Shown in pieces: positions 1 through 64,000 of a DNA stretch of 64,000 bases (its first letter is position 1; each line of letters opens with the position of its first letter). The notes beneath the pieces were generated by a model, which made no database searches, had not been told where the DNA came from, and saw nothing but the letters and a program-made list of their open reading frames with translations. The stretch covers positions 105,192,651 to 105,256,650 of the forward strand of contig NC_068981.1 of assembly GCF_001194135.2 (NCBI RefSeq). Direction: 5' to 3'. The DNA is from Octopus bimaculoides (taxonomy: Eukaryota). The position numbers and the translations under genes are program-made.

Positions 1-345
1 GTTCGTAATACGGGTGACTAGGCTATAGCCAACACTGCCAGATATTTTGAGCATCTCTGCAGTGATTCCTGATGGGCCGGGGGCTTTCCCGGTCTTCATA
101 CTCTTAATTGCTTTATCTACCCTGGTACTATCAACTCGGATAGCTGGTCCCTCTATTGGGTCGACATAAGGCAGGCTCTCTTTCTCCCATTCATTCTCTT
201 TATTAAGCAATCTATCGTAGTGGCATCTCCAGACCTCTTTCTTTGCATCCTCATTTAATGCAAGCGTACCATCATCCATGCGAACACATTTCTCTCCTAC
301 AACATCACTATTCTCTCTCCTACACTGTCTTGCAACCTGTGTTAA
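1..345 (-). mobile_element. RTE-clade LINE ORF2 fragment (linker/pre-RT region), runs off the left edge
   Basis: Minus-strand translation ...KCVRMDDGTLALNEDAKKEVWRCHYDRLLNKENEWEKESLPYVDPIEGPAIRVDSTRVDKAIKSMKTGKAPGPSGITAEMLKISG; KAPGPSGITAEMLK is typical of RTE ORF2. Confidence 0.85.
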
Positions 346-1655
346 TTCTGTGACCCTTTAAAATGGAAGATAAGAATGTACATTTTTGGCACTTGATGCT
401 TTTCTTTTTCCGTAAAGGGAAAAATGCCTCATAAGCAACCAAAGAAGTATGCACAGTTTACAGTGATGTTTCTTTAACTGAAAGAACTGTACGGAAGTGG
501 TTCGCAAGGTTCCAAGCTGGAGATTGTAGCCTTATTGATAAAGAGCGATTAGGCAGACCATCCACTACAGATGATGACCAAATCAAGTCATTAATTGAGA
601 ATAACCCACATTGCACAACCCAAGAATCGGCAGAAAACCCCAACCTATCAAAATCCATCATTCATGAGCACCTGGTAAAGCTTGGGTACACAAATCACTA
701 CGATGTTTGGGTACCACATGAGTTTTGAGTGAGATGAACCTTTTGGATTGCATTTCCATCTGTGAGTCGCTTTATAAATGGAATGCAAACGTGCCTTTTA
801 TAAAGCAAATTGTGACAGGTGATGAGAAATGGATTATCTACCAAAATGTTCAGAGAAAGCGATGCTGGAATAAGTGACATGAGCCACCGTTAGCCACCCC
901 AAAAGTGGGTCTTCACCCTAAAAAAGTCTTGCTTTGTGTCTGGTGGGATTGGAAAGGAATTCTGTACTATGAGCTTCTCCCTAGTAACCAGACAATTAAT
1001 TCTGAGAAATACTGCACACAACTGGATGAGTTAAANNNNNNNNNNNNNNNNNNNNNNNNNNNNNNNNNNNNNNNNNNNNNNNNNNNNNNNNNNNNNNNNN
1101 NNNNNNNNNNNNNNNNNNNNNNNNNNNNNNNNNNNNNNNNNNNNNNNNNNNNNNNNNNNNNNNNNNNNNNNNNNNNNNNNNNNNNNNNNNNNNNNNNNNN
1201 NNNNNNNNNNNNNNNNNNNNNNNNNNNNNNNNNNNNNNNNNNNNNNNNNNNNNNNNNNNNNNNNNNNNNNNNNNNTCCAACATGATAATGCAAGACCGCA
1301 CGTTTCTTTGGGAACCAGACAAAAATTGCTGCAGCTTGGTTGGGATGTGTTACCCCCACCCTACATATTCACCAGATATTGCTCCTTCGGATTTCCACTT
1401 ATTCAGGTCTCTGTAGAATAGTCTTAATGGTAAAAATTTAAATTCCTTGGATGACATAAAAAGATACCTTGATGAATTCTTTGCCATGAAACCACTTCAA
1501 TTCTGAGAAGAAGGTATTTTCAAGTTAAAGGAAAGATGGAGACACTTTGTGCAACAAAATGGTTCATATTTGGTTGATTAAAATGTAATGGCAAGTATTT
1601 ATTGACCTTTTTCTTGCCTTTACAAATTGGCATGGACTTTCCGGATAACCCAATA
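346..1655 (+). mobile_element. Mariner (D,D34D) transposon, degenerate, 5' TIR missing
   Basis: ATG at 363 (MEDKNVHFWHLMLFFFRKG...RTVRKWFARF). Motifs [32 protein letters not shown] and [13 protein letters not shown] give 34 aa between D2 and D3 after one frameshift. Stop at 1581. 3' TIR-like GGACTTTCCGGATAACCCAATA followed by TA. Contains stops, frameshifts and an N gap. Confidence 0.92.
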
Positions 1656-2098
1656 TATAAACTGTCAAGATGGTCACAGCTGAAATACTTTTGATTGTAA
1701 GTCTGATCAATAAGAGCTAACCTGAAAATAAACAACAAAATGTGAATTACTTGTACTCAGTTACTTGTAAACAGTCCTGAGACATATTGCATGCAGTTGA
1801 ATTTACATCAAGTCAACCTTGCAGATATTCTCCAAACTATATTCACTATGAGAGTTAAACTTGGCAATGCAAGCCAATGAAATACTAACCAATTTTACAG
1901 TATTTCTACTATTTACAACACTGATTTTGTCCACCCTGGGTATTTGTGGACAGCAAAGTTCACTTGACTATTGATTATTGACTATTAAGTATTTTGGGTG
2001 TGGCCAATGCATAACCATATCTAGCATTTCAATAACCTGTCAACTAGCTGTAATTCAGTAACTGAAACACATGAACTTTCTGGATTAATGCCCAACAT

Positions 2099-2540
2099 CA
2101 TCATCATCATTTAACGTCTGATTTCCATGCTGGCATGGGTTGGACGGTTTGACAGGAGCTGGCCAGCTGAAGAGCTACCTGGGCTCCATGTCTATTTTGG
2201 CATGGTTTCTATGGCTGGATGCCCTTCCTAACACCAACCATTCTACAGAGTGTACTGGGTGCTTCTACACAGCACTGATACAGGTGTGTTTACATGGCAC
2301 CAGAAGCCACAAGCCCACAAGATTAGGAATGATCAGCTGGAGAGGGATGCAGGCGACATGCCTGTATGCAAGAACAACCATAATTTTACTTAGTTTGAAG
2401 TGCCTTCTCAAGCACAGCAAACTGCCAGGAGTCTTGGTCCTCTGTCATCCCCTCTGTGAAGCCCAGCATCTGAAGATCCTTTCTCACTACTTCATTCTAT
2501 GTCTTCCTGGAGCTACCCCTTCCACATGCTCCCTCCATAA
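2099..2540 (-). mobile_element. RTE LINE 3' end (ORF C-terminus, 3' UTR, (GAT)n tail)
   Basis: Minus strand MEGACGRGSSRKT*NEVVRKDLQMLGFTEGMTEDQDSWQFAVLEK*, then the shared tail ...CCAACCCATGCCAGCATGGAAATCAGACGTTAAATGATGATGATG. Confidence 0.8.
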
Positions 2541-2712
2541 GTAGACATCAATTTTTTTCTAAAAATGATTTCTCAAGTAAAGCTAGTCACAGCAACATTT
2601 TAAAGATTTGTAGATTATGAAATTTCACATTTCAATGACAGCATGAAGTGACAAGAGTAAAAAAATCTATCATAATTTTAAAAACCAATTATTTCAAAAA
2701 ATGTTTAAATAC

Positions 2713-2847
2713 CTTGATTATCTTTTTGAGATGCTTGGTTTTCAGTTTTGTCTAAACCTTCTTTGGTTGCTGCTGGAGAAGTAACTTCAGCAGGAGCAGA
2801 TGTCCCCGTTGTATTTAAAGAAGATCCCATTGAGTCAAGCAACATAA
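2713..2847 (-). CDS. CEP162: CEP162-like exon, 135 bp, phase 1->1: (V)MLLDSMGSSLNTTGTSAPAEVTSPAATKEGLDKTENQASQKDNQ
   Basis: Acceptor ttcttatttttattag, donor CAAG|gtattt, open frame, VMLLDS resembles VVLLDS. Confidence 0.85.
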
Positions 2848-2899
2848 CTAATAAAAATAAGAAGAAAAAAAAAATTATGAGAATTCAATATCTTCTTTT

Positions 2900-3115
2900 T
2901 TTCTTTTACCTGTTCCAGTCATTAGACTGTGGCCATTGTGGGGCACCATCTTGGAGGATTTTTAGTCAAATGAATCGACCCCGGTGCTTATTTTTTGTTA
3001 AGCCTGGTACTTATTCTATCAGTCTCTTTTTGCCAGACCACTAAGTTATGGAGTTGTAAACACAAGACTAGCTGTCAAGTGGTGAGGGGACAACAAACGC
3101 AAAGACACAAACATA
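2900..3115 (-). mobile_element. tRNA-derived SINE family A, 3' half
   Basis: Matches the family-A 3' segment seen at 11857-12258 and 46055-46445. Confidence 0.75.
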
Positions 3116-3121
3116 TATTAA

Positions 3122-3478
3122 TAGGCACATGAGTGGCTATGTGGTAAGAAGCTTGCGTCCCAACCACATGGTTCCAGGTTCAGTCCCACTGCGTGGCACC
3201 TTGGGCAAGTGTCTTCTGCTATAGCTTCAGGACAGCCAAAACTTTGTGAGTGGATTTGGTAGACAAAAACTGAAAGAAGTGTATGTGTGTGTGTGTCCCT
3301 CTCCATTGCTTGACAACTGATGTCGGTGTGTTTACGTCCCCGTAACTTAGCAGTTCAGCAGAAGTGACCGACAGAATAAGTACTAGGCTTACAAAGAATA
3401 AGTCCTGGGGACAATTTGTTCGACTAAAGGCAGTGCTCCAGCATGGCCACAATCAAGTGACTTAAACAACTAAAAGAA
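3122..3478 (+). mobile_element. tRNA-derived SINE family A, near full length
   Basis: Head GAGTGGCTATGTGGTAAG (A box) and GGTTCAGTCCC (B-box-like), CCTTGGGCAAGTGTC body, (TG)n spacer, 3' end TAAAAGAATA. Confidence 0.85.
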
Positions 3479-4814
3479 TATATATATATATANNNNNNNN
3501 NNNNNNNNNNNNNNNNNNNNNNNNNNNNNNNNNNNNNNNNNNNNNNNNNNNNNNNNNNNNNNNNNNNNNNNNNNNNNNNNNNNNNNNNNNNNNNNNNNNN
3601 NNNNNNNNNNNNNNNNNNNNNNNNNNNNNNNNNNNNNNNNNNNNNNNNNNNNNNNNNNNNNNNNNNNNNNNNNNNNNNNNNNNNNNNNNNNNNNNNNNNN
3701 NNNNNNNNNNNNNNNNNNNNNNNNNNNNNNNNNNNNNNNNNNNNNNNNNNNNNNNNNNNNNNNNNNNNNNNNNNNNNNNNNNNNNNNNNNNNNNNNNNNN
3801 NNNNNNNNNNNNNNNNNNNNNNNNNNNNNNNNNNNNNNNNNNNNNNNNNNNNNNNNNNNNNNNNNNNNNNNNNNNNNNNNNNNNNNNNNNNNNNNNNNNN
3901 NNNNNNNNNNNNNNNNNNNNNNNNNNNNNNNNNNNNNNNNNNNNNNNNNNNNNNNNNNNNNNNNNNNNNNNNNNNNNNNNNNNNNNNNNNNNNNNNNNNN
4001 NNNNNNNNNNNNNNNNNNNNNNNNNNNNNNNNATATATATATATATATACAGGGTTGGCCAAAAGTCACCTGACAGTAAATCAAAACCATTTAATTCCAA
4101 GATTAAAACAAAAAATTATTTTATATGAGACTTCACTAATAAATAGACAAATGTTGAAAAACAAAATATGGTGATTTTAACTCAAAGCATTCAGTTATTA
4201 AACATTCATAATTGGAATGAATAAATAAAATTGAATATTAAGTATTTATGGAATGAACCCAGAACCATGTGGTTGGAAAGCAAGCTTCCTACCATACAGT
4301 CACATGATTTTGTTAAATTAGACACAAGACAATACATTTTTTTTCCATGGAGATTGGAAGACCTAGAGTTGACTGAACTGATCTTAGAATAATTCTGTCA
4401 CTTATTGTATTGCCTGATAAAGATAAAGAAAAGTATAAAATAGACTACTGCATACTTTGTTTTTTATCAATAATACTTGTGTGAAACAAAATTATAAATA
4501 ACATATATTTTTTAAGATGTTCAAGTATTAGCGCAGATATGGCTATTCGGTGAAAGTTTCATTAAAAAGTATCCATTTCTCTGGAATTTATGAGGCAACA
4601 AATCGGTAGGGTATTAAACTGTAGTTATATCTTTTTCAATAAAAGTTAACATTAACAGATTAGCATTGACTTCTGTTACATTTTCAAAGAATAAACGGAT
4701 TAACAATTAACGAACTTAACTTTCTGGTTAACGGATTAATGATTAACAAAGTTAACTTTCAATTATCGATGTCCACCTTTGCATATATGTATATATGTAT
4801 ATATGTATATATAT

Positions 4815-5605
4815 GGCCAATGCCAGTGTTGCATGTCCAGCCCATTTAAGAGAACCCTTGATGCGTCAGACGATATGATATGCTTGAGAAGACCTGTTGA
4901 GTCAAGTAAAACCAAAATTGTAGCTGTGGTTAGTGCCCCCTGACTGGCTCTCATTTTGGTTGCACATAAAATGCATCATCTGAACGTGGTCGATGCCAGT
5001 GACCTCTGACTGGCTCCCATGTTGGAGTCATGTAAAAAGCACCATCCGAACATGGCCAATGCCAGTGCCTCTTGACTGGCTCCTGTGCCAGTGGCACATA
5101 AAAAGCACTATCTAAACGTGATCAATGCTAGTGCCACCTGACTGGCTCCCGTACCAGTGGAACATAATAAGCACCATCCGAATGTGACTGATGCCAGTGG
5201 CCCCTGACTGGCTTCCATGTTGGTGGCACGTAAAAAGCACTATCTGAACGTGATCAATGTCAGGACCGCCTGACTGGTTCCCATACTGGTGACACGTAAA
5301 AAGCACCATCTGAATGTGGCTGATGCCAGTACCCCCTGATTGGCACCCATACTGGTGGCACATGAAAAGCACTATCTGAATGTGATCGATGCCAGGCCCA
5401 CATGACTGGCTCCTGTGCCAGTGGCACGTAAAAAGCACTCACTACAGTCTTGGAGTGGTTGGCGTTAAGAAGTGCATCCAGCTGTAGAAACATTGCCAGA
5501 TCAGGTTGGAGCCTGGTGCAGCCACTGGCTTTCCAGACCTCAGTCAAACTGTCCAATTCATGCCAGCATGGAAAACAGATGTTAAACGATGATGATGATG
5601 ACAAT
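4815..5605 (+). mobile_element. RTE LINE 3' UTR with expanded 66-bp tandem array and (GAT)n tail
   Basis: Homologous to 33957-34513, which follows an RTE ORF end. Ends CATGGAAAACAGATGTTAAACGATGATGATG. Confidence 0.8.
4942..5440. repeat. 66-bp tandem array, 8 units, alternating dimer structure
   Basis: GACTGGCT anchors at 4942, 5008, 5074, 5140, 5206, 5272, 5338, 5404. Confidence 0.9.
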
Positions 5606-5745
5606 GATGTGTGTGTGTGTGTGTGTGTGTGTCTGCGTTTGTCCCCCTCTGCCACTTGACAACTGGTGTCGGTTTGTTTACATCTCCACAACTTAGTGGT
5701 TCAGTAAAAAGAGAACAATAGAATAAGTATCTGGCTTTAAAAAAA
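5605..5745 (+). mobile_element. SINE family A 3' fragment
   Basis: (TG)n followed by GCTTGACAACTG...AATAAGTA family-A sequence. Confidence 0.65.
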
Positions 5746-6142
5746 ATTCGGTGGTGTTCCAGCTAATGACTCAAAGAGATAAAAGATATTACTGTAGATT
5801 TTCTAAAACCTTGAATGATACTTTTAAAAATCTGCATCATATTCGGACGCCCTTTGAGATGCACACTGTAAGAGCGGCACAAAGGGCCCAAGACTGTCTT
5901 CAGGGATTCCAAGACTGGAAAGAAGGGAAGAAGTTATCCTGAGATTAAAGATCTGACCTTTATGCCAGCAAAAATCATTACTAAATTCATCCAAGAGCTA
6001 GGTATTAAGAACTAAGTGTTAATTAAGTTTTAACTGACAACCATGGAAATTTTGATTTTTAATTACATTGTTCTTATTATAAGAGTACTTATTATTGTCT
6101 TGTCAATGATCATTAAATTGTAATTTGAAAAATATTTCTTAC

Positions 6143-6182
6143 CTTTTGATAACAAACTGGGTTGTTGCTGTGGAGGAGGTTT
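6143..6182 (-). CDS. CEP162: CEP162-like micro-exon, 40 bp, phase 0->1: KPPPQQQPSLLSK
   Basis: Acceptor tgtttatttag, donor AAG|gtaaga; phases join both neighbours. Confidence 0.82.
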
Positions 6183-7561
6183 CTAAATAAACATTAAAAA
6201 AAATTACATTTTTTAACTTATCAACGAGCTATTAAATGATACAAAACTAACAGTCAACAACTTAATTTCTCTATAATAGGAATATATATTAGAAACAATT
6301 ACACAATTAGCCATGGTAATATGATATGAGGCTACAAATCAAAGAATTGACAAGCTTTGTTTTTTCCTTAACACTATGTTAAGCCCTTGGCAAAGAAACC
6401 CTCAATGGTTCAAATTAGTTATAAATAGGAACCATGAGAAAATGCAATTCAATACTACCAGTATTGCAAACAGTGTAGAATGGTTTTCTTTGCTAATAGT
6501 ATTGGACATAATTTTACAGCTGACTAAGTTATCTGTAATATGGTAAGCATTCAGATAAAATTTATCTGTGAACTTATTTTTCATTGTCTTAGCACTGCAA
6601 ACCCCAACAATAAACACTTGTTTTTATGAAGCCTGGAAGTATTTTTTTTTTTTTTGTGTGTGTGTTTTTCTTGATACATTAGTCAATTAAGCAAGCACCT
6701 AAGACCTTCTTCAAGGGTTCCAAGACCATGAAGAAAGGAAGAAGAGACCAGAGATCTTATCTGAATGCTTGCAAAAGACTCCATTAAAGTGATCCAAGAG
6801 TCAGATAGTGGCACTAAATGTGGTGACAGATAAAGTCTACTGGCCAAGAACAGGAATGCTTACTTCAACATGCTTGTCCACAATTTCCATCTAGCAAATT
6901 TCACTCAGAAGGCTTCAGCGAACTCAAGTTTATAATAGAAGAGTATTTTACTAAGGTGTTGTGTAGTGGTACTGAACCCAAAATGATGTAGTTAACCACA
7001 CAGCAATGCATGAACCCATAGTTTTTGCACTAAGCTGACATGCAGTTCAAACATAGAAACCAAAGAATCAAGGTTAGATCAATATATTTCTACACACTTT
7101 ACAATTCAATCAATTAATTATCCAGGATGACTATAAATTACCTTCACAATTTGAAAAAATTCAGAAAAATTAAAAAATTAGGAAATAATAAATAACTTTA
7201 AAGACAAATGAAAGTGATTTGAATATTAAAACAAAGTTACATACATTAAAACTTTAATAATTAATGATATTTATTTAACAGGCAAAGATTGATAGATATC
7301 AGCTTTAATAGACCAATGAATTGTGGAAGTTGTAAAGATAATTTATGGACACCCTGTAGATTTAAAAGTCAGTTAAAAACTAACTTCAGTACTTTTTTCA
7401 AAACATAACATCATTTCATGATATTTATAATCTACTTTGTGAAACATATTCAGCTATAAAAGATTTGTCCTTAAGATCACAAAATTCATATGACCAAAGA
7501 AGCTGAAACGAAGAAACAAATATTGTTGATTTAATTTTTTTTTTAATACAAAGAAAATTAC

Positions 7562-7747
7562 CAAAAGTTCAACTTTAGCTGAAATCTCAGACGTGATTTT
7601 CTTTATCATTCCTCCAGTTGCTTGAGGCTTCATGCTGTCCTTGGTGTTACAGTCAACTGAGCTAGTTGCTAACTGAGTACTTGTTTTGCTCATTTGATGA
7701 TTAAGAAGGCCATAGTCCAGTGTGCCACTCATCTCTTTTTCAAGCTC
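7562..7747 (-). CDS. CEP162: CEP162-like exon, 186 bp, phase 0->0: ELEKEMSGTLDYGLLNHQMSK...SAKVELL
   Basis: Acceptor tttgcttgatag, donor TTG|gtaatt; LEK..SGTLDY..LN block. Confidence 0.88.
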
Positions 7748-8209
7748 CTATCAAGCAAATAAGACACAGATATGTGTTATCATTGTTTAACCCAAAGTCA
7801 GCTTCAATCAAGCAGACTTATGGTCAAAGGTATATATATCTATATATATATATATNNNNNNNNNNNNNNNNNNNNNNNNNNNNNNNNNNNNNNNNNNNNN
7901 NNNNNNNNNNNNNNNNNNNNNNNNNNNNNNNNNNNNNNNNNNNNNNNNNNNNNNNNNNNNNNNNNNNNNNNNNNNNNNNNNNNNNNNNNNNNNNNNNNNN
8001 NNNNNNNNNNNNNNNNNNNNNNNNNNNNNNNNNNNNNNNNNNNNNNNNNNNNNNNNNNNNNNNNNNNNNNNNNNNNNNNNNNNNNNNNNNNNNNNNNNNN
8101 NNNNNNNNNNNNNNNNNNNNNNNNNNNNNNNNNNNNNNNNNNNNNNNNNNNNNNNNNNNNNNNNNNNNNNNNNNNNNNNNNNNNNNNGGGGGGGGGGGGA
8201 ACACAGACA

Positions 8210-8241
<32 letters not shown>

Positions 8242-8313
8242 TATACGATGGACTCATCAAAACAGGACTCAACAAGGAATAAGGGATACAATAAAGAAAG
8301 CAGAGAAACTCAC

Positions 8314-8393
8314 TGAAAAAAACTTCTGTTTGTCTGCCATTTCATCTAAAGTATCTGGACCTGGGACTTGAACTGGATGAGAAGAGCCAGTTT
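8314..8393 (-). CDS. CEP162: CEP162-like exon, 80 bp, phase 1->0: (E)TGSSHPVQVPGPDTLDEMADKQKFFS
   Basis: Acceptor ctttactttcag, donor TCA|gtgagt; DTLDE..DKQKFF block. Confidence 0.88.
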
Positions 8394-9479
8394 CTGAAAG
8401 TAAAGTTGTGGAAAAAATATTAAACCCACAGAAATGGCAGAGGATTTGTTAACCAAGTTGAAAACCTTCCCATAAGGTAAGTTACTAGCAACAGATTGGT
8501 CTCCTATTGAGATTCAGATTTGAACTTTCATCTCTATAATAACACACATCATAAAGACTCACTGGCTCAGTGGACCAAGGAGATGTGTGAAATGAGAAAT
8601 GTGATGTTAGTTCACAAAACAGATGCAGAAAATTCTTCCATTAAGTTTGTGTAACAGCAATTGAAATAATGTAGTTGTCACTGTTGCTGTTTAGCCCAAA
8701 TTCAGCTTTCAGTGAGGACCCCTCTGTGATCAAAAACGTTCTGGTTGTGACCATCCTGTCTTTTATCCCATACTCAGTGCATTCACAACCACTTTGCTCA
8801 ATGTGTCCTTATTTTCTTAGATGGTTGGAATGATTTGAAGGAGATTTACCTGGTATTTCCAACAGACAGAGAGCAACCATGTAGAAGCTCTGAAAGAACT
8901 TTCATCTGGGAGGGTTGTCACTGGACTCTGTTGTGTGTTTGTAGCATCATTAATCACAATCTCTGTCTCCCTATATCTTTCTCTCTCTATTAATCTCTCT
9001 GAGTGTATGACATGTGAGTGTATGACATCCCTATTGTTGTCAATAGTCTTCATTGGTCTGAGTGTGTGTGTGTGTCTGCGTGTATGTATGTGGAGGGTGT
9101 GTGTAGTTTTATGAATGGTTGAATGGTGAAGAAAGTTTATCACAATGATGAGGTCCCAGGTTCACTCTCACTGCATGACATCTTGTGCAAGCATAATTTA
9201 TCATAACCTTGGATAGATTCAAGCCTTGTCAGTGAAATTGGGTGAATGGAAACTGTGTGAAAGCCCTTTACATGGGTTGTCCCTGTAATTCAAAGGCTGA
9301 GCTTTGTCACACACTGTGACATGCTGATTCCTGCCTGAAAATTACATGTCTGTGGAATACACAGTCACTTATAAGTATATTCAATGAATATCTAGTACAA
9401 CTGACCAAACAGCTGAATACTCATTGACAACCCAATGAAGGCCCATTTATTTTGGGAAAATCAAAATGAATTGTTAATT

Positions 9480-9600
9480 TTGGTTTCAAATTTTGGCACA
9501 AGACCAGTAATTTCAGGGGATAAGGTAAGGCAATTACATCGACCCTAGTGTGCAACTGGTACTTATTTTATTGACCATGAGAGGGTGAAAGGCAAAAAAA
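9480..9600 (-). mobile_element. tRNA-derived SINE family B, 3' part
   Basis: GGCACAAG...ACATCGACCC...GGTACTTATTTTATTGACC...GAAAGGCAAA family-B sequence. Confidence 0.7.
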
Positions 9601-9624
9601 TGAATTATGATATTAACAGTTGTT

Positions 9625-9840
9625 AAGGCGGCAAGGTGGTAGGATTGTTAGTGAGCAGAGCAAAATGTTTAGCAGCATTTTGTCTGTCTTTATGTTCTGA
9701 GTTCAAATTCTGCAGGGGTCAACTTTGCTTTTCATCCTTTAAGGATCAATAAAAAATGTACTATTGAGCACTGGAGTTGATGTAATCAACTTACGCCTCC
9801 CCCAAAATTGCTAGTATTGTGCCAAAATTTGAAACCAATA
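9625..9840 (+). mobile_element. tRNA-derived SINE family B
   Basis: Head AAGGCGGCAAGGTGG, B box GAGTTCAAATTC, body CTTTCATCCTTT...GATAAA; inverted relative to 9480-9600. Confidence 0.8.
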
Positions 9841-9917
9841 TTAAATAATGGTTGAAAGAAAAGGAAAATAAACATAAAAGGAATGAAAAAGGATAGGGAA
9901 CAGAAGACTATAAATAC

Positions 9918-9973
9918 CTTTCAATGGAAAATCTTTAGCAGACACAGAGTGGAGATCAACATTTTCTTCTTTC
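9918..9973 (-). CDS. CEP162: CEP162-like micro-exon, 56 bp, phase 2->1: (K)KEENVDLHSVSAKDFPLK
   Basis: Acceptor ttatttttgtcag, donor AAG|gtattt; only one open frame, and it joins 12324-12366 and 8314-8393. Confidence 0.75.
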
Positions 9974-10401
9974 CTGACAAAAATAATAGCATTTGATCAT
10001 ACAAATGGGAGTCATTACTATTTTTTTTTCTTTCAGTAATAATTAGATAAAAGTTTTGAAAAATTAAATTGGTTTCACTTAACATGGATGATTATAGGTC
10101 TCAGTACTATAAAACAAGTTAAACAATAATTTCGCTCTCATTTATAAGACTTAAAAGAAAGAATATGTAACTCTCAGCAAATCTCTATCCTATGAAACTA
10201 GTTGTTGTCGCTTAACCCTAGGTTAGCTTTGACTGAGCAGTCCTATCATCAAAAGTATTCAGTCCTAGATCAACCCATCTTTTTTAAGGTATAGTGTAAT
10301 TAGAACTCAGTGTAGTTCTCTGGTCTGTCAGTTGCTATCAAACCCATACCAGTATGGAAAAAAGGGATGTTAAATAATGATGAGGATGATATTGATAACA
10401 G

Positions 10402-10556
10402 AAGGTGCATGGCTCAGTGGCTAGAGCATCGGGCTCACAATCATGAGGTAGTGAGTTTGATTGCCAGACCCGGCTGTGTGCTGTATCCCTGAGCAAGACA
10501 CTTTATTTCACGTTGCTTCAGTTCACTCAGCAGTAGAAATTAGTTGTGACATCACA
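10402..10556 (+). mobile_element. CORE-type tRNA SINE (family C), 3'-truncated
   Basis: A box TGGCTCAGTGG, B box GAGTTTGATTG; CCCTGAGCAAGACACTTTATTTCACGTTGCTTCAGTTCACTCAGCAGTAGAAAT aligns to the MIR/CORE domain. Confidence 0.75.
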
Positions 10557-11345
10557 GAGCCTATACACGGTGATCTCTCACTACAAGGGGCTGCGTACAT
10601 TCCAACATTTCCTTAACCTTCAACCTAACACCCAACTTGACACATCCAAACTCCTTCATCTGGCCAAACTTGTCCTCTCACTTAACTGCTTCTCGTTCGT
10701 GGGTGATTTTTACCAGCAAATCTAGGGAGTGGCCATGGGAACGAGAATGGGCCCCAACTATGCGAACCTGTTCGTTGGCTACATTGAGGCCCAAATATTC
10801 TCAAGTTTCACTGGTCCCATTCCCGAACTATACATCCGTTATATTGACGACTGTATTGGTGCAACCTCACTCTCCTGCGAACATCTAGACTCATTCCTCT
10901 CTTTTGTCAAATCTTTCCATCCTGCCCTCCACTTCCGCACTATTTCCAACATTTCCGTCGCCTTTCTCGACATTTCGGTTAGCATTCATCCCTCCACTCT
11001 CACCACCTCCATCCATTACAAACACACAGACTCACACTCATACCTCAACTTCTCTTCCTCCCACCCTAAACACACCAAGCTCTCCATTCCCTATTCTTAA
11101 TTCCTCCGTCTATGCAGGCTCTGCAGTGACGACCATGACTTTGAGACTCAGTCTCAACTTATGGCCCGCCGTTTCATCGTATGTGGATATCCCCTCACCA
11201 CTATTCACACCGCCCTTGCAAGAGCACATTCCGTGGACCGTGCATCTGCTCTCCCCCTGCACCCACCCCACCACCCTACCTCTCCAACACACCATTCTCC
11301 GAGCTTCTCAGTGACTCCAGTCTGACCCCTCCCCTTTGCACATTA
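10548..11345 (+). mobile_element. Penelope-like element reverse transcriptase fragment (pseudogene)
   Basis: SLYTVI...LNCFSF...YQQI*GVAMGTRMGPNYANLFVGYIE...YIRYIDDC...AFLDISV...IHYKHTDSHSYLNFSSSHPKHTKLSIPYS*FLRLCRLCS, a typical PLE RT plus thumb/HTH region. Confidence 0.9.
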
Positions 11346-11856
11346 AATTTCACAATATATAATTTTAGCCTGTAAGGTATCCTGTTAAGTTCACCTCTTT
11401 TGTGTATAGATATGTACACTAATTTTATATGAAAAATATGTTGCCTATTGACTCTATTAGGCATGCTAGCCACTAGTAGAAAATTTCTCTAATTTTTTCT
11501 GCCCTATATATTTTCTTAGAATTTTCGTAATTTTGAAGAAACGTTGGTACATAAATTTTTATTTGCTGCCGACTATAACTGTGCTTGCATGGTGGATTTT
11601 AAAAATTATTATGTATATAGATGGAACAATGTTCCACAAATATACATCAATTATAGCGCCCATGCTGATGAGGACACAGATGGCAAATTATTTTATTTGT
11701 TCATTGATGTTCAAAACATAGGTACAAGTGGTAACTATTGAAAATGTTTTTATTTTTCATCCCTCTTTGAAATTACTCTTATCCATGGTTTGAGCTTTGA
11801 CTGCTCTTTTTAACATGTAAGGTGTCCTGTTAAGTTCACCTCTTTTGTGCATAGAT

Positions 11857-12258
11857 CTCACTCATTTACTTATTTACTTGTTTCAGTCATTTTGACTGCA
11901 GCCATGCTGGAGCACCGCCTTTAGTCGAGCAAATCGACCCCAGGACTTATTCTTTGTAAGCCTAGTACTTATTCTATCGGTCTCTTTTGCCGAACCGCTA
12001 AGTTACAGGGACGTAAACACACCAGCATCGGTTGTCAAGCGATGTTGGGGGGACAAACACAAACACACACATATATATATATATATACATATATACGACG
12101 GGCTTCTTTCAGTTTTCATCTACCAAATCCACTCACAAGGCTTTGGTCGGCCCGAGGCTATAGTAGAAGACACTTGCCCAAGGTGCCACACAGTGGGACT
12201 GAACCCGGAACCATGTGGTTGGTAAGCAAGCTACTTACCACACAGCCACTCCTGCGCC
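11857..12258 (-). mobile_element. SINE family A, full length, young-looking
   Basis: Complete head GGCGCAGGAGTGGCTGTGTGGTAAG to tail; CpGs retained. Confidence 0.9.
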
Positions 12259-12323
12259 ATGTACACTAATTTTATATACATATAGATGTATGTAAATATA
12301 GTTATGTGCATATATGTACTTAC

Positions 12324-12366
12324 TTGCTTGTCTGGTCCTCATTAATCACTCCAGATGTTACAGAAA
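12324..12366 (-). CDS. CEP162: CEP162-like micro-exon, 43 bp, phase 1->2: SVTSGVINEDQTS
   Basis: Acceptor tgtttttcag, donor CAA|gtaagt; phase matches 9918-9973. Confidence 0.75.
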
Positions 12367-12574
12367 CTGAAAAACATATAGTATTCTTTGTTGATGATAG
12401 AAATAATGCATTGCCTCATTCTCTTTATTTCTAATTATCCACTGAATGAAGAAATGAAGAAATTATATTTGGTTCTAACTATATCACTAACATATCAAAT
12501 TAGTAGGATCTTCATTTTCTGCAATACATAAATACTAAGAGTACAAATGATACAAAGTACTTGGATGATATAAG

Positions 12575-12790
12575 CTACTTTCTGGCAGAATCATTAGCAT
12601 GCTGGAAAAAATGCTTAGCAGCATTTCTACCAGCTTTATGTTCCAAGTTCAATCTCCACTGAGGTCCATTTTGTCTTTCATCCTTTTGGGGTCAATAAGA
12701 TAAATACCAGTTGAGCAGTGGGGTCAATGTAATCAACTTGCCCCCACCCACTCAAAATTTCAGGCATAGTGGAAAGGATTACTATTCTTG
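12575..12790 (+). mobile_element. SINE family B
   Basis: CTGGCAGAATCATTAGC...AGTTCAATCTC...CATCCTTTTGGGGTCAATAA. Confidence 0.75.
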
Positions 12791-13628
12791 TTTTTATTAT
12801 GTAGGATGTTGCACAGTATCCAATATTGTAATGTTGTAGATTGAAGGTATTATGTGTACCAGAGATTATACTGTCTGTCAAGTCACAACAAGGACATCAG
12901 ACAGACAGTACTTTATGCAGTTCCAAGTGAAGCCAATTTTTGATCAACAGGCCACTTGCATTTGCAAGCACACTGCGTATTTTGAGTAGTAAAGGGACCA
13001 CAACCAGGTGGAGTCTGGTCTTCCACTCCATTGTTCTCTGAGGGGCCCCTGCTAGGTGCAGGAGAGCTGGTGTCTTGGACACCCAGGGGAGTCTTCCTGT
13101 TCACACTATTATTTGGATTGGTATGTTAGCATCATTGCAATGAATGAGAATGATTTTCTACAAGGTTTGCTCTCCGGGTATGTTAAGTTGAGGTTTTCAT
13201 GTAAAGGGTCACCCCAAATACAACACCAACTCTAACTTGGTTGTCAGCCAAGGCTTAGGGATACCATCATCATTGTTATTATTACTTCATTTTTGTAGAT
13301 TTTCAAGATTCTATAATGCGAATTTGTATGTCAAAACAAATTTTGGTGAAAGTAGAGTCTTACGCCAATATACTTAACACACGTACTGGTTCAATTCCAC
13401 TCCTTTATTAGACCAATTGACTGGTCAAAATCTATTCAACTAATCAATAATTTATTTAACTTAGTTAAACAGTAAATCAGTTTTTTTTTTTTTAACCAAT
13501 TGACTTATAATAAACGAGTAGAAATAAACCAGCTCATGTGTTATTAATGCTGAACATTGATGTAATGACTCTTACTAGATACAACAAAATTATTATTACT
13601 ACTACTACTACTACTACTACCCTATAGC

Positions 13629-13870
13629 AAGGCGGCAAGCTGGCAGAATCATTAGTATACCAGGCAAAATGTTTAGTGGTATTCAGTTTGTCTTTAAGTT
13701 CTGGGTTCAAATTCCGCAGAGGTCAACTTTGCCTTTCATCCTTTCAAGGTCGATAAATTAAGAACCAGTTGAGTACTGGGGTCAATGTAATCGACTAGTC
13801 CCCTTCCCCCAAACTTTCAGGCCTGGTGCCTATAGTAGAAAGGATTACTACTACTACTACTACTACTGCT
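13629..13870 (+). mobile_element. SINE family B flanked by (CTA)n
   Basis: AAGGCGGCAAGCTGGCAGAATC head; (TAC)n tail; (CTA)n also upstream. Confidence 0.85.
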
Positions 13871-14644
13871 GCTGCTACTGCAGCACAACCAATAAAACAG
13901 TTTACATGCATTACACTCTTGGCAATAACATCTGCTAATTTCACCAACAGGCACTTTTGTAATGTCTTCATTTTTTGGGGGGGTGAGTGGGGGTGAGTAA
14001 AAATGAAGTTTTATTTTTAGAACTAAAATATGAAAACATGCAAGTGAGAGGCATCAATAGTTTCAACTAACTAGAAAAAAGCTGAAATAAAATTTAAACT
14101 GTGTGAGATGAGCAACAATTGGCATAATTGTCCTGTTGTATAAGTAATATGCATCATCTTATTTACACTGCTATGGTCAACGATAGAGAATACCATAGCA
14201 AGTTATCATATATATATATATATATATAGTTATGGTATATTATGCTAAGAACATAGTAGAGTACAGCATAAAGCTCATCCACCTTCAGATTTCACCCTGT
14301 GCTATCCAGTAGTAGTATTATACATACTTCCAGGTTTGTGTTTGGGCCTCTGTTGTGTATGAATAGATAATTGCAATGATCCTTCAGCAACAACACACCT
14401 TTGATAAACTCAGTTGCTACTATTAACTCCAGACCATGACAGACAGAAAAGATGCTCTTGAATCCAAGAATTTGAACTTACAGAGATAATATTTACATAT
14501 CACCTGAGGAAACAAAACTAGATCTCATAATGCAAGGAAACAGTTACGTAATCAAGTACCTGAACACCTGGAAAACTATGCTGCATAGAAACAATTGTAG
14601 TGATTGAAAATAAATGTCCAACCATACTCCTTCTAGTTGACTTC

Positions 14645-14701
<57 letters not shown>

Positions 14702-14721
14702 CACATATACATATACATATA

Positions 14722-16040
14722 TCATCATCAGCATCGTCGTTTAACATCTGCTTTCCATGCTGGCATGAACCGGACCGGTTTGACAGAGTGCTGACAAGCC
14801 AGAAGGCTACATCAGCCTCCAATCTGATCTGCCAAAGTTTCTACAGCGGGATGCCCTTCCTAATGCCAACTACTCCGAGAGTGTAGTGGGTGCTTTTTAT
14901 GTGCCACCAGCACAAGGGACAGTCAGGTGGTACTGGCATGGACCACAATCGAATGGTGCTTTTTACGTACCACCAGCATGACACCAGTCAGCTACCAGTG
15001 GCATCGACCATGCTCAAATGATGCTTCTTATGTCCAACTTTTCTCTCAGGGCACTTACACTGTCGTGTATGCACACTGACATTAAACATCCAGCAAACCA
15101 TACTAGCTTAATTCCTTGCAAGCTTACACATGTCCTCAGCAGTCATGGACCATGTTTCACTGCCATGTAGCATGGCTGTTCGCACACATGCGTCATACAG
15201 TCTGCCTTTTACTCTGAGCGAGAGGCCCTTTGTCACCAGCCAAAGTAGGAGCTCTCTGAACTTTGCCCAGGCTATTCTTATTCTAGCAGCTACACTCTCA
15301 GAGCATCCACCCCTGATACTCACTTGGTCACCTAGGTAACAGAAGCTATCAACTATTTATAGTTTTTCCCCCTGGAATGTGCAGAAGCAGTTTTCTGCAC
15401 ATTTTCAGTGTTTATTGCCCTTGAGCATTTGCCACATACAAAAATTATCTTCCTAGTTAGCCTTCCTTTGATATTGCTGCACCTCTTATGTGTCCATAGC
15501 TTACATCAGGTACATCTTATGGAGTTTCTACCTACGTCTTTTCTACAGATCGAGCAGGGCTATCTACCTGAAGGGATTTGTGGTTTGTCTGCCTTCCTAC
15601 TTATTAGGACTTCGGTTTTTGCTAGATTAACTCTAAGGCCCTTCAATTCTAGACCTTGCTTCCACACCTGAAACTTCTCCTCTAGTTCTGATAGTGACTC
15701 AGCTATTAGAGCAAGGTCATCAGCATAGAGAAGCTCCCAGGGGCATCCTGTCTTGAATTCCTCTGTTACTGCCAGGAGGACTATGATGAATAAGAGGGGG
15801 CTGAGTACTGATCCTTGGTGGACCCCTACCCCTACCGGAATTCTTCACCGTACTCATTGCCAACCCTCACCTTACTGACAGCATCCCTGTACATGGCTTG
15901 TGCAGCTCTTACTCATCTATCCCTAGGTTCCACATTGACCATCAGATAAGGAATCAGATAACCCTGTCAAAGGCTTTCTCCATGTCAATGAAAGCCAGGT
16001 ACAGAGGTTTATCTTTGGCTAGGTATTTCTCCTGCATTAT
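14722..16040 (-). mobile_element. RTE LINE 3' half (RT, PHD-like insert, thumb), internally deleted to the 3' tail
   Basis: RYLAKDKPLYLAFIDMEKAFDRV...VHQGSVLSPLLFIIV...WELLYADDLALIAES...GLRVNLAKTEV...GRLYDACVRTAMLHGSETW; (GAT)n tail at 14722. Confidence 0.92.
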
Positions 16041-16107
16041 ATTTATATATATAGGTATGTTGGTGTAAACAGGAAAAATAAAACTCAAATATGAGTATAT
16101 GTACATT

Positions 16108-16233
16108 TTTATTAATATTTAGCAGAAGTAATGGAGTGACTCAAGGCTTGAGAGTTTCATGTGTTGGCACTTCTCAATAAGTGCCAATGCATGAAACCCT
16201 CAGACCTCCATTATTTCTGCTAATATTAATAAA
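16108..16233. repeat. ~125-bp imperfect palindrome (MITE-like hairpin)
   Basis: Outer arms TTAATATT(T)AGCAGAA.TAATGGAG and inner arms TGAG.GTTTCATG..TTGGCACTT with their reverse complements; loop CTCAAT. Confidence 0.8.
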
Positions 16234-16344
16234 TATATATATATATATATCTTTAACAAGAATTGTAATGACAGTGACTCCAAAATTTCAGCCAGCTAAG
16301 CCATCATCAGTACTCTACCAGATGTACTCCTTCAATTTAATATA

Positions 16345-16640
16345 AGTGGCTTCATGGTTAGGGTATTTAGCAAAAGATCATAAGGTTGTAAGTTCAATTC
16401 CCAGCAGCACATTTTGTCCTTGAACATGACACTTTATTTCATGTTGCTCCAATTCACTCACCTGAGAAAAATGAGTTGTACCTGTATTGCAAAGGCCCAG
16501 CCTTGTCACATTCTATGTCATACTGAATCTCCTTGAGAACTACATTAAAGGCACTCAGCCACTTGCACATCAATTTCACGAGCAGGCTGTTCTGTTGATT
16601 GGATCAACTGGAACCCTCGTTATCATAAGCAACAGACTGC
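16345..16640 (+). mobile_element. CORE-type SINE family C
   Basis: CORE-like GACACTTTATTTCATGTTGCTCCAATTCACTC and tail GGCTGTTCTGTTGATTGGATCAACTGGAACCCTCG, shared with 44345-44700. Confidence 0.75.
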
Positions 16641-16769
16641 TAGTTATAATTTAATGTAAAATTGTTTTTATTATAACATAAAAACAATCATTTACATATA
16701 TATATATTTGACAGGAAGGACAACAAAAGACAGAAAGAGACCTCAATATTATGCAAATAGAAAAATTCA

Positions 16770-16847
16770 TCTATAAAAATATGTGACACTTATTCAGACT
16801 TGGAGTTTTGTCATGGCTACTGAATAAGTGTCACATATTTTTACAGA
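16770..16847. repeat. 78-bp hairpin with 28-bp arms
   Basis: TCTATAAAAATATGTGACACTTATTCAG versus the reverse complement of CTGAATAAGTGTCACATATTTTTACAGA; one mismatch. Confidence 0.85.
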
Positions 16848-16912
16848 CATATATATATATATATATATANNNNNNNNNNNNNNNNNNNNNNNNNNNNNNN
16901 NNNNNNNNNNNN

Positions 16913-16950
<38 letters not shown>

Positions 16951-17161
16951 GAGAGAGAGAGTCAGTAGATGAGATCCAAAGTCTGCTCTGTTAATATATA
17001 AATATCTATATATTCATACATTAATGTTCAACTGAATATTTTCAGTCATTGTTTCTTCTCTATTTACATGTATATATGTATGCATATTTTATGTATCTAG
17101 TCTAAGCAGTGTATTTGTTTATCTGGATCAATATGTCTTTCTCTCTCTCAATATATATATA

Positions 17162-19273
17162 CAGAGTGCAATGGGTAAATTGTCATCATTTTATATTTTT
17201 AACTTCACACATGTGCATTGTTTGTTTTTGATTTTGTCAACTACACAGTATAGCAGGGTCAGTTGGGCACCATCTGTGAGAAAAACAACACCACGATGCA
17301 ATTCACTCTGCCATAAATTTGGGAACGAAATGCTGTACTGCTCTGCATTCATGCCAGAGACTCCAATACGAACATTTCAGAGTGTTTGGGTGTTGATTTG
17401 AGGACTGCAGAGGATTTGGAAAGAGTTGGATGAGTCTAATGGTAATTATGAAGGTGTTTGGAGCGATCACTAGTGATGGCGACATTATGCCTCCATTCAT
17501 CTTCCCACATGGTGTCAGACTCAACACATAGGCCTACACCAAGTGCCTGGAGGAGGTAGTGCTGCCCTGGTCAACAGGCTGGCTGCTGGAAGACCCTATG
17601 CCCGTGGTTCCCAAACTTTTTAGAGACACGACCCACTATTTATGACACCAGTTTATGGTGACCCACTTAACTCTACTGGGTAAAAACATTAATGAAAGAA
17701 ACAAATTTATTTCAGATTACATTTTCATTGAGGCCTGTGAGAAGGATGAGCCTGTTTCTTGCTACGCTCAATAATAGAATTAACATCAGGTTCAATGTGT
17801 GATAGTTTCAGCTGTAAAAAATTTGAGAGCTGCAGTTTATTTTGAAATTTGCTTTTAATCCCAACCATTGCTGAAAATCCAGCTTCACAATTATAAGATG
17901 ACGCAAAAGGGAAAAGCACTTTTAATGCTTCGGTGGAAATGATTGGGTATGGGGTTTGAAGAGACACCCAGAACTGTACCAATTTTCGGGTGTTAAAGGT
18001 CATTTTCAAGGAAGAGTCTTCGGATAAATCGATAAGTTCCTCATCAGCTTTTGTTGATATTCCAGTCGTCACGTCAGGTTGAAAGGGGTTCATAATCTAT
18101 CTTTTCTGTTGCATAGTATTCATCTCTTCATGAAAATAAAATTCAAAACTTTCTTTTAGCTTATTCAAGTGTTCAGATATCTCAATGATTATACCATCAT
18201 CAACTTTTGCTTCATTCTCCATTATAAAGGGTTCAAATCATGCGTCACTCTATAATTAATAATAAGCATCATTTCAATCGATATGCTGTTATTCAAACCG
18301 TTTATCAGATAGACTCTATTGATCCATCAACCATCTAGCTGCTGTCTATTCCAATCATTTCATAGGCTACCTCCTGGTGATCACTCCTATACTTTTTTGA
18401 ATAATTTATAAACTTATTAGTGAAATCCATACTGTCTTATTTATTTAAATTTTTTACTATTTATATTAAATGTAACACAAAACGTTTTATAACTGTTTCA
18501 ACGTCTCCATACCCTATGGGCAGGTATTAACTCTAATACAAAACCTAGAAGCAGTAACTCTTATCAGCTCGATCAGTGTTGTACTGCGCCTAGTTAAAGT
18601 TCTCTATAAATAGGTAAAAACAGACTTTTCCTTTTTACGATTACGTACGAATAAATAACTTGAGAAAATGGCCACCTCTGATTTGTTAAGTTCGTGAAAA
18701 AAGTCTACTGCTTGATAAAACAACCAGTCTGATATTGAAAACATGAGTCTTGAACTATCTCAATAGACAGCAGTTAATCAAAGCTAATGTGTCATTTTAT
18801 AACTTTTTGCGACCCACTAGGATTCCGTTCGCGACCCATCTGTGGGTCACGACTCATAGTTTGGGAACCACTGCCCTATTCCATACAAGTAGGAGAACCT
18901 AGTCATGGCTGCCAGACAATTTCTGTGACCACATCATACCCTAACATTTGTCCCTAAACGGCAATCCCCTTGATTATTATGTGTGGGGTGCAGTTGAGCG
19001 AGAGACCAACAAAACTCCTTGTAACACCAAAGATGAACTGAAGGCAAGGATTATGGAAGCATTCACCAACTTAAACAAAGAGACCATCCAGAAGAATTGC
19101 AGGAGATTCTGAAGTCATCTGGAGGCCATGGTTGAAGCCAATGGTGATTTTATTGAATAAATTTACTCTTTAATATTTTTATGCAATTTTGGTAAATATA
19201 TCTGTTAAAATGGGATGCCAGTGTTATTTTCATTTTTGCGTAATTTAAATGAGAATTTATTCATTGCACACTG
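17162..19273 (+). mobile_element. Tc1/mariner (maT/DD37D-like) element, deleted derivative, with nested hAT
   Basis: TIRs CAG(A/T)GTGCAATG..TAAATT with TA flanks. Remnant VFGAITSDGDIMPPFIFPHG...GRPY / NPLDYYVWGAVERETNKTPCNTKDELKARIMEAF. The second catalytic D is lost, so the spacing cannot be counted. Confidence 0.85.
17602..18873 (-). mobile_element. hAT (Charlie/Buster-like) deleted element, 1272 bp
   Basis: TIR C(A/C)GTGGTTCCCAAACT at both ends; 8-bp TSD ccctatgc/ccctattc; C-terminus FWVSLQTPYPIISTEALKVLFPFASSYNCEAGFSAMVGIKSK...QAHPSH. Confidence 0.92.
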
Positions 19274-19545
19274 TACATATGGTGGTTTTTTACTCCTTAA
19301 GCAGAGCCTGACCACCTCTTGTACTTACACCTTAGATCCATCATGGTGTCTGATGTGACTTTTTAAACCAACAATGTATTGAAAAGAGACCCACATAGAT
19401 TGCACGTCTGATTTGGACCACCAAGTTCTGGTCTTTGTCATGTTTAAGATCTAGTTCAAATTCGAATCATTCATTTGCACAGCTAGTGTGTACTGCTGTT
19501 TTATTGGGTAATTAAAATTACTCTTCTTACCTTTATTTGCACAAC

Positions 19546-19652
19546 TTGCACTGCTTGAATGCCTTCATTTGCACTGCTTGAATGCCTTCATTTGCACTGC
19601 TTGAATGCCTTCATTTGCACTACTTGAATGCCTTCAATTGCACTGCTTGAAT
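19546..19652. repeat. 23-bp minisatellite, ~4.7 units
   Basis: TTGCACTGCTTGAATGCCTTCAT repeated almost perfectly. Confidence 0.95.
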
Positions 19653-20139
19653 GTCCAGTGATAGAAAAAGAGCATCCATTTATAAACACATCTGCTCCTT
19701 CATTTATTTGCTTAACATCTGCTTTTCTATGGTAACATAAGTTAGAAAGGGACTATTTCTAGGTAGCATTTTATTGCTAGACACCCTTCCTATCACCATC
19801 TCTTACCTGTTTTTCAAGTAAGGGATTTTTTTTTATACCACTGGCCTTCAAAAGTACAGAGTGGCCAGTTGTTATGTCAAGAAGGAATATAAACATCATT
19901 TCACACAGACAATAACAAGCAAAACTGTTGATTGTCAAAATTTTCACACATTTGCACAAATACATACATATACATACTACATGTATCAGGAATGGCATCC
20001 AGTAGTAGAAAACATGCGAAATCAGACATTGGAGCACAGTGCAGTCCTTAGCCCCCACTGAATCCTGTCAAACTATCCATCTCACGTCAGCATAGATGAG
20101 AGACATTAAAAGATGATGATAATATATAATACAATGGGA

Positions 20140-20295
20140 TTCCATATAACTTCCATTTGCCAATTACATCCAAGAAGCATATGTTAGCTCAAGGTTGTAG
20201 CAGAAGACACTTGCCCAAAGCAATGTGCAGTGGAACTGAACCTAAAACCAGAGGGTTGAGAAGTGAACTTCTTAACCATACAACCATACCTGTGG
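20140..20295 (-). mobile_element. SINE family A 5' half
   Basis: GTAGCAGAAGACACTTGCCCAA...GGAACTGAACC. Confidence 0.65.
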
Positions 20296-20479
20296 CTTTT
20301 GTCACTGACAACTCATATATATACACGAATGTTTGAATTTTCAAAAAGTGTAGCAGCTTTATTAGAAAAGAGGAAATAGAAATAACTGCACAAGTATTGC
20401 CATATTTTGTTTATCAAAGACAAATAATAATAGTCAAGAAGATCTATATTCAAGAAGATCCATCTGCCACAATAGAATT

Positions 20480-20694
20480 GATGCTGGTACTGGTGCCACT
20501 TAAAAAGCATCCAATACATTCTGTGGAGTGGTTGGCATTAGGAAAGGCATCCAGCCATAGAAACCATGTCAGAACAGACAATGAAGCCTGGTGCAGTCCT
20601 TAGTCTTACCAGCTCCAGTAAAATGTCCAACCCATGCCAGCATGGAAAAGAGGCACCAAATGATGATGATAACTATGATGACGGCAGACGATGG

Positions 20695-20728
<34 letters not shown>

Positions 20729-20765
20729 GGTGGTGGTGGTGGCAGCAGTGGTGGTGGTGGTGGAC
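20480..20765 (+). mobile_element. RTE-type 3' tail with (GAT)n/(GGT)n microsatellite
   Basis: GAGTGGTTGGCATTAGGAAAGGCATCCAGC...CCAACCCATGCCAGCATGGAAA. Confidence 0.7.
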
Positions 20766-21479
20766 ACCATAAAGATTTTGTCTACCTATTTACTGTTTCT
20801 GCCTTTAGANNNNNNNNNNNNNNNNNNNNNNNNNNNNNNNNNNNNNNNNNNNNNNNNNNNNNNNNNNNNNNNNNNNNNNNNNNNNNNNNNNNNNNNNNNN
20901 NNNNNNNNNNNNNNNNNNNNNNNNNNNNNNNNNNNNNNNNNNNNNNNNNNNNNNNNNNNNNNNNNNNNNNNNNNNNNNNNNNNNNNNNNNNNNNNNNNNN
21001 NNNNNNNNNNNNNNNNNNNNNNNNNNNNNNNNNNNNNNNNNNNNNNNNNNNNNNNNNNNNNNNNNNNNNNNNNNNNNNNNNNNNNNNNNNNNNNNNNNNN
21101 NNNNNNAAATGGTTTCATCCACAACACTTGTGCTTTTCAAAGAAGTATTACTGTAAACAAGTCACCAGTTCTCATCCTCCCAATCATCTGAGATTTGATG
21201 GGGGGGGGGGGGTTAAAGTAAGATTGAGGCCCTAAACCCCTCTCCTCCACTCACTCTGTCCAATCCACTTCACTTATATCTTCCACCCTGTAACTCCAAT
21301 ACATCTTCATCAACATCTTCAGTTTCTCTCTCTCTCTCTCTTCCTTTCCTTTTTCAATTGGGGCAGAAATGTAACTCCTCCATTGCAAGACACCTGCTTC
21401 TATCCCTTTATCATATTCTAACCTCTCATCACCTGACACAAAGCACTCTCTTTAAATCCTACCCTTTCTTCAGTTGAAG

Positions 21480-21690
21480 GGGTCTTGTCTTGCAAGTCAC
21501 TTGGTGACCTCACTGGTGCTGATGCCATGTAAAAAGCACCCACTACATTCTATAAAGTGGTTGGCATTAGGCAAGACATCCAACTATAGAAACCATGCCA
21601 AAGTAGATATGAGAGCTTGGTGTACTCTTCTGATTTGCCAGCTCCTATCAAAGCATTGCAGCATAGAAGATGGATATTAAATGATGATGG
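21480..21690 (+). mobile_element. RTE-type 3' tail
   Basis: TAAAAAGCACCCACTACA...GTGGTTGGCATTAGG...GATGATG. Confidence 0.65.
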
Positions 21691-21691
21691 T

Positions 21692-21730
<39 letters not shown>

Positions 21731-22139
21731 NNNNNNNNNNNNNNNNNNNNNNNNNNNNNNNNNNNNNNNNNNNNNNNNNNNNNNNNNNNNNNNNNNNNNN
21801 NNNNNNNNNNNNNNNNNNNNNNNNNNNNNNNNNNNNNNNNNNNNNNNNNNNNNNNNNNNNNNNNNNNNNNNNNNNNNNNNNNNNNNNNNNNNNNNNNNNN
21901 NNNNNNNNNNNNNNNNNNNNNNNNNNNNNNNNNNNNNNNNNNNNNNNNNNNNNNNNNNNNNNNNNNNNNNNNNNNNNNNNNNNNNNNNNNNNNNNNNNNN
22001 NNNNNNNNNNNNNNNNNNNNNNNNNNNNNNNNNNNNNNNNNNNNNNNNNNNNNNNNNNNNNNNNNNNNNNNNNNNNNNNNNNNNNNNNNNNNNNNNNNNN
22101 NNNNNNNNNNNNNNNNNNNNNNNNNNNNNNNNNNNNNNN

Positions 22140-24316
22140 GGCCATAGGGTCATTTTTTTCAGTCAAAATAACTCCTAATTACGAAAAAATTCGATAAAAC
22201 TACATACATAATCATTTTCCCCTCTAATACAATCTAATTTACTCACATATATCTACACACATATATGTACCTATGGTTACCAATGACCTCATTCTAATTG
22301 GCGGGAATTGTAAGTTCACTTTCCATTTCTAACACCATCCTTCACCATGATAACAAAAAAAAAATTGTGACACATCTTTTTCAAATACGATCGACAAACA
22401 TTTATTCCCTACAAACTGTGAGTTTTTTTGAAAATCTTTTTTAAAACACATTTACTTACTACCATATATATATATACAGATAATACACTCATACATACGT
22501 ACGTACAAATAAACACATACATACAAATACCTGTTTTTTTTAATTATTTGCCGTTTCTTATCACCCTTTCCCCTTTCAATTTTACTCATACTTTCCAAGA
22601 CAATTTCTCTGTACAAGTAACTTTCACATCGACAGTCAAACATTTATTCCCTACAAACTGAGTTTTTCGAAAATATTTTTTAAAACACATTTACTTACTA
22701 CCATATATATAGAGAGAGAATACACACACACACACACACACATACATACATACATACATAGAAATACACACATACATACAAATACTTGTCAATCTTTTTC
22801 AAATACGCTCGACAGTCAAACATTTATTCCCTACAAATTGTGAGTTCTTTCAAAATCTTTTTTAAAACACATTTACTTACTACCATATATATAGAGAGAG
22901 AGAGAATACACACATACATACAAATACCTGTCAATCTTTTTCAAATACAATCGAGAGTCAAACATTTATTCCCTACAAACTGTTTTTTGAAAATCTTTTT
23001 AAAAACACATTTACTTACTACCATATATATATAAGGAGAGAATACACACTAATACATATAAACATACATACAAATACACACATACATACAAATACCTGTC
23101 AGTTTATTTATTTATTTGCAGCTTCTTATCACCCTTTCCCCACTTCAATTTTACGCATACTTTCCCAGACAACTTCTCTGTACAAGTAACTTTCACCCTT
23201 TCTTTGGGACATGAAATGCCACCGAAAAAGAGAAGTCGCCATACCGCGTCAGCACTGGCACTAAAGGCAATTAGAGCAAATGAGTTCTCCAACCAAACTC
23301 CTTTTAGACTTTCACAGAGTGCCTTACATTCAGCAGAATGCCAAGCTGCTGAAAGTTTCCAACAGCGCACTGTATGCCTAGCCAAAATGGCTTCATACGA
23401 TGCTGCTTCCAGGGCTACAGAGGGCCCAGAACAAAGAGCGACTTGCCTGGCTAAAAACGCTGCTGCTAATGCTACTTCCAGGGCTTCAGAGGGCCAGGAA
23501 CAAAGGCCACTCGACTGACTACAAACGCTGCAGCTACTGCTGCTTCCAGGTCTTCCGAACGTTTGGAAAAACGGACGACTCACCTTGCTACGAACGCTGC
23601 CCCTATGACTGCTTCCATGGCTTCTGAAGATGCAGATGGGCGGTCCATGACCATTGAAAATGTGGCTTCTGCTACTNNNNNNNNNNNNNNNNNNNNNNNN
23701 NNNNNNNNCTGCGCGACCTTCCCACTACTAACACGGGCAACGTTCTATGTTGCAGCGGAACAGTCGATCGCGAGAAGCTGCATGCGGTGTGACGAGTCCC
23801 AACAGCCTTTACTGGCACCTACAGGCGTTCAAGTATGAGCCCAACTTTAATTACTCCATCTGCGCTGACATAAATATAGGGGGAGTGGGCTTCAATTGCC
23901 TCTTCTGCAATGCTAAAAAGTGGGCTGGGTACCCATGATTAATCCCCCTCTTTCCTCCATAGGGCATCAAATTCTGTTTTCACAGAGCATGAAGTTTTGT
24001 AACAGCACGTCCGCTGCCATTGGTGGAAAAGGAATATACTGTATTCACCTGTAAACGTTTTACACACCCTTCCAGGTCTACCTACCAAATTTTTACAATT
24101 GTGAGAATGATAACACAGCTTTTCAGGGCCACCTCACATTCTATTGTTACCCACTTCTGAGAGTGTTGCAATGCTCTTTGCAGGGTTTTCTATCCAGTTG
24201 CAAATCGATTGGTTGGGTGTAAACTTATATCAGTATTTGCCTCAATAATCATAATTGAGTAGAATCGAGTACTTTAAAGCAATTAAGCCCCGAGCAATGC
24301 CAGGCACTTCTGCTAG
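22140..24316 (+). mobile_element. Non-autonomous Helitron (Rep N-terminal remnant fused to the 3' end)
   Basis: MPPKKRSR...RATEGPEQRATCLAKNAAA repeats and AFKYEPNFNYS....NIGGVGFNCLFCNAKKW are typical of the Helitron N-terminus. 3' hairpin-like CCCGAGCAATGCCAGG, then CTAG|T at 24313-24317. The 5' end is probably in the N gap. Confidence 0.82.
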
Positions 24317-24414
24317 TCATATATAAAACAATAATGATCATTAATATCATATTCCAGTCTTATACGGGTTGAACAGATTAATAATTTAGATTATTTTTCA
24401 GTGTTATCTTTTAT

Positions 24415-24750
24415 ATTTTACCTTTTATTTGTTTCAGTCTATGGATTGCAGCAATGCTGGGGCACTATCTTGAAAGGCTTAGTCAAACACAATTTTTTAA
24501 AACCTGATATTTATTCTATCTTACCCTTTTGTTGAACTGCTAAGTTACAGGGATGTAAGCAAACCAACACCAGTTGTCAAGTAATGATGGGAAAGAAACA
24601 AACACACATCTACTAAATCCACTCACAAGGATTTGGTTGATTTGGGGTTACAGTAGAAGGTACTTGCTCAAGGTACTACACAGTGGGACTGAACCTAAGA
24701 CCACATGGTTGGAAAGCAAGCATCCTAACCACACAAGCCACACCTGTGCC
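24415..24750 (-). mobile_element. SINE family A (diverged)
   Basis: TTTGTTTCAGTC...CTACTAAATCCACTCACAAGG...GGGACTGAACC. Confidence 0.75.
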
Positions 24751-25009
24751 TACCGACATCTTTTCTGAAAAACCCTAGACTTCTTTGATTTATTTCTTTT
24801 CCATATTTTCTTTCTGTGATTTTCATTAACTCATAACACTTTGTCCACTAGTATATCTGTACAAATCTGGTTAGCACAGCTGTACACATCTGGTTAGCAC
24901 AGCTGTACATATTGGCCAATATCTCTGATGATAAACCATGAATTTTTTTTTTTTTAATGCAAATTCTGCCTTTCATGTATATTGACAAAGCAAACAAATT
25001 AATAAAATT

Positions 25010-25317
25010 ATTGTTATACTTGGAAATGGTTACATTTTGCCAATTAAACATACGCATTATATATACTGTTTTTACTTCAGCTTTATTATTATTATTTTTT
25101 GTTTTTCTCAAAGCTCTTTCATCACACGTGTCTCTTGTCCTGCCAGCCGAACAAGAGGAGACACGTGGGATAAAGAGTTGCTGAAGAGGTCACAGGATGT
25201 GTGACGAAAGAGCTTCAACAAAGAAACTAAAATAATAATAATAAAGCTGAAGTGAAGGCCAAACATATAGTGCATGTGTTTAATTGGCAAAATATGACCA
25301 TCCCTAAGTATAACAAT
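25010..25317. mobile_element. ~310-bp palindromic element carrying a hammerhead-like core (Penelope pLTR-like)
   Basis: Arms ATTGTTATACTT...TTTTGCCAATTAAACA...CTTCAGCTTTATTATTATTATT...AAGCTCTTTC.TCAC match in reverse complement at roughly three quarters identity (by eye). Confidence 0.75.
25177..25219 (+). ncRNA. Minimal type-I hammerhead ribozyme-like motif
   Basis: GTTG-CTGAAGA-G-GTCACA(GGATG)TGTGAC-GAAA-GAGCT-T-CAAC: stem I 4 bp, stem II 6 bp, extra purine after A9, very short stem III. Confidence 0.6.
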
Positions 25318-25388
25318 ATCTGTTTCAACACATGATTTCACATCAAGAATCTTGCAAAACAAATACATAATTAAATAAAACCACTTAC

Positions 25389-25543
25389 ATCTTCAGAACT
25401 CTTGGGCTGAAAATCAAGTTCTCGCACAATTCCCAGACTTTCATCTGTAGTTCCCATAGAGTAAGATGTAAGTTTCTTTGAATCAGTCGGAGTACTGTGG
25501 ACTGGTCCATAAGTATGGCTTTTACATAAATCAGAACTTGCAG
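25389..25543 (-). CDS. CEP162: CEP162-like exon, 155 bp, phase 1->0: (A)ASSDLCKSHTYGPVH...LDFQPKSSED
   Basis: Acceptor ttattcttttacag, donor GAT|gtaagt; joins 29060-29156 in phase. Confidence 0.75.
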
Positions 25544-26451
25544 CTGTAAAAGAATAAACCATACCTTTAAATAATTTTTTTAAATGAGGAAGTTTTGCAA
25601 CATTTTTACAAAATGAAAAAAAGATCACTATTTTTGGTCTGATTTTAGAAATACAAAGAGGAAAGTTGAAAAGTAATTAAAGTGTTCAAATAATGACAAG
25701 AATGAACCAACAAGAAACTGCCACAAGATAATTCATTCTGTTAGAAACAATAACCAAATATCTCAAAAATCACACCTACCATACTAAAATAAAAACAAAG
25801 ATACTTTGAATAATGTATTTCTAGATGCATTATAACTGGATAAAAAGCAGGATGGTCACTACTGGAATACCTTTGATCAGAGGTCTGCTCAACTCTCAGA
25901 GCCAACCTGGTGCTAAAAACCCAGTAACATAGCAAGAAAGCTTTAATCAAGAAACTGAAACTTATTACTCTACTTGTTTAAGTCTACTTTAAAACAACAA
26001 GCACAACTTCCAATCAATGATTATCATTAAATTTGATAAGTATATAGTAAAACATCTCCAAAACTTCAGACAAGTAAGATCAAAGACTCTGTCACTGTCA
26101 GAAACTTTTGGTTCTAGGCCCTACTCTTTGGATTTATTAATTAAACAAAAAGACATTCAATTCACAACAATTGGGTTGACTGGCCAATTATACAACCATA
26201 ATTTCTCATTTGATGATGAGTAAATATGATTTGAATTATCATATCAAATTCCCATATAAATTTTAGCTTTCATATCTCATATCTTAATATGTGCTATTAT
26301 TTCATATCACACATCAACAACTTGATCATAGATACTGGCCTAAAATGTATCCAGGACTTTGAGGCAGTGATGTTAGACCAAGAAGTGTGACAGGTGGACT
26401 TTGTTTTACAGCCTGGGTTAGAACCCAGCCATAGAGAGATTTTATTACTAA

Positions 26452-26830
26452 CTAGCAGTATAACCCGACGTTGTCCGGGTGTGACTTCTTACGCCATCTA
26501 CGATAAGTCTTGCAAGTTGAAAATCAACTAAAAAAGAAAGCCTTACAACGAAAAAATCCTTATGATGTAAATATGTTCATAATTCAAAAGACGATGAAAT
26601 TAATAGGGAAAGTCTGAAGGCTGTTTTGCGTAACATCATTAAGTGTACGTAAATTTCATCTGTCTAATTGGCTATACAAATGCTTGTGCAAAACAACATT
26701 TTGCGCTGCCTTGATTATACATAGCAGGGTAATTCCTTTTCGCAGGAGGTAGGATGGCAATTTCTGATGAAGCAATTGTTGGCGATCTGTTGCTACACAG
26801 TTCTGCCAGAATTCTATCAGATTGGGCAGT
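26452..26830 (-). mobile_element. Short Helitron derivative (PIF1 helicase remnant plus 3' end)
   Basis: DRILAELCSNRSPTIASSEIAILPP resembles the PIF1 motif xVASSGIAAxLLP; hairpin ACCCGGACAACGTCGGGT, then CTAG|T. Confidence 0.72.
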
Positions 26831-26874
26831 AGATGTTGACACACACACATATATATATATCCAGACACACACAC

Positions 26875-27035
26875 ACTAACATACTTCTTTCAGTTTCCGT
26901 CTACCAAATTCACTCATAAGACATTGGTCAGCCCAAGGCTAGAGTAGAAGACACTTGCCCAAGGTGCCACAGGGTGGAACTGAACCTAACATATGTGATT
27001 GGTAAGCAAACTTCTTACTGCACAGCCACTTCTGT
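26875..27035 (-). mobile_element. SINE family A 5' half
   Basis: TTTCAGTTTCCGTCTACCAAATTCACTC...CACAGCCAC. Confidence 0.75.
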
Positions 27036-27149
27036 GTCGGATCTATTTTTAATTTGTTTGCTGTCTATTATTACATTTAAGATGTTTGTTGCAATGTCTG
27101 CAGTTGAATTAGATTTAGTCTGTCACAGAAATTGAACCATACTCGATGA

Positions 27150-27607
27150 CTGGTCACCTGCGCCAGTGGAACACTAACAGCAGTTGAGCATGTTCATGCC
27201 AGAGCAGCTGTCTGGCTTCCATGCTAGTGGCCGTAAATAGCACCATTAGAGCGTAATCGTTACCAGCGTTGCCTTCTGGCACTTGTGCTAGTAGCATGTT
27301 AGAAAATCATTCGAGCGAGGTCGTTGCCAGTGCTGCTGGACTGGCTCCCGTGCAGGTGGCACGTAAAAAATACCTTTTGAGCATGGCCATTGCCAGTCCT
27401 TTGTGACTGGCCCTCGTGCCGGTGGCACGTAAAAGCACCAACTACACTCTAAGAGTAGTTGGCGTTAGGAAGGGCATCCAGCTGTAGAAACTCTGCCAGA
27501 TCAGATTGGAACCTGGTGCAGCCTTCTGGCTTACCAGTCCTCAGTCAAATCGTCCAACCCATGCTAGCATGGAAAGCGGATGTTAAACGATGATGATGAT
27601 GATGATG
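27150..27607 (+). mobile_element. RTE 3' UTR/tail (SINE-like 5'-truncated copy)
   Basis: Diverged GACTGGCT..GGTGGCACGTAAAAAGCAC units, then the shared tail ending GTTAAACGATGATGATG. Confidence 0.8.
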
Positions 27608-28636
27608 ACAGAATCTTTTATACTGCCTCACAAGAAGAGGATTTTTGAAAATTATATGCAGATCATTATATTGACAATAATTAGCAGAGGAAAGCTAGTA
27701 TTTTATTTCTTCATTCTAGATTGCTTTGAAATTTTGTATATGATGAGGCTGATACTTTTTTAACAGGAATGTATTTCACTGTTTAACACGATTTTTGTCT
27801 TTGGGTAGCAACTGTTATTTCCCATTTGCTTACTACTAAAACGTATAAAAAATGGCTAATACTTCCTTGAAACTTTACTTTTGTTATATTCATTCAAACC
27901 CCAAAGAGTCCCTCTCAACACATGGCTATGATGCAACCCCACTACTCCTGCTCATGATCAGAGATGCACATACTGTCAGCCACTAAGAAACATGCTCAAG
28001 TGGTTACGGTCAAGCAATTGACAAGCAAATTTGTGGTACTGAGCAGAATATTTGCTCTAATGATATTTCTGCTTCAGCAACTTAGCACTGAATCTCTCTG
28101 AAATGTAATGGAAAATAGGTCAGTTTCAAAACATAGATGTCCAGGTCACAAAACCAAAGTTTGAAGGGAATAACAGCCATTTCTTTTGATTTCTAGATAA
28201 AAGCAAATAGGAAATAACACTTATTGACCAAAGACAAAAAAAAAAAAAAAATTTGTTACAGTGTTATTTATTTCAACACTATTTCTGTTTCATATTTTCA
28301 GCTCTTCTTTGTAATACAATCAATGAAATATTTGACATTATTTAACAAAATAATGTTTATATTTATTATAATGTTCAATACATTGTGTCAGTGTCCAAGG
28401 TATGCCACTGCATTATATGGAATAATATTGTTTGAAATGCTATGCTATTGTATGATATCGTAAGTAATGTAAATTGAAGTGTGTTCAACTGATGAGGAGC
28501 ATGATATCAGGTATGCAATATTAAGAAAAATAATAAGCATGGAAGACAAAATATATATTACAGTACTATATTTAAGAGATGAGGAATTGTGTACATTATT
28601 TACACTTGACAGATATTTGTCCTCATCTTGTTTGTT

Positions 28637-28682
28637 GTTAACACGTTTCGGCTGATATACCCTCCAGCCTTCATCAGGTGTC
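28637..28682 (-). ncRNA. Hammerhead motif, left-arm copy, cleavage site/stem I disrupted
   Basis: GACAC-CTGATGA-A-GGCTG...CAGCC-GAAACGTGTT; a 2-nt loss relative to the right arm removes the UH plus stem I register. Confidence 0.5.
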
Positions 28683-28952
28683 TTGAGGAAATTTCGAACC
28701 TGGATTCTCATTCCTAAGGTATTTTTTGATATTATTATTATTATTATTCAGGTCACTGCCTGGAATCGAACTCGGAATCTTGCGGTTAGTAGCCTGCACT
28801 CTTCACCACTACGCCATATGCCCGGGTATATGGCATAGTGGTTAAGAGCGTGGGCTACTAACCGCAAGATTCCGGGCAGTGACCTGAATAATAATAATAA
28901 TAATATCAAAAAATACCTTAGGAATGAGAATCCAGGTTCGAAATTTCCTCAA

Positions 28953-28998
28953 GACACCTGATGAAGGCTGGAGGGTATATCAGCCGAAATGTTGTGTT
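28953..28998 (+). ncRNA. Minimal type-I hammerhead motif, right-arm copy
   Basis: GACAC-CTGATGA-A-GGCTG(GAGGGTATAT)CAGCC-GAAA-TG-T-T-GTGTT: stem I 5 bp (one G-U), stem II 5 bp, 1-bp stem III (ancestral ACGT palindrome inferred), GUU site. Confidence 0.68.
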
Positions 28999-29059
28999 AA
29001 CAACAAACAAGATGAGGACAAATATCTGTCAAGTGTAAATAATGTAAAATATATATTAC

Positions 29060-29156
29060 CTGTATCCGTTTCATCCTCATGTAACCATTTTGGACTTTGT
29101 TTCTGTTTAAAAAGTTTATTCACATCCTCCGAATCAGCAGATATATCAGAGCCAGA
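29060..29156 (-). CDS. CEP162: CEP162-like exon, 97 bp, phase 0->1: SGSDISADSEDVNKLFKQKQSPKWLHEDETDT
   Basis: Acceptor ttgttgttgtag, donor CAG|gtaata; resembles the vertebrate SDDSFENS...PWWITEDD exon in content and phases. Confidence 0.82.
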
Positions 29157-29159
29157 CTA

Positions 29160-30258
29160 CAACAACAACAACAACAATAATAATAATAATAATAATAATA
29201 ATTTCAAATTTTGGCACATAATTAGCAATTTCAGTGGGAGAGGTAAGTTGATTACAGATCTCAACTGGTACTTATTTTATCAACTTCAAAAGGTTGAAAG
29301 GCAAAGTCAACTTTGGCAGGATTTGAACTCAGAACATAAAGACAGACAAAATGCCACTAAGCACTTTGTCCAGTGTGCTAATGATTCTGCCAACTCTCCA
29401 CCTTAATAATAATAACAATAATAATAATCCGTTTTACTATAGGCACTAAGCCTGAAATTTTTGCAGGTGGGGGAAAGTTGATTACATCGACCCTAGTATT
29501 TGACTAGTGCTTAATTTATCAACCCCGAAAGAATAAAAGGCAAAGATGACTTTGGTGAAATTTCAACTCAGAAAATAAAGATGTACAAAATACTGCTAAG
29601 CATTTTAACCAGCATGCTAACAATTCTACTAGCTCACCATCTTTTTAGTGATAACAAGAGTTTCAAATTTTTGCACAAGGCCAGGAATTTCGGGAGAGCA
29701 GTTAAATTGATTACATCGACCCCAGTGATAAACTGGTACTTGTTTTAGCACCCACTACACTCTCTGAGTGGTTGGCATTAGGAAGGGCATCCAGCTGTAG
29801 AAACTCTGCCAAATTAGATTGGAGCCTGGTGTTGCCATCCGGTTTCACCAGTCCTCAGTCAAATCGTCCAACCCATGCTAGCATGGAAAGCGGACGTTAA
29901 ACGATGATGATGATGAAAAGAATGAAAGGCAAAGTCAACTTCAGTGAAATTTGAATTCAGAACATAAAACCAGATGAAATGTTGCTAAGCATTTGTCTGG
30001 CATGCTAATAATTTTGCCAGCTCACCACTTAAAATAATAATAACAATCCTTTCTACTATAGACACGAAGCCTGAAATTTTGAGGGATGGAGCTAGTCAAT
30101 TACATCGACTTCAGTGCTCAACTGGTACTTATTTCATTGATCCCAAAAGGAAGAAAGGCAAAATCAACCACAGCAGAATTTGAACCCAGAATATACAGAG
30201 CCAGAAGAAATGCCGTTAAGCATTTTGGCTGCTCATGATTCTGCCAGCTCACCGTCTT
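29160..30258 (-). mobile_element. Four head-to-tail SINE family B copies; the third is interrupted by a plus-strand RTE tail (29750-29915)
   Basis: Heads (G.TGAG.TGGCAGAA/TC) end near 29404, 29640, 30031 and 30258; each is followed by the family-B body and an (ATT)n tail. Confidence 0.85.
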
Positions 30259-31541
30259 AGAATAATAATGATAATGTGTTCCAAAAACTATTTAGTAGGC
30301 ATTGTATGGTGTTGTTCACCCCCTACACAAGGCCTATAAGAGAAGGAGTTCAGCTGGTACGTCAATACTGGACCCAGAGAACTAAGGCAGGCCCCTCCCT
30401 TGACCGAAAAACATCTCACAGCCTTCTTGAATTATGGGAGGCCTAAAAGTAGTCGTGCAAGATTTTTTTCAGAGACGATGCTCCCACAAAGGAGTTTCTC
30501 GAAACACTGAGAATACTGTCTTCCCACAGAACACAAAGTTATAATCTGGGAGTTCTGTTGGTAGTTTCAGCAGTTCTAGTTATTCCCTATGTAGTATGGC
30601 TTACTTCAATAGTACTTAGCCCTTTCTCTCAATCGATATTTTACAAATTTCTCTCGTGACAAATGTGGTTTACGATTTACATATTAAAAAAACAGTACTT
30701 GCATCTTTTAACCCCCTAAAAACTTTCTTTTCACATATTATATATGGATGCTATCTTTGTAGTCTTATAGTATATTTCCATTGTCATAAATCAAGGATGA
30801 AGAACTGTTTTTATTACTAGAGACGAGTTGCAAGTGCATTAGAACATGTAGGGGCGCGTCTGTGCAACGAATCTTTAATAGTACAAACTCATAAGTATGA
30901 AGCTTATATTAAGTTGCTGTTTTGATTATAAGACTTAAAACGACTTTTATAGGTCTTTAGAGACTTCATCTGCAAGAGATTCCGCACTCATAAGTATGTT
31001 CTATGAATTATCTTTTTTTTTTTTCAATTCTCTTTCAGATCATTGAGGTATTGATTTCAGCTTGCTATAGTAACTCCCACTCCAATTATTTGTCCTAAAT
31101 TAAAGCTGAGGAAAAACCTACTGTTTATGTACACTACAAACTACTTTTAGGGGTAGGGAAATACAAATAAAACCAACCAACACAGTCGCACACAAACACA
31201 CAAATTGCAGCATCGAAAGTCTTTTTATTGCTATGTAGGGAATTTTTCAACATTGTTTTATACGTTTTAGTCGCTAATCAAACTGTAAACTTTGTACATG
31301 CGTATACTGTTGTTTGCATATTCGCTCACTGACATAGGCTTTGATTTCAACTGAAAAAATATTATTTACTTGTACCATTAATTAAGCGTAAACTGCGACC
31401 GGCATCAATGCTATCTGAAGCAACATGTTTTTACATACTCGGTCAAAGTATTCTACACTAAATCAGGTGAAATAATTTTGCATATATGTCAATTGTTTAA
31501 TTTAATTCTATTTTTAAGGAAAAAGGCAATATTTTTCTTAC

Positions 31542-31586
31542 TTCTCTTATGAAATGTTTCTTTCCTTTTTTCGTAAACTGGGACAT
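31542..31586 (-). CDS. CEP162: Candidate first coding exon of the CEP162-like gene: MSQFTKKGKKHFIRE, phase 0
   Basis: ATG at 31586, strong donor GAA|gtaaga, correct phase; HFIRE|S weakly resembles QFMKE|LS. Homology is weak. Confidence 0.42.
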
Positions 31587-33204
31587 GTTTACATCATCAG
31601 AGTTAAATAATACACGAACAAAAGTATCAGCATCACACTTAGAGAAAATATGTTTGTTTCTTTTAATACTTATAAATTATTTAAACATAAAAGCAATGAA
31701 GTCGTTTGATTTATCGACTTTTACTGTGCTATACACACTAAAGTACACCGCATTCTCCCTTGCAAAAAAGTCGTCATATTGTAAACAAGTTGCAACCACG
31801 CAACGACCGCTTATGTTATTGAAGAGGCATTTATTTATTTTTAATTGCTTTAATATATATTTAAGTTTCTGCTGATTTGAAATGCAGAAAAAAATATTAT
31901 ATTAAAACGTTCAGTAAATATGGAATTATAGTAGGAAACATTTAAAAATATATTTATGTCCCATTGAACATTTATGAGAAAACTATCGATCTTAATGCGA
32001 TAACGCTTACAACAAAAACAAATATGAGCGGGGTAGGGGGGTAAGATGTGTTAAGACGTGATTTGTTCAGTTAGAAAACACACGTCTCTTAATTTCCAGT
32101 TTAATTCCAGGCGAAATTGACTATCACTTGAGTCCTTGCAGAGATGGTTATGTGAATTTAGTGTAGGATATCTAGGAATTGGTACATAGTAAGTATGACA
32201 AAGAGAAGATGGTTTCTATTAACTTGTTAGTTTTCAAGAGTAAAAACCGTTCTTGTTATTGTTACTGTTGTTCTTTTCGTTATTTAGCTTTGCCATGACC
32301 ATCCTAGTATTTTCAAGAATTGTATATTTAGGACTGAATTATGCGATCTTTTCTTTTTAAGACGTGAAGATGTGGTTTGAGGAGGATGTTGCTGCTATTT
32401 GTAGTAAATCAAATGAACATGTAGAGATGACAACACATTTGTAAGATAGGGGTTGGATGAATATTGACCCATTACCAGAATTGTTTTCTTTGGGATGTGA
32501 TCAAGATAGTGTATGGTAATCAGCAACACTGTTCCAAATAAGCAAGCAGTATTCAAGGGTAGTTCTTATATGAGCTTTTGAGATGACCAGAAACTTTGTA
32601 TAGACAGAGGTGTCATATACCAATTTTCCCACCTCACTACACAGTTATTGCATTTCTGTTGAAGTTCACTAGTCTTTTTTGAGCTGCATGGGTTTCACAG
32701 AGAGCAGACAGAGCAGTGCCCCATAGTTTGGTTTTTATACATTCACAAGTGAATTAGAGCAGAAATATTTTATTACTCTCATAAGTTGAACCTAACTATG
32801 ATCTCTTTTAACAGTGATCACAATTTTCTGTTTATTCCCTTTTTTATAATATGTTGACAGTTATTATAAAGCATTAGATAGAATGTGTTGCAGTTCATTT
32901 CACTTCTCTGTGCTCTCAGTTCAAATCTGACAGGTCAATGTCAGTAAATAAAGTACCAGCTCAGAGTTGGTGCAGCCCTCCATCCTGCTGGATGTTATAC
33001 TGAGGCAAGGTTGAAAGAGCTGAGAAGCTGTCTGTTCATAGCTATATTGAAACCTAAATGTTTAGCATGAAGATTCCCTTCATTGAAACTGCTAAATGTT
33101 GGTTTGTTGAATGTCATCAAGGAAGAATATCCTTTGAAAAACCCTAACTAACCCTAATTTGAAAATGAACCAAAGTCAGAACAACTTGTGAAAGCATTTT
33201 CTGA

Positions 33205-34513
33205 AGAACTGCCATGCTACACAGCAGTGAAACATAGGCCATGACTGCTGAGGACATATGTAGGCTTGAAAGAAATGAAGCTAGTATGATCCGCTGGATG
33301 TGTAATGTCAGTGTGCATACACGACAGAGTGTAAGTGCCCTGAGAGAAAAGTTGGACATAAGAAGCATCAGATGTGGTGTGCAAGTGAGACGACTGCGCT
33401 GGTATGGTCATGTGTTATGTATGGATGAGGACAGCTCTGTGAGAAAGTGCCACACCCTAACTGGAAGAGGTAGACCCAAGAAGACATGGGATGAGGTGGT
33501 GAAGCATGACCTTTGAACGTTGGGCCTTACAGAGGCCGAGACCTTTGGAGATATGCTGTGATAGAGAAGACCCAGCAACTAAAGTGAGATCACAGCTTTA
33601 GTAGAAAGTGGGTTATACATCTTTAGATTGTATACCTGTCTTCCTACTATAAAATTAAGAATATAACGGAACGCTGAACTCCAGACTATCAACTTAAACA
33701 ACATTTATTCAGGTGGTAAATATATACATCTTTAGTTCTTGTTGTTACAGCTTCTGTGTGTATGAGCATAGTTGTTGGGACGTTGTTCTGTAGTTGTGCG
33801 CGAGCTGTCGAGTGTAAGTCCGAAAGATGTAGAGACAGCTTTAATACGTCCATGCTCAATTGCTGGCCAGCGAGAAAGAGAATGAATTGAACGGGAAACG
33901 CTTGCTTGTTTAATTCTACGCATGCGTAAGACTACGCATGCGCAGGCGTTACTACACAGCCATGGTCAACGCCAGTGTTGCTTATCCGACCCATTTAAAA
34001 GTACCCTTGATGCATCAGGCGATATGATATGCTTGAGAAGACCTGTTGAGTCAAGTAAAACCAAAATCATAGCTGTAGCCAGTGTCCCCTGACTGGCCCC
34101 TATTCCTGTGGCACATAAAATGCATCATCCAAACATGGTTGATGCCAGTGCTCTCTGACTGGCTCCCATGCCAGTGGCATGTAAAAAGCACCATCCAAAC
34201 CTGGTCAATGCCAGGTCCGCCTGACTGGCTCCCATGCCAACGGCACATAAAAAGCACTATCCAAACGTGGCCAATGCCAGTGCCCCCTGCTGGTGGCACA
34301 TAAAAGGCACTATCTGACTGGCTCCTGTGCCACTGGCATGTAAAAAGCATCCACTACACTCTTGGAGTGGTTGGTATTAGGAAAGGCATCCAGCTGTAAA
34401 AATGTTGCCAGATCAGATTAGAGCCTGATGCAGCCTCTGGCTTTCCAGACCTCCGTCAAACTGTCCAACCCATACCAGCATGGAAAATGGACGTTAAACA
34501 ATGATGATGATGA
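33205..34513 (+). mobile_element. RTE LINE 3' end (thumb, 3' UTR with 66-bp units, tail) split by a solo LTR
   Basis: MTAEDICRLERNEASMIRWMCNV...RRLRWYGHVLCMDED...GRGRPKKTWDEVVKHDL; tail GGACGTTAAACAATGATGATG. Confidence 0.9.
33597..33956 (-). mobile_element. Solo LTR (Gypsy-like), 360 bp
   Basis: Ends TGTAGTA...TACTA(A/C)A, AATAAA on the minus strand, 4-bp TSD cagc/cagc; paralogous to 49668-50103. Confidence 0.8.
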
Positions 34514-34597
34514 TTTTTTCATAAGTATGAAGACCAATGTTAGGTCAAGTTTTCATGACCTGCTTTGGCAATCAAATGTTGAGTTATCATCATCATC

Positions 34598-35152
34598 ATC
34601 ATTTAACGTCCGCTTTCCATGCTAGCATGGGTTGAACGATTTGACTGAGGACTTTCAAGCCAGAAGGCTGCACCAGGCTCCAATCTGATCTGGCAGAGTT
34701 TCTACAGTTGGATGCCCTTCCTAACGCCAACCACGATTATGCTCAAATGGTGCTATTTACAGGCCACTAGCACGGAAGCCAGACAGCTGCTCTGGCAATG
34801 AACATGCTCGGACAGTGCTGTTAGTGCTCCACTGGCGCAGGTGCCAGTCATCGAGTATGGTTCAATTACGATTTCACTTGCCCCAACAGGTCTTCACAAG
34901 CAGAGTTTAGTGTCCAAAGAAGGAGAGGTTGGCATGGGTGCCAGTCGTCGGGTTCAGTTCAATTACGATTTCAGATTTCAAATTCCAAATTCACTTGCCT
35001 CAACAGGTCTTCACAAGCAGAGTTTTTTTAGTGTCCAATGAAGTAAAGACACGAATAAGTGAGCTGGCTACACTTCTGGCAGAGGTCACAGATTATGCTC
35101 TCACTTGCCTTGCCGGGTCTTCTCACGTACTGCATATTTCCAAAGGTCCTGG
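34598..35152 (-). mobile_element. RTE LINE 3' end (ORF end DLWKYAVREKTRQGK*, 3' UTR, tail)
   Basis: Shared (GAT)n tail at 34598; the UTR contains duplicated GAAGACCTGTTG.GGCAAGTGA copies of the ORF terminus. Confidence 0.8.
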
Positions 35153-35457
35153 TTGAGACCTCTGATTATTGAAGTTCGACAAGGATTTATTTGAATATTT
35201 TTTCAATACACATTCACACAAAGTTGTCAGCAACAGGGCTGAATTCAAAATTAATTTTAGTGAGAAAGAAATGCCTTAAAATGATAAGATTTCATGTCTG
35301 AGGTGTATTCTCAAATGTTAAACTTGTCAATTATCAATTGTATTAAGGAGAAACGCAATTATTTGAGGTATTTATTTCTGAATGGAGTGACACAAAAGCT
35401 GCACATCTCAGAAAAATCACCCAAATGTTAGCATTATACAAGAATCAAATCAGTCAC

Positions 35458-35552
35458 CTATATCCTTTTTCTTGGAATCGGTAGGCATGTGGTAGTCTGC
35501 ATCAGCATAAATCAGACTGCATGTAGTAACAGAAGTCGCATCTGTATGTGAT
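35458..35552 (-). CDS. Orphan candidate exon, 95 bp, phase 2->1: SHTDATSVTTCSLIYADADYHMPTDSKKKDI
   Basis: Acceptor ccctacttagtcttatag, donor TAG|gtgact, single open frame, non-repetitive sequence; no family recognised. Confidence 0.45.
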
Positions 35553-35894
35553 CTATAAGACTAAGTAGGGATAAACAGTTACATTCTGGTGAGTATTTTT
35601 TCAGAAGAAAAGGACAGATTCATGATAAGTTGGTAAGATGTTGGATGTACAATGAGAGTGATGAGCAACATTTTTTCTGCCATGGCCCCTATTTTTTTTT
35701 TTGTTTTTTATCATTTTTGGCCTGTTGAGTGTGGACTAAACAAAACTAAAAATCTATGTTCAAATAAAAAATTAATTGAAATCACTGAAAAAAGAACACA
35801 ATCCCCATATTTGAAAGGTAAAATATTCAAATTTAGTAAAAAAATAATATTAACAAAATAAAATAGCATTATCATGCAACATCTTTAGTCAATA

Positions 35895-36265
35895 TTCTTT
35901 TACTTGTTTCAGTCATGTGACTGCAGTCATGCTGGAGCACCGCCTTAAAGGGTTTTATTCAAAGAAATTGACCCCAGGACTTATTCTTTGTAAGCCTAAT
36001 ACTTATTTTTTTAGTCTCTTTTGCCAAACTGCTAATCTAAACACACCAGCATGTGGGGAGACAAAGACAGACTCACACACAGATATATATACACATATAT
36101 TTACGACGGGCTTCTTTCAGTTGCCGTCTACCAAATCCACTCACAAGGTTTTGGTCAGCCTGAGGCTATAGTAGAAGACACTTGCCCAAGGTGCCACACA
36201 ATGGAACTGAACCTGGAACCATGTGGTTGGGAAACAACTTCTTACCATACAGTCATGCATACAAC
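35895..36265 (-). mobile_element. SINE family A
   Basis: Full family-A architecture. Confidence 0.85.
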
Positions 36266-36808
36266 TGTTACATAAATATACAAATGTGGCCATGACCTAC
36301 AAAAAGTCTATGTGATTCATTTAGTGTATTATTGACTTAGACAAGATCGAATAGTCAATCGCTGGTACTTTAAAAACTCGCATGTGTAGGGCGTCCTAGA
36401 ATTAATTATCAATTTCAATAAAATCAGACAAGTATTTAAAAAAAACTGACAGAATTTTATGCTTGTTACTTAACTATGACACCAAAACAAATAGTTTTAT
36501 AAATCTTACATCAAAATTTTATTGTAAATTTTCAACATGAGCCTTGTCTGTATCCCTGTAAATTTCAAATCTATCCTTGGCATTGCAAAACACATTTTGA
36601 AGAATTTCAGGAGTTATCCCCTGCACTACTAATTGAATGCATCCTTTAAGTTCAGCTAAACTATTGCTCTATCCTGGGGATGAAGGTAGAGAATGATTGC
36701 AGCCAAATTGAAAAAAAAGCTGTCGTGGACAGATAAGTGGGATCCAACAGGAATGAAAATAAAATTATCAAAAAAAATTATAAACAAATTAAAAAATTTA
36801 TACACATA

Positions 36809-37804
36809 CATTGAACTGCAAAAGAAACAGGTGTGAAATTGGGTTCAAATCCGAGCTGAGAGCCACAGCATGGTTCTGATGTTGTGCTGACACAGGAAGT
36901 CCATCATGACCCTGGCTGTGTGGGAGGGAGCATTGCCCTGCTGGAATACATGGCTATGGTGACACACAAAGAAGGACATGATGTGAGGTCTTAGGATCTG
37001 GTCAATGTAGCGCTGCGCTGTGATGCCATTCCCTCTGCCTGCACCAACATTTTGGAACACATGGTACCCAATTCTCTGATTCAGGCCTTGGCCACCCCAT
37101 GCATCTCTCTCCATGACACATGTCTCCGTAGTGTTCACTCCTCCTTCACCACACCATCACTCTCCCATCTAAGGTGGAAACGCAGTACCAGCTCTCATCA
37201 GAGAAGACTATTGACCTCCATTGTGATGCCACCAATGTTGGTGAAGTGCAGCCCACTGTAGTTGTGCCTGATGGTGACGGGTGGTGAGGACAGCAGCAAT
37301 GCAGGTTGTTGGTGGCCGGTCAACGATCTCGCAAACTGTCATGCTGGCTGATTTGAAGCAATCATGGAGGTGCTGCAGGTAGGTGAAGCAGTCCTGCCTA
37401 TGTCAGATGGTGCTGACATGGACATTGTAAGCTTTCACAACAACCAGGGCACGCTGCCCCACTTGCAATCAGCTGATAGCTTGTTCTCTCTGCACTGCTG
37501 ACAGTCAGGTCACTCTTGATGCATCCAAGGAACATGGGTCAAGGTGATTTTTATACCCATAACCTCCATGAGATGCATGTGCATTTCGGTTTTTATGACA
37601 ATCGTTTGCAACTGCTACTCACGGCATTCAACGGAGCTGTTTTGGTATCTCATTTCACGGAAAGTTGAAAGGTTGCCTGCAATTTGGGTCTCAGCCATAA
37701 ACCAGCATGTCTTGGAATATTTACATTTACATCCCTGAAATAAATTTTCAGAATTTACCATGTGAAAATGACACTTGAAAAAATTGTTTCTTTTGCGATC
37801 TGTG
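36809..37804 (-). mobile_element. Tc1-like transposon, degenerate, ~1.0 kb
   Basis: TIRs CA(T/C)...GCAAAAGAAAC with TA flanks; ITAQRYIDQILRPHIMSF...FQQGNAPSHTARVMMDFL...SDLNPI. Confidence 0.85.
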
Positions 37805-37939
37805 TATAACACAAATGAAACATGATAAACAAATAAATGTGAGTTTTTAAAAAAATTGTCTGATTTCAATGAAATAGTTAATTCTGGGACACCCTGCATA
37901 TTGGAAGACAGTATATACATATGTCTTACATCTTTTCTT

Positions 37940-38670
37940 TTATGTTTAACTTGTTTCAGTCATTAGACTATGGCCATACTGTAGCACTGCCATGAAGAAT
38001 TTTAGTCAAACAAATTGACCTCAGTGCTTATTTTTTCTTTTTTAAAGCCTAGAATGTATTCTATTGGTATCTTTTGGCGAACTGCTAAGTTATGGAGACA
38101 TAAACACACCAACACCGGTTGTCAAGCAGCAGTGGAGAACAAACACACTCAAAAACTCACATGGCCCTAAGGCCTTATTTTGTTCATTTATTTATATCAG
38201 TTCATTTGTATGCTCACAGTCCTGTTTGTTTTCTTCTGTCCTTTGTACATCCACTAATTGTATTGTTTTCGATTACATTTATTCCACATTTGTATGTTAA
38301 CTGTATCACATTCTTGTCTGTTTGTACATTTTCTGTCTTGTTTCTTGTTTTTGGTTCACTAATTTCCAGCGGCATTTGCCATCAGCACCACCAATAGGGG
38401 ATGCAATATTATCCATTGGGCGTGAAATTGTGATTGACCCACCAGATGATAACTGATGAGGAGTTGGCAATTATGTGTCTGTTTGTGCATCTATTATATA
38501 TGATTTTAACTCATTATACACACACACACACATATATATATTATGGGCTTCTTTCAGTTTCTGCCTACCAAATCCACTTACAAGGCTTTCATCTGCCCAA
38601 GGCTACCCAAGTGGGACTGAACCCAGGATCATGTGGTTGGGAAACCACACATCCACACCAAGATTGTAGG
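37940..38670 (-). mobile_element. SINE family A split by a ~370-bp unidentified insert (38150-38520)
   Basis: 3' half at 37940-38150 and 5' half at 38535-38670. Confidence 0.7.
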
Positions 38671-39229
38671 GCATGTATATGTCTATGTTGTTGTTGTTGT
38701 TAATGTTTGGATCATTATGCATGGATATGTGTTGAGATTGTCTTTTAGGAGCAGATCAGCCTTGATCAAGCAGAATTACGATCTACATTCCAGATATGAC
38801 TGTTCTATATTTCTGTATATCTGTGACTCCATTTTACTATTCTTCCTCTTTTCAGACAGTAGGGCCTGATATATGTGAGATTTGGCTATTATTTTTAGCA
38901 CATTGAGCAATAGATTAGAGGATTCCTTGGTTAATCATATGTTTGCGTATGTGTTTAATGTGTGACTGATGAGATTGAGTAGGTTGACAGTTTATTGACA
39001 ATTTTGTTGTGACTTCTATTTTTAAAAAATGTATTAGTTCTGTTATGTTATAGCCTCTAACATATTTAAAGGTGAAAGAAGGCAATATGAATAACCTGTC
39101 TAGGGTAGTAGTTTTGGGGTGTGGCACTTTTGGTGTGTATTACGTTGTGTTTTTCATTGCAGTTAGATGGGGTGCAAACGGAAGGACTTCTCTAGACAGC
39201 AAAAGCTCTGGCCATGTCACCAGCTATAT

Positions 39230-39455
39230 GCTTTTACTTGTTTCAGTCATTTGACTGTGACCTTGCTAGAGCACCACGTTAAAGTGTTTTAGTCAAAGAA
39301 ATTAACCCTGGACTAATTTTTTGTAAGCCTATTACTTATTCTATCGGTCTCTTTTACCAAATCGCTAAGTTATGGGGATGCAAACACACCAATATCAGTT
39401 GTCAAGCAATTGTGAGAGGACAGACACAAAGACACACACATAAATATATACATGC

Positions 39456-39492
<37 letters not shown>

Positions 39493-39650
39493 CGACAGGC
39501 TTCTTTCAGTTTCCGTCTACCAAATCCATTCACAAGGCTTTGCTCAGCCTGAGGCTATAATAGAAGACACTTGCCCAAGGTGTCATGCAGTGGGACTGAA
39601 CCCAGAACCATGTGGTTGGGAAGCAAACTTCTTGCCACACATGCACAATA
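39230..39650 (-). mobile_element. SINE family A
   Basis: Full family-A architecture. Confidence 0.85.
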
Positions 39651-40149
39651 AGTAAAACATTTTGTACATGATTTTAAAAAATTAACCCCATTGAATATGG
39701 GTTATTTAATGGAATCAATGTTCTTGGAATAATTGAATGGAAGTTATTGAAATTTTATAATTAAAGGATTTGGTGCACTACAGGGTATTTTAAGATCTGT
39801 ATACATTCCTTAATTATCTAAATGCATGTAAAAAATGGATACATCAGCAGCAGCATTATTGTTGTTTTACATTTACTTCCCATGTCGGTATGGGTGAGAT
39901 GGGTCATTACAGTTAGCTCTTATTGTTCTCTTAGAAAAGTCAAGAAATACAACCCACTACAATATAATTAAATTTAATATGGTTTCTATTGTTGGATGTC
40001 CTTCCTATCACCAGCCACTTCATCAAGTATATAAAAGCATGAATTATACTCTTCATCAGCTACAATGAAATACATAAGGAAGAATATAAAGCCATCATAC
40101 TTCTATAAATTACAATAGCATTCTTCTGTTAGCTATCTGTTTAAAAATG

Positions 40150-41610
40150 TTTAGCCATTCTTTGTTATCAACAGATCAACGAGTCTATATTCTCTACACA
40201 ACATTCACTGTTTATATTTAACTGGAGTTTGGAAAAGAGGTGCATTTGTCATTGAAATTGTTGTATAAATTTTAAACCTCCCATACATAATTGAGAAGAC
40301 AAGATGAGCTTCATATACCTGGATATAGTTGTGGGCAAATTGCAAATAATTGTTTTGGCAGTGATTAAGATGGCTGAAATAACCTCAAGTCTGTCAAAAA
40401 TTTGTCATTCTCTTCTTCAAAGTCATAAAACTTGCAGAGAGTATTAAGATCTTGAACTTTGTTATTTGTTACCAAGTCTCTGCAATTGTCCTAGTTCAGT
40501 GGCACATTTAGGCTCTGGAGTGACTTTTTCCAATCTTAAGTACTTTCTTTTAAACCTCATCCTAATTCTTTGAACAAATATATCTAAAAATGTATAAGAT
40601 ACTTTCACATGAAACAGTTTTTCCAATCTCTGTTAAGATTAATCTGTTACTGCAGACAGATCTCTACATGAACCTTGCTAGCACTTTTCTGAATCTGCTC
40701 TGACTAAGCTTTTCCTATAGAACCTCTATATCTGCATCGAGTGCCAGTTGAGTTACATATTCTAAAATATAAATCTTGAATTCTTCTTATTAAGATTTTT
40801 CAATAGTATCATTGGTGACTGAACATGCAGTTCATACATCAATGTCTTGCTGTTGAAGAACTTTTAATACAACTGCTGCCTCAATAAATACTGGTGTTTC
40901 AATTACAAGGCTAACAAAGAAAACCAAAGTTGATGCTGCATATTTACTTGCTGATTTTGGTGGATTACTTTCATATATCTTGATCAGAAATTGTACAAAT
41001 GCTATAAATGTCTTTAAAGATTTCAAAGTGACTATTCTGCAGTCTTGTTTTAGAGAGCTATTTCAATTTTTAAACTTGTATGTGTGAAGTAGGCTGCATA
41101 CTTGATTCAGAAATAAACCCATAAATTCTTTACTTTGATTTTGCACTTTCTACAAGCACAAAGTTTTAGCAATGAAAATGTAAGTGAACATATATATTTT
41201 TTATTGAGAAGAATCACTGGCTGAAGCCTCTTATATAATCTGCTCATATTAGCTCTGAACCTTCATGTTTAATCAGCTCTTCACCATTTGTAAACTCTAC
41301 TTCACTCTATTCAATGAAACACTGATTTCATTATCAGACATATAGTGTTTGCCCATAGAAGCCTATTCAGCATGAGGACATCTGTTGTGGTATCCATAAG
41401 AAATAAATATGATGTCACTGCTTTTAACTTCATTTGATATTGATTTTGTAATGTAAGTAACCAGTGTTCATTTTGTCATTCTGAATATAATATGAGAACC
41501 TTGACACATGTGATTTCTTTTTAGATGAAATACATTATACAGCATCTAGATGGTTGCTGCTGATACTGTCATACTTAGCAAACAGTTGAACCAGTTCAAG
41601 AAAGCTTCTT
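40150..41610 (-). pseudogene. Highly degenerate hAT transposase (ZMYM1-like type)
   Basis: FLELVQLFAKYDSISSNHL, FLMDTTTDV (first catalytic D), LKVLQQQDIDV and TISMTNA..FSKLQL occur in the correct order with many stops. Confidence 0.7.
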
Positions 41611-42109
41611 CTATTTAAGTTTGTTTGATTTTTCTCTGATGAAGAGAAAAATTTAGATGAAAAAAATATTTGTCATAAATTTTGGCTCAAGGCTAGCAAA
41701 CTTTTTAGTGGGAAGAGTGCCCTACTTCAGTTTTTAAGAACCTAATAAAAACTGTTAGTAGGAAAATCTTGAAACTACCCTCTTGTAAAAGAGAGCCCTC
41801 TTATTACATCAATGCCCAAAGGCTCTCCAAAAATAGCAGCATTATAAAGTCATTAAATGTTCAATCTATCATAGGCAAGGTTAGTTGATAGACATACTCT
41901 TAAGGTTTCTTTTGGTTGCATGAGATAGAAGCCAACTACAGGGATCATGTTATAGTTAAGCAGAATAATAGAAGGCTTATTTAGAAAACTGTTGTACAAC
42001 CACATATCCTCATTCAGTAACTAAAAGAAGTGAAATGTGTTGTTAGCGAGTATGTATTTTTGAAATAAGAAAGTTGTGTATTATATCATTAGATGAAATT
42101 TAATTAAAA

Positions 42110-42420
42110 ATTACAAGCATTACTCCAATAGCAGTAGAAGACATAGACTCTGTAGAATGGAAAAAAACTGATACTGCAAAAGAGTTCCAAGATGTCATAC
42201 CAAATCTGTTGGTTGCAATAAGAATAATGCCTACAATACTTATGACTGCAGCCATGAGAGAGAGAAGCTTTAGTGTGAGTAAAGCATACAAAGACATTCG
42301 TGACACAAGACAAATCATCAACTTTCAGAATTTTGTCAGTAGGAAAGCTTGCTTCTGAAGAGATACTTATCATGAGAAGATCGATAGAAAAACGTTTGTA
42401 GATTTAAAGTCAAGAAAATA
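42110..42420 (+). pseudogene. hAT C-terminal dimerisation-domain remnant
   Basis: PNLLVAIRIMPTILMTAAMRERSFS...FVDLKSRK*. Confidence 0.75.
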
Positions 42421-42613
42421 AGTTTTAATTATGATATGCTTTTCAGTATATGTTCTTTTGCTTGTATCTTTTAATCTATTAGGAGGGTACTTAATTACAT
42501 TTACAATTATTTTATTTGGTGCAGTCTCTGATTTCAATAAGAAAAGAAAAATACTAAAGAATTCTTAACCCAGGCACTTACCTAAACAGTAAGAGTAAGA
42601 TTTTTGCTCCTAC

Positions 42614-42727
42614 CTTCATGAATGCAGATCTCCCCAGGATACTGGCTGACTGAACCATGAATATAAGCATTGGAGTACTCCGACAAGCAAATATTTCCCA
42701 GGCAGTAGTGAACTTTTGGCTCACAAT
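42614..42727 (-). CDS. Orphan candidate exon, 114 bp, phase 1->1: (D)CEPKVHYCLGNICLSEYSNAYIHGSVSQYPGEICIHE
   Basis: Acceptor ttactccccttag, donor GAAG|gtagga, open symmetric exon with Cys-containing unique sequence; no family recognised. Confidence 0.5.
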
Positions 42728-42949
42728 CTAAGGGGAGTAACTCCAATGAACTAAATTTTTTCTAGGGTCTTGATTAAGGCTTTGATACCCACAGATTGGA
42801 TATGATACTTTCATATCTCCAGTGGCAAGGAGCCAATATCATCTTATTTCTTGCCACCTATCTTTGATGAATTCTGGGATTATCTTCACTCATGAAAATG
42901 GAGTGGCTGATATGAAAAAATGATATTGTATCTTATTAATAGTAATATT

Positions 42950-43160
42950 AATCCTTTAGGCACAAGACCTGAAATTTTGGGGGAAGGAGTAAGTCAACTA
43001 CGTCGACCCCAGTGTTTCACTGGTACTTATTTTATCAACCCCGAAAGGATGAAAGGCAAAGTCGATCTCGGCAGAATTTGAAATCAGAACGTAGCGGCAG
43101 ACGAAATACCGCTAAGCATTTCGTCCAGTGTGCTAACGATTCTGCCAGCTCACCACCTTA
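42950..43160 (-). mobile_element. SINE family B, young-looking
   Basis: CpG-rich near-consensus copy. Confidence 0.9.
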
Positions 43161-43742
43161 ATAATAATGATGATGATGATGAAAAAGGCAACAGAGAGGC
43201 GATGCATACCCTGCACGCAGATAAATTTTTTTGCAAATTGGTGTGGCTTACAATGTGCTGCTTACCCATGCTTTTTAATTGAACTGAATTAAGCTTTTTA
43301 AGTGTCTCACTAAACTTGCTTATCGGGGAATTTGTAAGTTAGATTTGTTTATTTTTTTAATCACCATTGTAAGTATTTATACTCTGGTGAAATTCAGAAA
43401 TCAACTCGTAAATAAACGAAACCCTCGAATCTATCACTGTACACACACACACATACAGTCGCATATGTATGTATCTACACGCATAGGTACATGATCTATA
43501 CACATGCAGACGAAGGTCAATGTACTAGAACGCATACCCGCGTTGTTAATTGGTAAAAGTAGGTTGGTTAATTTAGTAAGGATTTTATAAACACAGGCAC
43601 AAGGCCAGATAACAGACTCATGGATTGGTTTATATTTTATTCATTTTGTTGTTATTCTAAAGAATAGTGATAATAAACGGGTGCGAATGAAATAGAGTCA
43701 GTAACTCATTTATTCTTTCACTGTCTGCAAGAGTGGCTATAT

Positions 43743-44870
43743 GGCCTTCTTTCGGAATAAGACTCAGACTTCTCAATTATCTTCGTTAGTTTCCGTGAAC
43801 ATGTGTTGTCTTGTCAACTGTAAACATTCTTGTGTATGTGTGTGCGTGCTTGTTCTGTTTGACGTGTCGAAGTGGAAGAGAAAGCTAATGAGTGTATGTG
43901 TGTGTGTGAGTGCATGCGCGTGCTTGTTCTTATGTGTGTGTGAGTATGTGTGCTTGTTTGTGCGCGCGTGAGCATGTTGGGGTTGCATCGGAAGCAATTG
44001 TTGACTAGCACAATTACTTTCGTGACATTTGTGCATTGTGGTGCGTCGACAAACCTTCAAAGAGGGGATGTTGAATCAGCGAGGTGAAGCTGCTGACCTC
44101 CCCTGTTCGAAGGTTATAATGGACACAGGTTTGTATGTCTGTGTCCCATAGCTAGCTAGAGGCGATGGCCTCTTGGAGCTAATCAACGGCAGCATTCGTT
44201 GTATTTTCCTGGACTGCCATGTTAGCTTGATGATAACTATTAATATCCAGTACCACTGCCGTAGTTTCCTTTAGAGAGATTTAGAAATATTAATATTTCT
44301 ATTAATGTCATTTATATTTCTTTCTTTCGCATTTCATTGATCAATGTTGGCACTCCGTCGGTTACGACGACGAGGGTTCTAGTTGATCCGATCAACGGAA
44401 CAGCCTGCTCGTAAAATTAACGTGCAAGTGGCTGAGCACACTACAGACACGTGTACCCTTAACGTAGTTCTCGGGGATATTCAGCGTGGCACAGAGTGAC
44501 AAGGCTGACCCTTTGAATTACAGGCACAACAGAAAGTAAGAGTGAGAGAAAGTTGTGGTGGAAGAGTACAGCAGGTTTCGCCACCATCCCCTGCCGGAGC
44601 CTCGTGGAGCTTTAGGTGTTTTCGCTCAATAAACACTCACAATGCCCGGTCTGGGAATCGAAACTGCGAGTCCGCTGCCCTAACCACAGGGTCATCGCGC
44701 CTCCACACATCAATATATAAAAACAGAACACGCTCGCACACACACACACACACATATTACCTTCCTCTTCCACTTCGACACGTCAAACAGAGCAAGCACG
44801 CACACACGAGTATTTACAGTTGACAAGAGAGTACGTACTTACGGAAACTAGCTTATTCTGAAAGAAGGCC
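43743..44870. mobile_element. Long-TIR (foldback/MITE-like) element with nested family-C SINE
   Basis: Arms of ~150-200 bp begin GGCCTTCTTTC(G/A)GAATAAG and share TCTGTTTGACGTGTCGAAGTGGAAGAG in reverse complement; AT-rich flanks, TSD unclear. Confidence 0.75.
44345..44700 (-). mobile_element. SINE family C-type, nested in the foldback element
   Basis: Tail GTTGGCACTCCGTCGGTTACGACG...CAGCCTGCTCG shared with 16345-16640; tRNA-like head GTGGTTAGGG...GTTTCGATTCCCAGACC. Confidence 0.8.
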
Positions 44871-45169
44871 TTTATATGTATGTGCATACATATGTATACA
44901 TACATAACATAAACACGCACAATAAGCAGGCAGAAGTTTTCAAGCTAAATACTTTTTTTTAAAATCAAAGCTATCGATGCCATGTCGATAATTTACCTAC
45001 AAATCTGTAAGTTAAGAAATCATATCCTCGCAGTTTCTCTTTTTGTATGTTTTCCCACCGTTTCTCTTTACAATTATATGTAAATGGCTATACATATATT
45101 AACATAGACGCATGTGTGTGCGTAATTAAGTCGAAGAAACTTTAAAATATTTTTCTTTAACTTTTAGTT

Positions 45170-45980
45170 TACTTTTTATTTTGTTTTCTTTTTCTTGTTG
45201 CCTGAGTAAAATTCTCCATATGTTTCTCCCGTTCTGTATAATTACACCATGTGTGTGTGTAGGTACATACATTTACCTGTGTGTATGTATGTGTGAATAT
45301 AGGCACATACATATGCCTGTATATGTGTATCTATCTGTGTGTGTGTAGTATATTTTATATGTACAATTAAATGTACAACTGCTACTATTAAGAGCTTCAC
45401 GTACGCTAACATCATCCTATGCGCTTCCAATGTAGTGGTTTGCCTATATGTTTTACCCTTGTAGATGTTTGGAATTCTGCATTAGACGTTGTAAGTTCTC
45501 TGTAAGATAATACAATAGAGTGTTGTTCCCCTGATGATCCGTTCTGGTTAAGCATCCAATTGCTCTTGGGACATCCATTGCAGAGGTACCAAACAACTTC
45601 AATGGGGAAACGTATGTGGGAGCAAAGGATACAGACTTGTGTTTATGGCAATTTCTTTCTCTCTCTCTATCTATCTATCTAGCTAAGTTGTCTAAGAGTC
45701 CACAAGTCAGGAAAGTGTACAGTATTTTATATCCATTACGACCGATCTTACCAATCGGTTTCGCGCCAGGGATTCAATGGAGTGTTAGGTAACAATCCAA
45801 TTTTATAACTCTGCGCTCATCAGAGGTAACGCAGGGTTAAATAATTGGATTGTTTTCTTTTGTTTTCTTTTTCTTGTTGCCTGAGTAAAATTCTCCATAT
45901 GTTTCTCCCGTTCTGTATAATTACGCCATGTGTGTGTGTGTAGGTACATACATTTGCCTGTGTGTACCTGTGTGTATGTA
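45170..45980 (-). mobile_element. Non-coding unit with ~110-bp terminal direct repeats (period ~686 bp) and an internal hammerhead; retrozyme/PLE-like
   Basis: 45181-45292 is nearly identical to 45867-45980; HHR at 45742-45830; homologous segment at 48388-48580. Confidence 0.65.
45742..45830 (-). ncRNA. Type-I hammerhead ribozyme motif (long stem II), copy A
   Basis: CT-CTGATGA-GCGC...GCGC-GAAA-CC(GATT)GGT-A-AG; complete core, GUA site, predicted cleavage between 45749 and 45748. Confidence 0.75.
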
Positions 45981-46054
45981 TGGCACAAAACTCATTGGTA
46001 AGATCGGCCTTAATGGATATAATATACTGTACACTTCTGATAATATATATATTG

Positions 46055-46445
46055 TTCTTTTACTTGTTTCAGTCATTTGACTGCGGCCATGCTGGAGCAC
46101 CGCCTTTAGTCGATCAAATCACCCCCAGGACTTATTCTTTGTAAGCCTAGTACTTACTCTATCGACCTCTATTGCCGAACCTCTAAGTTATGGGGGACGT
46201 AAACACACCAACATCGGTTGTCAAGCGATGGTGAGAGGACAAACACAGACACACAAGCATATATACACACATACACACACATATTTATATACATCGGGCT
46301 TCTTTCAGTTTCCGTCTACCAAATCCACTCACAAGACTTTGGTCGACCCGAAGCTATAGTAGAAGACACTTGCCCAAGGTGCTACGCAGTGGAACTGAAC
46401 CCGGAACCATGTGGTTCGTAAGCACGCTGCTTACCACACAGCCAT
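46055..46445 (-). mobile_element. SINE family A
   Basis: Full family-A architecture. Confidence 0.88.
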
Positions 46446-46574
46446 ATAATATATGGTTGGTATGTATAACTAGTAAATGGAAAAGCATGCGTGGTAAGAA
46501 GAGTTAATGTCGGCCGGTACGTATGTACACAATCCCATAGTAGTATATGGAGAGAGATGTGATAATGTTCCAGA

Positions 46575-46710
46575 GAATTATGGCAGCATTCACCAACTTA
46601 AACAAGGTAACCGTCCAGAAAAGTTGCAAGAGATTCCGATGTTGTCTGGAGGCCGTGGTTGTAGCCAATGGCGAATTTATTGAATAAATTTACTCTTTAG
46701 TATTTCAAGA
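46575..46710 (+). mobile_element. maT-like transposase 3' fragment
   Basis: Homologous to 19055-19170 (GCATTCACCAACTTAAACAA...TTTATTGAATAAATTTACTCTTTA). Confidence 0.75.
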
Positions 46711-46712
46711 TA

Positions 46713-48320
46713 CAGCGATATCTCGTAGTACGAGTTTCATTCGTTCCATGACCGAGCTCGTCTTACGATTTACTCGTTTTACAAATCAATTTTCCCCATT
46801 GAAATTAACTAAAATATAATTAATCAAGGCCCGAAATTTGAGGGGAGGGGGCTAGTTGATTAGATCGACCTCAGTCCGCAAACTGGTACTTTATTTATCG
46901 ACCCCGAAAGGATGAAAGGCAAAGTCGACCTCAGCGGAATTTAAACTCAGAGCGTAAAGATAGACGATATACCGCAAAGCATTTCGCCCAGCTCGCCGCC
47001 TTGTAAACTGGTTTTATTAACTGAATTAGCTTAAAGATGGGATGATTTGTGCGCGAGGAAGACAATGAAGGGGGAGGATTATTGTTTGGAAAGAGATTCT
47101 CCTGCCATTAAGACTTCAGGAAAGACAATTTCTGGTGTTTTCTCTCTCACTTCGCTTAATTTAGGCTTTTTGGACACACTTTCTTCACTTTTTACACCTG
47201 CATGTCATTTCATTAGAAACCTATCAAGAGAAGTCTGCTTTTTCCTACCTTTCAAAATGCTACGAAAATGCGCTAGAATAGAATCATTAAATAAAGCAGC
47301 TGCACGACCTATAGTTACTTTATCAGGATGATTCTTTTCTAAAATTCAGAAACATAATGCCACTTTGCCAACATTGCCTTTATGTCACTCGTAGAGATAG
47401 CATTCTCTGCTACACTGTCCTCCTCCGGGGAACCAGTCTCTTCCACCGCATCCAAACATTGCCTCTCCTGAAGCTGCAGGAGTTCGTCTGACGTCAGCTC
47501 CTCTGAGTGTTACTCGACGAGATCGTTAATGTCCCCATTATCAACCTCGATGCCCAGGGACTTGCCTCGACTACAGGTTTCTGAAACTCAAACCCCTCGA
47601 AGTCGCTTTCGGATACGCAGTCAGGCCACAGTTTCTTCCATGCAGAATTCAGCGTTCTCATCATTACACCCTACCAGGCCATATCGATGATTTTCATGCA
47701 GTTTACAATGTTGTAGTGCTCCTTCTAAAACTCACGAAGGGTTAGATTTGTATTTTCGGTGACTTCAAAGCACCGACGAAATAGGTGTTCGGTGTACAAT
47801 TTCTTAAAATTAGAAACCACCAGTTGGCCCATGGGCTGCACGATAGGGGTAGTGTTGCATGAAAGGTACAGAACTTTTATAAATTTAAATTCGTCCAAGA
47901 TATCATCTTAAGGTTAGGAAGGTGAACAGGAGCATTGTCAGGGATGAGGAGGGACTTGAGAGGAAGACTGTTCTCCAGAAGGTACTTTTTCTCTGCTGGT
48001 CCGAAGACAAGGTTGACCCACTCGGTGAAGAATTGCCTGGTGACCCAGGCTTTAATGTTTGCCCTCCACATGACCTTCAGCTTTTCCTTCAGGATTTTAT
48101 GCGACTTGAACGCTCGTAGGATTTCAGAATGGTAGATGAGTAGCGGTTTGATCTTAAAGTCTCCACTCGCATTGGCATAAAGGGCGAGAGTTAGCCTATC
48201 TTTCATAGGCATGTGGTCTGGCATTTTCTTCACCTCTGCAGTTATGTAGGTTCTTCTGGACATTTTTTTTTTCAAAAAATGCCAGTTTCATCACAGTTGA
48301 ATACCTGTTGTGCGATGTAC
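46713..48320 (-). mobile_element. pogo/Tigger transposon, degenerate (DDE region plus one terminus), interrupted by a SINE
   Basis: QVFNCDETG, KDRLTLALYANASGDFKIKPLLIYHSE, WRANIKAWVTRQFF, LLIPDNAPVH and TPIVQPMGQLV motifs; Tigger-like terminus TA|CAGCGATATCTCGTAGTACGAG at 46711. Confidence 0.88.
46828..47003 (-). mobile_element. SINE family B
   Basis: ATCGACCCCGAAAGGATGAAAGGCAAAGTCGACC...GCTCGCCGCCTT. Confidence 0.85.
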
Positions 48321-48483
48321 TCCGCGGAGGGTCTATTGCAATACACCCAACATTTTGTGGCAGCGTGTGCATGCGTGCATGGGTCGTCTAAGAGACCATA
48401 AATCAGGGAAAAGATGCACTCATATATCTGTCAGTAGAGTGGGTATACTATCCGAAATGTGTAGTATTAAATTTCCATCACGT

Positions 48484-48572
48484 CTGATCTTACCAATCGG
48501 TTTCACATAAATTATACAATGGAGTGTTAGGTAACAATCCCATTATATAACTTTACGCTCATCAGAGTTAGC
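48484..48572 (-). ncRNA. Type-I hammerhead ribozyme motif (long stem II), copy B
   Basis: CT-CTGATGA-GCGTAAAG-TTATA-TAATGGG...TGTT(ACCT)AACA...TCCATTG-TATAA-TTTATGT-GAAA-CC(GATT)GGT-A-AG; predicted cleavage between 48491 and 48490. Confidence 0.75.
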
Positions 48573-48939
48573 TGATAAATAGAGTGAGAGATGTGGTATC
48601 ATTCGTTTGTTTTGACGAATAGAATTCAATTGTTCGACCACCTGAAGGTACTACTCGTTCAATTAACGTTTAAGTGGTTGTGTATTCCACAGACATGTGC
48701 AGTGTCAATGTAATTCTGAGCACAATTTAATCCGACAAAATAGATGACAAGGCTGGATCTTTAAATCACCGGCTCAATACATTCGACAGAATTCCAAGTG
48801 TTCCGTCAACCGAATTTCATTCGCAGAGTTTAGGTCAATCAACCTTGGCTTATATCACGAGACACTTGCTCAAGATGCTACATAGTAGAACTAAACCAAG
48901 GATTTCATGATAGCGAAGCAAATTTTGTAACTTCGCGAT

Positions 48940-49230
48940 GTCTGTGTCTTCACACGTACACAAACACACACACGAATGCACACACATTCATACTCAAGTG
49001 TACACAAACATACATGTAAATACGTACATAAATGTATACATAATATACATACGTAATTAGGCCCGCGCGCACTCACACATGTATACATAAATACACATAC
49101 ATACATACGTATGTACGTATGGACACATACATGCATACATATGTACATACATACATACATGAATACATATGTACGTACAGGCATACATACATGCATGTGT
49201 AATTGTATACGTATGTATGTACGTACGTCC
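48940..49230. repeat. Degenerate (CA)n/(TACA)n microsatellite tract
   Basis: Directly visible. Confidence 0.85.
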
Positions 49231-49369
49231 ATAATCCTGTTTCTCTCATTTCAAAAGTTAAAGAAAAAAACACGCTCAATTAAGAGACCAATATGGTGGA
49301 AATAGACCGGATAATTAAACATTCAGATAATGATAATAATTTTTCCTATTATGAGTTAAATGCGTGAAG

Positions 49370-50300
49370 TGTTGGGGAAGATCAGATATATTTACCAGAA
49401 AATTTGGTTGGTACTTTTATTTTATCGACCTTAGAAGGATGAAAAGCAAAGCCGACCTCGGTCAGATTTGGACTCTGAATGTAAAGATCCGGAAGAAATA
49501 CCGCAAGTTATTGTGTATAATGCTTGAATAATTCTATCTATTCAATACCCTTAAAAATAACTATAAACGTTTATATTATAAGCACAAGACTTGGAATTTA
49601 TGGGGAGGCTGCTTGTCGATTACCGGAAGAATTTGAACTCAAAGTGTAAAGTCTGATGAAATATTGCTATAGGAAAGTGGGTTATACATCATTAGATGTA
49701 CACCTGACTTTCCTATATAATATTATGAATATAACGGAACGCTGAACTCCAGACTATCAACTTAAACAACATTTATTCAGGTGGTAAATATATACATCTT
49801 TAGCTCTTGTCCGTTGTTACAGCTTCTGTGTGTGTGAGCATAGTTGTTGGGACGTTGGTATGTAGATGTAAGCAAGCTGTCGAGCGTAAGTTCGAAAGAT
49901 GGAGGGAGACAGCTAAACACGTCCATGCTCAATCGCTGGCCAGCAAGAAAGAGACTGTCTCCAGAGTTGGAATGTTGGAGACACTGCTTGACACGTCCAT
50001 GCTCATGGCCGGCCGACCGAGAAAGAGACAGAATGAAGCGGGAAAGCTTGCTTGGTGAATTCCACGCATGCGTGAGACTACGCATGCGCACGGCGTTACT
50101 ACACTGCTATGCATTTTGTCCGGCGTGCTAACGGTTCTGCCAGATTGTTGCTTTTCCACCACCCTTAATAATAACCATAATAATAATTGTTTCTACTTTA
50201 AACACAAAGCCTGTAATTTTGAGAGGAGGGAGTCAGTAGAAACCATTGTCCTCAGTACTTATTCTATCGATGCTAAAATGATGAAAGGTAAAGTTGAGCT
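49370..50300 (-). mobile_element. Cluster of diverged SINE family B pieces, one split by a solo LTR
   Basis: GAATTTGAACTC...GAAATA.TGC | TATGCATTTTGTCCGGCGTGCTAACGGTTCTGCCAG is continuous across the LTR. Confidence 0.7.
49668..50103 (-). mobile_element. Solo LTR (same family as 33597-33956), 436 bp with an internal duplication
   Basis: TGTAGTAAC start, AATAAA, 4-bp TSD ttgc/ctgc; duplicated CACGTCCATGCTCA...GAAAGAGAC block. Confidence 0.8.
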
Positions 50301-50359
50301 TGGCAGGATTTGTACTAGGAGCATTAAGAGAGATGTTATCCTGAGATCTAGCGACACTA

Positions 50360-50890
50360 TGTCTCTTCAAATCTTTCTTAGTTCTCTTGTGGAGTACACA
50401 ATGACATTTTTCTGCACGTCGACTATACGTGCTTAAATTTCATGATACTTCGGCCTCTTAGGTAGCGGTTTGAGCGTTGTTGAAAGTGCACATATTACCA
50501 GAGGAACAATTTTCACGCTTGTGTTCCACAATCTCTTCATCACTATATATGGCTATGTCTTAATATTTCACAATTTTCTCGGTTTGTGTTATACATTCTG
50601 CTATCATATGAGTTTGTTATTTCTGTCCTCCAAGACATTTGATTTCCTTGCTTCAATAATATGATCAGTTTCTTAGGAGAAATGCCAAAAAATCTTGTAA
50701 TTATCATTCACCATTGCAGCTTCTGGCTTTTGAGTATATCACTTTTCTGTCATTTAACATCCACAAACTTAACTAACGTCGCAATGCACAGTTTAACCAG
50801 CAGACATGCTTGCGTTTATACTTTTTTCTTTAGTTAGCGTACTGCACTCGCTCAGATGGCCAATACTTTCGCCACCTTCTTACCTTTTTC
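50360..50890 (-). mobile_element. R4/Dong-type non-LTR element C-terminus (CCHC plus restriction-like endonuclease) remnant
   Basis: KPEAAMVNDNYKIFWHF.ETDHIIEARKSN...EKIVKY*DIA..RLWNTSVKIVPLVICALST...VQKNVIVYSTRELRKI*. Confidence 0.72.
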
Positions 50891-51100
50891 CACCTACTCT
50901 GGAGTCTTGAATAATCTTCCCCTCCCCACCCGCTTATTAATTTTTCNNNNNNNNNNNNNNNNNNNNNNNNNNNNNNNNNNNNNNNNCTGATTTTTAAGAT
51001 TCTGCCCCTGCTTTTATTCCAACTGTCCCCCCCCCCTCATTAAATTTTGCTAATCTATCTCCCGCGAAATCTTATTGTAAGCTACTCATATTGATACAAC

Positions 51101-51236
51101 CACTAGCGTAGTTAGGGGTGGGAAGTAGGGGCGGCACTTTGGGATCTGCTATAGGCAATACATGTTTTTTGTGGGGTCCAGGAGCCGGCAAACAGAAGGG
51201 CCGCCCCGGGTAGCACACACTCTAGCTACGCTAGTG
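51101..51236. mobile_element. 136-bp MITE, probably hAT
   Basis: TIR CACTAGCGTAG(T/C)TAG(G/A)G; degenerate 8-bp flanks gatacaac/gctgcaat (5/8). Confidence 0.65.
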
Positions 51237-51409
51237 GCTGCAATAGCTGGAGAATCTAATAATTATTTTATTTTACGTTAAAAACATTCTATATATATAA
51301 CAAAAAAAAGAACATTACAAGTAATGCCAAATATTACAAAATAAATAATTAATTCTGGTTTTAGAAAAAAATCAAGGCTGACATCCCAAAAAATTTTAAT
51401 TATGTTTTC

Positions 51410-51640
51410 TCATTTAGGCACAAGACCAACAATCTGTGGGGAGGGACAAGTGGATTAAAGCGGCCGAAGTACATTCTGGTACTTTATTTTATCGACCCTG
51501 TAGGGATGAAAGGTAAAGCTAACCTCAGCGGGATTGAACTCCGAGCGTAATGGGCCATAACTCTACGCTGCAAGGCACGTTGCCCGATGCTTAGGCACAA
51601 GGCCAGCAATTTTAAGGGAGGAAGTCGATTAAACTGACTC
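51410..51640 (-). mobile_element. SINE family B pieces
   Basis: GGCACAAG...TTTTATCGACCC...GATGAAAGG family-B sequence. Confidence 0.65.
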
Positions 51641-52289
51641 CCGTTACTAGTACAAAACAACAAACTCTGGGGAATTCATTATTATTTTGATTGACACAAA
51701 TTGTGAATCAGCATGGAAAAAAAAGCAGAAGACAGGAATGGGAAGAAAACTTGAAGTGTTCTATTTGTTTTCATAACGCATGGAAGAAAAATATATATCC
51801 ACAGTATATGTAGCCAACGTTCATGTGGTTGAGACTTCAACATTTTAGGGCATTGATAACCTTCAACCTTAAGAAGATCAATCGTTTCGAGACACAGCAC
51901 ACCTGCTTCATGACACATAGAAAACAAGGGAATTGTTGTCAGAAAATATGCTTTACAACCAGCCAGAGTTTATAAAATCTTGAGGCTGGACAACTGCTCC
52001 AGTCTGTAATATACGCGTGAGTTTACTCTTACTCCACACTGTAGTCAACATATCTTCATTTTCAATTTCTCTACGATTTCGCTAACAATCACCAACATAA
52101 ATCTCACACAAAGTAAGAACTTCAATGGCGAACTGTTTATCCTTACAGGACAGAATAAGGATTTAACATCAACACGACTCTAGTAATTTCGCTTTGAACT
52201 TTTTTTCATAACATCATGTGCGGGGCGTCGAAATTATTCTATAGAAGAAAAGCAAGTACTTGCTATCGTGGTGAACAAATGCAAAGAGG

Positions 52290-53226
52290 AATACGATTCT
52301 GAATTAGAGTGAATGAAAGGGAAAACTCATTGGGATGCTAAAAGGAAACGCCATGTCCCAGACACCCCAAAACAGAGATATCTCGCCAAAGCAGTTCGTT
52401 TGTTTAACTCGAATTTGGCCGATGTCAAAACCTCTGACCGATTCTTTGATTTTGCTGTTAAAGTAACCAAACGCTGCTATGAAAAATGTCTGAAAGGTGA
52501 ACTTGACAGCGCTGAAAAAAATCCAAAGAGACGAGTCGCTGGAGGAGGTCGTAAAACAAAAGCAGCAGGCGTGAGAGACGTCTTCTTTGAATGGTTTGTG
52601 AATGTTAGAACATCGCTGCATGTGAGATTACCACAAGCTCTTTTCCTATTGAATGCTGAGAAATTTTATGAGGAGTGGATTTGCGAACACCCAGATTACC
52701 CAACTAAGGAAAAGCTTTGTTTTTCAAAAAGCTGAATGAAAGGTTGGCAAAGAGTATGGGGTATCACTGAAATTTCCATACAAACAAATTTCAATCTCCA
52801 AAGAGCATTTTAAAAAATCCCATAATTAGCAAATGTCTTATTTTTATTATCCAAATTTGAACGTTTGAAATACACGTATGTGCTAATTTCACTTAACTCT
52901 TGTTAAATTTATTTTGCCTCGTTATGTCGTTATATGTGTTTTAAGATGCTTTTTACCTAATTTTCGTACATACACTATACAATTTCTGATTCCCACCCAC
53001 CTCCGTTTATTCCAACACCCCTCCCCTATTATTTGGGATCCGAGAATAAATAACTGGGTGTTAAAAAAAAATCAAGGAAGACAACCTAGAAGATTTTAAA
53101 ATTTTATACAATTACCGACCTCCCCTCCCTCCATTTATTCCAACCCACCTGCTTATATGAATTTAAGTAAATGTCCGACCTACTTGCTTATTCCAACCCC
53201 CACTATTATTTATGACCCAAGAGTAT
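52290..53226 (+). mobile_element. pogo-like element: CENP-B-type HTH remnant plus repeated 3' terminal motifs
   Basis: GGGRKTKAAGVRDVFFEWFVNVRTSLHVRLPQALFLLNAEKFYEEW...LCFSKS*MKGW; repeated TTATTCCAACCC...CTATTATTT.GGA.CC.AGAGTA ends at ~53046 and ~53226. Confidence 0.7.
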
Positions 53227-53714
53227 TCATAATTGCTATCTGACTAGTTTTATCAATCTTTATCTTCATCAGATTCATTCTAATGTCTTGTTCCAGAGCA
53301 GATGTAATCAGTAATTCAGTTTTTTATTTCAGGTTTCCATCTCTAAGCCACAACCATCGTTTTTTCATTTCTATCATCCTTAATTTGTTGTATATAAACT
53401 GGCCATGCTATTCTTTTTTCTTTCTATTTGTTCTGTTCTTTATATTCTTGAAATCTTTCACTGTCCCAATGACTTTGATATTTCTAGCCACAGATAATAG
53501 TCTTTCCTCTCTATGAACAACATAGTTTTTCAGACAGAGACGAGTTGTTCCTTAATTTTGTTTTATTTGACTATTTTGCGATGATTTATATTCAAAATAT
53601 TTGCCCTGTGTCACATAAAGTCACACATTTAACCAGATAGATGGAATATGTTTCATTCACAGACGTATAATAAGTAAACTTTCTCACTTTCCTCTTTCTG
53701 TCGAACACGGCCTT

Positions 53715-55900
53715 ACTCAGAATAGGGCAGTGTAAATGCATGTGGTCTGAGTTCGTCTTGGAAGCAGGGCCACTTACATTACAAGATATAAATGTAGTGG
53801 CTATAAGCAAGACCAGAATCCCTGATCTACAAGCCTTTGTGCCCATTTTCACTAGATACGAGATCCACTTATCTGCAAGTCTACTGAAATTGGAAAGGTG
53901 AGTTGCTATGTTGATTTAGAAATGTTTGGATCTTGTGATTCAAACTATCTTCTTGGATCCAGAAGGTAAGTTGATGTAACCAGCAGCAAAGGCCATATCT
54001 TCAGACTAGTAAATTGCTTACGACCCATCAGGGGTCAGACAGAGTATTTCCTGAGAACTTTCCATGCCTTAATGCTACTGAAAGACTGGAATGGTATCTT
54101 TCTGAATGAGGTTAGCTCATAGAAGAGGAACGTGCAATGCTTCACAAACCTGCTCAGACGTTTCCAACTGACTGACAGGTACCACTAAATTTCCAGAATG
54201 TGCCAATGTGGACATGGACAAACCACATTAATGATGAGGAAAACTATCAACAACAAATGGTGGTTTAGCCCTGGAAATAGCAATTAAAGTAGAATCAATA
54301 AGGTTCAATAAGAAAATTGCAATACTGAAAACTATATTAGAGACAGACCTAGTTAGAAACCCAGAAGAGACACTTCAGAAAGGCATTGCAACCAATGTAC
54401 TTGCAACGAGATTGGCCCTTGGGCAATTCTTCAACATGAAGAACAAAGAATATGTTATCAGAGTTAAGGCGCACACAAGGGTAGTGGGATGAAGGCCACC
54501 CAATAGGCCTTGATTGAAGCAGATGAAACATGGCAATAAAGTCACAGTTCGATCTTTGATGGATCATGATGGTTGCATGTTACTTGAGCCGAAGCAGATG
54601 TATGTGGCTTTCCAGTGTTTGGGATGAGTGGCAGGTCAGCTCGCAGAATAGACTTCAGCGCCTACCTCGATAGCCTGCTGTGACTCTCAACGAGAGAGGT
54701 GAAGTGTTGCAAAAAGTCCATAACAAACAGGAAAATACGTGAAGCGATGGGTGGTTGCACCTGGAACAAATCACCTGGTTTGGATGGTCTGCCCAACAAG
54801 TTTTACTTTTACATACCAAACTTGTTTGGGGACCTCTTAGCAGATATCTACCACAACAATGACATAAAGGTAAGTATGGTTTTCCTAGACCCAGTTAGTT
54901 GTTCTTCATCATGAGCAGTAATGAGGGTGACTGCTAACTTTGGACTAATGGCTGTCAACGCTCTGACAGATACCTGATGACCGAATTTCTTAAATGCCTA
55001 AATACCTTCAGAGGAGCATCTTGCTCATTAGTAATAGTTGGTATTTAGAATGAGATCTTGGATGCACACAAGTTATGTGAAAGTAGCTGACAGGAGAGTG
55101 AGAAGCAAAAATATCACATAACTTCTCAGACAATTACAACTGTCTGACAGGTTTCACCATGATTTCCTTAATGCCGCGATGTGGACTTGAGCAAATTGCA
55201 GTGAGTCATACAGGTCATATTTAGAGAAGGCTTTCAACATGTTAGCTGATGGACTTAGTATAAGTTGTCCCACAGTTTCAGGTACTTAGCTACTCAGACC
55301 TCAAACTTATGACCTTTACAGTCAATTTAGAAAAGACAAATAGATAAGAACCCTGTTACTAGAAAATTAACGCGTTCTTCTTGGCACAGAATGATTTCAG
55401 AGATTGGTTTAGAGTAATGAAGTGAGAGTTGATGGCAACCATCATCAACAGTTGATTGGTTTCACTAAAAGAAAAATCAGTGAAACACTTGTTAGTTTTA
55501 GCAAAAATATACATATAGAGAACAATAGAGTAGAAGAGAATCTAATTAGTCACTTAGAAGAGGTTGAATCTATAGTGAAGATCAACGTGCTACCTTTCAG
55601 CAGGGAGTTGGTTGGGAGATGTGTCAAATATTTCTCTGCTTGATGTCTGTGGCTGAAGCAGTTGTATGGTGAACTTATTTGAAGTCCGGCATCTCTCTAG
55701 CCAAGCTCTCATCAACTTCTTCAAGAACCATTTGAAGAGGAAGGTGAGGATAAAGAAAGGGGTGCTGCCTTCTAATGTATTTATCAAAAGGTGAATGAGA
55801 ATGGCAAGACTGGTGAGTCTGACTGCAACTATCCCGAGTATGCTTTTTTAAGTAGGACTGAAAAACCTGAGAGAGGACACTTTCGTTGCCTCATGGATGG
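53715..55900 (+). mobile_element. Tx1/L1-clade LINE ORF2, degenerate and internally rearranged
   Basis: GSVNACGL...AISKTR, DPEGKL, FRLVNC, KDWN and PMWTWTN (APE); NKSPGLDGLPNKFY (RT); LINFFKNHLKRKVRI...F.KR* (C-terminus); unrelated sequence at ~54900-55570. Confidence 0.78.
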
Positions 55901-56134
55901 CAGAATAATCTGAACCTTTTGTGAGAAGTTTCCTCCGAATTATCCGAAGTGGATTGCCTCACTATTGGTAAAGCTCTTTCTTGTTGATTTTTCAATATTT
56001 TGTTATAACTTAGTCATATCCTTATTGTTGTTGGATTCCTTTTGATCAATGTAAACTCCATCTATTGAGTGTTGTATTTCATCCTTTCATATAGTCCTCA
56101 ATGTTTTGACTCCTATGTTGTTATTTGACAGAAT

Positions 56135-56310
56135 CAGTAGAGCATTGGGAAAAAAATGCTTTACTATATTTATTCTGCTTCTTTACGTTCTGAGTTCAAA
56201 TCTCGTCAAAATCTATTTTGCATTCCTTTTTTCCAGAGCCAATAAAATAAAGTACTGGAGTGAATGGTATTGACTAACACTCACCCCTCAAAAATTATTA
56301 ATTTTTAGCC
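56135..56310 (+). mobile_element. SINE family B (diverged)
   Basis: GACAGAATCAGTAGAGC...TTCTGAGTTCAAATCTC...AATAAAATAAAGTAC. Confidence 0.6.
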
Positions 56311-56754
56311 TAAATATATATATGATGTTACATCCTATATTATTCCGAGTCTCTGAGTCTGCCATCAACTATTACTGCCTTCCATATAAAACATTTTGCA
56401 AGTTGTAAATAAACTTTGAAAAACAAAGCAACACACTTTGTCTCCAAGTGCATTGAGTACACTTTTTTAATGCAGACACCTAAACCATTGAACTAAGAAT
56501 ATTTATACTACTGTATGCTTTTAACTGTTGAGATTGTGCAACTTCAGAATCACAATGAATAATTAATTACCTTGATCTTAACAGCCAAATAATAACAGTA
56601 TAATTTAGACACAAACTATAAAAACTTAACCCACCCATCCGTTGATGCTTGCCTTATATTCACCACCATATTGATTCTGTATTAGGTATTATTCCCTTTG
56701 CACCCATTCACTTCCTGACTTCCTTTTTACATCATTATTTTAGTATTCATTTCC

Positions 56755-56950
56755 ATTGAAGGTAGCAAGTTGACAGGATCATGCTTCACAGCACTTCTTT
56801 CAGCTCCCCATGTTCAAAAACCAAACACCACTGCTGTCAACTTTACCTTTTGTCCTTTCAACGTCGATAAAATAAGTACTAGTTAAGCACTGATGTCAAT
56901 GTATCCTCCCGTAAAATTTCTAGTCTTGTGCCAAAATCTGAAACCGTTGT
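56755..56950 (+). mobile_element. SINE family B (diverged)
   Basis: AAGGTAGCAAGTTGACAGGATC...CCTTTCAACGTCGATAAAATAAGTAC. Confidence 0.6.
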
Positions 56951-57039
56951 TAATTTCCACCATTTACTCCTATTCTTTTACACAGAATAGAAAAAAAAAA
57001 CATAGTCATAACCATGAGAAAGGCCCAACAGAAATATCT

Positions 57040-57400
57040 ATACTAAAAGATCAAGCATTTCATTAAAAGAATCAAATGGTGAGCATGACAAAGATGACAT
57101 CACTCGGCAATCGGTGACTTCAACACTTTGTGGACAACATATTTGAATGAAACAAAAATATTTAATTAGAAACTATAGAAACTACTTCCAGTCTAACTAT
57201 AAAAGAGTCAAAGAACTAAATGACTTTCAGAGGATATATGTCCACCCTGATACAGCTTAGAGCCTTTATGATATAGACAACTCTACAGTCTTCTGTAATG
57301 TCATCATAAGTGTTTGTCACAAGATAAACACAAGTGCCCTTAACTATATCTGAATGGAACGGAAGTTCTGCTGCCCCAAGAAGCTTATTTCACATTCAAG
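57040..57400 (+). mobile_element. Possible LINE APE-endonuclease remnant
   Basis: AIGDFNTLW motif only; the rest is heavily decayed. Confidence 0.35.
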
Positions 57401-57971
57401 TTCCATAATATCAATTTACGTATTACCCCCAGTATCAAACTAACTGAGGTGGCCATATTAACAAATACTTACAAGACAGTATTATTTCACAAGTCAAGGA
57501 TGCGTGTCACATGATATTATCTACTGGTTTCATGACCTCTGGTACAAACAAGCTTCTGGAGTTTGACAATTCATCATCCAAGTCTACTCTGCTGTAGCCC
57601 AACTTTTGCTGGAAATAGTTCACTTGTATATAACATTTTAAATACATAGTATTTGGTGTTGCTCTGTTGCTAATTAGTATGTTATTATGCTTGACATTAT
57701 ATATATATACTTAATGTCTAGTACTACTATGTAGATAATTAGTACACCATTTTCGTTTTTTATCATGAAGAATGATGTCCTATATATGGTGCACAGTCCA
57801 TTTTCAAAGATGGTTGGAGGTTCATAGAGCTTTATATATTTAGTTAGTTGAAATTTGGTAACCAGGTATAAGTAGTGTTGGAAATATAGAAGTTAACATT
57901 AACCACTGATTACTCATTACTCCCTGACATTCAGAAGTTATCCCCCACCTCTCTCTCTTTGTGTGTGTGTG

Positions 57972-58010
<39 letters not shown>

Positions 58011-59149
58011 CTATATATATATATATATATATAAAGTCAGTAAATAGTGGGGTTGTGTTAACCGCACGTGGAAAAATAATAGGAAAATGAAAAATAATAA
58101 TAAGGCAGAATGCTAAAATGAAAGCATATTTTAATATAGATTTCTAACCGGCTTTCATTGTATGGCAAATTTTCAAGAAGAGGAAGATTGAAAATGTTTT
58201 TTACAAAAAAGTAAAAAAGGAAAAAAATAATATATAAAAAAAATAATATATAAANNNNNNNNNNNNNNNNNNNNNNNNNNNNNNNNNNNNNNNNNNNNNN
58301 NNNNNNNNNNNNNNNNNNNNNNNNNNNNNNNNNNNNNNNNNNNNNNNNNNNNNNNNNNNNNNNNNNNNNNNNNNNNNNNNNNNNNNNNNNNNNNNNNNNN
58401 NNNNNNNNNNNNNNNNNNNNNNNNNNNNNNNNNNNNNNNNNNNNNNNNNNNNNNNNNNNNNNNNNNNNNNNNNNNNNNNNNNNNNNNNNNNNNNNNNNNN
58501 NNNNNNNNNNNNNNNNNNNNNNNNNNNNNNNNNNNNNNNNNNNNNNNNNNNNNNNNNNNNNNNNNNNNNNNNNNNNNNNNNNNNNNNNNNNNNNNNNNNN
58601 NNNNNNNNNNNNNNNNNNNNNNNNNNNNNNNNNNNNNNNNNNNNNNNNNNNNNNNNNNNNNNNNNNNNNNNNNNNNNNNNNNNNNNNNNNNNNNNNNNNN
58701 NNNNNNNNNNNNNNNNNNNNNNNNNNNNNNNNNNNNNNNNNNNNNNNNNNNNNNNNNNNNNNNNNNNNNNNNNNNNNNNNNNNNNNNNNNNNNNNNNNNN
58801 NNNNNNNNNNNNNNNNNNNNNNNNNNNNNNNNNNNNNNNNNNNNNNNNNNNNNNNNNNNNNNNNNNTATATATATATATACGTATGTATGTATATATATG
58901 TGGTACTTTTTTAATAGATTTTTCATATTACCTTCTATAGAATTTAGTTGTCATGTTCCAGCACAAAATCATATGTTATAGCTGACACTGCAAATGTGTG
59001 GATGGTGCAGATAGTGTTCCTGGTAGTGTGATGAATTTTTAATATTTGAGTCTGTCAAGTTATTCATTTCTTGTTCTTGTTTGGACATTTTTCATGCACA
59101 GTTTTACTTTCATCTCTGCCCCAAAATTTGTATTGAAATTTCAAATCAT

Positions 59150-59930
59150 CTGTTTCTCTGCTTCATTTTATTATTAGTTTCTTGCACTTCTTCAGCCCAA
59201 AGGACATCTTAATGTCTTTGCTAAACTATTTATACAACTGCAACACACAGTTTTAGGCCATCCATGAGAATGAAAGGGTGTCTGAGCCTGATCCTCCCTT
59301 TCCATATAGTATCATAAGTTGATTTTTATTTTTAATTAGTGAACTTTAATTTAACAAGCATAAACTCAAATGAAGAAGAAAAGTGCAATGCAAATACTAT
59401 TCTCTTGAAATATCCTACTAGATATTTCTGAGAGGCTCAGCTTACAACTACAGTTTTGTTAATGAGGGTAAGAACTGTCTGCCATGCCTTGTTATTTTAA
59501 TGACATTCACCATATTATCCTCACCATTGATGTACTTAAACATTTTGATAATACAATCATGCAAGACTGAATCCTAAGCTTTCCTTGTAGCTGATTTAGG
59601 GGCATGACAGGTTCTTTTTCATGCCTTGACATCATCCAGTACTATCTTGAGAACAAGAACCTGGTTAATTGCTCCAAACAACTATTGCATACATCCCTTA
59701 TGCTTTACAGGAATAACATTTTTTAATATATGCTCAGTTATTCTATTGAATAGTATTTTAGAGATTACCAGCTGACAAATGTTGATGCAATTGTTACATG
59801 AATCATCTGCTGGTCTTTTCTTGGGGATCATTCTTGTAATACTTGTAAGGAGCTATTGAAGCACTTAGTCTGGGCTCTTTAAGAAGGTGTTGAAGATGGC
59901 TGTGCAGTACATCAAATGACTACCTTTATA
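59150..59930 (-). mobile_element. R4/Dong-type reverse transcriptase remnant
   Basis: MIPKK...ISKILFNRITEHI..., FILMDGLKL (YMDDLKL-like) and FSKDIKMSFGLKKC. Confidence 0.7.
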
Positions 59931-60499
59931 AATTTCAGATATTATCAATATCAGAACATTTCCAGTTTTTTATGTTAACCTCATATCAAGTATTGCAGTA
60001 CTGGAAGAGATGAGTTTTTTTATGTTTTATTGTTTTGTTTTATTTTTTTTCCAGTTTCTGTTGTTGCTATGAACTCTTCTTGCTAGATATTGTTTTCATT
60101 ATATTTAAGTTTATTTTAAAAAATGAGTTTCCATAGTGTGTCATTGTTTTCTTACAATATTTCAAGGAACTGCATAAATATAAGGATTAGCTGTGTATGA
60201 ATGATTAATTCAACAAAATATATTAACTAATAAGTATTGTATTGATGTCCCTGATAGGTGTAAGGTAGTATTGTTAAATATTATTTGAAATGTACTTTGT
60301 ATTCTATCATTGTCCTCAAAACATTAGCTTATATAGATAGGTAGGTAGGTAGGTAGACAGGCAGGCATAACGAAGGTGGCTATAATCAATATAAAACCAA
60401 AAAGGAAAAATTCAGTTGTCACTAATTGTGACTGACAGTGCAGAGTAGCACCTACATTGTTAGGAATAAGAGCTAAAAAGTCACCCCACAGTGAGTGAG

Positions 60500-60551
60500 A
60501 TCATCATACTAGTCTAGTTTCACTTTGAATTAAAAGCTCATCAGTGATGAC
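60500..60551 (-). ncRNA. Canonical type-I hammerhead ribozyme motif, 52 nt
   Basis: GTCATCA-CTGATGA-GCTTT(TAATTC)AAAGT-GAAA-CTA(GAC)TAGT-A-TGATGAT: stem I 7 bp, stem II 5 bp, stem III 4 bp, full core, GUA site, predicted cleavage between 60507 and 60506. Confidence 0.85.
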
Positions 60552-61269
60552 TACTTCATCGCTGAATAGTTTGGCTAAATCCCAACTGTCAGTATATAGT
60601 ATTTACAATATGAATCGGACTTAGTCCTCAGTAAGGTTTTCAGAGTGTAAGTTCAAATCATTTGACCATTACAAAGTATTTTCTATATTAAGCATCTCTG
60701 TATCTCATCTGTTGACTCTATAAAGTTTATAACCATTCAATGTAGAAGACTGGAGAGAGCTACTGTAGCTGTTCGAAATATTCAAGTTTTATATATTTCA
60801 GAAACTTATGAGATTTAAATTTCCAATGGCTGAGGATTAGCATCATACTTTAGAACTTAAAGTGCCAAGGAATTTGAATCAAACTGTTTTGATCCATACA
60901 TGATCTCAAGGGTGGATGGATGTCCTCTAACTTCTTTTACCATCCAATCACTAGTGGACCCTACACCCCTATGCTCTTTTGATAGCTGTGGCTGTTATGG
61001 GAAGCATTATGTCCAAGCTTGAATTCATACAAAACAAAGTAAATGCATTTTTTTTCTTTTTTTTCATGTTTGAAATTAAGGATTTCTATGCTTCAAAATT
61101 ATATTCTGAGAGAAAGCAATGAAAATTTATGAAGAGGACACATCAATTATTAAGCATATAAAATTTCATCTAAAACTCTACAACAATAACATCTTAAATC
61201 GAATTTGAAAAAATGTTTTCAAAAAATCAAACACTATTTTCCAAACAACCTAATATATGACGTAGAGAG

Positions 61270-61460
61270 CAAGTATTGGTTTCAAATTTTAGCACAAGGC
61301 AAGCAATTTCTGAGAAGGTTCGGTAGGTTGATTACATCAACTCTAGTACTCGACTGGCATTTAATTCATTGGTCCCCTAAGGGATGAAAGGCAAAATCAA
61401 TCTCGGTAGAATTTGAACTCAGAACATAAAGATGGACAAAACACCACTAACAATTTCGCT
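61270..61460 (-). mobile_element. SINE family B
   Basis: GGATGAAAGGCAAAATCAATCTCGGTAGAATTTGAACTCAGAAC. Confidence 0.7.
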
Positions 61461-61574
61461 CTGCAAGTATTGAACAACAAAGTTCTCTGAATTAGTAGCA
61501 AAGGAGGAATAAATCTCACAGTTGCTGTATCTTATATTATGTATTAAAGATCTCTGAAACATAAGAGTAATCAT

Positions 61575-61720
61575 CATCATAATTTAATGTCCATTTTCCA
61601 TTCTGACATGGGTTGGGTAGTTTGACAGGAACTGGCAAGCCAGAAGATTATATCTGGCTCCACTGTCTGTTTTGGAATGTTTATATGGCTGGATTCCCTT
61701 CCTAACACCAACCACCTTAC
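61575..61720 (-). mobile_element. RTE-type 3' tail
   Basis: CATCATCAT..TTTAATGTCCATTTTCCAT...GGGTTGG..GTTTGACAGG. Confidence 0.65.
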
Positions 61721-61884
61721 ATATTAGTATTAAAGTGCTGGTACTGCATAGGGTGCCTTTACATCTTGAACTTTTCTACATCACTGCACTGAAATGAAAT
61801 CATTTCAATTTACTATATTTTTCATCTATGAAGATAGATATTTTGTCTGGTTGAAGGAACCATGTATTTGTTCTTTATATTTAA

Positions 61885-62310
61885 CTAGCTGGCCCCATGC
61901 CATCAAAAATGACGGCTAATTGTAGTATTTTATATATAAATAAGGTACAAAACCAAGTTTTTAGTTTAATAATTCTTTTATTACCAAATTTCTTGTGAAA
62001 AATCTATCTGCAGCTAACATCCCTTGACTGCTTGTTTCCTTTAAAAGAATTTTAAAGTTTTCCTTCCTTCTTGTACGATTTAAGGCTACATAAAGTTGGC
62101 CATGACTAAATACGGGAGCTGGCAAGTAAATACAAACTTTTTTGAAGTGACATTTCCTTTCAATTGCACTCTCCATTACTATAACCAACCTAAACTCATA
62201 TGGCCTAAAGCCACAAAAAGCTGTCCTTGCCTTATAGTTGATGTTGTAAAAACTCCCTATTAAAAATTTATTACATAAATTTCTTAATATAAATAAATTA
62301 GGCACATGTA
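61885..62310 (-). mobile_element. Helitron 3' end with PIF1 helicase C-terminus
   Basis: FKKVCIYLPAPVFSHGQLYVALNR...TRNLVIKELLN*; hairpin GCCGTC-ATTTTT-GATGGC, then CTAG|T. Confidence 0.9.
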
Positions 62311-63332
62311 TGAACTGTTAAATGTGTATTTATAATATACTTCTCAACTGCAGTCATTTTATATTCTTGATACACTCAGGTAATAATTATTTTCTCTAAT
62401 GAGTTTGTATATGTTTGTGTAGATATGTGTAATTGTAATAATTATTTGTAACACAACAGATGGTAATATGGATGGTAATTAAATTAATACACTTCTCAAT
62501 GTCATCTAGTGGTTTTCTTTTGGGATGTGACATTGATCATCGTTTGTAACTGAAAGAATGCTGATTCACACATACAAACGTCCACATACTTCCCTTGTAC
62601 ATGCACACACATAAACTCATAGAGTTGAAACGCTGTTTGGTTTTTCTTTTCAGCATTGAATGTTCACCATCCCACTTCCATTACAAACACACACATACAC
62701 AAACATTCACATACTTCCCTTTTACATACGCACACATATACTTACACTGTTTGATTTTTTTCTTTCTTTCACCGTAGAATTCCCATCATCCCACTACCAA
62801 GTTTGCCATCACCCTTTCCTTTCTCATTCATATGTTGTGACAGAGAAAAACACAAAAGTATTATTATTGTAGATTAAATTTCATTAAACTTTATTATTTT
62901 TCAATTCACTTCAACAGATTTCGTAACAATAGCATGTATTCTTGGAACAGGAATTCTTGGTAAGTAAAAACATTTTTAAACGTTTTTGAACTTCTTCAAA
63001 TTCTGAAAATTTTCTCTTTTTTTCCATTTACTATTGTTATTGTTGTTGCTGCTGCTGTTGTTGTTATTGTTAATAAGGTCATTAATTATATTTTCATAAC
63101 AATTTGATGTGACAATTAATACACCCTTCCTTTGTATTTTATTATCCATATATTTTTTAATTTGTCACCACTACCACCTTATAAAATATTAAACATGCAC
63201 CTACCATTGGAAGTTTTGTTCATTCAAACATGTCAGCATTATCAGCCAATGTTATTTGTCAATGATTGCTTAATTACTTAATTAGGCAGGAAACTCAGAA
63301 TTAATGTATTTTCTATGAGTGTATCACTTTAT

Positions 63333-63374
<42 letters not shown>

Positions 63375-63449
63375 ACATACAATAAGAGAGAGAAAGAGAG
63401 AAGAAATAAGTATTTTTGCATATTTTCTGTGATGTGGAATTGTAATTCT

Positions 63450-64000
63450 ACCATATGCTTTTCATGAAAACAAATGTAATTTTTCTACGCATACCTTATG
63501 GAGTCTTTCTTATAAAGAATGTAACCATAGATTCTAATCTAGACAGAACCTGTTGCACTCCCCTGGTATCTATATATTCTCCTAAAGAAATGCAAAGGGG
63601 CTCTAGCTAGACCACTTCAGGTTCTCTTTCAGAGTTTCCTCACAACAGAGAGACTTCCCGAAAAGTTAAAGGAAGGCATTATATGCCCCATCCATAAAGG
63701 AGGTAGCAGAGCAGATGCTAAGAATTATAGATCTGTCTCTCTAACTTCCTATGTCAGCAAGGTCATGGAGTGCATTGTCAGAAAGATACTGTGTTCCTTG
63801 ACACCATGGCTTTCACTCAGGCAGAAGCTGCCTTACACAGCTTTTGCAATACTATGACTGGGTATTGAAACAATTAATGAATCACTCAAATGTAGATGTG
63901 ATATATCTTGGCTTTGCAAAGGCCTTTGATAAGATTAATCATGGGATGATATTTCACAAATTACGGAGACTCAGCATAAGTGGGAAAATTGGAGAGTGGT
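63450..64000 (+). mobile_element. CR1/L2/Jockey-type LINE RT fragment, runs off the right edge
   Basis: KCKGALARPLQVLFQSFL...GIICPIHKGGSRADAKNYRSVSLTSYVSKVMECIV...DVIYLGFAKAFDKINHG. Confidence 0.88.

What the first reader, a model, noticed from the sequence alone, without database searches (positions are those of the whole stretch)
60500..60551. Near-perfect standalone 52-nt hammerhead ribozyme in otherwise decayed DNA
Seen in sequence: all core positions (C3 U4 G5 A6 U7 G8 A9, G12 A13 A14, A15.1-U16.1, A17) and three intact helices (7, 5 and 4 bp). The only deviation is G10.1-U11.1 in place of G-C. It should fold as a monomer. There is no tandem partner, ORF or recognisable repeat around it, while neighbouring TE fossils are heavily mutated. 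Inference: either a recent insertion from a fourth HHR family or a conserved, domesticated intronic/intergenic ribozyme, comparable to the conserved intronic HHRs of amniotes.
Basis: partly seen in the sequence, partly recalled or inferred. Interest (0 to 1): 0.9.

Follow-up and report, generated by a model that had tools for sequence, protein, structure and literature searches.

The report
Orphan hammerhead-like ribozyme motif
A 52-base stretch really does spell a textbook hammerhead self-cleaving RNA, but it is a lone, weakly folding copy with no relatives I could find, so it is either a leftover from a mobile element or a rare look-alike, and nothing shows it to be a working host ribozyme.

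Summary
Minus strand 60551..60500 reads as a type I hammerhead with every core position canonical. It has helices of 7, 5 and 4 bp, a G10.1·U11.1 wobble, and a predicted cleavage site at 60507/60506. It is rare but not decisive. No hit came from 7,559 composition-matched decoy cores in this window. Simulated sequence gave about 2e-5 equally good motifs per window, roughly one per 2.7 Gb for type I alone. Support stops there:
- **Rfam:** no match above noise (14.5-16.6 bits against thresholds of 48-52).
- **Folding:** the hammerhead fold is 1.4% of the ensemble alone and about 4e-6 with flanks. Control hammerheads gave 9-35% alone. An upstream 9-bp hairpin sequesters helix I and C3-A6.
- **Atypical features:** G·U at 10.1/11.1, an A/U-rich helix II and A17 are what chance or decay would give in this AT-rich, CpG-depleted DNA.
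- **Context:** there is no second copy, repeat, palindrome or ORF around it.

Copy number and orthology could not be tested because no cephalopod DNA was reachable. Two Penelope-type minimal hammerheads elsewhere in the window show the genome carries hammerhead-bearing retroelements. My estimates are retroelement-derived copy about 0.45, chance about 0.40 and domesticated ribozyme about 0.05.

The parts
60500..60551 (-). Whole 52-nt type I hammerhead-like motif
   Evidence: Read directly. Only hit of the strict type I descriptor in the window.
60545..60551 (-). Helix I, 5' strand (GUCAUCA)
   Evidence: Pairs with 60500-60506, giving 6 Watson-Crick pairs plus a terminal G·U. Flanks do not extend the helix (direct reading).
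60538..60544 (-). Core C3 U4 G5 A6 U7 G8 A9 (CUGAUGA)
   Evidence: Direct reading.
60522..60537 (-). Helix II (GCUUU/AAAGU, with G10.1·U11.1 at its base) and 6-nt loop 2 (UAAUUC)
   Evidence: Direct reading. The hairpin alone is worth only -0.6 kcal/mol.
60519..60521 (-). Core G12 A13 A14
   Evidence: Direct reading.
60508..60518 (-). Helix III (A15.1-U16.1 plus 3 more bp) with GAC triloop; an 11-nt near-palindrome ACUAGACUAGU
   Evidence: Direct reading. Not stable as a hairpin on its own (0 kcal/mol). The self-duplex of two copies is worth -9.5 kcal/mol.
60506..60507 (-). Predicted cleavage site: 3' of A17 (60507), 5' of U1.1 (60506)
   Evidence: Follows from hammerhead numbering applied to the sequence. 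Not tested experimentally.
60500..60506 (-). Helix I, 3' strand (UGAUGAU)
   Evidence: Direct reading.
60541..60565 (-). Competing 9-bp hairpin (UCAG-C-GAUGA / UCAUC-A-CUGA). It sequesters most of the helix I 5' strand and core C3-A6, and it is transcribed before the 3' half of the motif.
   Evidence: Present in the MFE and the centroid of the 116-nt fold. The hammerhead fraction falls to 1e-5 or below once flanks are included.

Best explanation
It is a solitary copy of a type I hammerhead that came from a hammerhead-bearing retroelement (a retrozyme or Penelope-like lineage). It now sits as an orphan in non-coding, transposon-rich DNA and is not maintained by the host.

If the minus strand is transcribed, the RNA could in principle cleave itself between A17 (60507) and U1.1 (60506) by the usual hammerhead transesterification. 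I expect it to be at best a slow, high-Mg2+ 'minimal' ribozyme, for four reasons:
- helices II and III are A/U-rich and weak;
- no helix I / loop 2 tertiary contact is recognisable;
- an upstream hairpin competes for helix I and part of the core;
- no second copy is nearby to form the dimeric helix III that many animal hammerheads use.

The G10.1·U11.1 wobble is read as a C-to-T change at the C11.1-G12 CpG. What is shown: the motif, its rarity and its poor predicted folding. What is inferred: the retroelement origin, the CpG decay and the weak activity.
For: - The motif has a perfect core and three helices.
- It is rare under null models: 0 of 7,559 decoy cores in the real window and about 2e-5 per window in Markov simulations.
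- The same window holds two further hammerhead motifs of Penelope type, at 25177-25219 and 28953-28998. Each has a bulge between positions 9 and 10.1, a 6-bp helix II, G10.1-C11.1 and a short helix I. Decoys predict 0.028 such hits per window. Both lie in significant inverted-repeat structures.
- A Penelope-like RT fossil lies at 10729-11100. Its homologues carry PF26215/PF00078, and one sits next to a GIY-YIG gene.
- So hammerhead-bearing retroelements are dense in this genome, which raises the prior far above the chance rate.
- Rfam also missed those two motifs, so the Rfam negative for the candidate is not decisive.
- Literature: most dispersed animal hammerheads are type I and sit in retrozymes or Penelope-like elements, often as single motifs from truncated copies (PMC4209133, PMC7229834). 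A squid genome has 235 Rfam Hammerhead_1 loci (PMC6962438).
- CpG observed/expected is 0.41 here, so C11.1 to U is the most likely single decay step.
- Helix III is near-palindromic (dimer duplex -9.5 kcal/mol), as in animal type I hammerheads.
Against: - No paralogue, tandem partner, terminal repeat, target-site duplication or palindromic context identifies a mobile element around it.
- Its architecture (no bulge, 5-bp helix II, 4-bp helix III, 7-bp helix I) differs from the Penelope-type motifs in the same window.
- No Rfam hammerhead model scores above 16.6 bits.
- The features outside the descriptor are atypical of real families. The G10.1-C11.1 pair, which PMC4209133 uses as an argument against randomness, is not met. 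Helix II is A/U-rich, and position 17 is A.
- If it were as old as the neighbouring transposon fossils, an intact core with all 16 base pairs would be unlikely to survive.
- Orphan motifs that cannot be grouped into a family are normally discarded in the field (PMC4209133, Methods).
Confidence: 0.45

Rival explanations
1. It is a chance look-alike. AT-rich, transposon-derived DNA with local TGATGA/TCATCA and CTAG repeats happens to satisfy the hammerhead descriptor. There is no ribozyme ancestry and no function.
For: - About one equally good type I motif is expected per 2.7 Gb of order-3 Markov sequence (3 in 132,000 windows). More are expected if types II and III are accepted, and the window belongs to a scan of unknown size.
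- Every feature not demanded by the descriptor is what composition predicts. TG outnumbers CG five to one (4451 against 871), so a U11.1 before G12 is the likelier random partner of G10.1. Helix II has 3 A-U pairs, 1 G·U and only 1 G-C. Position 17 is A.
- The hammerhead fold is thermodynamically marginal: z-score +0.15, 1.4% of the ensemble alone and about 4e-6 with flanks.
- Rfam models give noise-level scores.
- There is no family, partner or element structure around it.
Against: - The per-window probability is only about 2e-5 to 1e-4.
- The genome demonstrably carries real hammerhead elements at high density, with two more in this window. The prior for a derived copy is therefore orders of magnitude above the chance rate.
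- The motif is unusually compact (loops of 6 and 3 nt), unlike most chance hits in the simulations.
Confidence: 0.4
2. It is a domesticated host ribozyme, conserved at this locus in cephalopods and acting in cis on an intronic or intergenic transcript, comparable to the amniote HH9/HH10 intronic hammerheads.
For: The core and all helices are intact while the neighbouring transposon fossils are full of stops. It is a single copy in the window. On the bare 52-mer, the best Rfam alignment is to the HH9 model across the full three-helix architecture, but at only 14.5 bits against a threshold of 52.
Against:
- No exon or host gene was seen in the window. All recognisable ORFs are transposon fragments.
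- Predicted folding is poor and a hairpin competes with it.
- The conserved G10.1-C11.1 pair is lost, and no tertiary-contact loops are recognisable.
- There is no sequence similarity to HH9/HH10 beyond the universal core.
Confidence: 0.05
3. The region is another small RNA, for example a C/D-box snoRNA. UGAUGA and CUGA boxes lie in and next to the motif, and there is a SNORD28-like hit at 60587-60666(-).
For: There are weak Rfam hits: SNORD28 at 28.4 bits (threshold 50), and SNORD95, SNORD31 and SNORD59 at 12-16 bits. The plus strand contains GUGAUGA.
Against: All the hits are far below their thresholds. The SNORD28 E-value is 1.5 at window scale. By direct reading there is no properly placed D box with a terminal stem on either strand. 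CUGAUGA inevitably contains both box-like strings.
Confidence: 0.02

Closest known systems
Canonical type I hammerheads of animal non-LTR retrozymes and satellite repeats (Rfam RF00163 Hammerhead_1; newt, Schistosoma, mussel, coral, axolotl)
   Same: It shares the type I topology (helix I open) and the identical catalytic core. Helix I is 6-7 bp and helix II 4-5 bp. Helix III is short and near-palindromic, so it could extend in a dimer. The context has low GC (PMC4209133, PMC7229834).
   Different: It is not in a tandem repeat of 170-400 bp, and no second copy is nearby. It has G10.1·U11.1 instead of G-C. No loop 1 / loop 2 contact nucleotides are recognisable. Helix III is longer (4 bp) than the usual 1-2 bp. 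Hammerhead_1 does not appear among the hits at E <= 10.
Minimal hammerheads of Penelope-like elements (Cervera and de la Pena 2014)
   Same: They occur dispersed as single motifs from truncated elements and have low or no monomeric activity. They are present in this same window (25177-25219 and 28953-28998), together with a Penelope-like RT fossil.
   Different: [quoted passage not shown] The candidate has none of these. It is not in a pseudo-LTR or inverted-repeat arrangement. The RT fossil 0.6 kb downstream looks LINE-like by eye and gave no Pfam hit.
Conserved intronic hammerheads of amniotes (Rfam RF02275 HH9, RF02277 HH10)
   Same: They are single-copy type I hammerheads in non-coding host DNA. 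The HH9 model aligns across all three helices and the core.
   Different: The score is 14.5 bits against a threshold of 52, and only the universal core matches. No host gene, intron or conservation has been shown. HH9/HH10 have G/C-rich helices and the canonical tertiary contacts.

Membership tests
Hammerhead ribozyme (any type) | Conserved core C3 U4 G5 A6 N7 G8 A9 ... G12 A13 A14 ... A15.1-U16.1, H17 | tested here: met
   All positions were read directly and recovered by the descriptor scan. N7 = U and H17 = A.
Hammerhead ribozyme (any type) | Three helices around the core forming a three-way junction | tested here: met
   The helices are 7, 5 and 4 bp. The structure evaluates to -5.8 kcal/mol.
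Hammerhead ribozyme (any type) | G10.1-C11.1 pair at the base of helix II (near-universal in natural hammerheads; PMC4209133) | tested here: not met
   It is G10.1·U11.1 (60537/60522). G10.1 itself is kept. This could be CpG decay (CpG observed/expected 0.41) or a composition effect.
Hammerhead ribozyme (any type) | The hammerhead fold is the dominant or a well-populated structure of the RNA | tested here: not met
   It is not the MFE. It takes 1.4% of the ensemble alone and about 4e-6 with 40-nt flanks, against 9-35% and 0.7-6.5% for seven control hammerheads. A competing hairpin lies at 60565-60541.
Hammerhead ribozyme (any type) | Site-specific, core-dependent self-cleavage 3' of position 17 | not testable with these tools
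   This needs in vitro transcription and cleavage, and mapping of RNA ends.
Hammerhead ribozyme (any type) | Match to a curated covariance model at its gathering score | tested here: not met
   There are no hits at gathering thresholds. The best scores are Hammerhead_3 at 16.6 bits (threshold 48.5) and HH9 at 14.5 bits (threshold 52). Rfam also missed the two Penelope-type motifs in the window, so this test is insensitive to new families.
Animal retrozyme / satellite type I hammerhead | Embedded in head-to-tail repeats of about 170-400 bp, or a second motif nearby for dimeric action | tested here: not met
   No tandem repeat covers the region. No similar sequence occurs in the window. No partial second unit is present.
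Animal retrozyme / satellite type I hammerhead | Membership of a multi-copy consensus family with covariation | not testable with these tools
Penelope-like-element minimal hammerhead | Extra nucleotide between 9 and 10.1, long helix II, short helix I, vestigial helix III, location in a pseudo-LTR or inverted pair | tested here: not met
   The architecture is 7/5/4 bp without a bulge. There is no palindromic context. The two other motifs in the window do meet these features.
Domesticated conserved hammerhead (HH9/HH10-like) | Orthologous conservation at a syntenic host locus, usually intronic | not testable with these tools
   No cephalopod genomes are in the searchable DNA collections, and no host exon is recognisable in the window.

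The most novel reading that the evidence does not exclude
The motif is a single-copy hammerhead retained by the host at this locus across octopods or coleoids. That would be an invertebrate counterpart of the amniote HH9/HH10 intronic ribozymes. Its activity could be gated by the upstream competing hairpin, so that cleavage depends on transcription kinetics or on a factor that opens that hairpin.
Probability: 0.04. Interest if true: 0.6.

Novelty: new member of a known kind. Interest (0 to 1): 0.2.

Why it matters
If it is real and retroelement-derived, it adds one more hammerhead variant to the many already known in animal genomes. It would also hint at a non-Penelope-type hammerhead family in this (probably cephalopod) genome. 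That is of modest interest.

It would matter more if orthologues showed host conservation. Domesticated hammerheads are known only from amniotes, and their function is still unclear.

The practical lesson concerns method. A perfect core with three helices is expected about once per large genome by chance. Orphan motifs therefore need copy-number, covariation or cleavage evidence before they are called ribozymes.

Tried and rejected
- **Rfam.** I searched at gathering thresholds and at E <= 10 on the whole window, on 351 nt and on the bare 52-mer. Only noise-level hammerhead hits appeared. The mir-297/466-type hits are microsatellite artefacts.
- **snoRNA reading.** I rejected it (see the rival explanations).
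- **Self-similarity.** BLASTN of 60000-61200 against the window found no copy. The repeat finder on 59900-61450 found no target-site duplication, terminal repeat or partial second unit, only low-complexity pairs.
- **Palindrome test.** A test centred on helix III was not significant, with 24-98 of 300 shuffles scoring as high. The 9-nt inverted pair ACUGACAGU/ACUGUCAGU at about 60594-60586 and 60439-60431 is therefore treated as chance.
- **Flanking translations.** Three-frame translations of 58930-61700(-) gave no Pfam family. The LINE-like RT fossil at about 59990-59000 is recognised by eye only.
- **Reaching other assemblies through proteins.** Exact look-up of 10 neighbouring ORFs found none in the collection. 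Homologues of the helicase-like ORF 61961-62305 reach 75% identity at best (over 45% of the query) and none is from this locus. Homologues of the Penelope-like RT reach 67% identity at best. Two fetched loci share only the RT with the window.
- **Metagenome scan.** The pattern for helix II plus the core gave 32 loci. They are unrelated microbial or tandem-repeat hammerheads, and none shares helix I or helix III with the candidate. I used them only as folding controls.
- **ARAGORN.** It found no tRNA-like SINE head.

Full report
**What is there.** The minus strand from 60551 to 60500 reads GUCAUCA-CUGAUGA-GCUUU-UAAUUC-AAAGU-GAA-ACUA-GAC-UAGU-A-UGAUGAU. In hammerhead numbering this gives:
- helix I of 7 bp (six Watson-Crick pairs plus a terminal G·U);
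- the C3-A9 box;
- helix II of 5 bp, whose first pair is G10.1·U11.1, closed by a 6-nt loop;
- G12 A13 A14;
- helix III of 4 bp beginning with A15.1-U16.1 and closed by a GAC triloop;
- A17.

The open helix is helix I, so the topology is type I. The scissile bond would lie between 60507 and 60506. My own descriptor scan of both strands returns exactly this one hit.

**Is it more than chance?** I used three null models.
- I counted all three-way junctions in the real window with the same junction-strand lengths and at least 7/5/4 bp. There are 227, many of them in microsatellites. Multiplying by the empirical frequencies of the core strings gives an upper estimate of about 1.5e-4 per window.
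- I scanned the real window with 7,559 decoy cores, which are permutations of the core strings with matched composition. They gave 135 relaxed hits. None had a fold energy at or below -4 kcal/mol, and the best was -3.3. The candidate scores -5.8.
- I simulated order-3 Markov sequence trained on the window. In 42,000 windows plus 90,000 windows, three motifs with a perfect core reached -5.8 kcal/mol or better. Two reached at least 7/5/4 bp.

The rate is therefore about 2e-5 per 64-kb window. That is about one per 2.7 Gb for type I alone, and a few per genome if types II and III are also accepted. The motif is a real statistical outlier for one window. It is not an outlier for a genome-scale scan.

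**Tests that could have added support but did not.**
- *Rfam.* Rfam 15 gives nothing at gathering thresholds and no hammerhead hit at E <= 10 over the whole window. On 351 nt the best hit is Hammerhead_3 at 16.6 bits (threshold 48.5). On the bare 52-mer it is HH9 at 14.5 bits (threshold 52). The HH9 alignment respects the three helices and the core but matches nothing else. This negative has limited weight, because Rfam also missed two other hammerhead motifs in the window (described below).
- *Thermodynamics.* The MFE of the 52-mer (-7.0 kcal/mol) is not the hammerhead fold, and its z-score against shuffles is +0.15. The hammerhead structure evaluates to -5.8 kcal/mol. Helix II alone is worth -0.6, and helix III alone is not stable. 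The three helices together hold 1.4% of the ensemble for the isolated 52-mer and 1e-5 to 1e-6 once 20-80 nt of natural flank are added.
- *Folding controls.* I ran the same calculation on seven clear hammerheads found in metagenome contigs. Their hammerhead structure is worth -12 to -25 kcal/mol and equals or nearly equals the MFE. It holds 9-35% of the ensemble alone and 0.7-6.5% with flanks.
- *Cause of the collapse in context.* A 9-bp hairpin at 60565-60541 pairs the 5' strand of helix I and C3-A6 with upstream sequence. It would be transcribed first.

A dimeric helix III is possible in principle (self-duplex -9.5 kcal/mol), but there is no second copy.

**Features outside the descriptor.** Workers in the field argue against randomness using four points: family membership with covariation, the conserved G10.1-C11.1 pair, a palindromic helix III or loop 3, and conserved loop contacts. 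Motifs that cannot be grouped into a family are discarded (PMC4209133).

Here G10.1-C11.1 is not met. Helix II has one G-C pair, one G·U and three A-U pairs. Position 17 is A. Helix I ends after 7 bp with no recognisable internal loop. Only the near-palindromic helix III fits.

The window is strongly CpG-depleted (observed/expected 0.41, with TG and CA at about 1.28). This cuts both ways. C11.1-G12 is a CpG, so C to U is the most likely single decay step of a genuine hammerhead. But TG outnumbers CG five to one, so U11.1 is also what chance would most often place before G12.

**Context.** No tandem repeat covers the locus. No other sequence in the window resembles 60000-61200. No target-site duplication, terminal repeat or partial second unit is visible. 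The region is not part of a palindrome. ORFs overlapping it are 32 aa or shorter, and ARAGORN finds no tRNA-like sequence.

By eye, the neighbours are transposon fossils:
- a stop-riddled LINE-like RT fragment from about 59990 to 59000 on the same strand, preceded by an A-rich stretch, although Pfam detected nothing there;
- a SINE-like segment at about 61410-61270 that I recognise from memory as cephalopod-like, which is a lead and not a test;
- a Pif1/Helitron-like helicase fragment at 61961-62305, whose homologues carry PF13538, PF21530 and PF02689.

Every recognisable ORF in the window is a transposon fragment. I saw no host exon, so 'intronic' cannot be assessed.

**The genome does carry hammerhead elements.** I ran a relaxed descriptor modelled on the published minimal hammerhead: CUGANGA, an optional extra nucleotide before helix II, and a very short helix III. 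It finds three motifs in the window, against 0.028 expected from 719 decoys. One is the candidate. The other two are:
- 25177-25219(+): guug-CUGAAGA-g-gucaca...ugugac-GAA-agagcu-U-caac;
- 28953-28998(+): gacac-CUGAUGA-a-ggcugg...ucagcc-GAA-augu-U-guguu.

Both have the extra nucleotide between 9 and 10.1, a 6-bp helix II with G10.1-C11.1, a short helix I and a vestigial helix III. That is the Penelope-like-element architecture (PMC4209133).

Both also sit in significant inverted-repeat structures. Palindrome scores are 124 and 366 against about 20 for shuffles, and the arms are 84% and 97% identical. PMC8557442 describes this arrangement for Penelope-like insertions.

A Penelope-like RT fossil lies at 10729-11100(+). 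Its homologues carry PF26215 and PF00078, and one of them has a GIY-YIG gene beside it.

A squid genome was reported to contain 235 Rfam Hammerhead_1 loci (PMC6962438). Hammerhead-derived sequences therefore appear far denser in this genome than the chance rate, judging from the two extra motifs in this one window and the count reported for a squid genome. This is the main argument that the candidate is derived from a real hammerhead. Against that, the candidate shares none of the family-specific traits of its neighbours and has no element structure around it.

**What could not be done.** The decisive data are copy number in the source genome and the state of the orthologous locus in related species. 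None of the DNA collections available holds cephalopod genomes.
- Ten neighbouring ORFs are not in the protein collection.
- The helicase-like ORF has no near-identical relative.
- The RT homologues come from unrelated assemblies that share only the RT at 67-69% nucleotide identity.
- A metagenome scan for the core plus this helix II returned 32 loci. None has the candidate's helix I or III.

**Verdict.** I put about 0.45 on a retroelement-derived orphan copy of unknown age. A recent insertion from an active fourth family is a minor part of that. I put about 0.40 on a chance look-alike, about 0.05 on a host-conserved ribozyme and about 0.02 on another small RNA.

Under all readings but the third, the locus is ordinary for an animal genome rich in hammerhead-bearing retroelements.

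Noticed in passing
window 25177-25219 (+): This is a Penelope-type minimal hammerhead motif: guug-CUGAAGA-g-gucaca-ggaug-ugugac-GAA-agagcu-U-caac. It lies near the centre of an inverted repeat (25199-25256 against 25127-25071, 84% identical). Rfam does not detect it.
   Followed up: partly
window 28592-29046, motif at 28953-28998 (+), partner at 28640-28682 (-): A 157-nt inverted duplication (97.5% identical arms) surrounds a tRNA-like-looking centre at about 28825. The right arm carries an intact Penelope-type minimal hammerhead (gacac-CUGAUGA-a-ggcugg...ucagcc-GAA-augu-U-guguu). The left arm has the same core and helix II, but its 3' part reads GAAACGUGUU, so U16.1/H17 are not in register. 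ORFs 28445-28711(-) and 28924-29406(+) are artefacts of this repeat.
   Followed up: partly
window 10729-11314 (+): This is a Penelope-like reverse-transcriptase fossil (...RYIDDCIG...FLDISV...HYKHTDSHSYL...). It has 123 homologues at up to 67% identity, carrying PF26215 (HTH_animal) and PF00078. One fetched homologue locus (L034) has a GIY-YIG gene next to it.
   Followed up: partly
window 33201-33232 (+): A second CUGANGA-helix II-GAAA half-motif (CUGAAGA-acugc...gcagu-GAAA) lacks a proper A15.1-U16.1 helix III. It lies just upstream of a LINE RT C-terminal ORF (33241-33516) and is probably chance.
   Followed up: no
window 60587-60666 (-): A SNORD28-like match scores 28.4 bits (threshold 50; E = 1.5 at window scale), 35 nt upstream of the motif. 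Its C box is imperfect and its D box overlaps the terminal stem, so I treat it as noise.
   Followed up: partly
window 60586-60594 and 60431-60439 (-): A perfect 9-nt inverted pair (ACUGACAGU / ACUGUCAGU) brackets the motif almost symmetrically about the helix III loop. It is not significant against shuffles.
   Followed up: yes
window 4932-5438 and 34078-34286: Arrays of a 66-bp tandem repeat (consensus AGTGCCCCCTGACTGGCTCCCATGCTGGTGGCACATAAAAAGCACCATCTGAACGTGACCAATGCC) occur at two places in the window. They generate spurious long ORFs. Their family is not identified.
   Followed up: no
window, several places (e.g. about 1030-1270, 3490-4030, 7860-8200, 20810-21110, 21730-22140, 58260-58860): Runs of N total 2,545 bases and are often flanked by (TA)n or (CA)n microsatellites. 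These are assembly gaps typical of a short-read draft. One lies 1.6 kb from the motif.
   Followed up: no
whole window: CpG depletion is strong (observed/expected 0.41, with TG and CA at about 1.28), which implies germline methylation of this transposon-rich region. The mir-297/466/1277-type Rfam hits at 49.0-49.2 kb and elsewhere are (TA/CA)n microsatellite artefacts.
   Followed up: partly
loci L001, L008, L009, L016, L018 (metagenome contigs): A hammerhead family (catttgttacaaat-CUGAUGA-GCUUUUGAAAUAAAGC-GAAAC-ttac) repeats head to tail every ~500 bp in L008, which is retrozyme-like. It is unrelated to the candidate beyond helix II composition.
   Followed up: no
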